Shown here: positions 1-64,000 of the stretch, piece after piece
Layout of the letters: each line of letters starts with the position of its first letter
Position numbering within the stretch: the stretch's first letter is position 1
Origin: a virus
Strand: one strand, 5' to 3'
Length of the DNA stretch: 64,000 bases
Virus record (IMG/VR): IMGVR_UViG_3300046808_001035
The notes under the pieces: generated by a model
Seen by the model: only the letters and a program-made list of their open reading frames with translations
What the model was told of the DNA's origin: nothing
Databases searched by the model: none
Program-made: the position numbers and the translations under genes

Positions 1-13
1 TTTTTCTGCGACT

Positions 14-1729
14 ATGACTGGACATGATAAAATTACAGATACGATTAAAAAGCTACTTGGCAAGAATAGTGCTAAGAGCACTTTCCTTGCTAGGCAGCTC
101 ATGTTTTCGGTACTACCAGCCTCGCATTTTGTAGAGAATTACCTCTACGATAACGAAGGCAGGCTGCAGTCGTTAGACGCTTTCCCGATGCTGAAGCATA
201 TCTATGACAATATACCTCAGAAGCTCATACTTAAATGCAGTCGCAAGACTTTGAAGTCAACACTACTGAGTAATTTTATATGTCTGAATTTAATTAGATG
301 GAACTACTTCAAGATGATGTATGTAGGTCCTCAGGAGTTAACTACGAAATACTTTTCGAGTAACTATATACCTCCCAGGTTTGAGAGTCCTAAGATTAAA
401 AATTTATTATTAAAAGGATGGTTTAAGAATGATGTATTTGAGAAGATATTAGACGATACGCATAGTAGTGTTTTGTTCAGGTACGTGAGTGATGATGCTA
501 CAAGAACTCGCGGACCAGCTATTGACTGTGTTGTTTACGATGAAATACAAGACATTCAACACGATCAAATTCCGATTATTCAAGAGACGATGGCTATGTC
601 TCCATATAAGCGAGAAATATTTGCAGGTACCCCCTTGGATAGTACAAACACTATTCACAGAATATGGAAATCTAGCAATCAGCTTGAATGGATGATGAAG
701 TGTGAGCACTGCAATCACTGGAACTCATTAACCGAAGGTAATGAGCCTCTCAAGATGATCCAGCCTCACGGGTTTAGCTGTTCTAAATGCGCCAAGAAGC
801 TTAACTCCAGGAATGGAGAATGGGTAAGTATGAACCCTGGAAGTTCATTGCTTACAGGCTATCACCTAGCGCAACCACTATTGCCGCATTTTAATGAAGA
901 TCCCAAAGAATGGCGCGAGATCTACGAAAAGGTGCATAGCGGTAAAAACGATCTTAGAGTAGTAATGAATGAGACGTTTGGTCTTACCTATGATATAGGA
1001 AGCAAACCTATCACTCAGGAAGAGCTTGTTAAGATATGTACATTAGGTCCTCAGTTTGAAGGTGGAAATGAGAACAATCTAGCTATTCTAGCTCGCAACA
1101 AAAGCATGTATCGCATGTATACTATGGGTGTCGACTGGGGAGTGAGTATGAGTCAATCACGCACAGTAGCTACCCTAGGAGGAATGCGTAGTGATGGAAT
1201 CTTTGAGGTATTCTTCGCCAAAATATACAGGGGCTTCGACTATGAGGCGCATATCAGAGACATGGCTATAAAAGCAAATAGCGTTAATGCTTTCTGTGTT
1301 TCGGATAGCGGGCCTGATCCTATTCGAGGAATCAAGCTATGTGAGCTTACAAGCACCTCAAGGTCACAGATGGCTGCATATAGAAGGACAAAAACAATTC
1401 AGCACTTCGAGCCTGGAGTTTATGACTGGAGGCAAAACCGCTGGGTGTTGCACAGGTCTGATGTTATATCGCTGGTTATCAGACAACTCAAAGCAGGAAA
1501 AATACTATTTCCTCAATGGAGTGACGTGTCAGAATATATGCAGGACCTCTTGAATATCTTTATTGAGGTGCGTGATGGTCTATATGGACAAGAGCTTATT
1601 TATGACCATCACCCAAAACAGCCAGATGATGCTATGCACAGTCTAGTCTTTGCAATATGCGCAGCATATCTGGCTACAGGAGATGCAGGATTGATAGGTC
1701 CTAGCTCGTCAGCTAGGGAAGAGCCCTAG
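14..1729 (+). CDS. terL: Terminase large subunit (lambda gpA-like ATPase-nuclease)
   Basis: Variant Walker A (LKCSRKTLKST), Walker B (CVVYDEIQD), coupling motif FAGTP, Zn ribbon CEHC...CSKC, RNase H-like nuclease acidic motifs MGVDWG and PDDAMHS. Confidence 0.85.
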   Translation: MTGHDKITDTIKKLLGKNSAKSTFLARQLMFSVLPASHFVENYLYDNEGRLQSLDAFPMLKHIYDNIPQKLILKCSRKTLKSTLLSNFICLNLIRWNYFKMMYVGPQELTTKYFSSNYIPPRFESPKIKNLLLKGWFKNDVFEKILDDTHSSVLFRYVSDDATRTRGPAIDCVVYDEIQDIQHDQIPIIQETMAMSPYKREIFAGTPLDSTNTIHRIWKSSNQLEWMMKCEHCNHWNSLTEGNEPLKMIQPHGFSCSKCAKKLNSRNGEWVSMNPGSSLLTGYHLAQPLLPHFNEDPKEWREIYEKVHSGKNDLRVVMNETFGLTYDIGSKPITQEELVKICTLGPQFEGGNENNLAILARNKSMYRMYTMGVDWGVSMSQSRTVATLGGMRSDGIFEVFFAKIYRGFDYEAHIRDMAIKANSVNAFCVSDSGPDPIRGIKLCELTSTSRSQMAAYRRTKTIQHFEPGVYDWRQNRWVLHRSDVISLVIRQLKAGKILFPQWSDVSEYMQDLLNIFIEVRDGLYGQELIYDHHPKQPDDAMHSLVFAICAAYLATGDAGLIGPSSSAREEP

Positions 1730-1730
1730 T

Positions 1731-2873
1731 CTAAAAGAAACCTACTCTCTTTTCTTCTTCTTTAACGTACCCGGTTTCTACTTCCAGATTGTATATATCA
1801 GCAAGAGTCATGCTCTCGGTAATGCTAGCGCGTGGTAAGTTTAAAGAATCAGCTAGCTTGCAGGCCTGCTCTTTAGACAGCTTGCCGAACTCATAACAGT
1901 GCTTGAGCCTACCTTTACGTAATAACGCTTCGTCTATCTTTTCTTTAGCTGTATTGAACGTGGCTACGACGGTTATGTTTAGTGCGTGACCAAGAAAGCC
2001 GTCAGTAAGATTCAATATAGTGGATACCAAGTCTGAGCGCCCTGACTCGTCTCGAGACACTAGAGCCTTCTCGGCGTCTTCAATTACCAATACAATATCT
2101 TTATTCTCCATCAGCAAGGGCATCATGTCTGGTGAAGTCAGGCTGGGTATCAGCCCTACAGGAATATAAACTATTTTTCTAGATACTACACCAGAGCACA
2201 GATACTTGATATACGACGACTTTCCTGTGCCTGGAGCACCGTGAAACAAATACAGTCCACTTTTTTCAGTGTTTAGTGAGTTAACAAACTTGTCACTCAA
2301 ACTCAGAAAATCTTCGCCATAGTTCAAGCTTAAATCAATCTCAGGGACGGGTACAGTCAGAGCTGAAAAAGTTAAGTCGCCGAAAGAGTTTGAAAGCATA
2401 TAGATCTTACTCTTTTCTTTAACTTTAAAGTCTTCAAGAATTGCGGCTAACGCCTTGAGCTGCTCTTTAGAGTGAGAGCAGGCCTTTATTCTCACATATA
2501 ATCCTAGAGAGGTTATCTTTGGTGTGTCGGCTATTCTACCAAACAAACCTGACTCGTAAAAAACAGCCTCTCCGTCAGGGCTTCTGAAGTCTACAGAGAT
2601 CAGCATGTTCGAAAAGGAAGAGTCTGGTTTACCTATGTATGTACCTTCCTCAAAATACTGTGTGCCTGTCTTTACAATATTTGCACTGAAATGCTCGAAC
2701 ACCTCTAATAGTTTTTCCAAGCAGGAAAACTCAAATTCTTCAGCAAAATTAAGTGCGTTAGGAATTGTTCCGAACAATACGTTAAAAACATTCTCTAGCC
2801 TTGTGGACTGTATAGCTACAGGCTTAGCGTAAAAATCTTTACCTACAACTACTGGATTGTTAAGTGGGTGCAT
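1731..2873 (-). CDS. AAA+ ATPase
   Basis: Walker A GAPGTGKS, Walker B LVIEDAE, sensor VATFN, Arg-finger region IDEALLRKGRL, C-terminal RVGF. Confidence 0.85.
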   Translation of the reverse strand: MHPLNNPVVVGKDFYAKPVAIQSTRLENVFNVLFGTIPNALNFAEEFEFSCLEKLLEVFEHFSANIVKTGTQYFEEGTYIGKPDSSFSNMLISVDFRSPDGEAVFYESGLFGRIADTPKITSLGLYVRIKACSHSKEQLKALAAILEDFKVKEKSKIYMLSNSFGDLTFSALTVPVPEIDLSLNYGEDFLSLSDKFVNSLNTEKSGLYLFHGAPGTGKSSYIKYLCSGVVSRKIVYIPVGLIPSLTSPDMMPLLMENKDIVLVIEDAEKALVSRDESGRSDLVSTILNLTDGFLGHALNITVVATFNTAKEKIDEALLRKGRLKHCYEFGKLSKEQACKLADSLNLPRASITESMTLADIYNLEVETGYVKEEEKRVGFF

Positions 2874-3409
2874 TCTTTTATATAGTCTACAGTTATTCTT
2901 AATTTTTCGTCGAATATCTCCTGCAGGGCGGTATTCTTGTCGTCGTCATTACCTTCGCGCTCGTTCATAATGGCTTTAGGAAAGAGCTTCGGAGGCTTGT
3001 GCATGCCGTAATTATGGAATATTTGCCCAGCATATACACGAATCTCAGGAGAGAAGTCCATATCCTCGTGCTTTATTAGATAGGCTTCTGTCATTCCACA
3101 AATTAACTCCTCTGCTTCCAGAGGATTGAGCTCATCCATATCGTCGTGCTGATGGTTGATCAGATAATTGAGAGTCTCAAACACTTGGATGTTGGTTTCG
3201 TACAAGTCTGTGGTCAGCAGCGTAATTCCTGCCTGTATCTTGTCTGACTGCAGATCTGGTAGTTCGCAAGACAAGTCAGTCTGTAGTTCTGCTTTAAGAA
3301 CGAGAGGTTCCCAAGAGTAGCATTCTTTGCCGTATAAGGTTGTAATAAGCCACAGCAAAGCAACTACAGGAGCTTTAGGGTCTGAAACAATTTGTTTATG
3401 TGATTTCAT
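2849..3409 (-). CDS. Hypothetical protein
   Basis: 186-aa ORF with a promoter-like element just upstream; overlaps the start of the AAA gene; no family recognised. Confidence 0.7.
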   Translation of the reverse strand: MKSHKQIVSDPKAPVVALLWLITTLYGKECYSWEPLVLKAELQTDLSCELPDLQSDKIQAGITLLTTDLYETNIQVFETLNYLINHQHDDMDELNPLEAEELICGMTEAYLIKHEDMDFSPEIRVYAGQIFHNYGMHKPPKLFPKAIMNEREGNDDDKNTALQEIFDEKLRITVDYIKECTHLTIQ

Positions 3410-3419
3410 CCGAATATAG

Positions 3420-3447
3420 AGTATAGCGCTAGCAGTGATAGCGTCAA
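3420..3447 (-). promoter_or_regulatory. Sigma70-like promoter for 2849..3409
   Basis: TTGACG-16 nt-TATACT, 10 nt before the ATG. Confidence 0.5.
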
Positions 3448-3505
3448 GATTACTAGGTCATCAAGGTTAAAGTTGGCTTTGCTCACTGGGTAAGAGTTGT
3501 ATAGT

Positions 3506-3548
3506 AAAAACCCGCCCTGTGTGCGCATCGTTGAGAGGCGGGGCGGGT
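3506..3548 (-). terminator. Probable intrinsic terminator with a large internal loop
   Basis: Minus strand ACCCGCCC-CGCCTCTCAACGATGCGCACACA-GGGCGGGT followed by a T run, just after the 3572..4624 stop. Confidence 0.55.
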
Positions 3549-3571
3549 CTTGATTACTGGCTTTTTGGTTG

Positions 3572-4624
3572 CTATATAGGTCTGAGTCCTGTGATCTCCT
3601 CAAGCAGCTTAACATCGCTTCTGGGCATCGTTGGAAGAATTTCAGCAATCTTTTCAGGGTCTGCCGGATCAATCCCGCTATCCCCAAAAGCTTCTTCATA
3701 CTTATCTTTACTAATCTTAGTGAGATCAGCTATGCGATACTTATCGCCATGAACCTCTACAAAAGATAGGTCAGAAGCAATCTTGGTGATGCTCTCAGTA
3801 AAGAAAGAGTCTACAGGATCTCCGAGAATGCTTGCGACTTTAACCTTCTCATAAAGACCTTCCATCGTCTCGATGTTATAGCAAGTTTCGGCGATCTTCA
3901 TAACTTCGTCGATACTTGTCATGTTGGAGACGTCTTCTGCAATCTTATTGTAAATTTCTTTGTGCTCCTCGCTAGCTAGCTTGGTGCTACGTCTCCAGAG
4001 CTCAGAAGCTACATTAGCGAGATCAGGATAATACAAGCCTGCATACTTAGCGAGAATGTCTGGCAGTTCATCAACATCTAACTCTCTGGCGGCTTTGACA
4101 AAATTCTCAGCAGATTTAACTCTAACATCGAAAGGAAAGTTTTTAATGTTATCTGAAAAATGCTTAGCAGATACTACTAGGTCTTCGGCAGTTTTAACTG
4201 GGTAAAGCTGCATATGAGGAAGACCGTCGACATGAAAATCGACCATGTATTCTTCAGGATAATCTGCAGCTGTTTTTTCATTAAAGCTGGATTGATAGTC
4301 TTCCAGGTCAGAAGAAATGTCGAATACTTCCGCAGCCTCTTTGATTTTTGATTCAAGTTGACTTACGTAAGCTTCTCCGTATAACTTTTGAATATCGGCT
4401 TTTTTATGTATCAGATGGGCGTTAGATACGTACACTCTGTCAGGAGTGTTGATTGGATATATGCGCCTGTCTTGATCTGCAAAAGCTGTTTTTGGCAACC
4501 CAGACAATTCGTAAGCATCCTCAAGTTCCGCAGTTTTAACATAGTCAGGAAGGTTAACTCCTGAAAACATACGGTAGAGTTCCTTGCCCGAATAGTCTGA
4601 TTGTTGGTCAAATGCAATTTTCAT
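3572..4624 (-). CDS. Hypothetical protein, very K-x-A rich; predicted head-internal protein
   Basis: 350-aa ORF with its own promoter and terminator; 16 K-x-A motifs by hand count; function is inference. Confidence 0.75.
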   Translation of the reverse strand: MKIAFDQQSDYSGKELYRMFSGVNLPDYVKTAELEDAYELSGLPKTAFADQDRRIYPINTPDRVYVSNAHLIHKKADIQKLYGEAYVSQLESKIKEAAEVFDISSDLEDYQSSFNEKTAADYPEEYMVDFHVDGLPHMQLYPVKTAEDLVVSAKHFSDNIKNFPFDVRVKSAENFVKAARELDVDELPDILAKYAGLYYPDLANVASELWRRSTKLASEEHKEIYNKIAEDVSNMTSIDEVMKIAETCYNIETMEGLYEKVKVASILGDPVDSFFTESITKIASDLSFVEVHGDKYRIADLTKISKDKYEEAFGDSGIDPADPEKIAEILPTMPRSDVKLLEEITGLRPI

Positions 4625-4633
4625 ATTTCTTGA

Positions 4634-4662
4634 ATTATAACTATGTTACTAAATAGCTTCAA
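4634..4662 (-). promoter_or_regulatory. Sigma70-like promoter for 3572..4624
   Basis: TTGAAG-17 nt-TATAAT, 9 nt before the ATG; overlaps the start of the divergent gene. Confidence 0.6.
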
Positions 4663-5923
4663 CAGTAAAATCAACCTACCTAGCGTGGTGTCTAAGCTAG
4701 GAATGAATACTTCCGAGTATGACTTCGTTAAAGTACCTTTGTTTGGGTGGTACGCACGCTCTAAGCAGACAGACTTTGTCGGTAATATATTTGATTTCTT
4801 TCATGTCTCAGATTGGAAGACCTTATACGGTACAATCTGTAGAGACTTCTCAGACTGCTTTGATTTTAAGCTGCCTTATAGCGAGTATGCTGAAAAGGCC
4901 TTATATAAAGATCAAACTAGGATTATGCAATTTCAGTCTCTCTGGTTACTAAGCCTACAGGAGGCTTTGACTGCGAGGGCTAGGTTAAAAGATAAAATCA
5001 TGTATTTTAAAGAGATTGCTGAGGAAGCTGGAATGCCTCAGCTTATAAATAATAAGATTGGTTATATGACTGAGAAAGTGGTGAGCTTATTTCCTAAGCT
5101 TAACCTAGAAAATAAGTATAGGTACAAAAAGACAATACTCATTCCTTCGTTCTGCTCTCCGAAGCATATATGCTCGCTCGAAGTGGCTAAGCTATACGAC
5201 ATCAATCAGCGAGAGCTTGTGTTTATGAATGGTGAGTATGGCTGGTATGGGGTGCAAGGACAGGAGGTTGTTCGAGACTTGAATGAGTTGAAGATTAAGC
5301 TTGGCAATACCTGGAATTATAAAAATGACTATTGGAATAGTTCGACCATCAAGCTTTCTGAAATGGTCAATACAGAGCAGCTTATCAAAATCTGGAGCGA
5401 GGCAAAAAATTCTAAGTTTGAACAAGACCTGATGCAGCTTCTTATTGGTAAGCAAGGACATGATGAACTAAAGAACCATGTAGGAATGCTGAACTATCAG
5501 CAGGTTCAAGAGCTAGAAAAGAACAGCGGACAACCGCTCATGGACTCTTGGATGAAAGGTAGAGAAGAGCAATTCACTGTTCAAGGTAGAACATATGTGA
5601 AAAGAGATAAAGCTTATTACTTACTTAAAAAAGGCGAGGAAGAACAGCTTACTAATTTTACTATCGACGTTCTCGAAATACGTAAAAAAAATGAAGATGA
5701 GTTTGTGTGGTGCGGTATGGTTTACTTCGAACAGGCTGCCGTGCCTTTCGAGCTCGAGGACAAATATTTGTTATCCTGTCACCTGTTCACTAAAGGACTC
5801 AGAAAGATGTTTCTGAACCTAGGTCTAGGTATTCCGTTTATCAACGAGAAGTATGTTAGGCAACTTATGACGATGATCCAGCTTACATGCCATAACGTAA
5901 AGATTGTAAAAACCGATAGCTAA
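4643..5923 (+). CDS. Hypothetical protein, possibly a degenerate primase-related DNA-binding protein
   Basis: 426-aa ORF. The N-terminus (KINLPSVVSKLG...GNIFDFF) loosely resembles the DnaG N-terminal domain without Zn ligands; resemblance is weak. Confidence 0.5.
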   Translation: MLLNSFNSKINLPSVVSKLGMNTSEYDFVKVPLFGWYARSKQTDFVGNIFDFFHVSDWKTLYGTICRDFSDCFDFKLPYSEYAEKALYKDQTRIMQFQSLWLLSLQEALTARARLKDKIMYFKEIAEEAGMPQLINNKIGYMTEKVVSLFPKLNLENKYRYKKTILIPSFCSPKHICSLEVAKLYDINQRELVFMNGEYGWYGVQGQEVVRDLNELKIKLGNTWNYKNDYWNSSTIKLSEMVNTEQLIKIWSEAKNSKFEQDLMQLLIGKQGHDELKNHVGMLNYQQVQELEKNSGQPLMDSWMKGREEQFTVQGRTYVKRDKAYYLLKKGEEEQLTNFTIDVLEIRKKNEDEFVWCGMVYFEQAAVPFELEDKYLLSCHLFTKGLRKMFLNLGLGIPFINEKYVRQLMTMIQLTCHNVKIVKTDS

Positions 5924-5946
5924 AAACAAAGAAGTGTTTAGGGATG

Positions 5947-5976
5947 CCTCTGCTCGACCACCCAGCCGAGCAGAGG
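5947..5976. terminator. GC-rich hairpin between the convergent 4643..5923 gene and tmRNA
   Basis: Perfect 10-bp inverted repeat CCTCTGCTCG / CGAGCAGAGG with a 10-nt loop; no immediate U tract. Confidence 0.5.
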
Positions 5977-5999
5977 ACTTAACCCCAACCACCGAAAAA

Positions 6000-6405
6000 G
6001 GTGGACCCGAGGGGAGTCGAACCCCTGTCTCAAGTAATCTATTAACAGATACCTCTACACGCTTAGTATTATTTGATATCGCGGTTATCGTGGCAATACC
6101 TCCAACCGTTCGGCCTATAAGTGACCGACTCTTGCTGCAGGGTTCTACAAGGCTTTACAGTCTAGCCTCAACCTATTGCGGTTTCCTAGAGTTTTAATAG
6201 TATCCGCTCCAGGTAGACTAAGCAGCGAGGGCTTCAGCCGCCTCAAACTCAAAAGAGTTCAAGAGCGCGTCAGCTTCAGCTACCGTCATAGCATACGAAT
6301 TGTCGTTTGCTTTTATTGTTTGTCCAGATGTTTTAGCGAGGCCAACCAGACTTCCTCGGCGTGCAGTACCTGATTTCAACTCTTGATCGAAACCAGTACG
6401 GGCCC
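6000..6405 (-). ncRNA. ssrA: Phage-encoded tmRNA (one-piece, about 406 nt)
   Basis: 5' end GGGCCCGTACTGGTTTCGA; 3' T-arm GACAGGGGTTCGACTCCCCTCGGGTCCACC; acceptor stem GGGCCCG/CGGGTCC with the G3:U alanine determinant and discriminator A; internal tag frame starting at a GCA resume codon and ending ALAA-stop. The terminal A of CCA is not encoded. Confidence 0.93.
6218..6310 (-). other. tmRNA proteolysis tag reading frame (A)ANDNSYAMTVAEADALLNSFEFEAAEALAA
   Basis: Resume context AATAAAA-GCA-AAC-GAC; 30 codons then TAG; C-terminal LAA. Confidence 0.85.
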
Positions 6406-6466
6406 AAATAAAACGTATTTGCCGGAACAAACACGCTGCTAATAGCGATTTAAGGCTATGCAAGTT

Positions 6467-6496
6467 ATTATACCACAATAACGCAAAAATTCGCAA
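6467..6496 (-). promoter_or_regulatory. Sigma70-like promoter of the tmRNA gene
   Basis: TTGCGA-18 nt-TATAAT with extended -10 TGnTATAAT, about 60 nt upstream of the mature 5' end. Confidence 0.65.
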
Positions 6497-6497
6497 A

Positions 6498-7187
6498 TTA
6501 TTGTGTGCCGAACATTTCGTTTACTACGTCAGATCTTGCAGGCCTTCCTATAGTGTCTGGAGCATTAGGCCATGTGGTGTCCAGGTTATTGCGTAGCTGT
6601 TGGGCGGCTCCAGGTTGTCTAGATTCTGCGGCTGGAGAAAAGTTACTGTAGTCTATATTAAAAACAGTCTGCAGTATCACATACTGCCTATCAAATTTAC
6701 CTGCTCCTTTTCCTAGTTTTTCTTTTAAGAGTATGTGGAGATAATATGAACCCGCTAAAAGTTTAGAAGTAGCTGCAGAGGGTATCCAAACTTCAAAGTA
6801 GCCTGGACGTGTTCTGTCTTCGTATACACCGTTATCTAAAATGCCGTGCCAGGCAGCTACAGGAGCCCTAGGAGAGCTTTTGACTATAGCCTGGACGTCA
6901 TAGTCATCACTAGTAACATAACCTCCGTTGTATCTAATTACTGTATCGTAAATAACATCTTCCCCTTGATAGAAGACATCAGGGTTGCGGGAGGTTCTTT
7001 CAAACGGAATGCCTGGAATACCGTCTAGTATTAGAGAATGGATTGGAGGTAATTCTTTTGCGCCGTTCCTAGCTCGAATCTCGGATACCTGCAGCGACGC
7101 AAGACCGTCAAGCACAGCCTTATATACTTGTTGACTATTTCCGTTACTGGCAGGGGCAAAAAATTGAGCTATTTCTTCATCGGCCAT
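6498..7187 (-). CDS. Hypothetical protein, last gene of the tail operon
   Basis: ATG at 7187 (MADEE) lies 2 nt after the upstream stop; beta-rich central part. Confidence 0.7.
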   Translation of the reverse strand: MADEEIAQFFAPASNGNSQQVYKAVLDGLASLQVSEIRARNGAKELPPIHSLILDGIPGIPFERTSRNPDVFYQGEDVIYDTVIRYNGGYVTSDDYDVQAIVKSSPRAPVAAWHGILDNGVYEDRTRPGYFEVWIPSAATSKLLAGSYYLHILLKEKLGKGAGKFDRQYVILQTVFNIDYSNFSPAAESRQPGAAQQLRNNLDTTWPNAPDTIGRPARSDVVNEMFGTQ

Positions 7188-7189
7188 AA

Positions 7190-7513
7190 TTAAATACAAA
7201 TAAGCGAGAGTTTACCTTCTTCCCGCTTATAATAGCACAATTCGGTTAATCCTAAAACATTTTTAATATCTGTAAAGTCCGAAGAACTGAGCGAAGACAG
7301 CACTGACTCGGTAACCTGCTTATTAACATCTGGTGTTGTAAAATTTTTCTTTGCTCCACAATTGCAAGATTTTTTAGGGGCTTCACTTAGGCTCATCGCT
7401 GTAATCTGAGCTAGTTTAGGAATCTTATCAATAATTGCAGGGTTGTTTTTAGCTAGGGTGATAACTTGATTCACACTAGTCAATACTAGGCGCTTTGAAC
7501 TTGAAGGTTTCAT
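7190..7513 (-). CDS. Small hypothetical protein with CxC motif
   Basis: 107 aa, KKSCNCGAKK; tightly packed in the operon. Confidence 0.7.
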   Translation of the reverse strand: MKPSSSKRLVLTSVNQVITLAKNNPAIIDKIPKLAQITAMSLSEAPKKSCNCGAKKNFTTPDVNKQVTESVLSSLSSSDFTDIKNVLGLTELCYYKREEGKLSLICI

Positions 7514-7516
7514 TAT

Positions 7517-8446
7517 TTATATTTGCGGAATAACGTTTATTGGTGCGCAGATATCTGTGGCTTGGAAATTAAGCCCCACAAACAGCGTGTGATCGTTGGA
7601 TTTTTCAGCTTGGTTAGAGCTGGATACAGGATCATAGAAGTCTGTAGATATTGCTGACCCTTTAGTTATATTTATGTTGGTACCTGCCGTCAACCTAAAA
7701 TTACCTGAAGCATCAGGAGGAACACCGTTGATATACGACACCATGTCTTTACAGTTCAAATACTCTTGAGGAATGAAAGAGGTGGCGCAGTTCATGATTA
7801 ATCCATACCTATAACCTATCTCAAGGTCTATTTTTTCCTTAGCTACAGCTACTCTAAAATTGTATCCCTCAAGAAAAGCGATGTCTCCGTGTATTACGGT
7901 ATGTGAAGGCACATCTTCTAGAGGTAGACTCGGCTCATATATTCTATACTCTTCAACCAAGAGTGGGCTATAGCTAACTTTTTCTGGACTGGTGATAAAA
8001 CTATTTACTCCCAGCCATGCTCCATTAAACTGCGCATACGTAGATGGCTCTATCGGGATGTCTGTAGTTATTTTTAAGCCTGGAGGGGCCTCGGTCAAAA
8101 AAGATAGTACTCCAGAGCCAAACACGGCTAGATTTCCGTCTGGTGTTCTAAGGTAGAAGGGATAGCTTTGTGTAGCTGGAGACAATATTTCAAACGAAGC
8201 TACTTGTGTAGAGGAAATAGAGAAAGCGACAATCACGCTACCAGAGCTTGTGTGCTCTATAGAACTCAGCCTCGCTATTGTCGAGTTATCTAGGTTAAAA
8301 CTCTTTACTGTGATCTGCAGATCTAAAATAAAATCGTCTGGCAATACCCAAGATCTGCCAGCAATTAAAAAAGTTCTATCAGTGTCGTTGAGTAGAGGAA
8401 AAGCTCGTAGCTCGTTCTCATTTAACCAGTCAAGTACCTGTTCCAT
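7517..8446 (-). CDS. Tail/baseplate-associated protein, paralogue of the 'NxxxxYP' family
   Basis: N-terminal LDWLNENELRAFPL...LPDDFILD; C-terminal YINGVPPDASGNF. Confidence 0.7.
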   Translation of the reverse strand: MEQVLDWLNENELRAFPLLNDTDRTFLIAGRSWVLPDDFILDLQITVKSFNLDNSTIARLSSIEHTSSGSVIVAFSISSTQVASFEILSPATQSYPFYLRTPDGNLAVFGSGVLSFLTEAPPGLKITTDIPIEPSTYAQFNGAWLGVNSFITSPEKVSYSPLLVEEYRIYEPSLPLEDVPSHTVIHGDIAFLEGYNFRVAVAKEKIDLEIGYRYGLIMNCATSFIPQEYLNCKDMVSYINGVPPDASGNFRLTAGTNINITKGSAISTDFYDPVSSSNQAEKSNDHTLFVGLNFQATDICAPINVIPQI

Positions 8447-8454
8447 AGTTTAAA

Positions 8455-9183
8455 TTAGGCTATCAGTGTGGGTAAAGTGAACGAAGCTGTCTTATTACCA
8501 ACTACCAAAGAAATATCTAGTGCAGCCGCATTGACTGGTGTTATTTTTATAATGTCGTTAGATGCTAAATTTATATTATTGTTTAGCGGTTTAACGAGGT
8601 TAATTTGCTTTAAGCCTTCAGCAAGACCTGCAGAAATGTCCTCATTAACTGAATGCCCAGCTACAGCATTAAAAGTAATTGAGTTTAAATCTTCTGAAAC
8701 GTTATAGAATATAGCTCGGTCTTCAGAAGCTCTACCTAGTGAAATGTCTCCATACATCGAATCAAACAAGTATACCGCATCCTTAAACGGTATACTGCGT
8801 ACGGTTGTAGCGCTAAATTTACGATTAAACGATAGTCGCTGACCTTTAGATTGTTGCCATAGTAGTTGCGCGCCTGCTCCAAAAACCACAGTACCTAGAT
8901 AACGGTTGTTGATGGGTTGGTGTAATCTAACACTTCTATAGGCTTCCCCAGAGTCGTACTGATCTTTTAGAAAAGCGACGTTCGCTAGTACACCAAAGTC
9001 AAAAGTAAAAGACAGAACAATCTTATCATTGTCTATGTAGCAAGAGTTCAGTGCAGGTACGAAATGATCGAATTGAATGAACTGAGCGTCTACTATAAAA
9101 TCTTGAGGCTCGAGGTCCTCATCAAAAGGATAGCTCGACAGTGCGTTTTCATTTTGCCAATTAAGTGGATTATATGTAGCCAT
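8455..9183 (-). CDS. Tail/baseplate-associated protein, paralogue of the 'NxxxxYP' family
   Basis: N-terminal LNWQNENALSSYPF...DFIVD; C-terminal QINLVKPLNNNI. Confidence 0.7.
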   Translation of the reverse strand: MATYNPLNWQNENALSSYPFDEDLEPQDFIVDAQFIQFDHFVPALNSCYIDNDKIVLSFTFDFGVLANVAFLKDQYDSGEAYRSVRLHQPINNRYLGTVVFGAGAQLLWQQSKGQRLSFNRKFSATTVRSIPFKDAVYLFDSMYGDISLGRASEDRAIFYNVSEDLNSITFNAVAGHSVNEDISAGLAEGLKQINLVKPLNNNINLASNDIIKITPVNAAALDISLVVGNKTASFTLPTLIA

Positions 9184-9186
9184 ACA

Positions 9187-10248
9187 CTAGTCTTTTGGTT
9201 GAGGCCAGTATTTCTCATTAGCATAATACTCTGGTTTAGCAAACTGAGGCCAGAAATAAAACTCAGGAACTCTAGCTAGATTGAAGCTGCCTGCTGCGCG
9301 GGGAGGTCTTTCTAGCGGATAGTTGGGAGATGCTTCCTGATAGTCTTCAGGATACTTCGGCAGGTCTGATTTGTTGTAATACAGGTCTTTATATTCGACG
9401 CTATCTAAAGTGAACCCAGACACATCTACAGGAGGAAGTAGTTTATGCTTTTGAGTACATAGACTATCTAGGGTTACGTCTCCAGTATTCACACCTATAG
9501 ATCCATCCTCTCCAGGGACGCCATAAAAAATGATAGGCTTCACACCTACGATATAAATATTGCCATCGTTCACAGGACTGCCTACACCTGCAGGAAATGG
9601 AAGTACGCCATTAATGTTTTTTATCACAGGGTTATCACAATTATTCAAGTAAGACGACTTGTCTCCAGGATTAAAGATAGTTTCAGGCGCAGATGCCTGA
9701 AGTTTGACATTCCTGCCCAGCTCATTAGTGTCTTTAGTTACGTTTGTCAGTACACCAAATTCTACAGCCCCTCGCAGCTCATTATTGCGCTTATCTCTAA
9801 TACTGGTTACTGCTGGAGGCGTGTAGCAAAAAACTACGCTCTCCTCAAACTCTGCATTGTTACGACTAAACATAAGAGGCTCTATAATGTCTTCAAGTGC
9901 TTGTGAGTTAAACACAGTCAACGAACCTGAAACAAACCTCACATAAGATTCGAGCTGTAGTATAGTGAAACTGTCGCTGGTAAGCTCTCCTGAAAAAGTT
10001 CCCAACACCTCATCAGAATCTTCGCTATCTCCAGAGATAGCAGCAATTGTAACATAGATCCTGCCAGCTTTAAAAAAAAGCTGACGCATATAAATTCTAT
10101 GCTTACCGTACGTAGAAGTAATCGCTGCTCCTGTAAAAATATCGTCAGGTATGTTATGCCCCGACACACTACGCAAAGAAGAAGATTGCTTGAAAGGGTA
10201 TTTTCTATACTGATTTTTGTTATTACGGTTTAAGCCTAAAATAGCCAT
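9187..10248 (-). CDS. Tail/baseplate-associated protein, paralogue of the 'NxxxxYP' family
   Basis: Start moved to ATG 10248 (MAILGLNRNNKNQYRKYPF...IPDDIF), which aligns with the paralogues and removes the overlap; has NINGVLP...DGNI. Confidence 0.7.
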   Translation of the reverse strand: MAILGLNRNNKNQYRKYPFKQSSSLRSVSGHNIPDDIFTGAAITSTYGKHRIYMRQLFFKAGRIYVTIAAISGDSEDSDEVLGTFSGELTSDSFTILQLESYVRFVSGSLTVFNSQALEDIIEPLMFSRNNAEFEESVVFCYTPPAVTSIRDKRNNELRGAVEFGVLTNVTKDTNELGRNVKLQASAPETIFNPGDKSSYLNNCDNPVIKNINGVLPFPAGVGSPVNDGNIYIVGVKPIIFYGVPGEDGSIGVNTGDVTLDSLCTQKHKLLPPVDVSGFTLDSVEYKDLYYNKSDLPKYPEDYQEASPNYPLERPPRAAGSFNLARVPEFYFWPQFAKPEYYANEKYWPQPKD

Positions 10249-10285
10249 AGTTGTATTTTTTATTAAACTTCTTCTGAGCTGTAGA

Positions 10286-13200
10286 TTAAGTCTGCTTATT
10301 AAAGTAATCCGGATACCTGGCTCGGAATGCTGATAGTTGTGCAGCTGTGGGCGGCTGAAAAGGTGTAGGCGTCCAATAGCCGTCCCAGGCGTATGGGGCG
10401 GCTGGAGCTCCACTCCAATTATAATTTACTTTAGGTGCTTCTACACTTACTCGACCCGAAGATAATGGAGGAGAAGCATAGAACTCTGTACCTAACGTAT
10501 GCATCGTGTTTAAATAATAAGGAACTATCGGTCCAATGTTCAGTGTAGGTATACCGAACTCAGGTTCGATGTCCATGCAAGTAATAAACTCTAATTGCCG
10601 TGGGTCTATAGCTCCTTCAACAGTTTTCAGCTTCGGCCAATCCCTATCGAATAGTGTCATACTGAGCAGCGCTCTGTTTGGGCCGTATACATCCTCGAGC
10701 ATAAGTGATTGGTGTCTCCATACGTCAGGAAACGCGGGTGTGCTGCGTAAGGTGTCGTAAATATGATATGCTCCGTGATTAAACTCTGTTAAGCGCTCAT
10801 TGCCTAGCTCGTCAAATGTGTTAGTTCCGAATCCTCCAATACTATCTATCATCGATTTATTGTACCTAGCAAACCAACGCCACTGCAGATCGTTTTCTCC
10901 TCGAAAACGCCAGCCTAGAAAAACATTAGATGGTAGTCTGTACACTTCAATATCGTATGATAAATTCATACCAGGAAGCCCTCCCAGCGCCTTTAGTCTT
11001 AGCTCGAACTCTGCTGTAGACCTGGACAGCGGAGCAACACGTACCCCGAACCCGCCTGCAGTAAAATATGTAGGTCCTGGCGGAACATCAGCCGGTACAT
11101 AAAATTCTTCTGTTAGCGGTAGGCCTATGGCTGGGTCTATGACAGTTAGGTATCCGCTGGAGTATTGCTTTTCACTAAGATACTTGAGATGTAATGGTCT
11201 TACTGGGCGAGGCATGCATGCCCACCAGCAAGGTTGCATCGGGAACGGGACGGTTGCCTTTTGATTTAGGTCTGTGTGTAAGGTTATAGTTTGGCTGGGG
11301 TGCGTAACTCCAGAACTATCTTTTGCGGCTAGAGTTAATTTAACCTCGTCTCCCGCACCAAACCCCATAATACGAATAGAGAGCATTTGCTTGCCTCCAG
11401 CTATAGGCTCACCCTCAAAAGGTAATCCTAGCGACGAAATATTTGTTGCTCTATTTGGTACAAAAGTTCTACACCATATATCGTATATGCAAGGCTTTAA
11501 CTGCCTACCGAAAAGCTCGGGATCGGGCGCAGGTAAGGTACCTACAGAAAACCCTCGACCATACACGGTGTGCTCGTAAGGATAATAGTCTTTGTTTATA
11601 GGTAGAGTTACTTCTTGTGTTATTGTAGAGGTGTCCCTGAAGCCGTCCGGTGTGTTGTATCCGGTGGGCCTATGCTCTAGCTTGTAATATATTTCTGTAT
11701 TTTTAGTGTCAACATACAGCTCAACAATTGAACATAAATACATTGTGTTGTCGTTATAGTACGCGCGAGAAGGAAGCACCGTAGGGCAGGAGCTGTTTAT
11801 TATTGTGATTCCTTTGTATCCTGCAGGTGGAGTTGATCCTGGGGGTGGCGCAGTGACTAGCTGTGGTCTGGCGACTACATAGTCAGTCGTTACCGTATAT
11901 GGAGCACTTGTAAAATAGTCGTTGTAGGCTACAAAAGTCATCTGGCAGTTCGCTACAAAGTCAGGCAATGTCGCACTGTCTGGTGTGAATGTGAAACTGC
12001 CTGCTGGAGTCATAGATGTTCTTACTGACAGGTCTTTTGCTTTTATACTGAATCTATCAAACACTGTAACAGTCCTAGATGTGTTGGCTATGGTATAGGT
12101 TACATCTACTTTCGTCACCAAGGACTGCATTCGTGCCAAGTTAGTTCCTATATAAGTGTTACTGGGGTTATTAGGGAGCTTGAGAGTAAATAGCTGTTTA
12201 TAAAAAAAGCCAGCTTGTTCTGCGCGTGTTAACTGTACCCAGTCTGAAGGCATTGTCACGGAACTGGGAGCTATATAGTGCATTATTGAGTTGGCTAATC
12301 CGACTCCTGAGCTCGGGGTTACAACCTCTCCAGATGATGCTCCAAAATTAATCGCACTTAGTGATAAGTGTACAACGTCACCATAGTTAAATGTGTGAGG
12401 TAATTGATAAGTTACTAGCCCTGGTGTTGCAGGCGCTGGAATATAAAATTTAGATGGTAACAAACTATCGATTGTATATTCGTAGTGCGTAACAGGTGAA
12501 CCGCCGTTGTTAAGTGGAGGATTAAAGGTTAATATTAGCTGTGTAGGATTGCCTGGAGCAGCGGCTAAACTCAATGCGCCTGTGGGTGCAGGTGCAGTTA
12601 TCGGAAAAGCGGTGACCCTATTAGATACACGCCAGCCTCCAGCAGCATTAATTGCTCTTATTACTACGTTCGCTGAAGCCCCATTACTCTTGGGGGTCGC
12701 TAATAGTATATAATTGTCAATGACTGCAGATGTGCTGTTTTGCCAGGTGGTGCCGCCATCTACTGTATAGTCGTAGCTGATTATTGGAGAGCCTCCGTTT
12801 GAAGCTGGTGGTGTAAAGTGTACTGTAGCTGTTGCTAGTTTTGTAGAGTCTACAACTACTTGTGTGATTGTGGGCTCTGAAGGTACAGTGTAAGGAGTGG
12901 CTGAAACAGCTGCTGAAGGACTTCCCATGCTTCTGAGGTTTTCAGCCTTCAGTAACACAGAGTAACTTTGACCATTAACTAGATTAGATATGGTGATGGG
13001 GTTAGCTGCAGCTGTGGGGGCATTTGATAGCTCTATGTAGTTTGTGCCTCCATCTATAGAGTAGTGATATTTTATTATCTGTGAGCCTCCGTCAGAAAGA
13101 GGGGGATTAAAATAAACTTTAAGCTCTCCTCCTCCACCCAGCCATCCTGCACCACGCTGAATGGAAGTGATTACAGGTGCCGACGGTTGTCCTGATATCC

Positions 13201-15121
13201 CTGGAGCTGTGTTAGAAGCTGCTCCAATCCCTGACGGATTGATTGCGCGTACCGTTATGTTATATAGCGTGTCGTTAAGTGTGCCTGTGATGGTTATGGG
13301 GCTAGTTGTTACTCCACTAGACACGTAAGGAGCGCCGTTCAATGAGTACTCATAATCAAGGATAACTCCTCCTGGCACCACTGGCTGCGAAAACTGAACA
13401 ACTAGTGAGTTATTTAGACCTGACACAGAGAATATTGTCGGCGCTGTGGGAGCTTCTCCACCAGTAATCACATTAACAGGGTCCGATTCCTTGGCGTAGT
13501 CTTGGCCGTTGACGCCCTTAAGCCTAACCTTGTATGGAGTTCCTGGGGTTAGTCCTGTTACAGTTATAATGTTATTTGTAGCCTGCACTGTCGAGCTATA
13601 CGTAAACCCATCATCTAAAGAATACTGATAGCCTGTAGCCGGAATGGTCCCTGGTCTGGAGGGTGGAGTAAAATTTATAAGTATACTGGTAGAGCTTAGA
13701 ACATCTACAGTTACGTTTGTGGGTGCGTCCAACGGAGGTCCGTCAGGGTCATTAGTGTATATCCACGCTTCTGAAAGCTGCCCTTGTCCTACAGAATTAA
13801 CAGCGGCAGCAGCCACAGGTACATAAACCATGGTTGATGAACCTTGCGGAATTTCGTATATATCATAAGCCATATCAAATATTCGGATAGCTCCCTGTCT
13901 CGTACCGTCGTTGGGATTTGGCTCGAATATAATAGCTGCTCTATAAGACCTCAGGTCAGTAGTAGGCGGATTGTACCAAGTACCTTCATCCACTAATTCA
14001 ATATTGCTGGTTGTAGAATCGTCAATAGATGCGACAACATGTGTAATAGGAGACCCTCCATCGTCTTGAGCCAAAAAGGTTATGTAAAAATTTGGTGACT
14101 CTCTGCCTAGGTCTGGCGCACTATAATGAAAATCTACGTGCGTAATTTTAAGCGGTTCTGGAGCTGTTTTTAGTGTTGTGCCTAAAGCTATGGCTGAAGC
14201 TGCTCCTGCGCCGCCTGCGTTGATTGCGCGCATTTGCACTCTATATTCTTTGTTACTTGCGAGACCAGAGATTATCAGAGGACTTGATAGGTCTGCCTCA
14301 GGACTGCGAGTTTTCCATCTATTTGAATTGAGTTTATACTGGTATCTTGTGACTGGATACCCGTTGGTTTTGGTCGGTGGAGTAAAATCTAAAGTTAGCT
14401 GCTTTACACCTGAGGTTACCTGCGTGATTCGTGGAGCGGATGGAGTTAAGCCTTCTGAAGGAATTCCCTCCACTACGTTAGACGGCTCTCCGGTACCTAC
14501 CTCATTAACAGCATACAAAATAACAGAATACTTTGTACCATTAGTTAAATTCTCTATGTCTATAGGACTTTCAGTGCTATCGTAAGTTAACTTAGTGGCT
14601 CCGTTATTTATAGAATATTTGTAGCCAGTGATAGGCTTGCCTCCGTCGACTGCGGGAGGAGTAAACGCTACAGTTAAAGACGAATTGCCTGCCGATACGT
14701 TAGTGATTGTTGGGGCAAATGGAGCCTCAAAATTAGGCACACCCGAAAGTTCTACAGACTCTTGACCTCCTCCATGTTGTGTTTCTGTGCGTATTTTAAG
14801 TCTATAGCTTGTTAAATTAGTAAGTCCTCCTATCACTATAGGACTAGTTGTTTTTGCTGGAGATAAAGACACCCACGCTCTTGTATCGTTGGTGTTAGCC
14901 TCCCATATCATATAGCTGTAATTCACTATAGGGGATCCTCCTGGGGCTTCTGGAGGAGTAAATTTAACTACCAACCGCTCGTTTCCTGAAACAACTGACG
15001 CTCCTGTAGGAGCTGCGGTTGTGCCTGGGATACCTGCTGCAGGTAGAGATGGCTGGCTTACATCCCCAGATTCGTACACAGCCACGATTTTAACGTTATA
15101 TGGTGTCCCGTTGTTGAGCAT
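10286..15121 (-). CDS. Large FN3-repeat fibre/adhesin, distal part (1611 aa)
   Basis: Begins with the last two strands of an FN3 domain, then about 9 FN3 repeats (PxAPxI...FTPP..GG.PI..Y.YS...L.NG..Y.V...A.N..G), then about 650 aa of non-repetitive putative receptor-binding region. Confidence 0.85.
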   Translation of the reverse strand: MLNNGTPYNVKIVAVYESGDVSQPSLPAAGIPGTTAAPTGASVVSGNERLVVKFTPPEAPGGSPIVNYSYMIWEANTNDTRAWVSLSPAKTTSPIVIGGLTNLTSYRLKIRTETQHGGGQESVELSGVPNFEAPFAPTITNVSAGNSSLTVAFTPPAVDGGKPITGYKYSINNGATKLTYDSTESPIDIENLTNGTKYSVILYAVNEVGTGEPSNVVEGIPSEGLTPSAPRITQVTSGVKQLTLDFTPPTKTNGYPVTRYQYKLNSNRWKTRSPEADLSSPLIISGLASNKEYRVQMRAINAGGAGAASAIALGTTLKTAPEPLKITHVDFHYSAPDLGRESPNFYITFLAQDDGGSPITHVVASIDDSTTSNIELVDEGTWYNPPTTDLRSYRAAIIFEPNPNDGTRQGAIRIFDMAYDIYEIPQGSSTMVYVPVAAAAVNSVGQGQLSEAWIYTNDPDGPPLDAPTNVTVDVLSSTSILINFTPPSRPGTIPATGYQYSLDDGFTYSSTVQATNNIITVTGLTPGTPYKVRLKGVNGQDYAKESDPVNVITGGEAPTAPTIFSVSGLNNSLVVQFSQPVVPGGVILDYEYSLNGAPYVSSGVTTSPITITGTLNDTLYNITVRAINPSGIGAASNTAPGISGQPSAPVITSIQRGAGWLGGGGELKVYFNPPLSDGGSQIIKYHYSIDGGTNYIELSNAPTAAANPITISNLVNGQSYSVLLKAENLRSMGSPSAAVSATPYTVPSEPTITQVVVDSTKLATATVHFTPPASNGGSPIISYDYTVDGGTTWQNSTSAVIDNYILLATPKSNGASANVVIRAINAAGGWRVSNRVTAFPITAPAPTGALSLAAAPGNPTQLILTFNPPLNNGGSPVTHYEYTIDSLLPSKFYIPAPATPGLVTYQLPHTFNYGDVVHLSLSAINFGASSGEVVTPSSGVGLANSIMHYIAPSSVTMPSDWVQLTRAEQAGFFYKQLFTLKLPNNPSNTYIGTNLARMQSLVTKVDVTYTIANTSRTVTVFDRFSIKAKDLSVRTSMTPAGSFTFTPDSATLPDFVANCQMTFVAYNDYFTSAPYTVTTDYVVARPQLVTAPPPGSTPPAGYKGITIINSSCPTVLPSRAYYNDNTMYLCSIVELYVDTKNTEIYYKLEHRPTGYNTPDGFRDTSTITQEVTLPINKDYYPYEHTVYGRGFSVGTLPAPDPELFGRQLKPCIYDIWCRTFVPNRATNISSLGLPFEGEPIAGGKQMLSIRIMGFGAGDEVKLTLAAKDSSGVTHPSQTITLHTDLNQKATVPFPMQPCWWACMPRPVRPLHLKYLSEKQYSSGYLTVIDPAIGLPLTEEFYVPADVPPGPTYFTAGGFGVRVAPLSRSTAEFELRLKALGGLPGMNLSYDIEVYRLPSNVFLGWRFRGENDLQWRWFARYNKSMIDSIGGFGTNTFDELGNERLTEFNHGAYHIYDTLRSTPAFPDVWRHQSLMLEDVYGPNRALLSMTLFDRDWPKLKTVEGAIDPRQLEFITCMDIEPEFGIPTLNIGPIVPYYLNTMHTLGTEFYASPPLSSGRVSVEAPKVNYNWSGAPAAPYAWDGYWTPTPFQPPTAAQLSAFRARYPDYFNKQT

Positions 15122-18100
15122 TAAATGGGAATGGTTAGAGAAGTTACAGGGAAAGCTGCGACGTTGAATGGGATGTACACTCCTGTGTCTGTGTTAGTAT
15201 ACACATTGTATTTGTAATCTACAATAGGTTGTACGTGATTACCTGGAGGAAGTATATTTAATGTTAATGTGCTGTCTTCTGGTACAACTCTAGTTATTTC
15301 AGGAATGCTGCCTAGTCCTCTTCCCACCCCTGCAGGCGAGGATGGTGTACCTGCACCCACAGCGTTCACTGCCCGAATGCGTATAGAATGCCTTGTATTC
15401 GCTCTCAGCGCTGTAGTTAAAATTAAAGGACTCTGCGTACTAGGAGGATTGAGAGGTGCCCATGTGTTAGCTCCGTCGAGTGAATACTCATGGTTCAGTA
15501 ATGGCGAACCTCCGTCCTCAGGAAGAGTGAAGCTTATTTGCACGGAGCTTGATGTTGCACTAATAAAGTCAATTACTGGAGCTGCTGGTGCGCCTGCAAT
15601 TATAGTGAAAGTAGCTGACGCAGGGCTGTCGCCGTTAGCGTTGGTAGCCTTCAGGGACACGCCGTATGTTTTACCTATTTCAAGCCCCGGCAGATCAAAT
15701 GGATTGTCTACACTATTCGTGGCTGTAAAGGTAACGCCATCTAAAGAATATTTGTAACCGATGATAGCAGAACCTCCGTCGTTACTTGGAACTGTGAAAT
15801 GTACCGAGGGTACGTTATTCACAGTCACAATCTTATTAATTGTTGGCGCTGACGGTAGATTCGTCGGGGTGCCTGTTACAGAATTCGATGCTGCACTATT
15901 ACCTGCCGAGCTAATTGCGCGCATCTGTACACTATAACTCGTATAATTCGTTAATCCTGTAATTTCAAAAGGAGATACTAGACTGTTTACAGGTATGTAT
16001 GAAACGCCAGAATCGATCGAGTACTCGTAGTTTGTTATAGCTGCGCCGCCTGAGCTGCTTGGTTGCGTAAAATTAACTGTGAGTTTACGGTCACCGCTTA
16101 CTAGACTGGTGATTGTAGGTGATAATGGTGCTCCTGGAGTAACAGATACCTCTTGTGAAAAGTCACCAGCACCATAAGAGTTAATTGCACAAATTTTGAC
16201 CGAGGTGACTTGTCCTGCGACCAGTCCTGTAATATCCATGATTATAGCTGTGCTGGCTGGAGATAGTGTTGTAAATTTAGCTACACCTCCTGCGGGTGTG
16301 GTTAGGTGGCCGTAATTGGTTATGGCTGCTCCTCCGTTTGAACTTGGTGGTGCAAAGCGTACTCGAGCTCCTGTAGGGGTACTACCTATCGAAAGAATGG
16401 TTGGTGCTGGAGGTGGACCAACCGGGACAGCTTGTACTGTGTTTGATGCTGGGCCTGTACCAGCATAATTTAGCGCCCTCAAGGACACAAAATAAGTAGT
16501 ACCATTAACAAGACCGTCAATTATAAGATATGGGGCCTCTGTCGAGTCGTCGGGAAGAGCTCCAACATTAGGTTCGCCTGCAGGCTGGTATGTTTGTCCT
16601 CCATTTAAAGAATATTCATAACCTGTAATAATGCTTCCGCCATTGTCTACAGGCGCAACAAAAATAAGCTGTAGCTTGTTTCGTTTGCTGTACACCTTAG
16701 CTATTTTTGGCGCGGTTGGAGGTGCGGCAGGAACAAAAGAAACGCTGGCAGACTCGCTACCTGCACCTGCGATGTTTACAGCTCGCAGCTTTAAATAGTA
16801 AAACTTACCGTTAGTTAGGCTAGGTATGTTAAACGATGTGCTATTGCTTGCAGGGTTTCTAGATACCCAGGCATCTGAATTGAGTTGATACTGATAGTTT
16901 GTTATAGCTGCCCCTCCTGAGCTTAGCGGAGCAGTGAATTGTACAGCCGCAGATTTGTTTCCTGCGGTAGCGATCAGGTCTATAGGCGCGGTGGGAACCG
17001 TTCTGGGTGTGCCTGATAGACTATTACTAGGCTTACCTAGGCCTACAGCAGTCCTAGCTTTAAGCAGGACGCTGTAGGCTGTACCATTAGTCAATCCTGT
17101 AATATCAAAGCTACCTGTAGTAGGTGATAGATCTGTGACTGTAGCAACAGCGTAAGTTCTGCCTGAGTCTATAGAGTAGCTGTAGTTTTGTAGCGGTAGT
17201 CCTCCGAGAAAAGGAGATTTTGTAAACAGTACCGAAAGCTGGGCATTACCTGGAGTAACTGAGGTTATCGTTGGGGCTGCTGCTAGAGCGGCAGGTGTGC
17301 CTAGCGCAGCCAATGAGGCTTCACCGTCTCCAGCTGCACTTACTGCCTTGAGTTTTACTGAATACTCCGTACCGTTAGTTAGTCCTGTAATCACTACAGG
17401 AGAGCCTGTCTTGGTTGGCGTTATAGGTAGCCATGCGCCATCATCTAACTGGTATTTGTAATTGGTTACTAGCAAGACTCCATTTATAGGTTGAGTAAAA
17501 TAGGCTGTTAATTGTGTGTCACCAGAAGTGAGTTCTAGTCCTGTAGGCGCTAAAGGTAAACCCATCGGGGTGCCTATAAGAACATTTGAGCCTACACTAA
17601 ACTTGCCTGCAACATTTACAACCTGAAGAGCTACGTAATAAGAAGTACCATTAGTTAATCCTGTAATCTCTAAAGGACTGGTTAAAGATGGAGTTGCGTT
17701 ATAGTTATAGGTAGCTCCTCCGTTTATTGAATAGCCTACGTTATACAGGTCAGCGCTACCTGTGTCTGTGGGTAATGTAAAGGCAACAGTTAGTTTGCTG
17801 TCTCCTGCGGTGATGTCTGAGATCGTGGGCGGATCAGGGCTTACAGCCAAAACTACAGTGTAAACTGCAGAAGCTGCGCTTTCACCGAAAATGTTGACTG
17901 CTTTTAAGGCTACTGAGTAGCTTTGTTCTAAAACCAGAGAAGGGATGAGTATGGGGCTTGAAGCATAGTCGGTAGCTATAAATGTTGTGCCTCCGTCTAT
18001 TGAGTATTTGTAGCTTGTGATGTCTACTCCACCTGTTTCTACTGGAGCTGAGAAAAATATGGTCGCTGAAGTGCCTACGGTGGCGTACGAGGTGATTGTT

Positions 18101-21100
18101 GGAGATCCTGGAACTGTGCCGGGTATAGCTTTTACAATCAAAGACTCTGACCCTCCTCCTGAAGGGTTCACAGCTCTGATGGTTATATTATAGGTGGTGC
18201 CGTTCACTAGATCAAAAATTCCATCAGCTGTAACATGCTTCGTAATCTCTAGTGGGCTGGTTGTCTGTTCAGGTACAAAAGCTGTCCAGTGCTCGCCTAA
18301 GTCTGTCGAGTACTCGTAATTGGTTATAGCTCTACCTCCGTCGTCGCTCGGAGGAGAGAAAAGCACAATTAACTTTTTATCCTCTGAAGTTACGCTGTTT
18401 ATTGTAGGCTTTGAGGCTTTTCGTGAAGGCACAGCCAGAAGAGTGGAGTTGACAACATCCACGGTGCCTGCAGGGACAACTATTTGCGGTGGGGCGAAAG
18501 AGAAGAACTCTGAAGAAGGGCTGATTGTTTTGGCTCCGCTTCCATAAACATACAGCTCGTAAAATCCGTAAGAATCGGTTGTAGTTATCTCCTCACCATC
18601 AGTTATAGTCACTCCTTGCACACCTTCTTCTGAAGGAGCTAAAACATAACCGCTAATCAGCCTTGTATCCAGGCGTACAGCAAAGTTAATACCTACTTGA
18701 TTAGAGCTAACAATTTGTACTTTTTGGAAAGTTGGAATGACTGAGTATATATTATTTGACGCTACGATGTTATAACCTCCTGACGAAAGTCCTGTTAACG
18801 TGTACTCGCCAGCAGCGTTTGTGACTGCCTGCTTGTCTCTGCCGTCAGTTATCACTATATCTGCTACAGGGTCTAAAGAGGCATCTAGTACTGTACCTGA
18901 CACTGAGTAGGAGACGGGTAAGACTTCTACACGTATAACTATACTAGCAGAACCACTGTTTGCTGAAGTTGCGTTGATAGTGACACTGTATTTACCTATT
19001 GATGTGGGGGAGCCAGCAAGTGCTCCGTTCGAATATACTATTCCTGGAGGTAAATTTGTAACAGATAAACTTACCGCATCTCCGGCCAGTGTAGGTGAGG
19101 CTACTACTTGAGCTAAAGTTGATGTAGGTGCATCAACCTGTAGTGCAAACCTTGAGTTAGGTGCGGGGGTTATTAAACTTAAAGGTACACTCAGATTGAG
19201 TGTCTCGACTACAGATGTGCCTAAGTTATTTGAAGCTGTTATTGATACGATATAAGTTCCTGCAGCCACATCCAAACCTACACTACCAGTAATATACCCA
19301 GAAGAAGAGCACACCAATCCTGTAGGTAGTCCTACGGCGATAAAGTTTGTTGGAGAATTAAGCGCAGTTACTTTGAATAAAGGGGTTTTCTCTGTGTATG
19401 CGTAGCCTCTGGTAACGTTGAGGGTTGTGTTAGGTAAAATGTTATTTATTACAGGAACACCTTCACTGTAAAATACCAGAGTTATAGAGCGAGTGTCGTT
19501 ACCTACAGGGTTGTAGACACCTAGACGAATAGGATAAGTTAGCGTAAACGATGACCCTAGTGAATTTGTTGGTAGTGCGCTGTCGGCTAGCTTTCCGTAA
19601 ATTTTACCTGTATATCGCTCTAGCTGAAGCCCTGCAGGGAGACCTGCAGCCATATAATAATTACGAGTAGCATCTGTTAGCCCTGGAGCAAAATTGTCTG
19701 TCCCACCATAAGCCTGAAGTGACGCGGCTGTAATTAGTGGAGCTGCGCTAGTTGTGGTGTTGTCTACTTCTAGCTCTAAAACCAGCCCCTCTACAGGTGC
19801 AGTGAACTGAGGTTTTGCATGTACCTGATAAGATATAGTGAAACTTACAGTATTAGAAGTGCCATAGACGTTATCAGCCGTCACAAACAGTTGAGTCGAC
19901 CCTGGTGTTGAGGCTGTCACTCTACCTGTAACTTTACCTGTGCTGCGATCAAAAGAAAGTCCTGGAGGTAGTGTGCCTTGAAGGTCGTAGCCGAATATAG
20001 GGAGATTGATGGCTGTAAAAGCTACGAGCGGCGTGGCTAGCGTATGAAGATCTAGGTTGTTCGTTAAATATATCTCATTCGCAGGCGGAGAAACTAGAGA
20101 TATTATAGGCTCAGCCTCTACAGCTACAGCAAAAGTAACTGTCTGCGGATTTGAGGCACTACCTGACGGATTTATTGCGTTGAATGTGAGTTCAAATACG
20201 GAGCCTGGAAGTATACTTGAAGGTAACTGACCTGTTAAATTGCCTGTAGTTTCAGAAAAAGAGAGCCCGTCAGGCAGTATTGATGGGGATACTGTGTACT
20301 TGAAAGAAGCTGCATTAAAATCAGGAGACTCTGTAAACAGAGTCATATTAGTTGCTGAAACCTGGATTATAGGATTCTCTGCGGTATAAACAGAACTTTT
20401 ACTTAAAATTAAAGGGTTAACTGGAGAAAATCTTCCGCTTTGGGGTACAAGAATTTCTGGAGCTGCGATATAGTCTATCAAAAGCTGCCATATAGCTGTA
20501 CCTGCTGCGGAAGTTTTGAAGTATGCATTATACCTTTGGCTTGTGGCTTCTGACGCTGTTGCTGACGCGGATAGTGTCAGTATATTAGAGGGTTGATCGA
20601 AATTAGCAAGCAGCCATGCAGGCGTATTTCCGTAAAAGTCGGATATGCTTGCGACAGGGTCAGGGAACGCAATCTGCTCGTGGAAGAGTGAGCTATTTTG
20701 TTGCGTTACTACATATCTCTCAATTCCTCCTGTAGCTGTACCTGGACACGCACCTCCGACTATCTCAGGAAGTGAGAATATCTCGCCAACCATTAACCAA
20801 GCGTCAGAAACCTTCTCAAATACTGAAACATCTAAAAATCCGCCATCTGTTTCGCAGGTAATAGCAAAAACAGTGCTAATAAAGACATACTCTCTGCAGT
20901 TTAATAAAACTTCAGAAGTGCCAGACATGTTGATGCTGTCGGCCTTAGCAATTTTAAACTGACTGATTTGTCTTAGTGCAGGGGATGGATTAAATACCGC
21001 CCGAACAGGGACTACTCTTGCTGAAGGGTTGTATATTGCTACAACAATAGCCAAATTCGTACCATACACACCATCAGGAGTGTATGCCTCGTTGGTCGAG

Positions 21101-22467
21101 TATGATATCTGGTGATATATTTTTAAAAAGTTTTCTGCGTTTTTATTGTAGCTTAGCGTCGCGCAATTCAGGTTAGATATTACTCCATTATCTAAAACTC
21201 TGAAAGATAGTAAGCCGCTAGGATCTGCAGGAGGCGGAGGCGTACTGTCTAACCGTACACGGTAAGAATCTACTACCTCGACAATCTTATAGTTCCTAAC
21301 TGTTATGTTGTCGTAATAAAGCTGTAGCGTACGGCCTTCGTGATAGTTCTTTAAAAAATGCTCACCGCACCCTATATATGTAAGAGGATCTGCAGGATCG
21401 TCGCATCGCGCAAAGACAGCGTCACCAGTAACACAAAAAGCGGCGGCAGTAAACAGCTTTAAAAAGCTAGAGCCTTTTCCTCGAGTTTCGACACTTCTAG
21501 TGATTAGAGTGTCCAGCTCTTTGGCTCCGTCAGCCACTCGGTTAAGATAGTGTGCGTAAGCTCCTAGATTTTCTGGAGGACACTTAGGCTTGCAAAAATT
21601 TTCGAATGTAATAGCGTGACCTACATTTACAGCGTCAAACGTCGATGTTGTTGTGGGACTCGTATATATTTCAAATGTTCTATACTTCGTTAAAAGATCG
21701 CCGTATAAAGTTTCTGCGTTACTGGTTAACACGTTAGCTGTATAGCAGCTGGACGGGTTTAAAAATAAGGCACCTTCTTCATTAGGAGTGACTAGATTTA
21801 AGCTGTACAAGTCTTCAATCTCTCCTGGTTTCGTACAAGGGTCGTACAACCCTGCGCCTGCCCCTCTAGCTACAAGCAAGTCTACGCTATTTTGTCCTAC
21901 TTGCACTGCGTCCGTATTATGGTTTGCTTTTACAGTAGGTACTTCAGGGTAGTTATAAACCATCAGTACTTCTGTAGTGGGACTAGTTGAAACTTTAGGG
22001 TCAAAAGAAATACTTTCAAAAGTTAATGTTTTTAACCTAGGAGAGTTTAGGGTGACGGCAGATGAGGCTAGCGAGGCTTCAGAGGACGTATACACCTGTT
22101 CAAAATCTTGCTTAGCTATCAGGCCTGCTCCTAGTATAATTTTGACGGCGAACAGCTCAAACGCGAGACCTACAAAGCTTTCCCCACTGTTCTTATAGTG
22201 ATTGACTACTTTGTCTGGAGGAATTAGAGCTGTACCTAGAAGTTCTTCGCTTTCTAAATTTGAAAAGGCTATTTCTAGGCCTGCTAATGAAGTCTTTTTT
22301 ATCTTCGAAATATATACACCTCTAATACTGTCATCAAAAGAAGTGAATAGAATATCTAGAAACCAGTTGTCTGCTATAGGATGGTTATTACCATCAGCTA
22401 TAGCTCGGCGAGCTTTAAAAGGGTAAGATATAAGCTCGTTAGATGTAAGATACTCCAGGACTCCCAT
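15121..22467 (-). CDS. Giant tail fibre/adhesin (2448 aa): anchor module, Ig-like repeats, FN3 repeats
   Basis: N-terminal LEYLTSNELISYPF family module; about 5 He_PIG-like repeats (LPxGLxxxxxTGxxxG); 2 carboxypeptidase-regulatory-like domains (SGxVL...V.ITDG); 11 full FN3 repeats plus a truncated twelfth. Confidence 0.85.
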   Translation of the reverse strand: MGVLEYLTSNELISYPFKARRAIADGNNHPIADNWFLDILFTSFDDSIRGVYISKIKKTSLAGLEIAFSNLESEELLGTALIPPDKVVNHYKNSGESFVGLAFELFAVKIILGAGLIAKQDFEQVYTSSEASLASSAVTLNSPRLKTLTFESISFDPKVSTSPTTEVLMVYNYPEVPTVKANHNTDAVQVGQNSVDLLVARGAGAGLYDPCTKPGEIEDLYSLNLVTPNEEGALFLNPSSCYTANVLTSNAETLYGDLLTKYRTFEIYTSPTTTSTFDAVNVGHAITFENFCKPKCPPENLGAYAHYLNRVADGAKELDTLITRSVETRGKGSSFLKLFTAAAFCVTGDAVFARCDDPADPLTYIGCGEHFLKNYHEGRTLQLYYDNITVRNYKIVEVVDSYRVRLDSTPPPPADPSGLLSFRVLDNGVISNLNCATLSYNKNAENFLKIYHQISYSTNEAYTPDGVYGTNLAIVVAIYNPSARVVPVRAVFNPSPALRQISQFKIAKADSINMSGTSEVLLNCREYVFISTVFAITCETDGGFLDVSVFEKVSDAWLMVGEIFSLPEIVGGACPGTATGGIERYVVTQQNSSLFHEQIAFPDPVASISDFYGNTPAWLLANFDQPSNILTLSASATASEATSQRYNAYFKTSAAGTAIWQLLIDYIAAPEILVPQSGRFSPVNPLILSKSSVYTAENPIIQVSATNMTLFTESPDFNAASFKYTVSPSILPDGLSFSETTGNLTGQLPSSILPGSVFELTFNAINPSGSASNPQTVTFAVAVEAEPIISLVSPPANEIYLTNNLDLHTLATPLVAFTAINLPIFGYDLQGTLPPGLSFDRSTGKVTGRVTASTPGSTQLFVTADNVYGTSNTVSFTISYQVHAKPQFTAPVEGLVLELEVDNTTTSAAPLITAASLQAYGGTDNFAPGLTDATRNYYMAAGLPAGLQLERYTGKIYGKLADSALPTNSLGSSFTLTYPIRLGVYNPVGNDTRSITLVFYSEGVPVINNILPNTTLNVTRGYAYTEKTPLFKVTALNSPTNFIAVGLPTGLVCSSSGYITGSVGLDVAAGTYIVSITASNNLGTSVVETLNLSVPLSLITPAPNSRFALQVDAPTSTLAQVVASPTLAGDAVSLSVTNLPPGIVYSNGALAGSPTSIGKYSVTINATSANSGSASIVIRVEVLPVSYSVSGTVLDASLDPVADIVITDGRDKQAVTNAAGEYTLTGLSSGGYNIVASNNIYSVIPTFQKVQIVSSNQVGINFAVRLDTRLISGYVLAPSEEGVQGVTITDGEEITTTDSYGFYELYVYGSGAKTISPSSEFFSFAPPQIVVPAGTVDVVNSTLLAVPSRKASKPTINSVTSEDKKLIVLFSPPSDDGGRAITNYEYSTDLGEHWTAFVPEQTTSPLEITKHVTADGIFDLVNGTTYNITIRAVNPSGGGSESLIVKAIPGTVPGSPTITSYATVGTSATIFFSAPVETGGVDITSYKYSIDGGTTFIATDYASSPILIPSLVLEQSYSVALKAVNIFGESAASAVYTVVLAVSPDPPTISDITAGDSKLTVAFTLPTDTGSADLYNVGYSINGGATYNYNATPSLTSPLEITGLTNGTSYYVALQVVNVAGKFSVGSNVLIGTPMGLPLAPTGLELTSGDTQLTAYFTQPINGVLLVTNYKYQLDDGAWLPITPTKTGSPVVITGLTNGTEYSVKLKAVSAAGDGEASLAALGTPAALAAAPTITSVTPGNAQLSVLFTKSPFLGGLPLQNYSYSIDSGRTYAVATVTDLSPTTGSFDITGLTNGTAYSVLLKARTAVGLGKPSNSLSGTPRTVPTAPIDLIATAGNKSAAVQFTAPLSSGGAAITNYQYQLNSDAWVSRNPASNSTSFNIPSLTNGKFYYLKLRAVNIAGAGSESASVSFVPAAPPTAPKIAKVYSKRNKLQLIFVAPVDNGGSIITGYEYSLNGGQTYQPAGEPNVGALPDDSTEAPYLIIDGLVNGTTYFVSLRALNYAGTGPASNTVQAVPVGPPPAPTILSIGSTPTGARVRFAPPSSNGGAAITNYGHLTTPAGGVAKFTTLSPASTAIIMDITGLVAGQVTSVKICAINSYGAGDFSQEVSVTPGAPLSPTITSLVSGDRKLTVNFTQPSSSGGAAITNYEYSIDSGVSYIPVNSLVSPFEITGLTNYTSYSVQMRAISSAGNSAASNSVTGTPTNLPSAPTINKIVTVNNVPSVHFTVPSNDGGSAIIGYKYSLDGVTFTATNSVDNPFDLPGLEIGKTYGVSLKATNANGDSPASATFTIIAGAPAAPVIDFISATSSSVQISFTLPEDGGSPLLNHEYSLDGANTWAPLNPPSTQSPLILTTALRANTRHSIRIRAVNAVGAGTPSSPAGVGRGLGSIPEITRVVPEDSTLTLNILPPGNHVQPIVDYKYNVYTNTDTGVYIPFNVAAFPVTSLTIPI

Positions 22468-22485
22468 ATTATGCTACAATATATG

Positions 22486-23373
22486 TTAAGTTGGGCAGGC
22501 GCAATTGGAGTTTATCGTCGCGAGGTAATTTGAGAGCTGCGAGTTGACATCGTTGTACGTACCTTTCAACTCAATAAACTTGTTCTCTAACGAAGTTAAG
22601 CGTGTAGTTAAAACCTCTAGGTCGTCGCAGCCAGAACATGGAGTACAACAAGTGTCTTCCATACTTAAAGTGAACTGAGCTTCACTGTATATGTTTAAAC
22701 AGTTAATACCTAGCAAGCTGATATCTCCTGAGGTAGGGTCAGGTACTACACCATTAATACTCTTGACGCAGTTTGTCGTGGCGCAAATCTTGTTAAGTCC
22801 TAGGTTATCGCCAGCATCCATCAAAATCTTCTGCTGCGTGTAAGAAAACCTGAGATTGCTTCGAGAGGCTACAACAGCATCTCCAGATATAGAATACTGC
22901 CCGTTTTGTGCGTCTATAAATGTAATTCTGTCTATACCCTGTATACCAGGTACAACAGTTCTAGGTTCAAACTCAGCAGCAGATCTGTTGAATAGGTGTA
23001 CACCTGCAGGCTGTGTCTGTAAGCCTTCAAATGAACCTATCGTAATCTTACCGTTAGCTCCAACATATTCGTTGGTTGCAGCTAGGTAGTAATCTTTGTC
23101 AGGTGTATGACTGGCCTTATCCGCATAAAAGGTACCGACCAAAATATTATACTCGTCGCTTATTTCAACAACTATAGCGTTAACTTTATTAACTATTTTG
23201 GATATAAAGAACCTGCGGCTTACGTCACTAGTGGCGCATAAAGTGAAATCAACTATCAGAGTATCTGGAATAGAGAACACTTCGTCACGACTCAAGGCGC
23301 TAGATCCTTCGCGTAGAGGGTATCTACGTAAAGAATTCAGGTCTGTCCAATCTAAGCTGTCGATCCAAGGCAT
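22486..23373 (-). CDS. Tail/baseplate-associated protein, 'NxxxxYP' family, with Cys cluster and coiled coil
   Basis: LDWTDLNSLRRYPL...IPDTLIVD; SINGVVPDPTSGDI; CCTPCSGC followed by a heptad-like helix. Confidence 0.7.
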   Translation of the reverse strand: MPWIDSLDWTDLNSLRRYPLREGSSALSRDEVFSIPDTLIVDFTLCATSDVSRRFFISKIVNKVNAIVVEISDEYNILVGTFYADKASHTPDKDYYLAATNEYVGANGKITIGSFEGLQTQPAGVHLFNRSAAEFEPRTVVPGIQGIDRITFIDAQNGQYSISGDAVVASRSNLRFSYTQQKILMDAGDNLGLNKICATTNCVKSINGVVPDPTSGDISLLGINCLNIYSEAQFTLSMEDTCCTPCSGCDDLEVLTTRLTSLENKFIELKGTYNDVNSQLSNYLATINSNCACPT

Positions 23374-23377
23374 AATA

Positions 23378-25459
23378 TTAGGTAGTTAAGATTTCCCAAT
23401 ATACCCCAAGCAAGCCTACATTTGCTCCTCCAGTGACTCCGCCTCCGTAATTGTTTGATGCTAACCCTGTAGAGACTCGAGAGATCTTAAAATTGACGAT
23501 AGAATCTTCTCGAATAAACGCTGCAGGTATTGTGAAGGCGTCACTAGACACTTTGATAGCTGTGAATGCTGTATAACTGCTTGGTGACTGTGTGGAAGCT
23601 ACCAAAGGAAACTCCACAGGATTAACTGCAGGAGCGTACTTGTTGGCGGTAAGCAACGTGTGGTCTGACAAAACAAGATTGTTAGCTGTAGCCACAGCAG
23701 AATACTCGAACTGGAAAGCTATGTTTCTGTAGCTGCTACCACCCACAATATCTTTGTCACCAAAAATATGAAAGTTTAGCTTTAGCGGCAACGAGTTAAC
23801 ATAACCTCTAGGAATGACTATTTTGCCGATCAGCCCGTATGGAGTTGTTGAAGGAGGAGGTAATTTTATGTATGAAGTTAACCCTATAAACTCTAGTCTG
23901 GCATTTATGGGCTCGATAGAGTCTACCTGACCTACAAGTCCTTTAGACGTATAGTCGATGAAGTAGGCTCCTGAGTTTGGGGCTTTTTCTACAATTGTTA
24001 TTCCGTTTCGGCCCTCAATAGAGGCTACTACAGGAGTAACTACAGCTTTAAATTCACCTTCAGGCTTGCTATAAGTAATTGCTGCAATTGCTCTGTTCGC
24101 AGTATACTCAGGAACTCTGGGAGAGCTCGGATAATTGAATTCTTCTGCGTCTGTGGTAGCAGAGCTAGGACGGTAGCCTAACAGCTTAAACTTTGGGTCA
24201 ATATCTACAAGGAGATCTCCAGTTTCTGTTGTTTCAGAAGGAATGTCTTTGCTGTAGAACTTTATGAAATTAGAAGGCCTATTTGTATAATTTCCAGATG
24301 GGTCTACAGCATCAAAAGGAGCAAGCGAGCGCACCAGCTGAGTTCTCAGTGCCGGGTTGAACTTAGAGAAGCTGACAAACATTCGAATACGGTTATTGTC
24401 TGCGTCTAGCTCATCCTTAATATCACTCCAGGTAGCTGTAGGTAAGATATCCGCGTATCCTGAAGACCAAGGCTGTTCTCCGTCGTTATTCTTAAACCAC
24501 CAGATACCGTATTCGTTAACAGAAAATGTGCCGTCTGGGTCGTAGTCGTTGCGATAACGCTCTAAGGTTCCGTTCGTGTACAACTGAATAAAGTTGGCAG
24601 GTACAGGAGGCAAGTCTCTTCTAAGCTCTAGAGCTTCAGCTTTCTCGTAGTCTTCAAGCTCGTCATCAGCGTCTAGTGTGACGGTTAATTGAGGAATGTT
24701 ATAGTAAAATAATGCTCCTGCAGGTACAGGAGTGCCTGAGGAGGCAGCAGCCACCCAACCAAGCTTAGAGGTGTCTGATCCTGTAATTGTCCATGCACCG
24801 CTACTGCTGTCTAACTCGGGTGTTCCGGCCACACGGTCTAGCAAATGGTATCGGTAGTTTATAAAAAACTGAGAAAATTCATCTACATTTGTGTGCAACA
24901 AAAAACTAGTTTTGCTGATCGCGTATCCAACATAGACAGGAATGCCGGAAGGGTCTTTTGTAATCTTACCTAAATTTTTAGCAGATAAAAAATACGGACC
25001 TACAGAAAAAGTTTCACCTGGTTGAAGAATGCCTCTGTCAGGATGGTCTAGGGCTATTGCAAGCTCGCATAAGCCTTCAATATATAAGTCAGCCGTCCGT
25101 GTATTCGGGTAAACCATCTTGGTAATACCGAAAGAGTAGTTTGAGTTTTTGGGAGCGAACAAGGAAGAACTTTGCGCTGAGGTGAACCCTGTTATGCTTC
25201 TGGAAATACCTGCACCTTGAGCATCGCTTCTGAAGTAGACAATATTTAAAGTGTCAGGCTTTATGTGCGGCAGCTCTTCTGGATGTACTGGTTGATTAAA
25301 AGCGAGCAACACAGACTTACCTGCAAGCTCGTTAAATTTCTCATAGAGATGCTGCTCTCTCTGAGTCATCTGATCAATAGGTACGTTAATCGTAGCTTGA
25401 TCTACAGTTTCACCATCTTTAATACGCCTAACTAGAGGCAGCCATGGAGTTAAGCTCAT
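23378..25459 (-). CDS. Putative baseplate/tail-fibre proximal structural protein
   Basis: Likely start ATG 25459 (MSLTPW); N-terminal DGETVDQATINVPIDQMTQREQHL resembles fibre attachment segments; follows the baseplate genes. Confidence 0.55.
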   Translation of the reverse strand: MSLTPWLPLVRRIKDGETVDQATINVPIDQMTQREQHLYEKFNELAGKSVLLAFNQPVHPEELPHIKPDTLNIVYFRSDAQGAGISRSITGFTSAQSSSLFAPKNSNYSFGITKMVYPNTRTADLYIEGLCELAIALDHPDRGILQPGETFSVGPYFLSAKNLGKITKDPSGIPVYVGYAISKTSFLLHTNVDEFSQFFINYRYHLLDRVAGTPELDSSSGAWTITGSDTSKLGWVAAASSGTPVPAGALFYYNIPQLTVTLDADDELEDYEKAEALELRRDLPPVPANFIQLYTNGTLERYRNDYDPDGTFSVNEYGIWWFKNNDGEQPWSSGYADILPTATWSDIKDELDADNNRIRMFVSFSKFNPALRTQLVRSLAPFDAVDPSGNYTNRPSNFIKFYSKDIPSETTETGDLLVDIDPKFKLLGYRPSSATTDAEEFNYPSSPRVPEYTANRAIAAITYSKPEGEFKAVVTPVVASIEGRNGITIVEKAPNSGAYFIDYTSKGLVGQVDSIEPINARLEFIGLTSYIKLPPPSTTPYGLIGKIVIPRGYVNSLPLKLNFHIFGDKDIVGGSSYRNIAFQFEYSAVATANNLVLSDHTLLTANKYAPAVNPVEFPLVASTQSPSSYTAFTAIKVSSDAFTIPAAFIREDSIVNFKISRVSTGLASNNYGGGVTGGANVGLLGVYWEILTT

Positions 25460-25461
25460 AA

Positions 25462-26025
25462 TTATGGAAGTAATACTCTGACACCCCAAGTTATGGTGAA
25501 GTTGTAGCTAGAGTTATATTGAATAGGGTTAAAATTCGTTCTAGAAAAGACTGTGTCTTTTGCTAGCTCGTCTGCAGCCACAGCTGAAACCAAAGCCACT
25601 TCATAAATTCTGCTGGTGGAGTCAAAACTTGCTCCCCCGGCTTTTGTTGCAGATGTGATCATCGTAGAGAAAAGAACAACGTTCTCATCATAACCTAGAG
25701 AAGTTTGGTATGTGGGTGAGAAAGTTAAAGGCTCTCTCAAATAACCATAAGGCGCAACATAGTTCAAAAACTTGTCCGAATAGTCTACATCTATAGTACG
25801 AGGCACTAAGGTACCAGTATCATTATTGTATCCAATGTACATGCCCCAAATCTTTGCATACTGATCACCGCCAAGTGCGTGAGCTATAATCTTTGCCCCA
25901 CCTTTAAGTATCATGTTGCGTTTATCAACAACCAGCTCAGATACTCCTGTGGTTTGGTGCGTTTTCCAGATCTTGACGAAGCCTGTAAGAGAGTCCGACG
26001 TATTCAAATTTTCGTTAGTTGGCAT
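25462..26025 (-). CDS. Putative baseplate/tail collar protein
   Basis: NMILKGG...IYEVAL...FSRTNFNPI...FTITWGV pattern typical of small myophage baseplate/fibre-base proteins; position fits. Confidence 0.55.
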   Translation of the reverse strand: MPTNENLNTSDSLTGFVKIWKTHQTTGVSELVVDKRNMILKGGAKIIAHALGGDQYAKIWGMYIGYNNDTGTLVPRTIDVDYSDKFLNYVAPYGYLREPLTFSPTYQTSLGYDENVVLFSTMITSATKAGGASFDSTSRIYEVALVSAVAADELAKDTVFSRTNFNPIQYNSSYNFTITWGVRVLLP

Positions 26026-26050
26026 AAAGCTATATTATATGTATGCAGGG

Positions 26051-27898
26051 CTAAAAGTCTATTAAGAAGATCGATGGAACTTCTCTAGTCGAGGGCGTTC
26101 TCGGAAATAGCTCGCCTGGCGGTTTTACCTGTAAAGGGATGTCGGTACGTAGTGCGCCTGTAGATATACCTGACAAAGGCGAAGCATTATTGTTAATGAA
26201 CATCTCATCTATGTTAGTTACATGATTAAACTTTGCTGAACCGTCTGCATGTAGTGGTTGACCATTGCGATAAGGCCCTAAAGAGACGCAAAAAAGTCTA
26301 TTAATATAGTCTTTATAGTAATCTGGGTCGCTAAGGTCACCAGGTCTAGACCCATTTAGCCCAGATGAGCCGTCAATGCTAAAGAGCTCGTCAGGAAAAC
26401 CTGGAATACGTAACTTACTATTTAAGTTTGTCATTGTTTCTTCAGCTAGCTGGAGCTTGAGAAGAACAAGAGTGAATACGTGTGCAGGTAGTAGAGGTTG
26501 CAGTGTAGAGAATAAAGAAAAAAACAAGTCTAATCTCTCTCGATTGTAGAAATCTAGCTTTAGCAGCAGTGTGTTATTCTTAAAAATATTCACAAAAAGG
26601 AAATCTACTGGGTTGATTACCATTGTAGTTGTTTGCCCTTCTTTAAACTGCAGGGCTTGTAATAATTTCTGCTTACGTGCAGGCTGGTTAATGTAATCTT
26701 GAAACGCCTGGACATCTTCAGGTCTTCCTTCTACAGGAAAAACAAGCCTGTTGTTCGGTGCGGGCAGTGCACCTAAATAAGTTATAACTTCATCTGTGTT
26801 GACGAAAAAAAGTTGTTGTTCTGTATTAGCGGCAAAAACATGAGATGGAAAGCCTAGCTTGCTTGAGTATAACTCAGTCTTCCACCACAAAGGGTCGATG
26901 GCTGTGTCTACAATCTGAATGTGCTCTGTCAAAGGTTCTCCAGAAAAAATAACACTACCTTCATTCAGGTCTCCTCTGAAATACTGATCTGCAGGAATTT
27001 TATAAACATGTTTGTCTGTGATAGCGTATTGGTACCTTTCGTCAGAATACATGTGTTCTATAACCTCACGAGACTCTATCGCTACAGGAGCATTAACCAG
27101 CATAGCAAACATCGAGTTTAGTGCTGTTATTGTAGCCCCTTCGACCTGTAAATTTATAATAGCTCCTAGCAAATTCTTGTAGCTTTCAGAAGTCGGTAAA
27201 TTAATATCAAAAATAGTTCCAAAATTTTTATATACCTGAGAGTCATCTACGGATGCCATATACATCCATAAGACAATAAACTCATCCTCAACAAGCTCTC
27301 CTTCTGATGTTTTGTATGTAGCTACTTTGCCTAGGTCTTCGACTACTTTAGCTTTAGGAATATACTCGTTGTTGAATAGATCCGTCTTAAAATATAATGT
27401 GTTTTCGTTGAGTACAACGTCAACCCCAGGAATAAGTAAAAGTGACGGAGCAATGACCCGGTTAGCTACAAGTCCTGGGGAAGATAACTTAATTTTAGGA
27501 GTAAAACTAAATATCTGCCCTCCTAATGTTTCTTTTGGGAAGCCAAACCTAAAAAGCTGGTTGGCATAAAATAAATCTGACTCAGGTTGGTAACCAAAAA
27601 CTGCACCGTTGGGAGAGTATACGAAAGGAGCTTTATTGTATTCAGACTTTTTAATAACTAGAGGCAACCACTTTTCTTTATGAAACAAGTCGATGTCTTT
27701 AACCGAATACTGATTTACAGTTTCTATTAAGTTATAGTACGACTGAATAACCTCTTCAGCAAGGGCAGTGGTATACCCTTTCAGCTCGTTACGGTCTTGA
27801 AATATCTGCGACCAAAAAGAACCTAGAGTTCTGTACAAATGCTGACCATCTGTAACATCCCCAGCAGGAAAATTCAAAGAAAGAATGTCGCTTAGCAT
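26051..27898 (-). CDS. Putative baseplate wedge protein
   Basis: 615 aa directly after baseplate J; C-terminal LQPLLPAH motif as in gpI/gp7-type wedge proteins. Confidence 0.55.
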   Translation of the reverse strand: MLSDILSLNFPAGDVTDGQHLYRTLGSFWSQIFQDRNELKGYTTALAEEVIQSYYNLIETVNQYSVKDIDLFHKEKWLPLVIKKSEYNKAPFVYSPNGAVFGYQPESDLFYANQLFRFGFPKETLGGQIFSFTPKIKLSSPGLVANRVIAPSLLLIPGVDVVLNENTLYFKTDLFNNEYIPKAKVVEDLGKVATYKTSEGELVEDEFIVLWMYMASVDDSQVYKNFGTIFDINLPTSESYKNLLGAIINLQVEGATITALNSMFAMLVNAPVAIESREVIEHMYSDERYQYAITDKHVYKIPADQYFRGDLNEGSVIFSGEPLTEHIQIVDTAIDPLWWKTELYSSKLGFPSHVFAANTEQQLFFVNTDEVITYLGALPAPNNRLVFPVEGRPEDVQAFQDYINQPARKQKLLQALQFKEGQTTTMVINPVDFLFVNIFKNNTLLLKLDFYNRERLDLFFSLFSTLQPLLPAHVFTLVLLKLQLAEETMTNLNSKLRIPGFPDELFSIDGSSGLNGSRPGDLSDPDYYKDYINRLFCVSLGPYRNGQPLHADGSAKFNHVTNIDEMFINNNASPLSGISTGALRTDIPLQVKPPGELFPRTPSTREVPSIFLIDF

Positions 27899-27900
27899 GA

Positions 27901-29514
27901 TTAAGTGATGTTAATACCGATATTGTCTATCGGCTGTACAGCGCCGTTTTCTACTCTGTAGTAATCTATAAAGTAGTTTGTGGTTTTAGGGCTGACGCCT
28001 TTAGGTATGTCGTAAGGCATCAATAGCGCATCATCGCTGTTTAAATATATGACAGAGCCGTCTGGTGCTAGAATTTGACCACTCATAGCGATAGGTAGGT
28101 CGACCCGTTTGATGTTATAGTTGTGACACAACTTAATAATGTTTGAAGCATACAGCTGCTCGCCAAACGGTATAGTATTCACATAGTTAAAAATATCTTT
28201 TTTTAACTGCTGTAAGTTTAGCGAAGCGTATGTATCTATAGGATTTTTCTTAACTAGATTAATCTGCATTGTAACCAAGCAGGGTACAACCGCTTTAACC
28301 AGATAGTCTGCGCAAGCCAGCCGCTGAGAGTCTATAAGCAGCAAGTCCTGCATTTCGAGAAGATTTGGCTGCCCTAAAATATGTAGTTCAAAGTCTAGTT
28401 CAGTCACATTGGCTGGAGCTTCATACTGAAATGTGACTGTGGCTGTTTGATATTTAGAGAACCTTGCATCTCTATCAGTCAAACCTTCATTATTACGTTG
28501 TCCGTAAAAAATAGAATGCCCGAAAGTTGTGTTTTTGATTATCAGCGTTCCGCCAAAACTAATATCTGTAGTCTTTGGTATGATAGACTGAATATAGTAG
28601 AACCCTGGCGCATCCGTATTCGCGATAAACACCTGCCATATGTTTTGAGCTGCGTCAACCAACGTACCTTTTTTTGTTACGGCCAACGTTTGAAGCCCTA
28701 GGCTGCTACGGACATATACATCAGCCTTACCAAATGTAGCTATACCGAAAATGTTTTGCTTATCTCTCTGCATCTCATCGTCGTTGGCTCCACAAACAGA
28801 AAGCTCTTGGAAGCCCACAAAAGTGTCTTTAAACTTATTACGTATTCCGAATTCAGACTCGAGTTTACTATTACCTATATTACTCTTCAGCTTAGCGATA
28901 AGTTGCTTATCTGTTTCTGGGGCTCGGCCTCCAGAGAAGTTGCCGTAAGCTTCTGCGCGTACAAAGTCTCTCAAGTAATATTTTTCAGGTATAGAAAACA
29001 CCGTACCTGAAGGTATTTGGTAGTCTGGTCCAGAGTTCTCGGCCTCTACATCTAGAATAAAATAATATAGCCCTTGATCGCTGTACACCTGAATCTCTTC
29101 GAGAACTGCCGATGGGTTAGGGCTAGCGTAAGTATCTTTAGATACGAGAAAGTTTAAGTTTAAAGCCGACTGAACAAACGTGAACCCTTGGTTTAAATTA
29201 TACTCAGACGCTGAAGAGACAGTAACACGTATTCTCCCAGTAACCTTCGAGCCTCGACTTCTGTATGTGTTGTAATTAGACGCCACCTTATCTATGGCTT
29301 CTGAATATGTGTCTTCGGTAGAATTTAATGCGGTAGCTATAGCGTTTGACTGACTTAACTCTGTAATACGATTGTACTGCTCATTTTGTATGGTGGCGGC
29401 CAGCTTGATAAGTAACTCACTAATGACTGAACCTGGCCCTGTCTCAATATCTGTAAAATTTTGAGCTATAAACGCGGTTATTCTATCTACAGTATTCTCG
29501 AATGATTCTGCCAT
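27901..29514 (-). CDS. Baseplate J-like wedge protein
   Basis: DIETGPGSVISELLIK, IDKVASNYNTYR, VEAENSGPDYQI, FSGGRAPETDKQL, GKADVYV match baseplate J hallmarks. Confidence 0.85.
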   Translation of the reverse strand: MAESFENTVDRITAFIAQNFTDIETGPGSVISELLIKLAATIQNEQYNRITELSQSNAIATALNSTEDTYSEAIDKVASNYNTYRSRGSKVTGRIRVTVSSASEYNLNQGFTFVQSALNLNFLVSKDTYASPNPSAVLEEIQVYSDQGLYYFILDVEAENSGPDYQIPSGTVFSIPEKYYLRDFVRAEAYGNFSGGRAPETDKQLIAKLKSNIGNSKLESEFGIRNKFKDTFVGFQELSVCGANDDEMQRDKQNIFGIATFGKADVYVRSSLGLQTLAVTKKGTLVDAAQNIWQVFIANTDAPGFYYIQSIIPKTTDISFGGTLIIKNTTFGHSIFYGQRNNEGLTDRDARFSKYQTATVTFQYEAPANVTELDFELHILGQPNLLEMQDLLLIDSQRLACADYLVKAVVPCLVTMQINLVKKNPIDTYASLNLQQLKKDIFNYVNTIPFGEQLYASNIIKLCHNYNIKRVDLPIAMSGQILAPDGSVIYLNSDDALLMPYDIPKGVSPKTTNYFIDYYRVENGAVQPIDNIGINIT

Positions 29515-29517
29515 ATA

Positions 29518-29997
29518 TTATTTCGGTAAAGGTACTAAAAATTTAACCTCTTCGCCAGCTTCGGTATATATCGTAACATCAAAAGCAGCATACGAGCCAT
29601 ATAGGCTGACTCCTGCTAATTCTGCTCTAACTATACGCTCGTCAGGAGGTATTTCAGGTCTGGATGTTTGATATTCTCGCAAAAGCAATACTGCGTCGTA
29701 ACTTGCGCTAGAAAATATTTGCATAGCCGCCAGTTTATCTACAGGAGATATTCCAGCCTTTATAGTAGACATAAAGTCTGTACCAAAATTAGGATAATTT
29801 GGCTGCGATCCCAGATCTGAAAGAAGCAATATGGCGTAACGCTGCAGAAGCTTCTGTACACCTGCACAAAATTTAGCCTGTCTGCCAAAAGAGGCAGATA
29901 CATCTTGAGCTCCTACACGCATGGCGTCAGGGTTCTGAAAGATACTTATATCCTTCTTTCTTCCTGTATAGTCCGTAGATGTTCCTGATATAGGCAT
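29518..29997 (-). CDS. gp25-like baseplate wedge/sheath initiator
   Basis: GVQKLLQRYAILLLSDLGSQPNYPNFGT; immediately upstream of baseplate J. Confidence 0.75.
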   Translation of the reverse strand: MPISGTSTDYTGRKKDISIFQNPDAMRVGAQDVSASFGRQAKFCAGVQKLLQRYAILLLSDLGSQPNYPNFGTDFMSTIKAGISPVDKLAAMQIFSSASYDAVLLLREYQTSRPEIPPDERIVRAELAGVSLYGSYAAFDVTIYTEAGEEVKFLVPLPK

Positions 29998-30000
29998 AGG

Positions 30001-30411
30001 CTAGTCTAGATTTTTTTTGAATAGCTCAAACAGTCCGTGAGCCTGTCCTGCGGTAGCCATAACACGTGCCCCTTTTTGGGAAAGGTCATCTCTATAGAAA
30101 TGAATTCTGCCTTTATATCTTTGTACGAAAGATTTTTTGAAGCTGTATAGCATACTGACTTCGGCCTTTACTGCACTCAAGCCTTTTCTGGACTTAGGGT
30201 CTTCGTCTTTATATCTGGTACGATACTCTTTATTGAGGTCTTCGGAGTCGGTGATCTTTCTAAGATCCGCAAGAATTAGTTTTTTACTATAATCTATAGC
30301 TTTTAAAAACCATGTGCGTCCTCTGAAATCGTTTGCGAGACGAGCTTCAGGGATCGAGGACTCAAACAGATCCGCGATATCGAATAACACATCTGATATT
30401 TTTTTATACAT
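30001..30411 (-). CDS. Hypothetical basic protein
   Basis: 136 aa, TAATG-coupled to the sigma factor gene. Confidence 0.7.
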   Translation of the reverse strand: MYKKISDVLFDIADLFESSIPEARLANDFRGRTWFLKAIDYSKKLILADLRKITDSEDLNKEYRTRYKDEDPKSRKGLSAVKAEVSMLYSFKKSFVQRYKGRIHFYRDDLSQKGARVMATAGQAHGLFELFKKNLD

Positions 30412-31043
30412 TACTTCCAGCCTTTCGACAAAGTTGAGTTTATTAATTTTAACCTATTACTGAGGGTGCTCACAGACAAATTTAACTTTTTTGCTAGCTG
30501 TGTATTATCTAGAATTGGTTTACCTCCAAACCCTGTTTTATGTTCGAAGATCAACTTGTCTTTATCTGACAGATCATGATAAACAAACTGAACCCACTCG
30601 TCATTCTGGCTTGAAAATAGAGTAGGGGAGTCGAACAGCGAAGAAATACCTGTACTAGTCTTCTTGCTCTTCAGCGTGTTAGTGACTGCTTTCACAGACA
30701 TTCCTGAGTGATGTGATAGCTCTTCTGTTGTTGGAGTGCGCCCGAGCTGATGTTCTAGGTCTTTTTCTAGCTTGTTAAGTTTATTTAAATCAAACTGGGT
30801 GTTTTCTGGTGTTCGCAACACAGTCCCATATTTTGTAGATAACCTTGAAAGCTTTTTAAGACTGTTTACTAGGTGTGTACTAAATTTAATGCCAGAAGCT
30901 GCGTTATACGTTTTAGCTGCTTCTCTAGCCAGCTTGTAAGCCTCTAGTTGTACGGTGATCAGCGGCAGATTACTAGCATATCTGGATGCTTCAAGGTCGA
31001 TAAGTTTCTTATTATCCTTGATTAGTTTTTCTATGTTATTCAT
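30411..31043 (-). CDS. Sigma70-family RNA polymerase sigma factor
   Basis: Region 2 (AAKTYNAASGIKFSTHL), region 3 (LEHQLGRTPTTEELSHHSGMS), region 4 HTH (LSDKDKLIF...QLAKKLNLSVSTLSNR). Confidence 0.82.
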   Translation of the reverse strand: MNNIEKLIKDNKKLIDLEASRYASNLPLITVQLEAYKLAREAAKTYNAASGIKFSTHLVNSLKKLSRLSTKYGTVLRTPENTQFDLNKLNKLEKDLEHQLGRTPTTEELSHHSGMSVKAVTNTLKSKKTSTGISSLFDSPTLFSSQNDEWVQFVYHDLSDKDKLIFEHKTGFGGKPILDNTQLAKKLNLSVSTLSNRLKLINSTLSKGWK

Positions 31044-31051
31044 CGCTTGTA

Positions 31052-32692
31052 TTATGAGAAAGATTTTGCGTAACCCTCACGAATTCCTTTTTCTACGCCT
31101 GCGTCATACCCCAAGAAGTCGTCGGAAGATGAGCCTACCGGATCTTTACCGAACCTACCACAGCAAAAATTAATGATAGTTATAGCCGAACCTACATTAG
31201 GAGGACCTGTTTCAATTCTATGCACTACAGACGTAACATAAAAGTGCAGATACATACCAGATTCACGCACAAACAAAACTCCTCCAGTTCCTGGAGCCCA
31301 TGCAGGGTTAAAGTCTAGGGTTATGGCACCTTGTCTATCTGTAAATCTCGCCTGGTAATATTTTGTTTCTGCAAAGTTTTTCATGTACTTTCCTGCAGAA
31401 CTCTCTACTTCTTTTGTTTTTTTACTCTCTCGTTCTGCATGGCTCTTGTTTGTGGTCTTTGCTGCATCAGCAAACGATATTTGTTTTTCGTAAGGAGAGC
31501 TCTCTCCGTCTTGATTAATTTTTCCTTTTTTAGCATCTGTAGCTTTCGGAGCTGTAGCAGAGACATCCATCCACGGATGCGCTCGAGTAACATACACCCC
31601 AGAGCCTTTGGCTTCGCCCGCAGGTGCCGCAAAGCAACCAATCACAGCTCTATCGTGTCCTTTTGGTCCGAGATGAGGCCCCCCTGTGTATTGTGGAGTC
31701 AATAAAATCACGCTGTTGACGTCGCGAAAGCCTACGTCATTAAAAGAATAGCTGCTATAGTCTGCGGGGCCTGCGCAGTTAACAGTAGTACTTAATTGTC
31801 CTACCCCAGGAGTATATTTATCTTGTTTTATAACCGAGTTAATTGGGACGATGTAGCTTTTGCTGCCTCCAAAAATAATAGAGCAACCTACTGAGGATAA
31901 GAAGTTTAATAAATTTTCTAAAAGAATAGAGGGTCCTCCTGCAAAGATATCCTTTACCCTTAACCCCACCGTACCCATCTTAAGACTATCAATCATGCCT
32001 GAGCAGCCTTCAAAACTCAAGTTACCTAAAACCTCAGAAGCTGAATTTAAGCTTTTCTGATACTGCGAAGAAGAAAAAATCTCTTTGTACGCAGGCTCAC
32101 CACTAACCATAGGGTCTTTGCCTGTGTAATTCTCCCAGCCTCCTTGCTGCTCTTTTATGATGAGTTTAAGAAGTTCAACGTAGAACTTTATAGGAGGTAG
32201 CTCTAGTATCCCAGGATTTTTCCCAGTTAAAGCGCACCACTGCTTAACAGACTCTGACTCATCTCCTTGGGCAGACGTAGTGATAGAATGATTGGAAATC
32301 CTATAAATATTTGTACTTGCGGGAAACAATCCAGGCATCAGCGTGGTGAGCTCTAAAAGACACTGAGCTTTGTGTTTAATTACTGCCTGGTAAGAGTTAT
32401 TTCCTACAATATTACTTATAGAGTAGCCGTCTAGAATACCTTTAAAGGTAAATGACCTGTTAGCTGACCCTCCGGAGCCTTTTCTGACTTTCACATTAAC
32501 ACTAACAGACTCTTCGCCAGTTCTCCTGCGTGAATCAATATCTGGAAAACTTCCACCTCCCACAACTTTAGCTCCGCCGCCAGATGGGCGTAGGTCTACA
32601 GCTGCTGAGGGTATTGACCCTACAGCCAGTGTTATAGTTACACCAATAGCCTCACCAAGACTAGAAGTTATTGTGACGTCTGTTGTAGCCAT
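31052..32692 (-). CDS. Putative baseplate hub protein
   Basis: 546 aa between tape measure and gp25; beta-barrel-like ends (FTFKGILDG; FYVTSVVHRI). Confidence 0.5.
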   Translation of the reverse strand: MATTDVTITSSLGEAIGVTITLAVGSIPSAAVDLRPSGGGAKVVGGGSFPDIDSRRRTGEESVSVNVKVRKGSGGSANRSFTFKGILDGYSISNIVGNNSYQAVIKHKAQCLLELTTLMPGLFPASTNIYRISNHSITTSAQGDESESVKQWCALTGKNPGILELPPIKFYVELLKLIIKEQQGGWENYTGKDPMVSGEPAYKEIFSSSQYQKSLNSASEVLGNLSFEGCSGMIDSLKMGTVGLRVKDIFAGGPSILLENLLNFLSSVGCSIIFGGSKSYIVPINSVIKQDKYTPGVGQLSTTVNCAGPADYSSYSFNDVGFRDVNSVILLTPQYTGGPHLGPKGHDRAVIGCFAAPAGEAKGSGVYVTRAHPWMDVSATAPKATDAKKGKINQDGESSPYEKQISFADAAKTTNKSHAERESKKTKEVESSAGKYMKNFAETKYYQARFTDRQGAITLDFNPAWAPGTGGVLFVRESGMYLHFYVTSVVHRIETGPPNVGSAITIINFCCGRFGKDPVGSSSDDFLGYDAGVEKGIREGYAKSFS

Positions 32693-33645
32693 AATAAGTT
32701 AATTCTGTTCACGTAAGCTAGCAGCAGCCCTACAAATCGGTAGGCTGTGTTATAATGCATTTTCCAGATGTTCTCATATGTGGCGTCCGCAGCATTATGT
32801 CTATAATTTAGCATAGCTTCTACAGCGTTAGGAAGGCTTTCAATCGTATTCATAAGCTTCGCAAAATTAAAAATAGGTGCTGTCTCTGAGGTGAAAGCCC
32901 AAAACCTTTCAGACTGTGTTGAGAAGCCTAAAGAACTGTCGTTGAATGGTCCAGATATAAAGAACGATAGTCCTGTAGCACCTACGCGTATTATTCTAGA
33001 GGTGTCAGGCGTAGTGCTTAGAGTTAAATTGACTTCCATGTTTGCAGGTGTAGGTGAAGCTATAGCATCTTCATTATAGTATGCTCCTTCTGTAGTAGAA
33101 AATACAAGCAGCTGTGAAGAGTTACCTACTTGTTTAACAACAAAGTTATTTAAATGATACAGCATGTTTTCAGATGCTATGAATTTACCTAGTAGGTTTA
33201 GATTGAAATTAGAGTCGCTGCTCACTGCTTTGGAATTTCTTTGCAACCTAAAATAGTTCTGCATATCTGCCAGGTTATAAGTAATTCTTGAGTCGTACCT
33301 ATATATCTCGTCAGCAAATGAAGTAGCGGAAATGATATTTAGGTAGCTATACAGCAAAAAAACTTTGTAATAGAGCGAAGAGTTTGACGGGAACAAAATT
33401 TCCCCGAAGTTAGCAAGTTCTCTAGGCAACACTAGAGGAACATGATCTTTCCAGATTAAAGGATTGTCTACTCGTTCATACCTTAAAGACATATAGTACT
33501 CATCCAAAGAAATCAATAATTCTCCGTCGATAGAAATTTGGAGATCTGGATCTTCGGCTGCGTCACCCAAGACAGAGGGAACCTGCATCAGTCTTTGGGC
33601 GGTCAGACTGAAATTTCCAAGCAAAGAGGCAAAATGGTTGACCAT
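32668..33645 (-). CDS. Hypothetical protein in the tail-tip cluster
   Basis: 325-aa ORF packed in the operon. Confidence 0.65.
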   Translation of the reverse strand: MVNHFASLLGNFSLTAQRLMQVPSVLGDAAEDPDLQISIDGELLISLDEYYMSLRYERVDNPLIWKDHVPLVLPRELANFGEILFPSNSSLYYKVFLLYSYLNIISATSFADEIYRYDSRITYNLADMQNYFRLQRNSKAVSSDSNFNLNLLGKFIASENMLYHLNNFVVKQVGNSSQLLVFSTTEGAYYNEDAIASPTPANMEVNLTLSTTPDTSRIIRVGATGLSFFISGPFNDSSLGFSTQSERFWAFTSETAPIFNFAKLMNTIESLPNAVEAMLNYRHNAADATYENIWKMHYNTAYRFVGLLLAYVNRINLLWLQQTSQ

Positions 33646-33648
33646 AAA

Positions 33649-34086
33649 TTAACTGTGGTTGACTATAGCGAAGTTAAATGCAAACTGCCCAAAAGTGTCT
33701 TGGTCGGCAAGAGCGCTTATCGTCGCACTAGTCAGAATACCTGTAACTGTGTAAGCTCCTAGGGTAAGTTTTACGGCTTTCCCTCTGAGGGTGCCTATAG
33801 CTGATGTTGCTCTGCTTAAACCTGGCAAATTGCCTGAGCAGTCGCAGTATAATATTCCTTCAGCTGTTACATTCCCTACGGCTTTGCCGAAGTGAATAAA
33901 CTTGATCACATCGTCAAACGCTAGAAAATATTGAAGAGTTTCATTGACCTGGAATGTAACCTGACTGTAAACAGCCAAACCTCCACTACCCACAATACTG
34001 TCAACAGCAGGGATTTTAACGATCTGTGCTCCTCCTCCTTGCCGGAAAATCTCTGATCCGTTCGAATTAAAATAGAAAGCTGGCAT
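33649..34086 (-). CDS. Putative tail tube initiator (tube-fold) protein
   Basis: 145-aa beta protein right after the tape measure; QYFLAFDDVIKFIHFGKAVGNVTAEGIL pattern. Confidence 0.5.
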   Translation of the reverse strand: MPAFYFNSNGSEIFRQGGGAQIVKIPAVDSIVGSGGLAVYSQVTFQVNETLQYFLAFDDVIKFIHFGKAVGNVTAEGILYCDCSGNLPGLSRATSAIGTLRGKAVKLTLGAYTVTGILTSATISALADQDTFGQFAFNFAIVNHS

Positions 34087-34093
34087 ACTTAGA

Positions 34094-37000
34094 TTATTTT
34101 AGGGTGCTGAGTGCTGTGGCTAGCCCGCTCAAAGCGTCACCTATACCGCCACCACCTTTGATTATATCTTTGAGATTATTTAATGCGTCAGTGAGTTCTT
34201 TGTTGGGGCCTCCTTCACTTTTTGCTTTATTCTTATCTATATCTTGAGCCGCCTGAGCTATGTTTCCTTCAGCTTCTACAAGCGCGCTCTCTAGTTTTGA
34301 GCCTTGCTTTAATTTTCTACGCTCTCCGGTTTTTTCGTCTCTGAAAAAGTTATTTACTCCTTTTGTAGGATTCTGATGGTCCTCATACATCTTTTCAATG
34401 GCTGCGGATCCTGTGAGCCCTTGCTTTTCGTAAAACGCAAGAGCGTCCTTAATCTCAGCATCGCTTCCGGCTTTCTCCTGAAGGTCTGAACCTAGATTAC
34501 CAAGTACTCGATTTTTTTCCTCACTCTTAACTCTTTCGATGTTTTTATCTGTCTGCGCTTGTACTGTAGCTGCAGCTACACCTTCAAGTTTGCCTGACTT
34601 TGCCAATTTTAGTGCGGCATCACTATCTAAGTGTCCTGCTTTTTTTGCTGTGCGTAAAGCAGCGAGAGACTTTTTGCCTACGTCATCCAGATTCTTTTCA
34701 TTCGCCTCAAGATCTTTTAATTTAGCTTTAGCTTCTTTTGCGCTAGATGTACCTTGTACATGGCGTAGATAGTTGGCCTCGTGCTCGTACTCCTCCATAG
34801 AAATATTTCCAGACAAATAAGACGCATCCTCGCCAAGAGCCTCAGCTTCAGCTTTGCGGCCTTCGATAAACTTATTCATCTCTTTGTCTATACCTCTCTT
34901 TTTAAGCTCAGACTGACTGCCTTGAGCTTTGGCTGAAATATCTATTATGGCTGAGCCAGCATCTCTAGCTTTTTGTACAGCTGCTTTTGTTTCTTCTTTT
35001 TTATAGTCTCTTGTAGCAAAGATGCCTCCCATCAGTTGTGCGCTTTCAGCAAAGTCTTTACCTTCCATGATTGCTCCAATCATCTGCTGAGATATAGGCG
35101 AATAATTAGCTGCATATACACGACTAATACGAGCGTCTGCCTTGGCCCGCTCATCTCTCTTTTGCTGAACTCTTGCGCGCTCCTCAGGGTCTCTTGCGGC
35201 ATCTGCTCCCCTGCGAGCTACTCCAGCACCATAAGTAGCAATCAGAGCTTGACCGCCGCCTTCTACTATATCGTCAAAGTTAGCCTGGCCAACCATAGTA
35301 TTAAGTATCTCTTCAGAAGTTTTGCCTTTATCTCCTTTTTTACGCTCTTCAGCCACTTTAGCGTAGTAATCTTCTTTAAACAAATTCCGGGTCGCTGCTA
35401 TCTTCCAGAATTCGTCTGAAATCATCTCGTCAGCAGCCCCTTCCACTGTAAGCGCAGTGGATTCGTTGGCTCTGCCAGCCTTGACAAGTATTTCGTTTTG
35501 TCCTGATCTAACCAGCTGGTCTCGATTTACTCTACCTTGCGTAGCCTTTATAATTTTATCGAAGCCTTCTCCAGTGTTAAAAGAATCTATGGTTAGCTCC
35601 TTATTCGCAATCATTTCTCGAACTTTATCAGCTGGGTCATATTCCACACCATTTTCATCAGTCATGGTACCCAGACCTTCAACAAGTCCCATTATACCAA
35701 AAAGCTGCCGACCTAATCCAGAGCTCATGAAAGCTTGCGTGCGGCTGACTTCGTCTGCAGCTATCGCTTGGTTTCCTCCTGATTGGCGATACTCTTTGGC
35801 TGTCATACCTGTACCAAAATCTGCAGCTTTGGTAACAGCGTTCATAGCCATGGTGGTTGTAGCTTTGCTGCTAATACCTGCAAGGCGCGGATTGCTTGCT
35901 GCGAGCTCTTTTGTCGCGTCAATAATTGAGAGCATGGTGTTTATACTAACTCCAGCTACATGAGCTGTAGCCTTCACATCACGCAATAGTTTTTCTGCAG
36001 CTTCGTTTCCTTTTGCTGTTGAAAGGTCCACAGAGCTGCCGGTCATCTCACTGATTTTGCTTATAAGCTCTGCACCTGACTTGTCTCCGAAAAGGGACCT
36101 CGCGGCGTCCATAGTGCCTCCAGCATTTTTTGAAAAATCTGCCATTTTACCAGCGATGCTAACCCCTCGACTGTCTCCGAGCATGCGAAGATTTGCGGAC
36201 TGCACATAAGCAGATGTGAAATCCTCTAGCTTAAACCCCATAGAATTTTCAAACTTATACCCTGTATAGCGCTTTTCTGCCTTTTGGGCGGCCTTGGCTT
36301 CTTCATAACCTTTTTCGACATCATCAAGCTCAGTATGCTTACGCAAAGCCTCTTTAGCTTTACCTGCACCTTTAGAGCTGATCCCGTCAGCAGAAGTCAT
36401 TCCTCGATCCTCGTCAAATATTTCCTTAGCTTTATCCTCAGAAAGGTTTAGCTCTTTTTCCATCCGCTTTCTAAGAGCTTTAATCTTATCGTTTTTAGTC
36501 TTGTCCTTATCGTCTAGGTTCCGTACGTCATCTATTTCAGTGCTTAACTCAGAGGCTATCGTGCGTCTCCGATTTATTCTATTCTCTAGTTCCTGGTCTT
36601 TATTACTGCGCTGCCCGAGTGTGCCTTTCTCAAACTTCTTGAGCATGTCTTCGGCTTTAGCCGCCACAATAATTCCGCCAACTTTTGTTTTCTCTATATG
36701 GCTAGAAGCTATACCTGTTTCTTTTAGCTTTGCCTCTAGCTTTGCATTGGCTTGGTCTCTTTCTACAAGCCCTGAAGCTTGCGCCAGGTCTTTTAATTCA
36801 GGCTGTAACGAGGATACGATACCTTTTCTAGCTTCTCGGGCTTCAGGAGTTTTAACATCACCTCCGGTGACTTCATACTTATCTAGGTATTCTCTGATCT
36901 TGTTGGCGTATGTAGCTTTATCTCCACTATTTCTTGCGCTCTTGATCTGGTCTGCAGTAGCTACTCCGTGAGCTTTTAGTTGCTCTTCTACTCGCTTATC

Positions 37001-37783
37001 TAGGGCGTCAGAAGTTTCCTTGTCTGAAGACTCGAGCAATGAAGATAGACTGCTATTAATTTTAGAGGCTGTGTCTGATCTGTTCTGGGCTACTTGGTTC
37101 TCAGTTAACCCTGTAGGAGCAACTTCGAGAGAGTCTATCTGCTTTTTAGACTCTGGTGAAAGTTTGCCGTCGGCCCCTCTGGTAACGTTGATGCCCATGC
37201 TCCTCAGGTACGCATCGTTTTCTTTGTTCTCTGCAAGATTTCTGATCCTGTTCTGAGTCTTTTTATTTATTTCCTCTCTCATGCCTCCAGGGCCTTCATA
37301 GCTCTGGGTTTTGTACATATTGTTCATCAGCGCCTCCATGGTACTCTCCGTCTCTTCGACGGTGGCACCGCTAGATCTGCCAAAATTACCCATAATGCTG
37401 GCTCCGCTGAGTCCTCCATATATCTGCATGGACGCAGCCATTGGATTTCCTCCTAGCGCAGGAGACAATAGTTTGCCCATTGCGCTGTCTGGCGAAGACA
37501 TGGCCATCTGACTTAATATGTTGGCTACAGGGTTCTGGTTTAGCCCCATCCTCTTAAAGAGCATGTTGTTTGAGCCTTGCGAACGTTGAAGCTGTAAAAA
37601 GTGCTGAGATCTCTCGCGTTGGATCAGGGCGTCATACATGGTCTGCCCTGAGTCTCTAGAAGGCATGAGGTTCTGTCCGAACATCATGGACATCATGAAG
37701 TTCATCATAGGGTTACCAAAGTTTCTCCCCATGTGGGAGAATTCGGTATCTGCTTCATAGCCTGGAAATGACTGTACGGACAT
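34094..37783 (-). CDS. Tape measure protein
   Basis: 1229 aa, helical and A/K/E/G/M rich, immediately downstream of the frameshifted chaperone pair. Confidence 0.75.
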   Translation of the reverse strand: MSVQSFPGYEADTEFSHMGRNFGNPMMNFMMSMMFGQNLMPSRDSGQTMYDALIQRERSQHFLQLQRSQGSNNMLFKRMGLNQNPVANILSQMAMSSPDSAMGKLLSPALGGNPMAASMQIYGGLSGASIMGNFGRSSGATVEETESTMEALMNNMYKTQSYEGPGGMREEINKKTQNRIRNLAENKENDAYLRSMGINVTRGADGKLSPESKKQIDSLEVAPTGLTENQVAQNRSDTASKINSSLSSLLESSDKETSDALDKRVEEQLKAHGVATADQIKSARNSGDKATYANKIREYLDKYEVTGGDVKTPEAREARKGIVSSLQPELKDLAQASGLVERDQANAKLEAKLKETGIASSHIEKTKVGGIIVAAKAEDMLKKFEKGTLGQRSNKDQELENRINRRRTIASELSTEIDDVRNLDDKDKTKNDKIKALRKRMEKELNLSEDKAKEIFDEDRGMTSADGISSKGAGKAKEALRKHTELDDVEKGYEEAKAAQKAEKRYTGYKFENSMGFKLEDFTSAYVQSANLRMLGDSRGVSIAGKMADFSKNAGGTMDAARSLFGDKSGAELISKISEMTGSSVDLSTAKGNEAAEKLLRDVKATAHVAGVSINTMLSIIDATKELAASNPRLAGISSKATTTMAMNAVTKAADFGTGMTAKEYRQSGGNQAIAADEVSRTQAFMSSGLGRQLFGIMGLVEGLGTMTDENGVEYDPADKVREMIANKELTIDSFNTGEGFDKIIKATQGRVNRDQLVRSGQNEILVKAGRANESTALTVEGAADEMISDEFWKIAATRNLFKEDYYAKVAEERKKGDKGKTSEEILNTMVGQANFDDIVEGGGQALIATYGAGVARRGADAARDPEERARVQQKRDERAKADARISRVYAANYSPISQQMIGAIMEGKDFAESAQLMGGIFATRDYKKEETKAAVQKARDAGSAIIDISAKAQGSQSELKKRGIDKEMNKFIEGRKAEAEALGEDASYLSGNISMEEYEHEANYLRHVQGTSSAKEAKAKLKDLEANEKNLDDVGKKSLAALRTAKKAGHLDSDAALKLAKSGKLEGVAAATVQAQTDKNIERVKSEEKNRVLGNLGSDLQEKAGSDAEIKDALAFYEKQGLTGSAAIEKMYEDHQNPTKGVNNFFRDEKTGERRKLKQGSKLESALVEAEGNIAQAAQDIDKNKAKSEGGPNKELTDALNNLKDIIKGGGGIGDALSGLATALSTLK

Positions 37784-37788
37784 TGTGG

Positions 37789-38154
37789 TTATTTTGCTTC
37801 AGACGCTTTTTTAAACAATTCTTTCCACTCAGCCATTTCTTTTTTAAGTGCCTCAGGATCTTGTTTATTTTCTTTAATTGTATCTTTTGGGACGGCTGAA
37901 GGCAATTTCAATTCCGTGATCGCCCTGGAGGTGTCAAAAATAGGCTGCAGAATCTCTTTAGCCTTACTGGATAAAGAGCTGCGTAATATAGTCTCAACCA
38001 GTAGCCTGTTTTGTAGCAAGTCGACGACATGCTGCTCCTCAATGTATTCAAGGATTATTTCTTCTCGAATACGAGAGTATCTATTAGGATAATCAAACTT
38101 AAGCCAGCCGCGTAAGTAGCCTTCTTTAAGACTTCTTATGCGCTGGCTTTCCAA
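37789..38154 (-). CDS. Tail assembly chaperone, -1 frameshift extension (T part of a G-T fusion)
   Basis: No ATG start; the frame is entered at the slippery heptamer 38160-38154. Confidence 0.75.
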   Translation of the reverse strand: MESQRIRSLKEGYLRGWLKFDYPNRYSRIREEIILEYIEEQHVVDLLQNRLLVETILRSSLSSKAKEILQPIFDTSRAITELKLPSAVPKDTIKENKQDPEALKKEMAEWKELFKKASEAK

Positions 38155-38651
38155 AAATTTGGAGTTTGTACCTCTCCTGTGAGTTTGATCAGCTTCGATT
38201 CAAACTTTTTGAACGCGTCGATAAAAACCGCAAGTCTTGCAGTAGACCAGGAGCGCATGCTTTTGCAGCGGGCAAGAATATATGTATCGTTCTCTGTGAA
38301 CGGTACGAACGTATCTTTGGTCAATGTACAGTACGGATTATCGTCGATAGTTAACAAACAGACGCCTAGACGGTATGTCGTAACTGTAATGAAATAGGCG
38401 TCAGTGTCTGCAGCCACGCCAGCTTTCCTATCTGCAACGATCTGATTAACGACATCAGTGTTTTCTTGTACAGTCATTGCTCTAAACCTAACCTTGATCT
38501 GGTCATCGAAAAGAGAAACAACCTCTTCATAAGGCTTGTCCGCAAGAATACTCTTGAAGAAGCGCTCTTTGTCCTCAGGAGAAATATCGGTTACTGGCAA
38601 TGGAGACTGATCTAATTCAATAGATGGATTGATTAATGGTTGGTCATTCAT
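38136..38651 (-). CDS. Tail assembly chaperone (gpG-like)
   Basis: Acidic 171-aa ORF ending PNFWKASA over a slippery site, upstream of the tape measure. Confidence 0.75.
   Translation of the reverse strand: MNDQPLINPSIELDQSPLPVTDISPEDKERFFKSILADKPYEEVVSLFDDQIKVRFRAMTVQENTDVVNQIVADRKAGVAADTDAYFITVTTYRLGVCLLTIDDNPYCTLTKDTFVPFTENDTYILARCKSMRSWSTARLAVFIDAFKKFESKLIKLTGEVQTPNFWKASA
38154..38160 (-). promoter_or_regulatory. Programmed -1 ribosomal frameshift site A_AAT_TTT
   Basis: In-frame CCA AAT TTT TGG gives X_XXY_YYZ; the -1 frame reads on into 37789..38154. Confidence 0.8.
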
Positions 38652-38656
38652 AGTTG

Positions 38657-40999
38657 TTATATTTGTACTTTATAGCTAAACAGCGACTCTAGCTTAATTT
38701 CTCCTGGTTTATTATCAGGAGAAGGCATGTTTGTATAGTCTTTACTAACTTCTTTTTTCTCTAAATTAACTATACCTTCGGAAGCGCAATAGAACTCAGG
38801 GAACATTTCTGCTCCTGGGTATGGTAGTGTTGAGTTAACTTCTTTCTCTTCCCACTCAGTTAAGTTATAAAGCTCTGTGACTTGAGCGTCTTGCTGAGCT
38901 ATAGTCATGGGTATAGCGTCCTGCTCTTTAGACACTTTATATTTGTTAGACTTCAAAAACTTAAAAGTAAGTGCGTCGAAATTAGCTTCAAACTCGAAGG
39001 TGGTTTTATTTATAATGTCTTGCTTGTCTTCTTTGGCTTTTCCTAAAGAAGTAGTCAGCGTTGCAGTATCTAAAACTCCTTTAATGACGTCAACAAAAGT
39101 GCTCTTCTCGTCGTACTTAACTCCAAGGTTCTGGTCTTTCTGTCCAAGTACTGTAGATCCTGCGCCAGCCATCATGGCTCCTCCTTCAGCAATAACGAGA
39201 GTATTCTGCGCCATACCTAAGAGCATTCCGTCCGAGAAAAGATGGAGATTCTGCTTCCCGTATACAGTGGCTGTTTGATTTGCCACAACATCTATCGTGC
39301 CTATGGACTGTAGTAATAGCTGTCTCTTGGTATAGTCTAGAATGTCGTTTTCTGCGTAACGATAAATACTCAGCTTAGATTTGAGTACGATACCTCCTAC
39401 ATAGTCAATAGCCTCCTCAATAGGACTGGGGCTTCCTGGGGTATCTTGAGAGCCGTTAGCTTCAACTACAACGCCTCCGTTGTCAGAATAGAAGTACTGC
39501 GACTTGTCTGTTTTAATCCGTAGGCCTTCATCGGAAGAAGAAAGATCTAAATGATATTTACAGGCCATGTTGATGAACCCGCCCGCCTTAACTACAGTAT
39601 TCCGGAGGGGCTGCATCACCAGGTCTTTTGCTGGCTGAATATAGATGTTCCCTCCCTCCATTACTATAGAGGAATTCCAGGTATCTCGAATGGTTATGCC
39701 TCCGTTAGGCATTAAATATATTCCTGCAGTTTTTAGCTGGTACTGGTTAACAGTAGATGTCGTTTCCTGGTCCACTTTACCAAACTTACCCACATGCTCT
39801 TCCTTATCCACATCCTTGCTCACAAAAAAGTCTTTTTCGTGAGTGCTGAAGTTTTGGTAGTTTTCTTTTTCGTTGATGTACGCTAGGTAATCTCTTATCT
39901 GCAGCGCGTAGGCAAAAGGATTACCTTTGTAATTAAAATCTCTGTTAAACTCAAAAGGTTTTTTCGGTGTATAGTCTAGCTTTTGAGCATCATCACCTTC
40001 AGGATCATCCGGAGCGTATTGCCTGACAGGTACGCGTATCCAGTTGGTTTTTTCTATGAAAACCTCCTTAACACTACGCATATGCATTCCGCCGTCGGTA
40101 CCTACATGCAAGTTCCATAAACCTGTCTCTGTGGTTTCTTCTTTAACGTCGCCATTCAGTACTCTAGGAGATTCAGGATTAGGTCTTACTAGGAACAACT
40201 GGAGGAAGTCTCCAACGCTACCTAGGAACATCTTGAACCTTTCGACAGCCTTCATGCGCTCGTCTTGCACGAGTTCATAAAAGTCATCAGAGTCGTCGGG
40301 TTTGTGCTTACCTGTTTTGTCAAACGTTTTAAGACTTCCTTTATCGGATTCTACGGCAGGGCTACCATAAGACTCGGCTACTTTGTGTGTTGCTCCAAAC
40401 TCAGCCATCAAGCGCTTACCGTCATGGTAGATATTGTATTCTCCTAGAGCTGTGTAGTGTTGAAAATTGTGGCTTATAATTCTTACGAGATCGTCTAGTA
40501 AAAAGCACTGTACTTGTGCTAGCTCAGAAGCTTTTAAGACAGCCAACTGCTGATACAAACCTAAAAGTACGCCTAATTCGTTGCCTACGCTATACTCACC
40601 ATCAACAAGGTCGGTAGGTCTACGTAGATCGCACATCGAGCGTAAGTGCGCTTCGTGACCTATCCTGTTTGCTTTGTCGTCTAGAGCACAGCCTTGTCCT
40701 AGTGTTGATCTAGAAGGCATGGCTTCTACCTCAAGAGAAGCTTGCGGAATTGACCCTATAACAAAGCAACTTATAGCTGAATCTTCGACACACAGTACTC
40801 GTGCGCCTGGCTGAGGAAGCGTGCAGTCTTTAAACCCTAAAAAAGAAGACACTACACTAGCTACAACGACACCCTCGATCAAGTTGCCCATTTCCCCTGT
40901 ATTAGATGAGCCGTAGGACTCTCTGGCAACGACAACAGCTCTTGAACCAGCTTTTGAGGTAATAACTACCCCGGTAAATATATTTCTAGGTTGACTCAT
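38657..40999 (-). CDS. Putative baseplate central spike (gp5/VgrG/gpV-like)
   Basis: N-terminal OB-fold signature LPQPGARVLCV...CFVIGSIP; later short beta-helix-like repeats. Confidence 0.6.
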   Translation of the reverse strand: MSQPRNIFTGVVITSKAGSRAVVVARESYGSSNTGEMGNLIEGVVVASVVSSFLGFKDCTLPQPGARVLCVEDSAISCFVIGSIPQASLEVEAMPSRSTLGQGCALDDKANRIGHEAHLRSMCDLRRPTDLVDGEYSVGNELGVLLGLYQQLAVLKASELAQVQCFLLDDLVRIISHNFQHYTALGEYNIYHDGKRLMAEFGATHKVAESYGSPAVESDKGSLKTFDKTGKHKPDDSDDFYELVQDERMKAVERFKMFLGSVGDFLQLFLVRPNPESPRVLNGDVKEETTETGLWNLHVGTDGGMHMRSVKEVFIEKTNWIRVPVRQYAPDDPEGDDAQKLDYTPKKPFEFNRDFNYKGNPFAYALQIRDYLAYINEKENYQNFSTHEKDFFVSKDVDKEEHVGKFGKVDQETTSTVNQYQLKTAGIYLMPNGGITIRDTWNSSIVMEGGNIYIQPAKDLVMQPLRNTVVKAGGFINMACKYHLDLSSSDEGLRIKTDKSQYFYSDNGGVVVEANGSQDTPGSPSPIEEAIDYVGGIVLKSKLSIYRYAENDILDYTKRQLLLQSIGTIDVVANQTATVYGKQNLHLFSDGMLLGMAQNTLVIAEGGAMMAGAGSTVLGQKDQNLGVKYDEKSTFVDVIKGVLDTATLTTSLGKAKEDKQDIINKTTFEFEANFDALTFKFLKSNKYKVSKEQDAIPMTIAQQDAQVTELYNLTEWEEKEVNSTLPYPGAEMFPEFYCASEGIVNLEKKEVSKDYTNMPSPDNKPGEIKLESLFSYKVQI

Positions 41000-41004
41000 A
41001 ATAA

Positions 41005-41037
41005 AGGCCTCAGTCTCACTATAGAAGACTGAGGCCT
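41005..41037 (-). terminator. Hairpin terminator/attenuator between tube and spike genes
   Basis: 12-bp perfect stem AGGCCTCAGTCT / AGACTGAGGCCT followed by TTATT and then the spike ATG. Confidence 0.65.
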
Positions 41038-41067
41038 ATTAGCAAGCAGATATTTAGGGTAGCAAGA

Positions 41068-41478
41068 CTAACTTAAGGAGACGAAATCAATCACCACGTT
41101 CTCCATAACAGTCATCCCGTCTGTTTCTGCGGTGATTGTGTACTGAGACACAACGCAACCTGTTGCTGTAACTCCTCCGCCACCAGAAGCGCAGCTACCT
41201 GCATTAAATGTTATTGTAGTTGGTGTACAAGCCTGAAAGCCTGCAGCGCCCTTCACAAGACTGCCAATAACCAACTTCTGGATATTGATCTGTCCTGTGG
41301 GTTGGCTGGCCCATACGATAGCTCCACCATTACCCATGGAGCGGCGCTTGTTAATTTGCTGGTTGTAACTAATACTTACCTGTACGGCCCCAGCAACACT
41401 ACCTCCCCAGCCAATAGTACTCTTATCGGCTGTTGCTGGCGTACTTACATTTGAGCTAAATCCATAAATATCTGACAT
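41068..41478 (-). CDS. Tail tube protein (probable)
   Basis: 136-aa beta-rich protein (VQVSISYNQQINKRRSMG...GCVVSQYTIT...MENVVIDF) downstream of sheath, with its own promoter and a downstream hairpin. Confidence 0.65.
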   Translation of the reverse strand: MSDIYGFSSNVSTPATADKSTIGWGGSVAGAVQVSISYNQQINKRRSMGNGGAIVWASQPTGQINIQKLVIGSLVKGAAGFQACTPTTITFNAGSCASGGGGVTATGCVVSQYTITAETDGMTVMENVVIDFVSLS

Positions 41479-41520
41479 AGTGTTATAATGGTTAGTTGTT
41501 TATCTTGTTATCTATCTTTA

Positions 41521-41549
41521 ATTTTACCTTACCGAACGAAGAAATACAA
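41521..41549 (-). promoter_or_regulatory. Sigma70-like promoter for the tube gene
   Basis: TTGTAT-17 nt-TAAAAT followed by an A/C-rich leader. Confidence 0.55.
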
Positions 41550-41555
41550 TAAAAT

Positions 41556-41759
41556 TTACTTTAATAAACCTAGCGCTCTAGCAACATCTTCAAAATTAGT
41601 ATCTTCTCCCTTCGTATATCTCACCCAACCTTTGCCTTCAGCAATCATTCGATATATCACGTTAGGTTTTCCGTCGTCCGAGTAAATTAGTAGTGCGGTA
41701 GCTTTATCTGTCGACAGTAATACAGGCTCTCTAAAATCACCTACAACAACAACACGCAT
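41556..41759 (-). CDS. Small hypothetical protein
   Basis: 67 aa, 2-nt gap from the upstream gene. Confidence 0.65.
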   Translation of the reverse strand: MRVVVVGDFREPVLLSTDKATALLIYSDDGKPNVIYRMIAEGKGWVRYTKGEDTNFEDVARALGLLK

Positions 41760-41761
41760 AG

Positions 41762-42013
41762 TTATAATTGAATTCTATGTTTGGCGGCACTCATGTGCTT
41801 ATCTATGAAGTCTTGTTTTAGCATTTCTTTTAAGGCTTCTAGGTCTGCGGGCAAAACTTGCTCGTCTTCGTTTTCTTCTGAATCTGGTAAACGCTTAAAC
41901 AACTGGTGCTCGTGATCCTGCAAATATGCGCTTTTCAGGATACGGGACGCTTCTTGTGCAGTCATCCCGTATTCCTGAGCAGCAGATAAGAACCCTAATT
42001 CAAAGCCAGTCAT
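41762..42013 (-). CDS. Small protein with the '(Y/F)xxGF' helical module
   Basis: FELGFLSAAQEYGMTAQEASRILKSA matches modules in 49307..49462 and 50972..52783. Confidence 0.7.
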   Translation of the reverse strand: MTGFELGFLSAAQEYGMTAQEASRILKSAYLQDHEHQLFKRLPDSEENEDEQVLPADLEALKEMLKQDFIDKHMSAAKHRIQL

Positions 42014-42015
42014 AT

Positions 42016-44907
42016 CTAGCCTACAAGCAATCTGAGATTGATGTAGTTCAACGGATACGGCACATGCAGTCTGACTTCAACATCCACTCTATCTTTGTAG
42101 GTGGCGTTTTGTTCAATTCTGACGATGTCATCCTTCTCTACGAAGCTAACCAGCTGATTACCTGCGCGAGCGACATACGTATCGTTAGCTCTAAACCTAA
42201 GTTGAGCTGCGATAGCATAGCGGATTTCGAGGATGTTCTCAGGGTTGACGTTGTACCTACCGATGAACGGAGCAAGTACGTCTTTTAGCGCGTAGCTGAT
42301 AGAATCTACGTTAGTAGTGATAGAGTCTTCCGAGGTGTTCAAGCTACGTTCATCAGTTGTGAGCTGATGTCTGACATAAGGGGTAGCGCCAACCACTTCC
42401 TGAGTGATAAGCCAGATACCTTTCTCAGCCATTAAGTCTAGCTCGCTCTGAGAGAATTCAAGAACAACCTTACTCAAGTCTGTAGCTCCCAGGAATTCTG
42501 AGTTTGTTAATCCTTGGTGAGGGACAACTCCAGATCTAAGCCCTGCAAGTCCTGCCGCAGCAATATAACCTTGCTTAGTCACAGAGACTTCGCCCAAGGC
42601 TGCGTTACCGTACTTGTAGGTATCAGGGAAAACAACACGCACGCGACGGTTGTTGTAATTTCCGCCAATAGCTGCAATGTTTGCGGCTCTTTCAGACCTT
42701 GTGTAGTTCCTAACAACCTGAATCTTAGTCTTAGCCGCTGCAGGGATTTCTCTGCTAAGTTTGGTAGTGATCAGTAACTGAGTGTTTGTACGTACACGGT
42801 CTACAACATATTCGTCATAAACATGCTCACCATCAGCATTAAGTCTAAAATTAATTCTGATTGTGTCGTTGGGACGGATACCATCGTCAATAAACTTAGC
42901 TCCTTCAACAGTAACTAAGTTAATCTGAGTTCCGCTAACTGCAGTGTTGTCTGTAATTGTTGCGTAGTAAGAATCTCCATTTTCGTCGAGGTCATACATG
43001 AGCTTGGTCTTCTGATCTGGAACAGAGAGCCAGGCAATTCTCCAGCGGCCAACATCAGGAGTGCTGTAAGCATTAACATGAGCCACTACAGCATCTTGAA
43101 TTGTGCGGTCAAATGTTAGAGGTACAAAACTGTACACTTTATCGCTCTTCTCTGAAATTTGAATAGCTTCCGCGTATCCAGCGAGGTCATCTGTCTGCAC
43201 ACCGATAAAGTAAACTTGCATGTTTTGCGCGTTTAATACAGCGTCATAAACTCCTTGAGCGAGAGGATTGTCTGGGTGTACTGTTCCGAGTTTCTCTGTT
43301 ATCGAGGCTAAATCTCTAACTGAATCGATTGCGCTGCTTGTGCCTTGCAAGAGATCTCTATGCTCAACGAATAACTTGGCGGCTAAAACAGGAAGTCTCG
43401 CTGGTTCTGAGGAAGAAGCAAGGAGGCTGTTATTATATGTGGTTATATCGCTGTTAATAGTGATATGCGCGTCTTCTTGTGTCCAATTCCTGGCGTCTGT
43501 GGATATATCTTTAATGGCAGGAATCTGGATAGACTTCTGGGTAAGAGATAGAGAAGCATTAAGCTCTACTAAAGGGTCAAACATCGCTGTCGGCAGAGAT
43601 TCAGAAAGTTCTACAATACTATAAGGTCCGAAGGATTCTGCGACTACAGGAACGTAGTAGGTATTTCCAGCGATAAGATAATCTCCTGACACACCTGCAG
43701 TGAACCTTGCCTTAGCTCCAAGGCTGCCTAAGTTAAAATATTCATTTTTCTTAGGCAGGATAATCGAGGAGGTGTCTATGTCTGAGGCTTTAATAAGCAG
43801 TTTTGCACAGGTGTCTGCATTATTCTGTGCAGGATCGTAGAACAATCCTCCGCGAGTAACGGTAATCGTATAAGTTTGACTGACTGAACCTGTATAGTCG
43901 CCGTCTGTATCTGGTAGCGCCGCCGAAATGGGTGCCCTGAAATTTGGTATCGTCCAGATAGTTCCGACTACAAGAGCAGCGCTGTCAGTATCGAACTCAA
44001 GTTTAACTTCACAACCATCTTCGTCGTCGATAACTAAAGTGTAGACTGTACCTGTAGAAGGAAGGGTGAACTTTACTCCGGTCTTTGTAGTGAAAGCTGA
44101 ACTGGCTGAAGAAATGGAGAATTCCCAGTCTTCAGGGTCGTGACCTGCTCTAGTGGATGTAACGGTATATGTGTCACTAAAAATACCTAAAGACGAATGC
44201 CCTTTGTATGCGGTAGACTCATTGGTCACAATCACTGTAGACCCAGACGCTCCAGATGGTACAGGAGTAGCTGCGTAGTATTCGTTGGTCGGTGCAGGGT
44301 TGGAGCTGTCGGCTGTGGCGTCATCCACAACTGAAGCGTAGTCATTTGAAATCAAACTATTTTCAGGCAGAATTGCTTTAACTTTGGCTTTAACGGAAAC
44401 GGGGTTAGCACCTGAGGTAGAAACTTCGATGATGTCGCCGACAGTAACATCACGATTAGAGAAAAAATTTGAGCGAGACTCGCCATTACCTGTCTTGAGT
44501 ATAGCATTCTTAAAGCGGACTTGGTTCGTGCTATTCTCTCCTGACTCAGTCGGCACCAATGCGACGTCATTTTGTGTAGGTAAGTTACTGTTTAACTCAG
44601 CATTCGGGAAATACTGAGCCTCAACAGCTTCAGCATAAACTTTAGTGTAACTATGGTCTACGTTTCCACCTGCAGGGACGTTAGGGAAGTCGTACGTTGT
44701 GTCTGCATCGGAGATATACGCGTTACCAGTGGCTAAGGCTCCACCATTGTAGGTTCCTAGGGCCGTGAACGGTCTTTCAGCGTCTACACTGTATCTGGTT
44801 AGTGCGTAGTTAGGTCCGATAATGAACGCAGGTAACGGATATTCTCTATATACAGGGAGCTGTAAAAATTCCTGCTGAATCTTAACTCTAGGTGTGATGT
44901 ATGCCAT
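42016..44907 (-). CDS. Tail sheath protein
   Basis: N-terminal MAYITPRVKIQQEF; C-terminal sheath domain (YIAAAGLAGLRSG...HQGLTN...ELDLMAEKGIWLI...VRHQLTT...PYPLNYINLRL); 963 aa with large insertions. Confidence 0.88.
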   Translation of the reverse strand: MAYITPRVKIQQEFLQLPVYREYPLPAFIIGPNYALTRYSVDAERPFTALGTYNGGALATGNAYISDADTTYDFPNVPAGGNVDHSYTKVYAEAVEAQYFPNAELNSNLPTQNDVALVPTESGENSTNQVRFKNAILKTGNGESRSNFFSNRDVTVGDIIEVSTSGANPVSVKAKVKAILPENSLISNDYASVVDDATADSSNPAPTNEYYAATPVPSGASGSTVIVTNESTAYKGHSSLGIFSDTYTVTSTRAGHDPEDWEFSISSASSAFTTKTGVKFTLPSTGTVYTLVIDDEDGCEVKLEFDTDSAALVVGTIWTIPNFRAPISAALPDTDGDYTGSVSQTYTITVTRGGLFYDPAQNNADTCAKLLIKASDIDTSSIILPKKNEYFNLGSLGAKARFTAGVSGDYLIAGNTYYVPVVAESFGPYSIVELSESLPTAMFDPLVELNASLSLTQKSIQIPAIKDISTDARNWTQEDAHITINSDITTYNNSLLASSSEPARLPVLAAKLFVEHRDLLQGTSSAIDSVRDLASITEKLGTVHPDNPLAQGVYDAVLNAQNMQVYFIGVQTDDLAGYAEAIQISEKSDKVYSFVPLTFDRTIQDAVVAHVNAYSTPDVGRWRIAWLSVPDQKTKLMYDLDENGDSYYATITDNTAVSGTQINLVTVEGAKFIDDGIRPNDTIRINFRLNADGEHVYDEYVVDRVRTNTQLLITTKLSREIPAAAKTKIQVVRNYTRSERAANIAAIGGNYNNRRVRVVFPDTYKYGNAALGEVSVTKQGYIAAAGLAGLRSGVVPHQGLTNSEFLGATDLSKVVLEFSQSELDLMAEKGIWLITQEVVGATPYVRHQLTTDERSLNTSEDSITTNVDSISYALKDVLAPFIGRYNVNPENILEIRYAIAAQLRFRANDTYVARAGNQLVSFVEKDDIVRIEQNATYKDRVDVEVRLHVPYPLNYINLRLLVG

Positions 44908-44944
44908 AATGTTTGTGGTGTAGATTGCTGAGCTATATTTAACA

Positions 44945-44973
44945 ATATTAATTTAAAATACCTACCGGAGCAA
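44945..44973 (-). promoter_or_regulatory. Sigma70-like promoter for the sheath gene
   Basis: TTGCTC-17 nt-TAATAT in the intergenic gap. Confidence 0.45.
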
Positions 44974-44979
44974 CACTTT

Positions 44980-45663
44980 TTATTGTTGTTCTAAAGGTTG
45001 TTCTGCAAAATTAGTGTACACTGTGTAGGCTACAGTTTTTAGTCTCAAGTCGTCGCGCTTAATTGTTGCTCCCATGTCGAAAGTAGCTAGTAACTGTATC
45101 TGTACAGCAAAGTGGTCTTTGCTTTCTAAGTATAGCGAAGGAGGCGTCATACCTACAAGTTTAAATTGTCTTAAGCAAAAGTCGTTTTTAATGACTTCCT
45201 GATACCTGAGAAATATTTTGAATATGTACTCGGCTAATTGCTCTGTGAATCCTACGTTAGTAGCGACCACAGTCAATATTATAGGCATATCTAGCATCGC
45301 AAACCTAGTCTTTTCAGAATCTCTAGGATTTAACGCAGTGACCTGATTAATGGTCGGGAACTTAAAATTAATTTCGCCTCTAGATACAAATATCGCAGGT
45401 CTTTTCTGTACGACTACGTCTTTATAGTGATAAGCAATTTCAAGAGCTATGCCTGTCTTGAGTTCGTCTGGGTCATACGTTTGCGTGAATCTGTAACCCT
45501 CTTTCTGTGGAGAGTTTTCAGTCATGTAATTTTTAATTACCTCATAGCAAATATTTTGCACTGTCCATGGGGTAAGAATAATTTCTTTAACGTCTTTCTC
45601 TTCTGTCTCACGGACATAAGGAGAAACGTAAACAACTGGAGGTTTGCTTTCGCTTTCGTGCAT
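44980..45663 (-). CDS. Putative tail terminator/completion protein
   Basis: 227 aa just upstream of sheath; KRPAIFVSRG motif. Confidence 0.55.
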   Translation of the reverse strand: MHESESKPPVVYVSPYVRETEEKDVKEIILTPWTVQNICYEVIKNYMTENSPQKEGYRFTQTYDPDELKTGIALEIAYHYKDVVVQKRPAIFVSRGEINFKFPTINQVTALNPRDSEKTRFAMLDMPIILTVVATNVGFTEQLAEYIFKIFLRYQEVIKNDFCLRQFKLVGMTPPSLYLESKDHFAVQIQLLATFDMGATIKRDDLRLKTVAYTVYTNFAEQPLEQQ

Positions 45664-45665
45664 AA

Positions 45666-46490
45666 CTAGAGAGCGACAGGGATAGCTATAGAGTATACCG
45701 TGTCAGTAGAGGGAATTAGGTTCATTGAAGCTTTCTGAGTCAGAGTGATATTCGTACCTGGGAACTGCTTTGCTCCTTTTGACTGTATGCTATAGCGCGC
45801 ACCGTCTTTGGCAGAGCAAATCACGTCTCTGACCTCAACAATTGGATACCCTGGAAGTCTCACTATCGTTGTAAATGTCTCTTTTACGCCGACTCCTTGA
45901 GGGTCGAGCTGTTTGTCTTGTTGTGAGCTCTCTATATAATACGTGCAGGGAACAGGAGCATAAAACCCTTCGTCAATACCTACACCATAATCCTCATGGG
46001 CCGTGTCTGTTATAGGTACACCACTTACAGGGTCTACGTTTTGGTAAGCTACTGTTTTAGTTTTAGAGCCGAAGATTTTACGCTTAAGTAGCCAGGCCTC
46101 ATTGCCTGCGTAGCGACAAACAGTGATCTCTTTTCTGATCACTTCAGCAGCCATTGCGTATTTACGGTGCTCTTGTCGTGTAGCGCTAAAAAGTGTTGGA
46201 AGTGACCTATACATTCTGTTATCTGCGGTCTGCAAAGTGATTCTATAGGCATAATAGGGTGACCACGACTGGCGGATCTTGAAGTCGTCCACAGCAAAGA
46301 ATACTTCACCAAGATTAAGTTTGCTTGCGGCCACTTCTGAAAAGTCTATAGCCTCAGAAATCTCTAGACTGAAATTGTATGGTCTAGTACCTTTAAAAAA
46401 AGGGTCTAGCTCCCATTGAATAAAATGGCCGTTAACCCAGTCAGGGATAACATTTATTTTTCTAAAAACCTTATTAGCTTCGCCGATCAT
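45666..46490 (-). CDS. Putative head closure/neck protein
   Basis: 274 aa in neck position; GIDEGFYAP and YPIVEVRDVI...RYSI patterns. Confidence 0.5.
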   Translation of the reverse strand: MIGEANKVFRKINVIPDWVNGHFIQWELDPFFKGTRPYNFSLEISEAIDFSEVAASKLNLGEVFFAVDDFKIRQSWSPYYAYRITLQTADNRMYRSLPTLFSATRQEHRKYAMAAEVIRKEITVCRYAGNEAWLLKRKIFGSKTKTVAYQNVDPVSGVPITDTAHEDYGVGIDEGFYAPVPCTYYIESSQQDKQLDPQGVGVKETFTTIVRLPGYPIVEVRDVICSAKDGARYSIQSKGAKQFPGTNITLTQKASMNLIPSTDTVYSIAIPVAL

Positions 46491-46495
46491 AAAGG

Positions 46496-46834
46496 CTAAA
46501 AATTATGATACTCAGGGTTAGTTTGTGCCGCACCTGGTACGTATAGCATAGTATGCCCATTATGAATAGACCTAGCGTCGTGAACCATAATATTTATAGG
46601 CATCTCACCAAAAGCATGAGTGTGCTGTGCTAATCCCTTGAAGATGCCATAGCCTTCATCAGGTTGGCTAGACTTGGTTATTTTGGCGGGTTCATCAAAA
46701 CCATGGATGCTTTTAACAGGCTTTTTCTGAGCTAGGCGTGCGCGTATTTTCCTAAGTCCTGATTTATTAACTTTCAAGACTCTGATGGCATCTATTACAC
46801 CTCCAGCTGACTGTTGTAATCCAGATTCTTCCAT
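46496..46834 (-). CDS. Hypothetical protein (neck region)
   Basis: 112 aa, TAATG-coupled to the upstream gene. Confidence 0.6.
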   Translation of the reverse strand: MEESGLQQSAGGVIDAIRVLKVNKSGLRKIRARLAQKKPVKSIHGFDEPAKITKSSQPDEGYGIFKGLAQHTHAFGEMPINIMVHDARSIHNGHTMLYVPGAAQTNPEYHNF

Positions 46835-47280
46835 TAGTATCTACGTCTGTAAATATATTCAGAGTGTTTAACTCCGTAAATTTGTGAAATATTCTGATTC
46901 ATCTTTATCTGCTGCCCTAACTCTTTGAAGTCTTGCTGTAGGTTTTGGGCAAGCGACATAAATATCTGGGCCTTGTCTTTATCGTTAACCTGTATACCGT
47001 CAGCAGAATATGTTAACTGGTTGGCTGCCTCATTAATAGCTCCTGACCTAAGCAGATAAGCAGCTGTGCCTAGTAAGAGTAGAGATCTGTACGGAAATGA
47101 CTCGATAGAGTACATGATACCTGTAGGAGGGTTCATCAGGTTGTAGTAATCTACCGTATTGATCATTGCCTGCTCGATCATCTCAGGCGTAAATCTGATT
47201 CCTAGCAAAAGAGGGTTGAGTTCTTCTCTATCCTGAAGGAAGAGCCTAACTTCTTCGCTTGTTAAAATTGGGGCAGCCAT
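46834..47280 (-). CDS. Putative head-tail adaptor protein
   Basis: 148-aa helical protein (EVRLFLQD...LLLLGTAAYLL...YSADGIQV) downstream of the capsid gene. Confidence 0.6.
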   Translation of the reverse strand: MAAPILTSEEVRLFLQDREELNPLLLGIRFTPEMIEQAMINTVDYYNLMNPPTGIMYSIESFPYRSLLLLGTAAYLLRSGAINEAANQLTYSADGIQVNDKDKAQIFMSLAQNLQQDFKELGQQIKMNQNISQIYGVKHSEYIYRRRY

Positions 47281-47284
47281 AAGG

Positions 47285-47560
47285 TTATTTGAAAGAGTTA
47301 AAAGTCATTTTTTTAGGTGACGCATTAGACGTAGGGACCTTGCTTAAGGGCTGAGACATTTGAGGTGCAGCCTGCGTACTGATAGCATTTGTTTCGTTTA
47401 CTCTAGCTACTGGCTGTCCTGCCGCTGGAGCAGAGCTAACTTGTCCCGACTGTTCTGTAGACTCGCCTGTAGTCAACCCTGTGTGAGGAGCGTTCATAGC
47501 GACCGCAGACTTTTCAATAAAAGCTGCGAACTCACTAAGAATATTTTCGAAGTTATTCAT
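47285..47560 (-). CDS. Small low-complexity protein
   Basis: 91 aa; N-terminal helix ending EKSA, then a disordered S/T/Q/P tail; likely leaderless transcript. Confidence 0.6.
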   Translation of the reverse strand: MNNFENILSEFAAFIEKSAVAMNAPHTGLTTGESTEQSGQVSSAPAAGQPVARVNETNAISTQAAPQMSQPLSKVPTSNASPKKMTFNSFK

Positions 47561-47566
47561 AGATAA

Positions 47567-47594
47567 ATTATACCGTATTTATTGACTATATCAA
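47567..47594 (-). promoter_or_regulatory. Sigma70-like promoter, probably giving a leaderless mRNA
   Basis: TTGATA-16 nt-TATAAT, 6 nt before the ATG, right after the capsid terminator. Confidence 0.6.
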
Positions 47595-47610
47595 GAGACA
47601 TATAGAAAAC

Positions 47611-47637
47611 AAAAAAGGGACCCGAAGGTCCCTTTTT
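47611..47637 (-). terminator. Rho-independent terminator after the major capsid gene
   Basis: AAAAAGGGACC-TTCG-GGTCCCTTTTTT; cUUCGg tetraloop with U tract. Confidence 0.9.
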
Positions 47638-47663
47638 CTAACGCTACGCTAATTGTTGGTGTA

Positions 47664-48623
47664 TTAACCGTTGAAGTCGACTTTCACAACACCCTTCACG
47701 TTGCCGATGGCAAGCGAGAGGTTCATGTACTGGAAGTACTCAAGGAAGTAAGCTTCGTTCTTCATGAACACTGTGAGAGGCTGTAGTCTGTAGTACTTGC
47801 CGAAGAACTCTTCGGAAGAGAACAGATAGATAACGCCGTCAGGGACGAGGTCACGCTTGATTGTGTAGATAGGCTTCACACCCAAGAGAGTCTTGGAAGG
47901 AAGGCCATTAACGAACATATCCTGTGCGAGGTCGCCACCAACTTCAGAGCGGCTCATCTTGACGAAGTCGTCTGCTGTAACATTGTTCATCAACATCACT
48001 CCTTTGGTTTCTCCACCATCAGGCTGAGAAGGACCGAAAGGAACACGGAGACGCTTAATAACCTTAAACGCTTCAGCCATGTTTTCACGAGTGATACCTC
48101 CAGAAATAGTGACATTCTGTGGAAGCCCAAGGCCATTCAATGGGTTAGCTGTATTAACAGCTCCGATGATGCTATCGACACGAGTCATGAAACGTGTGTC
48201 GATTTCAGTAGCAATGTCCTTTGTAGACAACTCGAGCATGATTGCACGAATGTCGTAATCATACCCACGAAGCTGGTCGATGTCCTTGTTGTACTTAGGG
48301 CTCGTGATACGAGTGAAGTAGGAAGGATAACGAGTACCAGCGAACTGGAACATGTCAGGCACAACTCCGAGAGGGATTGTGACAGCAGGAGCAGTATCAG
48401 GTTCACGGTCGTTCCACTTAACAAGTAACTCAGGATTCTCGGCCTTGTCGAGGTCATCATTGCTGATGTCGATAGGGGTAATGATCTTTTCTGTGAAGCT
48501 TTCTTCACGAAGCTTGTTACGAGTAAAAGACTGCATACTGACAGCTGCCTTCTTTTCTTCACCAGCCTTCACCATCTCAAGGAAGGTGTCGTTGAACACT
48601 TTTTGGTTTGCGATTTTTTCCAT
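47664..48623 (-). CDS. Major capsid protein (HK97-fold, probable)
   Basis: 319 aa; order protease-scaffold-decoration-capsid-terminator-neck; TRNKLREESFTEKII, KDIATEIDTRFM backbone helix, C-terminal LAIGNVKGVVKVDF; codons biased as for a highly expressed gene. Confidence 0.8.
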   Translation of the reverse strand: MEKIANQKVFNDTFLEMVKAGEEKKAAVSMQSFTRNKLREESFTEKIITPIDISNDDLDKAENPELLVKWNDREPDTAPAVTIPLGVVPDMFQFAGTRYPSYFTRITSPKYNKDIDQLRGYDYDIRAIMLELSTKDIATEIDTRFMTRVDSIIGAVNTANPLNGLGLPQNVTISGGITRENMAEAFKVIKRLRVPFGPSQPDGGETKGVMLMNNVTADDFVKMSRSEVGGDLAQDMFVNGLPSKTLLGVKPIYTIKRDLVPDGVIYLFSSEEFFGKYYRLQPLTVFMKNEAYFLEYFQYMNLSLAIGNVKGVVKVDFNG

Positions 48624-48647
48624 ATAGTTATTTTGTTACTGGTTTAA

Positions 48648-49151
48648 TTAGACAGCGAGCTTAATTCCCAACACAGTGGTGTTAGTAGGATATGTGAATG
48701 TACGCCCAGCAATATCGGTGGAAGCAGCGCGTCCGGGTAGTTCGCGAGACCCTTCAACATATCCGATAACCTTGTCGGATGTAGCTACAGCGTTGTTTGT
48801 AACTGTGAGAGGTTTGATCTTGCCATCTGTTCCAACGGAAACAGGGGCACCTACAGCGTAATCTCCAATAACGCCTGTGAACTGGTCAGTTTCGATAACA
48901 GACATACCATCGAGAGCGTAAACTCCAATGGCTCCTGCTTCGATAACATCTCCAGCGTCTTGACTGTTGATGGCGAATCCATACTCCGCATTGATTGGGG
49001 CTGGATTTGCGGAAGCGCCTTTCTTCCATGTACCAAAAGCGGTGTCGAAACGCACCACCATACCGGCAACGATACCTTGACCTGCAGCAGGCTTACCAAC
49101 GTAGTTAACTTGGTGTAAGCTCAGAGCAGGACCTTTTTTGAAATTAATCAT
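48648..49151 (-). CDS. Capsid decoration/cement protein (probable)
   Basis: 167 aa, G/A/V rich, directly upstream of the capsid gene, clear AAGGAG Shine-Dalgarno. Confidence 0.6.
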   Translation of the reverse strand: MINFKKGPALSLHQVNYVGKPAAGQGIVAGMVVRFDTAFGTWKKGASANPAPINAEYGFAINSQDAGDVIEAGAIGVYALDGMSVIETDQFTGVIGDYAVGAPVSVGTDGKIKPLTVTNNAVATSDKVIGYVEGSRELPGRAASTDIAGRTFTYPTNTTVLGIKLAV

Positions 49152-49250
49152 AATGTTCTCCTTTTGTTTGTTTTGTTGTTTGTTTGTTGTCTCTTCGCAT
49201 TTACACCCCGAACGCCGATCAAGGCTTTTTCAGCAATGTGTCTATCGAAA
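49152..49250 (-). promoter_or_regulatory. Structured 5' leader of the capsid operon
   Basis: Nested helices TTCG/CGAA, ACAC/GTGT, CTGAA/TTCGG, GCC/GGC, then a CAAA/CAA tract and AAGGAG. Confidence 0.5.
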
Positions 49251-49306
49251 GTTATATGCAATTATTATAAAAAATAATAGCGAGGTCAACTAGATATTTA
49301 AATATT

Positions 49307-49462
49307 TTAATCTACATCAACCATTTGATCTTCTGGGAAATCTATCGAAGTGTCCGCAGCCAACTTCATCATTAGCTCAAGAGCTTCGGGCTGTGACAAC
49401 CCTTCGTCTGAGGCTGCTTTAATAAATCCTTCAATATAGGCCACCAGTTCAGATTCAGTCAT
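49307..49462 (-). CDS. Small protein not in the ORF track (51 aa) with the YxxGF module
   Basis: Translated by hand: MTESELVAYIEGFIKAASDEGLSQPEALELMMKLAADTSIDFPEDQMVDVD; closely matches EYIEGFLSQATSEGVT in 50972..52783. Confidence 0.75.
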   Translation of the reverse strand: MTESELVAYIEGFIKAASDEGLSQPEALELMMKLAADTSIDFPEDQMVDVD

Positions 49463-49471
49463 AAGTTTATT

Positions 49472-49861
49472 CTAGTCGTCGAGTAAGTTGTCGTAACTGC
49501 TGTATCCAAAAGCCCTACGCATGACTGGGTCATCTGTTTGTGGGGCTGTTTTAACTGAAGCTACCTTGCCCATGTATGAAACGTCTGCAGCCACGCAAAC
49601 TTTTTCTACAACCTTAGCGAGGTACTTAACATCTTCTTGAGCCTTTTTGACGAAGAGCGCTTTTTCTTCCTCGTCGTTAATAAAGTCTGAGTTATACATC
49701 GCTTGTGCAGCCTTTTTTAGGGCAGCCTCAAACTCACTATGCTGTACCTGAACAGCTGCCTTTTTAACTTGCTCTGCTTGTAGTTGCTGCTTGAGCTCGG
49801 CGATTTCGGCAAGGGCAACTTTTACAAACTGTTCAATCTTATGTAGCGCTTGCTTCGTCAT
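49472..49861 (-). CDS. K-x-A-rich helical head protein (scaffold-like)
   Basis: 129 aa coiled coil with KQA, KVA, KKA x3, KVA, KTA. Confidence 0.7.
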   Translation of the reverse strand: MTKQALHKIEQFVKVALAEIAELKQQLQAEQVKKAAVQVQHSEFEAALKKAAQAMYNSDFINDEEEKALFVKKAQEDVKYLAKVVEKVCVAADVSYMGKVASVKTAPQTDDPVMRRAFGYSSYDNLLDD

Positions 49862-49997
49862 GATTTATTTGCTCGAGGGTTAAAAGACTTGCGATGTACT
49901 TGAGTACTTTTTCTTTATCTTTATCGCTTAAATGGTTTAGTGCGTGGATAGCCTGCTCCTCTACAGGGGATTTAGCTTCTTCGAGAGGAGCAGGCAT
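49839..49997 (-). CDS. Small protein not in the ORF track (52 aa)
   Basis: Translated by hand: MPAPLEEAKSPVEEQAIHALNHLSDKDKEKVLKYIASLLTLEQINHDEASAT; fills the gap in the operon. Confidence 0.6.
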   Translation of the reverse strand: MPAPLEEAKSPVEEQAIHALNHLSDKDKEKVLKYIASLLTLEQINHDEASAT

Positions 49998-50008
49998 AAT
50001 GAAACCAA

Positions 50009-50908
50009 TTAAACGGCAGGAACGATCTCAGACTTAAGCTTGCTGAGTACCATTTCTGCCACAGACTCGGCTAGCTTGACTTGCTGCTCCTGAGCTTGAG
50101 CTTCCACAAATTGGGCATACTGAGTTTCTTCAGCTTGCTTGATGTAGGCTTCATATTCGGCGAGCTTAGCCTGGAGTTGCTGGTTTTGCTGCATAGCTTC
50201 GTTATAAGCGGCCTGCTTCATTAAATTGTCGAAGTCTTCAGCACCCTGAAACTCTGCCTGCTTTTCTTGAGCTTCTGCAGCTTCAAGGTTTTCGGCAGCT
50301 TCAGCAATCATAAGGTCGAAGTCGCGACGACCTGCTTCTTTCATGAGCTCAAGCTCGTCAGGAGCTTGCTGCTCTGCAGCAGTCTTGAGCAGGGCAGCAC
50401 AAAATTGGCGTCCGAGCTCATAAGAAGCAACTTTTGCTGCTAATTCCTCAACTTCAGCTTTCTTTGCAGACGCAAGGGGCTTAGAGCTGTCAGTCGAAGG
50501 CTTTTGCTCATAGTCCTGAGAATTGCTTTCAGGCTTAACCTTGTTCTTGTCAGTCTTGTGCTCGTCTGTACTTTCAGATTTAACGTCTCCAGGTTTGCCT
50601 GTGACGGTATCTTGAGCTTCAGCCTGCTTACGGATGATATCGAGAATTTCAGTACCGAGGTCGTTGGCTGTCTTGGACCCGGCGAGGGGTTCCGCAGAAT
50701 CTTCAGAAGGTTTTTGATGATATCCTTGAGCGACGTTTTCAGGTCCTACAGAGTTTTTGTTAGTTGTGTCGTGTTCACTACCGACACTAACACTCTTAAC
50801 ATCTCCGCCTGGTTTACCTGAGATATTTTTTTGAGCTTCTTCAGCTTGCTTCTTCACCATAGAGTGGAGCTGTTCAAGAACTTCTGCGTGTTTAGTTAGT
50901 TTGGCCAT
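50009..50908 (-). CDS. Prohead scaffold/core protein (probable)
   Basis: 299 aa, E/Q/A/K coiled coil, 13 K-x-A motifs, internal duplication of about 60 aa, between protease and capsid genes. Confidence 0.65.
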   Translation of the reverse strand: MAKLTKHAEVLEQLHSMVKKQAEEAQKNISGKPGGDVKSVSVGSEHDTTNKNSVGPENVAQGYHQKPSEDSAEPLAGSKTANDLGTEILDIIRKQAEAQDTVTGKPGDVKSESTDEHKTDKNKVKPESNSQDYEQKPSTDSSKPLASAKKAEVEELAAKVASYELGRQFCAALLKTAAEQQAPDELELMKEAGRRDFDLMIAEAAENLEAAEAQEKQAEFQGAEDFDNLMKQAAYNEAMQQNQQLQAKLAEYEAYIKQAEETQYAQFVEAQAQEQQVKLAESVAEMVLSKLKSEIVPAV

Positions 50909-50935
50909 ATGTTTTAGTGGTTACTGATTGTTTTG

Positions 50936-50964
50936 ATTTTATTTAGGTTTTACACTAATGTAAA
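50936..50964 (-). promoter_or_regulatory. Sigma70-like promoter for the scaffold gene
   Basis: TTTACA-17 nt-TAAAAT. Confidence 0.5.
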
Positions 50965-50971
50965 TAATTAT

Positions 50972-52783
50972 TTAGCGGTAGTATGGATATTGCTGAGGAT
51001 TTTCTGGGTGGTCCTGTAACCCTGCATATAGCCCTGCACCACCAACCCCCGTGACAAGAGCTGCGCTAAGTGGATTTTCTGACGCAAATCGGCCTGCAGC
51101 ACCTAGCTGGGCCGCGAGTCTGTGCTTTAGTCCTGGAGGGAGAGGACCTATAGGTGTGTCTAAAGAATGATTAAGTGTGTTTTCAAAAGATGTAGCCTGC
51201 GAAGGGTCTGCCATCTCTACTGCTTTTTGTCGTAAATCTTTTTGCTTTTTTGACTCTGCGTTTGGTGGAGGTGTAGCTCTGCTTCTGTTACTTGCATGTA
51301 CTCGCTCTGCCGCTTCTCTCTCTACTCGATTGATTAACTCCTGCTCTGCAGGGCTACGATGGTGCGATGGTCTTCTGCGAGCTTCTTCATACATCAGCTC
51401 TTCTTCAATAGAAGAAAAAGTAGAAGCTTTTGCCTTGCCTGCCCCTTTAGGGGCTTCGCTTGCCTGGGCTGCAGAAGCTGCAGGGTTAGGTGTGACTTTA
51501 GGTGCTGCGGTAGGCGGTGGGATGTCTTTTGGATATCTCGCGCTGGCTGCCTCATACGCAGACGGAGCTTTGCCAGATCTGGGTACTTTAGTCCTAGTGA
51601 ATGCTCCTTTAGCTTTGCTTCCTGAAGACACGGCCTTATTTATAAGTCGAGATCTGACTCCTGCGTCTTTAATTAAGTCTGCTAGTTTCAAAGCTGCCGA
51701 ATCCTCAGGAGATAGTCCTACGTAATTTTCAACTAACGAAGACTGCTTTTTAAGAAAAGCTTTACCTCCAGACTCATCATAGTGAATACCCTTTCCTGTA
51801 GTTTTGGGTTCAAAAACACTACGCTTGGGTTTATTTTTACTTGTACCTAATTCTTTAAATAAGTCTTTAGCTTTCTCAGCAGGTACAGTGATAGTGTTTT
51901 TAGCTTTTTCGACTACGTCTTTAACAGCCCTCACAGGTTTTGTTTCTTTAAGAAACCTGCCAAGGTTCTTAGCCGCGTCACGAAGACCTGCTTGCTTAGC
52001 GAAGTCTAACGCCTGGTCTAGTGTAAGTCCATATTCGTGTGCACTGTCAATAAACCCCTGATAATAGGCAGCTTTCTTGACTTCATCTAAAGGTTCTTCA
52101 CCTTTTTCATGCTCTAGCTTTTCTTCTTCAGGGGTTTCAGACTCTTCATGTTTTTTTTTAGCTTCTGCGTCTTTAACCAGCTCTAAAACATTAATTAATA
52201 CACGGTCGTATAAGTCTACAGCCTTCTTGATTGTGACGCCTTCTGATGTAGCTTGAGATAAGAATCCTTCAATATACTCAGCAGTTTTAAATATTTCCAA
52301 AGCTGCGAGTTTTTCTGGAGAAGCCTCTGGTACGGTAGCGTCAGGGTTTTGTGTTAAATGCTCTTGAATCGCTTGTGCCAGAGCTGCTGTGTTGCCTGAG
52401 TCTTCTTCTCCTGGAGTTTGAATGTCCTCGGACAGCTCTGTAGCTAACTGTTCAATTTGCTCAGGGGTAAGTTGAGAAAGTAACTGCTCCACAGCCAAGT
52501 CGTCATGGACTTGCTCCTCAGGGTGCTCAATAGCTTCGGCTTCAGGAGCTTCTAATTGCTCGTGCTCTGGCTCTTCGGCAGGAGCTAAAGCTTCTTCTTC
52601 TAAAGGATGCTGCTCAAGGTTAGGGTCTTCACTGGCTGTATCTTGGTGCTCTAAAAGTTCCTCTTCAGGAGTTTCTAACTGCTCATGAGCCTGCTCATCT
52701 GCTGGAGACATCTCCATTTCTGCAGTCTCCGCAAGCTTAAGCAGGTACTCAGCAGCTAATTTAATTTTAGGAATTTTTGGCAT
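50972..52783 (-). CDS. Mosaic head-associated protein (acidic repeats, two YxxGF modules, basic region, Gly-rich hydrophobic tail)
   Basis: 603 aa; HExxExPExExxEH x3; segments bounded by K-x-A; C-terminal SAALVTGVGGAGLYAGL. Confidence 0.7.
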   Translation of the reverse strand: MPKIPKIKLAAEYLLKLAETAEMEMSPADEQAHEQLETPEEELLEHQDTASEDPNLEQHPLEEEALAPAEEPEHEQLEAPEAEAIEHPEEQVHDDLAVEQLLSQLTPEQIEQLATELSEDIQTPGEEDSGNTAALAQAIQEHLTQNPDATVPEASPEKLAALEIFKTAEYIEGFLSQATSEGVTIKKAVDLYDRVLINVLELVKDAEAKKKHEESETPEEEKLEHEKGEEPLDEVKKAAYYQGFIDSAHEYGLTLDQALDFAKQAGLRDAAKNLGRFLKETKPVRAVKDVVEKAKNTITVPAEKAKDLFKELGTSKNKPKRSVFEPKTTGKGIHYDESGGKAFLKKQSSLVENYVGLSPEDSAALKLADLIKDAGVRSRLINKAVSSGSKAKGAFTRTKVPRSGKAPSAYEAASARYPKDIPPPTAAPKVTPNPAASAAQASEAPKGAGKAKASTFSSIEEELMYEEARRRPSHHRSPAEQELINRVEREAAERVHASNRSRATPPPNAESKKQKDLRQKAVEMADPSQATSFENTLNHSLDTPIGPLPPGLKHRLAAQLGAAGRFASENPLSAALVTGVGGAGLYAGLQDHPENPQQYPYYR

Positions 52784-52792
52784 ATCTTTTTA

Positions 52793-52821
52793 ATCTTATA
52801 TGAATTCTTGAATTACTCCAA
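52793..52821 (-). promoter_or_regulatory. Possible sigma70-like promoter
   Basis: TTGGAG-17 nt-TAAGAT, overlapping the inverted repeat TTCTTG...CAAGAA. Confidence 0.35.
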
Positions 52822-52827
52822 GAAATT

Positions 52828-54261
52828 TTATCTGTTTTGTATTAAAGCGTTCAGCATTACGTCCTCGTCAAGTTTGTTACATTCGTCCAGATAGCGTAAG
52901 GCGGCTAGCTTGTAAGCGGCATATTGCTCTGCGAGTTCTTTAACAGAGGCTTCTTTTGAGGGTTGCTGTTTTTGCTCCTGTTTGTCTGTAGGTATTTTTT
53001 TAACGATTGTAATACGCATAATTCTATTATGCGCTGGAGCTTCAAATAATGAGTGATCGTCAAACAGGCGACTAACCATATTTAAAAGGTCTTTAGGTAA
53101 CCCTACGGTTTCAGAAGGTTCATATTTGTCATTGTTGACAACATCGTCTCCGTCATCGTCTAGTTTTGAAAAAATGGATGGAAGATGACTCTTAACCTTG
53201 GCGAAAAGGTTAGAAGCATTACCCAGCTTACCAGCTCCAAAAACATACTTAATAAAGTCTTCTGGAGAAAAAATGATGCCTTGATCTGCTAGAGCTTTTA
53301 AAAGTTTGGCTGGAGAATATTTTCTGAGTTCCTCTATAGTATTTTCCGAAATACTGTCAGAATGCTTTAATTTGGCCTTATGTTCTGCAATAAACCTATC
53401 TTTACTGTCTTTAGGTTTGTTTGTCATTACAGCGTCTACGTGCTTTTCTAGCGCAGATAGCTTCTTGAGTAATTCTCGCTTTTCAGATGCATATTTACTG
53501 ATTTCGAGATAATCATCCGGAGGGGCTACAAATCCTGGATAGATCGCTTTGTAATCAAAAGCGGTCTTAATATAGTTATTGTCTGAAGCTAATTTGAGGC
53601 TCATACCAATGCGGTCTGCAGGCCTGCCAACTATAGAGAGCTCAAACCATTTTGGCTTAATATTATCCATACTGCACATCTCTCCACGCTTGTTGATTTC
53701 ACCAAGCTCTTTTGGGATGTGCTTACACCTATGTCGGTCGTCTTTAGCTTCATATCCACACCAAGTGCATTTATCGTAAGCCACCTTTGCGGCCATACTT
53801 ACATTAATTTGCTTACCTTCTGCCAATTTTTGAATTTCTTCAGCACACTTGTCATTATCTAAGCCAATAACCAGCTCAATACGCTTCATCTTATTGTTAT
53901 AAGAAGCGGCTTTAATATTCCCGTATTTAGGGTCCTCAGGTTTATTTTTATGATGTCTATTTAGAGCTCTACCATCATAAGAACCATCTCTTTTTTTACT
54001 GCCTGATTTAACAAAGGTCTGATAATTTTTAAGACATTCAGCTTCTTTAAAGATGTCTCCGTTGCGGTTAGCTCCTGTACCTTCGTACGCTCCCAGAGCA
54101 ATCACAAGAGCATCTGTTTGCCCTGCTGTTTTTTCAACCCGGAGTTCTGAGTTGTCTGCCCCGGCTTTAGTCAACGTATTAACATTATGTATAAGCTGCA
54201 CAGGGTCTACATCCCAGTTCCAGTCTTGAGTAGCGCTAAATTTTATCAGTCCTTTGTGCAT
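52828..54261 (-). CDS. Prohead maturation protease (HK97/assemblin-type fold) with Zn-ribbon insert and C-terminal extension
   Basis: NRNGDIF, LNRHH (candidate catalytic His), VSMAA (candidate catalytic Ser), CTWC...CKH insert, FELSIVGRPAD. Confidence 0.8.
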   Translation of the reverse strand: MHKGLIKFSATQDWNWDVDPVQLIHNVNTLTKAGADNSELRVEKTAGQTDALVIALGAYEGTGANRNGDIFKEAECLKNYQTFVKSGSKKRDGSYDGRALNRHHKNKPEDPKYGNIKAASYNNKMKRIELVIGLDNDKCAEEIQKLAEGKQINVSMAAKVAYDKCTWCGYEAKDDRHRCKHIPKELGEINKRGEMCSMDNIKPKWFELSIVGRPADRIGMSLKLASDNNYIKTAFDYKAIYPGFVAPPDDYLEISKYASEKRELLKKLSALEKHVDAVMTNKPKDSKDRFIAEHKAKLKHSDSISENTIEELRKYSPAKLLKALADQGIIFSPEDFIKYVFGAGKLGNASNLFAKVKSHLPSIFSKLDDDGDDVVNNDKYEPSETVGLPKDLLNMVSRLFDDHSLFEAPAHNRIMRITIVKKIPTDKQEQKQQPSKEASVKELAEQYAAYKLAALRYLDECNKLDEDVMLNALIQNR

Positions 54262-54265
54262 AAGA

Positions 54266-55909
54266 TTATCTAACCGAGTTTAAAGCCTCACTCCAATCAA
54301 TATCTGTAGGATGGCTTATAGGTTGAGGTCTGACTGCTGGAGGTTCTTCATCTCTTGGAGGCTCAGGAGGAACTTCGAGCGGAATTTCAGGAGAGCTCTC
54401 CTCGAGTTGAGGTTGATGTCTCTGGAATTGCTGTTGTGGTCCGTACTGACTCGCGCGGTCGAAGTCTCCTCTGGCTTGCAGTAGCGTTTTTCTCCACTCA
54501 TCCATTTTTTGCTTTGAGTGAGTTTGATTTTGTAACGCTTTAACCAGTGCGTAAAGCCCTGTTCCTCCAGCGGCAGCTGCAGCTCCTGCAGCTAACGGAA
54601 GCTTTGTGCGCTTCAGTAACCTACTCAGTCCTGCGTTTTGAAATGGTATGTTTTCAAGATCTCGCAATCCTGTTTCAGCAAAAGCTTTTGCCCCTGCACC
54701 TGGGGAATATTCTTCAGCAATTCGCTTCAAAATGTTCCTATTGTAGTGCGGATTAGCTTTGGTAAAATTAGAGGCTTCGGCTAAATCTGTAAACCCCTGC
54801 ATGTGCGAAGGGGCTAGATTTTCTCTAGTGAACTTGTGTAATACGCCTTCGCTCGCGGTACCTGCTCCTGGAGCAGTGTGCATATCTTCTCCCCAATATT
54901 TCTTGAGTCCTCCAGAAGCTTTCGCTCTTTGTGTAGATTCATGAAAATTGGCATAGTCTTCAAGCATTGCAGCGCCATTGGTCCTGTTGGCTTCAGCGAA
55001 TAGTTTTTTAGGATCTTCGCCTCGCGCTACTAGCTCTTGGTATTTTGAGGCGTAATCTGAAGCTTTTCCTCCAGAAGCATTGAGCTCGTCAATGAGTGCA
55101 AGCCTTGTTTCTGGGTCAGTTGTAAAATCTCCGAAAACACGAGAGATGTCTGCCCGCACAGGTCCTTCTTTCGGATTTAATAAATTCCTTGGGTGTGCAG
55201 GGTCTACACCATAATTACCTTTACGTGCGTCCTCTGAAGGACGAGTCATCTTAAGGTTTCTATATTTGTTGCGTAAATTAGATGCAGCACCTAAAGCGCC
55301 TGCCCCGAGCCCCAACTTGCCTGAGTTACCTAGGATATCTGTGCCTACAGCTGCAACAGGATGTTCGTCGTAGTACGTATTCCCTGTATTTTTCTTGAGA
55401 CCTGTCATGTACTCGAGACCCACGAGGCCTTTTCTTACCTGCTCACGTAAAAGCCTGTCTTTTACTGCCTCCTCAGGAGAAAGGTTCTCTGCGTCACTTC
55501 TGCCAATTATAGGAGAAATTGCCTGATAAAGATCCGAGTCTAGCCCTGCTCGAGGGTCCTCTAAATCTCTAGAAAAGTTGGAAGCTGCGTATTTTTGGTT
55601 ACTGCGCATTATTTTTGAGGCTTGCTGATATCTGTCAGCCATCTGCTTGCTCTGCAGTCTGGCGTCACGGGCAGCTTTTCGTTTTTGGTTGTATATATCA
55701 AGAGCCATACCTGCAGGTATTGAAAAGAGCGGATTGATCGCTCCTGACAGTGAGAGTGCTGCAGAGCCTGCATCTATACCCAAACCTACCATGTCCCCTT
55801 TACCGATATCTTTAGCCATATCATACGCAGACACAGCTCCACCCAAAACAGGCAATGCTTTCCCTGCGGCGTGTGTTAATAGGCCTGAGGTTTTTCTTAA
55901 GTATTGCAT
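54266..55909 (-). CDS. Hypothetical virion protein with Gly/Ala-rich hydrophobic segments
   Basis: 547 aa; LPVLGGAVSA, LGLGAGALGAA, LAAGAAAAAGGTGLYALV; Pro/Gln tail. Confidence 0.65.
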   Translation of the reverse strand: MQYLRKTSGLLTHAAGKALPVLGGAVSAYDMAKDIGKGDMVGLGIDAGSAALSLSGAINPLFSIPAGMALDIYNQKRKAARDARLQSKQMADRYQQASKIMRSNQKYAASNFSRDLEDPRAGLDSDLYQAISPIIGRSDAENLSPEEAVKDRLLREQVRKGLVGLEYMTGLKKNTGNTYYDEHPVAAVGTDILGNSGKLGLGAGALGAASNLRNKYRNLKMTRPSEDARKGNYGVDPAHPRNLLNPKEGPVRADISRVFGDFTTDPETRLALIDELNASGGKASDYASKYQELVARGEDPKKLFAEANRTNGAAMLEDYANFHESTQRAKASGGLKKYWGEDMHTAPGAGTASEGVLHKFTRENLAPSHMQGFTDLAEASNFTKANPHYNRNILKRIAEEYSPGAGAKAFAETGLRDLENIPFQNAGLSRLLKRTKLPLAAGAAAAAGGTGLYALVKALQNQTHSKQKMDEWRKTLLQARGDFDRASQYGPQQQFQRHQPQLEESSPEIPLEVPPEPPRDEEPPAVRPQPISHPTDIDWSEALNSVR

Positions 55910-55910
55910 A

Positions 55911-56285
55911 CTAGATGTTCTCTACTTGTTCACCTGTGAATGTGTCTGACTTCGCTCTTAACGTGTCAAATGCCTCCGAGTAATTCGTGATAAAAGTTTC
56001 CTGAAACTTGAGAGCTTTAGCTTCTGTATCATCTTTATAAGCTTCAGATTTGCTGTCGAACTCCTGTGTATACGGTAAGTCTGATTTAATTCGAATATAC
56101 TTTACTGGAAGAGTGTACGCATCACCTACGTCGGGAGTATAGGTTCCACCGATATCTATTGACGGCTCACCAAACTTTCTAAGTAACTCTTTATCGCTTT
56201 CAGGAAGTTTTTCAGAGTCTAACGAAAAAGTAATTTTAAAAACATCGTTGTCGATGAATCTTCTTATTTTAAGCAGTGCGGGCAT
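55911..56285 (-). CDS. Hypothetical protein
   Basis: 124 aa, tightly packed in the operon. Confidence 0.7.
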   Translation of the reverse strand: MPALLKIRRFIDNDVFKITFSLDSEKLPESDKELLRKFGEPSIDIGGTYTPDVGDAYTLPVKYIRIKSDLPYTQEFDSKSEAYKDDTEAKALKFQETFITNYSEAFDTLRAKSDTFTGEQVENI

Positions 56286-56289
56286 AGTA

Positions 56290-57744
56290 TTAAAATCTAA
56301 AGTTTTCTGTGTTACCTGCGTTAAATTGGTGGGTAGCTACTCGGCGCTTAAGCATTCCTGTGTCGAGCTTGGTCATCAAATCTGCGTCGTATTTGCTCAA
56401 TGCCTGCGAAGCAACCATGGCTCTTAACTCTGCACGCACAACTTCTTTTTCTTTTGAAATTTCGGGGGAAAGCCTCATGAGCTGCTCAAAAGCTCTGGCA
56501 ACTTTAACAGGATTAACTTTAGAAAGGATTGTGTCAGTCAACATCAGCTCTTGAAGCAATAACTTCCTCTGCATATTTTCTAATGTTAGATTTGGTTTAG
56601 CTGCTGTAGGTCCGTGCTTGAATCCTGAAGAAAAGGCATGTGCCGCCTGCTCGTGAGCTAGGTCGTGTACGGGTCCCGCCATAAATTTACCTAGACCCAT
56701 CAACCCTCCGAAAAAAGCCTCTTTTTGCATAGCCTCTGCAAGTACTGGATCCTCTGCATAGGCTTTTGCTACGCTATAGCTTTTATCTGAGGCTTTTTTT
56801 TTAATCTCAGCAAGCACAGGGTCTTCTTCCGAAGACTCTTCCTTCTCAGAGGTTTCTTCCTTCTCAGAGGTTTCTTCTTCTTGCTTGGCTGCCTTTTTCC
56901 CTAATACGTGGTTGCATTCTTTTAAGAATGAAGACTCAAAACTGTAGTTTTCAGCAAGCTCAGAAGCTTGTTTCTCTGCTACTACAAGCTGTTGCCCAGC
57001 CATCATCATAGAGTCGAACAGGCGGGCTTCCTTGCAGGGATTAAACATCATATAGCTTGAGTCGTGCACGCCTCTATCTTCTGCGAGTCCTGCAGCTTTA
57101 TAAATTAAATTTACGTAAGGCACAGCTGCTTCACCGTGTTTTGCAAAAACCTGTGACTCGAATTCGTCAAAAGAAGTGCGGTAGGCTGCGTCTTTCTTGA
57201 ATTCGTCACAAAGCGAAGAAAACGAGTCGTTCAGTGCAATTTCAGAAGCAACTTTAGCTACTTCAGCAGCTTCAAGATCTTTATTTAATCGCTGTACGTA
57301 ATTGGCAGACTTGTCCAGTAAAGTGTTTAGTGTTGTAGGAAAAGCTTCGTGCTTTTCTGGAGCTTCAGATATTTCTAAAAAAGCGCGTTTATATTGAGGG
57401 TTATTAAGAATTCTTGTGTAATTAAATACAGTATCGTTCTGCGCGGCTCCTGAAAACATATCTGCAGAGTATTCTGCCGCAGTCTTTTCATTGCGGGTAA
57501 AAGCGTGCTGCACGGCATGAGGAATGTCGGCTATTTCAAAATCAGCAGATCTGTCACTGGCTGTTTTAAAATGCTTGTAGTGGAGCGCTACGTTTAAGGC
57601 TTCGCCTGTTCTTTGAATAAAGTTAGGGTTCAAGTCGAGGTCCAAAGCCACCTTTTGAAGTGCTTTGGTTGGAGACATACCTTCGTTAACTTTTTGTACC
57701 GCGTCGTGCAGCGCAGTTTTAATGAGAATATTTGGCTCTTCCAT
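56290..57744 (-). CDS. K-x-A-rich head-associated protein
   Basis: Likely start ATG 57744 (MEEPNILIKTA); about 15 K-x-A motifs; EDPVLAE occurs twice. Confidence 0.7.
   Translation of the reverse strand: MEEPNILIKTALHDAVQKVNEGMSPTKALQKVALDLDLNPNFIQRTGEALNVALHYKHFKTASDRSADFEIADIPHAVQHAFTRNEKTAAEYSADMFSGAAQNDTVFNYTRILNNPQYKRAFLEISEAPEKHEAFPTTLNTLLDKSANYVQRLNKDLEAAEVAKVASEIALNDSFSSLCDEFKKDAAYRTSFDEFESQVFAKHGEAAVPYVNLIYKAAGLAEDRGVHDSSYMMFNPCKEARLFDSMMMAGQQLVVAEKQASELAENYSFESSFLKECNHVLGKKAAKQEEETSEKEETSEKEESSEEDPVLAEIKKKASDKSYSVAKAYAEDPVLAEAMQKEAFFGGLMGLGKFMAGPVHDLAHEQAAHAFSSGFKHGPTAAKPNLTLENMQRKLLLQELMLTDTILSKVNPVKVARAFEQLMRLSPEISKEKEVVRAELRAMVASQALSKYDADLMTKLDTGMLKRRVATHQFNAGNTENFRF
56837..56877. 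repeat. 18-bp in-frame tandem repeat (about 2.3 copies)
   Basis: TCTTCCTTCTCAGAGGTT x2 plus TCTTC; encodes EETSEKEETSEKE. Confidence 0.85.
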
Positions 57745-57780
57745 ATGTTTAATCTCTATAGTTATATCACGGAGCAAAAA

Positions 57781-58872
57781 TTAATTCAATTCAGTAATCA
57801 CTTTATATTCTGGAAGGGTATTCTCTTTGAGGGCCAATTTAGAGATCATCTCTATAGCTAGAACATCCTCATCCTGCATGCTCGAATCAAAGTCGGTTCT
57901 TTGGTTCACTATCCTATTGGTGCTTGCGTCCAGGTTCCTGACCTTAGACCTAAAGTAATTAATTTCTTCTTTCTTGATGAAGAAAGAGGCAAGATTATTA
58001 ATCACTGTATTATATGCCAGAGCATCTTTTTTATCTTCGATAGAAAAATACAGAGAAGTTACGTTATCCAGCATGGAATCGGCTAAATAGCTGTTGAGTC
58101 TTTCTTTCTCTTCAGTGGTTAAACTGGAAGGATCGGCTTCGGCTTTCAACCCAAGTTCTCCTAACGAACCTATGATCTTAAAATACCTACGATCCATGTC
58201 ACTAATCACTTGGTTGTCGGTTAACTGAGTAAAATAAGCAGCTCTAGCTACCACCTCTGTAGGCGCGTTAGTGAAGTCAAAAAAGAGTTCTCTAATGGCT
58301 TTTACTTGCCCTGGTAAAAGTTTGTACCTGTAAGCTATCACCGCATCCGATAGCCCTGCATATATACAGTAACCGATAACGCAAAAATTTCTCTGATGCT
58401 CTTTAGATAGCTTGTATTTGACTGCGAAGTCGTAGTTGCTAGAGAATTTTACATTACTTACGTGAAGTAAAAAATTGCGTAGTGGTGTGTCTGTGATAAG
58501 CTCAATATGTTTGATGCTCCAGAGCTCTACATTTTCTTCTCTATAGCTAGGGACGAAAACTTTTTTGTCGCCGTCTAGTTTAAGCTTTTTATTGAATAGC
58601 TTGTAAAACGTAGACTTCTGCTCGTCAGAGAGACTAGATACAAGCTTGTGAATGAAAGGAGACAGCGAAAGGGATACTACAGAGCGCTCTTTAAGATCTT
58701 TATGGCTGTGTAAGTATCTCCTAAGACAGGCCGCTCCGTCCTGCGGCTTTCTTCGGCAATACGCTAGGTTGGCTCTAGAGGGATCTAAATAAATTAAGTA
58801 CCTCCAATTTGGGAAGTTGTAAAATGAGCCTATCTGGTTAAGGCGTATTGGGGCTAATTTTTTTTCGTTCAT
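57781..58872 (-). CDS. Hypothetical protein with a possible HTH
   Basis: 363 aa; AGLSDAVIAYRYKLLPGQVKAIRELFFD is HTH-like; could be a packaging-related DNA-binding protein (weak). Confidence 0.6.
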   Translation of the reverse strand: MNEKKLAPIRLNQIGSFYNFPNWRYLIYLDPSRANLAYCRRKPQDGAACLRRYLHSHKDLKERSVVSLSLSPFIHKLVSSLSDEQKSTFYKLFNKKLKLDGDKKVFVPSYREENVELWSIKHIELITDTPLRNFLLHVSNVKFSSNYDFAVKYKLSKEHQRNFCVIGYCIYAGLSDAVIAYRYKLLPGQVKAIRELFFDFTNAPTEVVARAAYFTQLTDNQVISDMDRRYFKIIGSLGELGLKAEADPSSLTTEEKERLNSYLADSMLDNVTSLYFSIEDKKDALAYNTVINNLASFFIKKEEINYFRSKVRNLDASTNRIVNQRTDFDSSMQDEDVLAIEMISKLALKENTLPEYKVITELN

Positions 58873-59812
58873 CTCTAGGCATTCTGTCTGTTAAAGCTCC
58901 AGCTACCCCACCGATACCAGCTCCCCAGGCTAACGCTTTTGGCAGCTCGTGACCTAGTTCATTGATGAGCCTCGGAGTTACAGTAAGTAAAGGTTTGCCT
59001 TTAGCATATCTAGCAGCGTTACCTATACTTCTTCCTAGGGCTGTAATTATTGGAGGATGTGTCGCAGTAAAAACTCCGGCAGCTCCACCTAAAAGAGAGC
59101 CTACTCCTGTATTTTTGAGTTTAGTCATTAAAGCTGAGTCCTCGTCGTCAGCCCTTAGAGCGCTAACCATCTCGCTGCCAGGTATGCTGGTCAAATAGGG
59201 TTGTCTTTGAATTATATCCGCAGCCTCGATGAGTGCTTGGTTCTTTGATGGGTTATAATGCTCGTATAATGGGTAGGCTGTTCCTGCGGCGGCTGCCAAA
59301 CCTGCACCAGTCAAGGCGTCGTAACCACTTCTACGTAATAGTGCATTTGCATAATTTTTCCTGGCAGACAGCCGGTCTAGATTCCTGCCGAGTTGAAATG
59401 GGTTTTGAAAAACCTTTTTGCCTGTAGCGTCTAGCTTGGTCAGTCCTTTCCACCCGAGCAACCTAACCGCAGAGCTTAAAATAAATCCTGCAGTCAGCGC
59501 CCCTCCGCCCATAGAGGTTACATTATTTAGAATCTCTTTGCCTAGCGAGCTGTGCGCTCCTCCAGAACGCTTGATTCTTTTCAGTGCTTCTATAATCTGC
59601 TTTTTCCTTTCTTCCGGATCCGAAGAAATGATTGAAGCTGACGGTAGTACATTTTTAACGATAGGTGCCAGTGTTCTGGCTGACCCTGGTAAATCCTCTG
59701 CAACATCAGAGGCGGAATACCTCCCAGGGTTAGCATAAAACAAGTTCTCACGAAGCAAGTTTAATGCAGCTAGCCTCTCAGCGTAAGTACTCGGCTTCTC
59801 AGAATCTGGCAT
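58838..59812 (-). CDS. Glycine-zipper membrane-active-like protein
   Basis: Four GxxxG-rich hydrophobic segments (GGGALTAGFIL, GAGLAAAAG, GVGSLLGGAAG, GAGIGGVAGAL). Confidence 0.65.
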   Translation of the reverse strand: MPDSEKPSTYAERLAALNLLRENLFYANPGRYSASDVAEDLPGSARTLAPIVKNVLPSASIISSDPEERKKQIIEALKRIKRSGGAHSSLGKEILNNVTSMGGGALTAGFILSSAVRLLGWKGLTKLDATGKKVFQNPFQLGRNLDRLSARKNYANALLRRSGYDALTGAGLAAAAGTAYPLYEHYNPSKNQALIEAADIIQRQPYLTSIPGSEMVSALRADDEDSALMTKLKNTGVGSLLGGAAGVFTATHPPIITALGRSIGNAARYAKGKPLLTVTPRLINELGHELPKALAWGAGIGGVAGALTDRMPRDERKKISPNTP

Positions 59813-59821
59813 ATGCTGAGA

Positions 59822-62074
59822 TTAAGCTTCAAAGCCATCAGCTTTAGACATGTTGATCGAGAGCTCAGGAGACTTTCTCTTTAAGAACACGATAAGCTCA
59901 CCTACGTTTTTGAAAACACTGGTTACAAGCTCTAGCAGTTCAGGTAAATCTCCGCGTCCGTACATTTCTTTGAACTTGTCCGTATCCCAATGCAGCAGGA
60001 ACAGGATGCGCCCTAGTCTATCCATGGCCTCGATCATTGATGGTAGGTATTCAGAAATCTTGTCTCCTACACTAACGTATTTAGCCAAGGCTCCAATCAT
60101 CTGAGTGTCAAAAATTTCTTTTTGCCCGTTTTGAGCCATTTGTGTGGCTTGTTGGACAAGGCGAGGATCAATACCCTTAATCTCTGGCATAGTGCCTAGA
60201 TCTTTTTGGGTAGGATTGCCTGTGTAGCTGTCCATGGTAGGCAATGTGTTTTCTTGACCGACACCAACGTAGGTCTGTTGACCGAATTCGTTAGTGTAAG
60301 GCTGTTCTTCAAATGGTTGAGGATAAACATCACCAGTAAAAGCTAGCTTGATATGTCCTTTCTTTGTAAACCCTGGAACCAATGAATCAAGAAGCTCCGA
60401 AGCCACCTTCTGGTCCATTCCTAAATCTACAACCATAGCTATCTTGGCGGCTAAAGGATCTTCATATTTTTTCTTGGCTCCATTAATATCTACAAAATAC
60501 TCACTACCGTTTGTATGCACAGTCATCGGGAAGATATTTTTGTCGCGAAGGAGACCGTGTAGTGTGCTAGGAGATCCAGGCTCACCCCTCAAATACTTTT
60601 CTTTTTCAGCCTCCTGCTCTTTCTTGCGTTTGTCTTGATCTTCTTTGTCTTTTTTAGACATCCCGAGGGCTGGATAAGCGTAAAAGCTACTATCATGCGA
60701 CTGGTTTGCAGGATTGATTTTAAGTAATTTAAAGCCTCCTGGGACATAAAGCATCTTATCTTTATATTCGAAGCGATCACCCTGCTTCTTCGTCATCACA
60801 AGCATGATCTCGTCAGCTCTCTTTGGATGCTCATAGAAGTTACCTCTGGGAAGTGCATGAACGCTACCTGGGCGGTCTTTAGGTCCTGAGCGTTCAGGAT
60901 AGCATTCGTAATATTCAGTATATGGTTCTACACTGATACGGCGGATACCTGAGGCATCTTTAAAGTTAGCGTTAATCCGGAAGGGTTGTGTGGCCTTGAG
61001 GTTTTCGTTAATTAAAATATAAACGTTTGAGTACCCTGGCTTGGCTTCAGCAGGGTCAACCATCATCTTATGCACCATCGAGTAATCTTGGACTCTGATC
61101 TGATCCTTAATAAAGACCTGTTTATGGTCTCGGACATAGGTGTTCCCTTCCTTACTATCTAGGTCAATAACCAGGGTGTCGTCTGTAGCAAAATCTTGCT
61201 GCAATTGCTTCGGGCGTACAATAAGCAATCCGTAACGAAGTCCTCCGAGCTTAGTAACATAAGAGTAGAACCCGGAATCTGTAGGGTTAGTAAATTTCTT
61301 AATATAGTCTACAGCTCCGTAAGAAGACTTTTGACTTTCTGCACGGTCATCTACGATGACATACCCTTGAGTCATTAAGGTCTGCTTGTCGTGGTCTGTA
61401 AGCTTTTTGACTTCTTCTTTATCTGAGGGCTTAACAACCTTAACCAGGTCAATTTTTTTAGAGGCCTTATCGCCTTTGCGATACTTGTCGCCATCTTCAA
61501 GCTTGATAGCTTCAGCAACCTTCTCTAGCGGATAGAAGCGTAAAAGAGACTCACAAAATTCAGCGTCTTTCTCGATAAGGTCTGTAAAAGCTTCTTTTGT
61601 CTGATTGTCTGAGTCTTTAACGTAATCAAGCACAGAAGCAATAGCGTATCTTCCTGTTCTTGGAGGAACACTCATCTGCCTATAGTCGCCCTGAGTAGCG
61701 TCTCGCATGATATCAGACCTATTCTCTCTGGAGTCTTCTCCAAGGCCTAGCAAGTCCTCTTTAATAAACATTTCAGCGAAATCTTCATTAAGCGGGTAAA
61801 ATTGCTCGTTGTTTTTACTATAAAGCAGGTCGAGAGGCTTTACCTTACCATTAACAAAAAAAGCAGGAACAAAAAGGACCTGACCGCTTTCAGAGCGAAA
61901 ACCAAAGACTCCAAGAGCCTTCGTATTGTCCTCGTTCTTTTTAACTATTTCAAACCCTACAAGAAAAGGAATTAGATTTTTAAGGGTGTCCTGCAGCCTC
62001 TGATAGGCTAGCTGAAAGAAGGCTCCTTCAATTTGGTCGTCTGCTGCAGTTTTAGATAAAGCGGTATTTCGCAT
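59822..62074 (-). CDS. Large hypothetical protein (750 aa), probably head-associated
   Basis: Starts MRNTALSKTAADD (K-x-A at residues 8-10); further KEA, KVA, KIA, KLA; own promoter. Confidence 0.7.
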   Translation of the reverse strand: MRNTALSKTAADDQIEGAFFQLAYQRLQDTLKNLIPFLVGFEIVKKNEDNTKALGVFGFRSESGQVLFVPAFFVNGKVKPLDLLYSKNNEQFYPLNEDFAEMFIKEDLLGLGEDSRENRSDIMRDATQGDYRQMSVPPRTGRYAIASVLDYVKDSDNQTKEAFTDLIEKDAEFCESLLRFYPLEKVAEAIKLEDGDKYRKGDKASKKIDLVKVVKPSDKEEVKKLTDHDKQTLMTQGYVIVDDRAESQKSSYGAVDYIKKFTNPTDSGFYSYVTKLGGLRYGLLIVRPKQLQQDFATDDTLVIDLDSKEGNTYVRDHKQVFIKDQIRVQDYSMVHKMMVDPAEAKPGYSNVYILINENLKATQPFRINANFKDASGIRRISVEPYTEYYECYPERSGPKDRPGSVHALPRGNFYEHPKRADEIMLVMTKKQGDRFEYKDKMLYVPGGFKLLKINPANQSHDSSFYAYPALGMSKKDKEDQDKRKKEQEAEKEKYLRGEPGSPSTLHGLLRDKNIFPMTVHTNGSEYFVDINGAKKKYEDPLAAKIAMVVDLGMDQKVASELLDSLVPGFTKKGHIKLAFTGDVYPQPFEEQPYTNEFGQQTYVGVGQENTLPTMDSYTGNPTQKDLGTMPEIKGIDPRLVQQATQMAQNGQKEIFDTQMIGALAKYVSVGDKISEYLPSMIEAMDRLGRILFLLHWDTDKFKEMYGRGDLPELLELVTSVFKNVGELIVFLKRKSPELSINMSKADGFEA

Positions 62075-62096
62075 ATGAATAGTCTATAATCCCTTC

Positions 62097-62125
62097 ATTT
62101 TATAAATTTTTTCCTTGTATATCAA
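62097..62125 (-). promoter_or_regulatory. Sigma70-like promoter at the start of the head cluster
   Basis: TTGATA-17 nt-TAAAAT; shares TCTTGATATA with the promoter at 47567-47596. Confidence 0.6.
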
Positions 62126-62139
62126 GAACCAACTAAAAA

Positions 62140-63990
62140 TTAAGACTTTTCACCGAAACCAACACCATAAGCTAGGCCTGGAATAGGACTTGCGCCTTTG
62201 GTGTCCGAAGTTGCGCCTTTATTGACTAGGTTTACAAATCTTTTAGCTAAGTTGGTACTATTCAAGACATGCATCCAGTCATCGTGGTGCTCAGGTACAT
62301 CTACGAGGCGTACCATAGTAGGTTCAAAGTTTGGAGGAGCTTCATGCACCATAACGGATTCAACGCCGTGCTCTTTTAGATGCTTTATTACTGCTGTAGT
62401 CACTTTTGTGCCTATCGTGTAGTGAAGCTCAGGTTTTTCTAGGTACTTTCCGTAAGCAAGATCAAGCCTCAGCTGCTTAGATTCAGGTCTAGGGACATAA
62501 TCCTTTTCAATAGCTGAATAAGCCACTACTTGGTCAGGAAGATAGTCTCCTAGCCCGTCAGGGTCAGTAATCTTAACGTGGTCTATGGCAGCTTTGGCTA
62601 TAAGCTCAAAGTTTCTACGATTAACAGGCAGACCGCTATCATCGAAAGCTTTTTTCATGGCTTCCATATAATACTTCCTGCCATCACCTATACCTCTGTA
62701 CTGTACAACCTCGCGAGGGTCTACAAGACCTGAACTCAAAGCTTCTCCCTGCTCTACACGATCGCCTTTTTTGAATTTGGGTTCTTGGTCTGGACCTATG
62801 TAGTGCTCGTTGCCGTTAACCTCAATAAAATAACCACCTGCAGACGCAGGTTCTAAATTTGTAATTATGCCGTCCTCTTGAGCTAGAGGAGCTTTACCTA
62901 CAAAGGTTTTCGGTATGTTGGCTAGCTGGTTAATTAGCTTAAACCCCTGCTGACCTCCTAGACTTGTGGCTGCGCCTCCACTGTGTCGAGCTTTCATAGC
63001 GCTCTCAGTCAGTGGTTCTGCAACGGCAGTTCCTGCCACAAGACCAACATAGCTATCCATAGCAGCCATTCCTTTTTCTCTCTTACCTACACACATCTGA
63101 CACAAGCCTCCAGAGTGATGCTTTTTGTTGGACTGGCAGGTCATCGGAGAACGAATAGTTATGCTGGTAATATTTTGACTCTTTAAATCTCCGAGCATAT
63201 TAGATGTAATAGGGTTGTTCCTATTGTATCCAGCTACCCCTTTAGCTAAAAAGGCTCCAACAGACTCACGGTCGTTAATCGGCACATCTATACCGTTGGT
63301 TGTTTCACAATCAGCCTCTACAACCTGTAATGGCATTAGCGCACGCGCAAACTGTTTTGATCCGTACCCTCCCTGGGCTACTGAAATCTTTTTTAAAACT
63401 TCTCCAGTTCTCGTACCGAAAGACGTAGTCAAATACTCAGGCAGAGAAAGCCCCTCCGCGTAGGAGCTCTTAATCGGAATATCCATTTTAGGTTTGCCTT
63501 CAGCGTCTACAACAAAACCCTGAGTGCTAATAGTCCCTCTGTATTGCGCTGGTGTACCTCTGGACCCGGCTAAAATAATTTTTGCTAGAGAACGATTGTC
63601 TGATAACCCTTTAACCAGAATATCTTTTTCGATATCTGACATCATTGAGTTGTAATGATCAAAAATTTTTTTATCTTTTACAGCTCTAGAATCATTTGTC
63701 TTTTCAACTTTTTCTGTAAACTTTTCAAAGTCATTCCAGAGTTTATCTTTATCTACAGGGGAAACGAGGTCCTTTAGAGTGATCGATGTGCCTTGTCTTG
63801 TCGCAATTTCAAACCCTAGCCTAGTTAGGTCTGAGACTATCTTACTATACTGGTCTGGAGCTTTCTCTGCCAGGTCAGCGAAGAGCTTTCCTATACCTTT
63901 CTTATCAAGGATAATACCTTCTACTAAGCTATGGAATTGGCTAGGGATAAAAAATTTTAATAATACCTGCCCTACAGTAGTGGTAGCCAT
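62140..63990 (-). CDS. rpoC: DNA-directed RNA polymerase beta-prime, C-terminal half (split, phage-encoded)
   Basis: Collinear with bacterial RpoC from TTVG onward: GSRG..Q, PIKSSYAEGLSLPEY, bridge-helix region, DCETTNG, Zn site RSPMTC...GLCQMCVG, trigger loop VAEPLTESAMKARHSGG, jaw barrel KKGDRVEQGEALSSG. The catalytic NADFDGD motif is not in this ORF. Confidence 0.9.
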   Translation of the reverse strand: MATTTVGQVLLKFFIPSQFHSLVEGIILDKKGIGKLFADLAEKAPDQYSKIVSDLTRLGFEIATRQGTSITLKDLVSPVDKDKLWNDFEKFTEKVEKTNDSRAVKDKKIFDHYNSMMSDIEKDILVKGLSDNRSLAKIILAGSRGTPAQYRGTISTQGFVVDAEGKPKMDIPIKSSYAEGLSLPEYLTTSFGTRTGEVLKKISVAQGGYGSKQFARALMPLQVVEADCETTNGIDVPINDRESVGAFLAKGVAGYNRNNPITSNMLGDLKSQNITSITIRSPMTCQSNKKHHSGGLCQMCVGKREKGMAAMDSYVGLVAGTAVAEPLTESAMKARHSGGAATSLGGQQGFKLINQLANIPKTFVGKAPLAQEDGIITNLEPASAGGYFIEVNGNEHYIGPDQEPKFKKGDRVEQGEALSSGLVDPREVVQYRGIGDGRKYYMEAMKKAFDDSGLPVNRRNFELIAKAAIDHVKITDPDGLGDYLPDQVVAYSAIEKDYVPRPESKQLRLDLAYGKYLEKPELHYTIGTKVTTAVIKHLKEHGVESVMVHEAPPNFEPTMVRLVDVPEHHDDWMHVLNSTNLAKRFVNLVNKGATSDTKGASPIPGLAYGVGFGEKS

Positions 63991-64000
63991 TATTTTTTAA

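Follow-up and report, generated by a model that had tools for sequence, protein, structure and literature searches.

Two adjacent genes of the window (the whole 64,000-nt stretch of viral DNA analysed here) share a single FN3 domain. As a sequence-only reading had proposed, the upstream gene, A, ends with strands A to E of this domain, and the next gene, B, starts with strands F and G. The best reading of the arrangement, to which we give a probability of about 0.75, is that a gene was split by fission and that complementation between the fragments rescued it. The split has most likely been retained because the two halves rejoin after translation, fastening two proteins into one fibre. The features concerned are the following (window coordinates):

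15121..22467, minus strand: gene A, 2448 aa, proximal chain of a putative baseplate-anchored fibre
20698..22467, minus strand: conserved N-terminal region of A, ~590 aa, beta-sandwich domains and helical segments
15334..18414, minus strand: eleven intact FN3 domains of A, residues 1352-2378
15124..15312, minus strand: acceptor half of the split FN3 domain, strands A-B-C-C'-E, A residues 2386-2448
15119..15123, minus strand: TAATG stop-start overlap, B being in the -1 frame of A
10286..15121, minus strand: gene B, 1611 aa, distal chain, without the N-terminal module of A
15020..15121, minus strand: donor half of the split FN3 domain, EF loop and strands F-G, B residues 1-34
12329..15013, minus strand: further FN3 domains of B, about nine, residues 37-931
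10289..12319, minus strand: variable C-terminal region of B, ~680 aa, non-FN3, putative host-contacting tip

Both genes sit in a minus-strand structural operon, downstream of baseplate genes that include a Baseplate_J-like gene (27901..29514, E 3e-4). In A, He_PIG and CarboxypepD_reg-like Ig domains precede the FN3 array, and the whole stalk of A plus B counts about 21 FN3 domains, the joint lying in series in its middle. A fold search with the model of the N-terminal ~590 aa of A (pLDDT 74) returned only weak, generic Ig-like matches; the position of the gene makes this region the probable virion anchor at the baseplate, and gene position together with domain content points to a virion role for A as a whole. 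A Pfam search of the C-terminal region of B gave no match, the model of this region is unreliable (pLDDT 42), and its atlas matches scored 0.80 or less. The distal end of B would bind the host receptor. A homologue search with the first 135 aa of B found nothing beyond B itself and generic FN3 proteins.

The halves were compared with a profile HMM of 90 positions built solely from 63 intact sibling FN3 domains. The last 63 aa of A matched positions 3-51 with 25 bits, and the first 32 aa of B positions 61-90 with 20 bits. Joined by an X, the two matched positions 3-90 with 47 bits, in the low range of the intact siblings against their own HMM (minimum 34, 5th percentile 42, median 80). The 84-position Pfam fn3 model also recognized the start of B, as its positions 56-81 (E 0.045), and the seven-strand pattern of FN3 (PF00041) is complete once both halves are combined. 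The one-base TAATG overlap between A and B, and its use in two ordinary gene pairs of the operon, at 30411 and 46834, were as initially described.

A single added base would open the frame, and an assembly indel or a recent frameshift mutation had been listed as the alternative to a true split. The junction was identical, with zero indels or substitutions, in contigs of four runs from two samples (depth 11-22), which may themselves be the source of the window, and gene B was present exactly in seven contigs. Since identical contigs may be source data, independent proof comes from relatives: four diverged phages from other studies are cut at the identical point. The break is thus not private to one assembly, and decay downstream of it was not found either. 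The conserved split leaves an indel or a recent inactivating mutation with virtually no probability. Other contigs of the same runs match the window at 12400-12417, 15201-15225, 17648-17667 and 17998-18018, in the same order, and perhaps derive from a co-occurring relative with a shorter stalk.

The relatives were collected as follows. The N-terminus of A had no match among cultured phages, and a scan of viral contigs with it as a single sequence gave no matches; relatives of the window phage were reached via the RNA polymerase gene and alignments. A search with the first 580 aa of A yielded 39 clusters, in all of which the N-terminal region of A is kept. Orthologues of A range from 786 to 4062 aa, with the N-terminal 590 aa fixed.

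Four of these relatives (L081, L082, L084 and L085) cut the same domain at the same point as the window, in answer to one of the checks suggested at the outset. Their A proteins are 2448-2452 aa long and 58-62% identical at the N-terminus, and the overlapping next gene (1608-1805 aa) opens with the F-G part. They come from unrelated samples, and their junction DNA is merely 60-70% identical; the overlap between A and B is 1 nt in the window and 8, 8, 11 and 8 nt in the others. In the four other split phages, the acceptor half shares 51-73% identity and the donor half 48-64%, and the FN3 stalks of all five are just 45-74% identical. Not one residue of the domain has been lost or duplicated in the five phages.

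Fused orthologues also exist. Four of them (P0057, P0059, P0064 and P0065; 3852-4013 aa, 55-64% identical) read through the same domain and align to the joined halves with gaps no larger than 1-4 residues; B is collinear with their C-terminal part. Their size bears out the fibre of about 4000 aa that had been predicted for A plus B. In three relatives, the start Met of B aligns with a buried Leu of the EF loop in the fused forms, which suggests that the new N-terminal Met of B took over the position of this residue. Because most relatives have an unsplit gene and no cut extends beyond a small group, the fused form is likely ancestral. A single origin of the EF cut is compatible with the stalk tree, at weak support (57/69).

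Substitutions were then counted among the five split phages. Synonymous differences were near saturation (pS 0.64-0.71, from pairwise counts that are mutually non-independent). The proportion of non-synonymous differences (pN) was 0.18 for strands A-E and 0.22 for the F-G part, versus 0.29-0.30 in the flanking intact domains. By these substitution counts, both halves are under purifying selection and more conserved than intact domains, and the split is old.

Programmed recoding, whether by frameshift, readthrough or bypass, would yield one fused protein in place of two chains. The initial statement that the junction has no X_XXY_YYZ slippery site was mistaken: a T TTC CCT heptamer is present at codon 2439, 10 codons before the stop, within the 24 codons over which the B frame is open ahead of its ATG. 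There is also a precedent in phage SPP1, where an FN3 domain is displayed on the tail via a frameshift, in the covalent product gp17.1* (PMC8718954). There, as here, the FN3 sequence comes from two reading frames; however, the SPP1 shift falls between domains, whereas here the break lies within a domain and has no conserved shift signal. As for the heptamer, A contains 18 of this form, the one near the junction is absent from the four split relatives, and a shift on it would replace the conserved strand E. The downstream RNA holds no stimulatory structure (z +0.95; 172 of 200 shuffles fold as well). Heptamer and hairpin were hence rejected as recoding signals, the first being unconserved and the second folding no better than shuffles. 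Moreover, B lies in the -1 frame in the window and in the +1 frame in all four split relatives, and since the offset differs among phages, there is no conserved frameshift. In L081 a stop codon sits immediately before the ATG of B. The junctions of G004 and G006, two relatives with other cuts described below, are in frame with two to four stops, and inspection by eye revealed no bypass landing codons in either. A well-placed ATG is present at every junction. Recoding is very improbable on this evidence. Overlapping stop and start codons are an established setting for translational coupling by stop and restart, and the simplest reading of the junction is that A and B are made in this way.

Inspection of the same gene in related phages revealed that other FN3 domains are split at three other loops. 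In L054 and L088, the cut falls after strand A (AB loop), with a 14-nt overlap, and the fused relatives are P0089 and P0093. In L087, known from one scaffold with a gap downstream, it falls after strand A of another domain, with a TAATG overlap, and the domain split in the window stays intact. In G006, the cut falls after strand C and is followed by a 93-aa addition; the genes are in frame, separated by two stops, and the next one begins with C'-E-F-G. In G004, the cut precedes the last part of strand G, in frame and with four stops, and its short donor makes it a weaker case of a complemented split. All cuts lie at or adjacent to loops. The split phages do not form one clade (AU p 5e-9), and unsplit genes ending in FN3 have whole domains at their C-termini. 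An FN3 domain tolerates being cut at several of its loops, which would explain the repeated survival of fissions among these phages.

The count of complemented splits leaves out the B/C junction of G004 as well as L086. In the latter, the gene breaks after strand F (L086:11357-11374), strand G is absent, and a gene of 3919 aa that opens with a whole FN3 domain follows; some breaks in this gene are thus uncomplemented. A mid-domain position alone proves nothing, since breaks in an FN3 array fall inside a domain by default. G004 (L033:1265-19901, L065:1393-12243) carries three giant genes in a row, of 2237 + 1773 + 3616 = 7626 aa; its second junction may be another split FN3 domain with an aromatic-rich module at the break, but it is ambiguous. 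A Trp/Gly/Tyr-rich module of ~40 aa occurs twice after the half-domain of G006 (L035:10098-10379). It is found once, as the true C-terminus, in the unsplit P0074 (L090:8001-14174), which also has ALTTAQ repeats.

Co-folding of the last 65 aa of A with the first 37 aa of B, which had been suggested as a check, gave a predicted complex that passed, with a score of 0.80 versus 0.02 for the best control. Contact agreement between runs was at least 94% and partner pLDDT at least 87. Of 80 solved complexes, 58 attained the same mark, as did 2 of 110 mismatched pairs. The contacts of lowest error join strand C of A (V2416-Y2423) with strand F of B (residues 8-15), in the native FN3 register. Because halves of a well-known fold may pass by likeness, this result speaks for compatibility and not for binding.

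That the joint is predicted from models only, and that the L086 break has no visible complement, would fit a situation in which A and B are independent, the half-domains being relics or binding other partners, and B attaching elsewhere or remaining free. However, both halves are better conserved than their intact neighbours while synonymous sites are near-saturated, domain residues are neither lost nor repeated in five phages, and B has no anchor module of the A type. We consider independence of the two chains quite unlikely. The proposal that two polypeptides complete one FN3 domain is sustained by the conserved split, the purifying selection, the predicted co-fold and the rejection of the alternatives.

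Under fission followed by complementation, events might have run as follows. An ancestral single gene of ~3900-4000 codons would have encoded a long Ig/FN3 baseplate appendage, and fission would have cut this gene within its twelfth FN3 domain, at the EF loop. Since then, A and B would have been translated as two chains, by coupled stop-restart. A would be fixed at the baseplate by its N-terminal region, and its stalk would end as an open sandwich. The F-G hairpin of B would insert into this incomplete sandwich at the C-terminus of A, with F pairing with C, and the resulting non-covalent joint would hang B on the end of A and restore the ancestral fibre. With B, the stalk would gain about ten domains and end in a variable tip. 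The location of A and B in the virion and their assembly in a 1:1 ratio are presumed in this scheme.

The further suggestion, of a distal half made swappable by the joint, found no support: the stalks on both sides of it share their history, and the tips of fused forms vary too. Trees of the stalk before and after the joint both separate the window phage, L081, L082 and L085 from L084 and the fused forms, with a support of 97 each, whereas a tree of the first 1350 aa of A mixes split and fused phages. As the stalk trees agree and the latter tree is mixed, recombination has acted ahead of the stalk and within B rather than at the joint. The tree topologies suggest an exchange near A residue 1350, where the Ig region gives way to the FN3 stalk. 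The tips of fused orthologues share 23-25% aligned identity between lineages and differ as much as those of split ones. Split phages show a single tip change, located deep within B; in L084, the C-terminal region of B is replaced by an Ig/I-set region.

The joint could still be adaptive for modularity, in that it would let phages exchange distal halves, attach a branch to the C-terminus set free by the cut, or form virions with fibres of both lengths, long and short. Fission recurs in separate lineages, the tip of L084 differs and contains Ig, and the acceptor of G006 carries two copies of the module that forms the C-terminus of P0074. This addition is the one hint of a gain, as if the cut had freed a terminus for a branch or extra tip. 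Yet the stalk trees on either side group the same four phages, recombination occurs around residue 1350 of A and inside B instead, the tips of fused forms vary equally, the majority of relatives are unsplit, and the new end of A carries no added tip in this clade. Adaptive modularity is for these reasons unlikely. A broader idea, somewhat less doubtful but still speculative, is that FN3 fission is a recurring, selected route to extend or branch fibres, as it provides a ready interface and a free C-terminus. If this were true, it would let several giant chains be linked to one another, such as 2237+1773+3616 aa in G004 and 2931+3919 aa in L086, to a length that exceeds the longest single gene observed, of 4062 aa.

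Several known systems complete a beta-sandwich in related ways. In chaperone-usher pili, the N-terminal extension of one chain completes the Ig-like fold of the next. Pili use one donated strand, form a homopolymer and depend on a chaperone and an usher, whereas here two strands are donated at one joint, which would have originated by fission. Polymerisation of the pilus type does not fit the present genes: A is an acceptor only, B a donor only, and the end of B is not FN3. A general scan of the neighbouring genes, which was not a dedicated search, recognised no chaperone or usher.

The closest likeness is to the siphophage Tuc2009, where a 25-residue C-terminal hairpin of BppU completes the sheet of BppA, forming a titin-like composite domain in the crystal structure (PMC4742702). 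In both cases, the complementary sandwich parts lie on two neighbouring genes, and a hairpin from one baseplate protein completes the beta-sandwich of another, here by prediction. In Tuc2009, the upstream structural protein donates its C-terminal hairpin to a small accessory protein, and the joint hangs this accessory adhesion protein on the virion. In contrast, here the distal chain would donate an N-terminal F-G hairpin, the joint is mid-stalk, fused orthologues exist, and the loop that is cut differs between lineages. Engineered split FN3 monobodies self-assemble, two loop-cut fragments refolding without a covalent link (PMC11666773), as is proposed for A and B. In that work the domain is the human tenth FN3 and the best cut is in the CD loop (PMC11666773), whereas the cut described here is natural and in the EF loop. 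No description of a split FN3 domain in a phage fibre stalk was found in the literature library searched, which is incomplete, and Tuc2009 was the only close case in it.

Sandwich completion is not new in principle: Tuc2009 and engineered FN3 already display it, so that the present case is less of a surprise. What appears new, against the literature searched, is an in-series joint in a long stalk, with fused beside split orthologues and independent cuts at four loop types in one family. The locus would show how a protein-protein joint arises from a domain core via gene fission, with at least four independent cut sites. It makes the evolution of an interface after fission testable, as well as the bearing of load by a non-covalent FN3 joint in a phage fibre. 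The natural split-FN3 pairs, of 65 + 37 residues, are candidate tag-and-catcher reagents. For annotation, a long phage fibre gene that breaks off in mid-domain should not by default be corrected for a frameshift error.

The window belongs to an uncultured tailed phage of fresh water, whose relatives have genomes of ~190-205 kb. Its genes include those for a terminase ATPase, a Baseplate_J-like protein, a head protease, a capsid protein, an RNA polymerase beta subunit and a tmRNA. Its cultured relatives are distant: the capsid protein shares only 26-28% identity with those of Salmonella phage Arash and of Vibrio phages D69, D148 and D181. The tmRNA, at 6000-6405, encodes a 30-residue tag. In the structural operon (7500-64000), most genes lack a Shine-Dalgarno motif, a possible hint of a host with SD-independent initiation; leaders are AT-rich, with gaps of 1-9 nt. 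A Sigma70-family gene (30411-31043) lies within the baseplate operon and is found at the same position in L081, L082, L085, L088 and L090. Finally, separate small FN3 genes (233-500 aa) are present far from the fibre locus in three genomes, at G006:98207-98476, G007:153123-153674 and G009:119428-119961.
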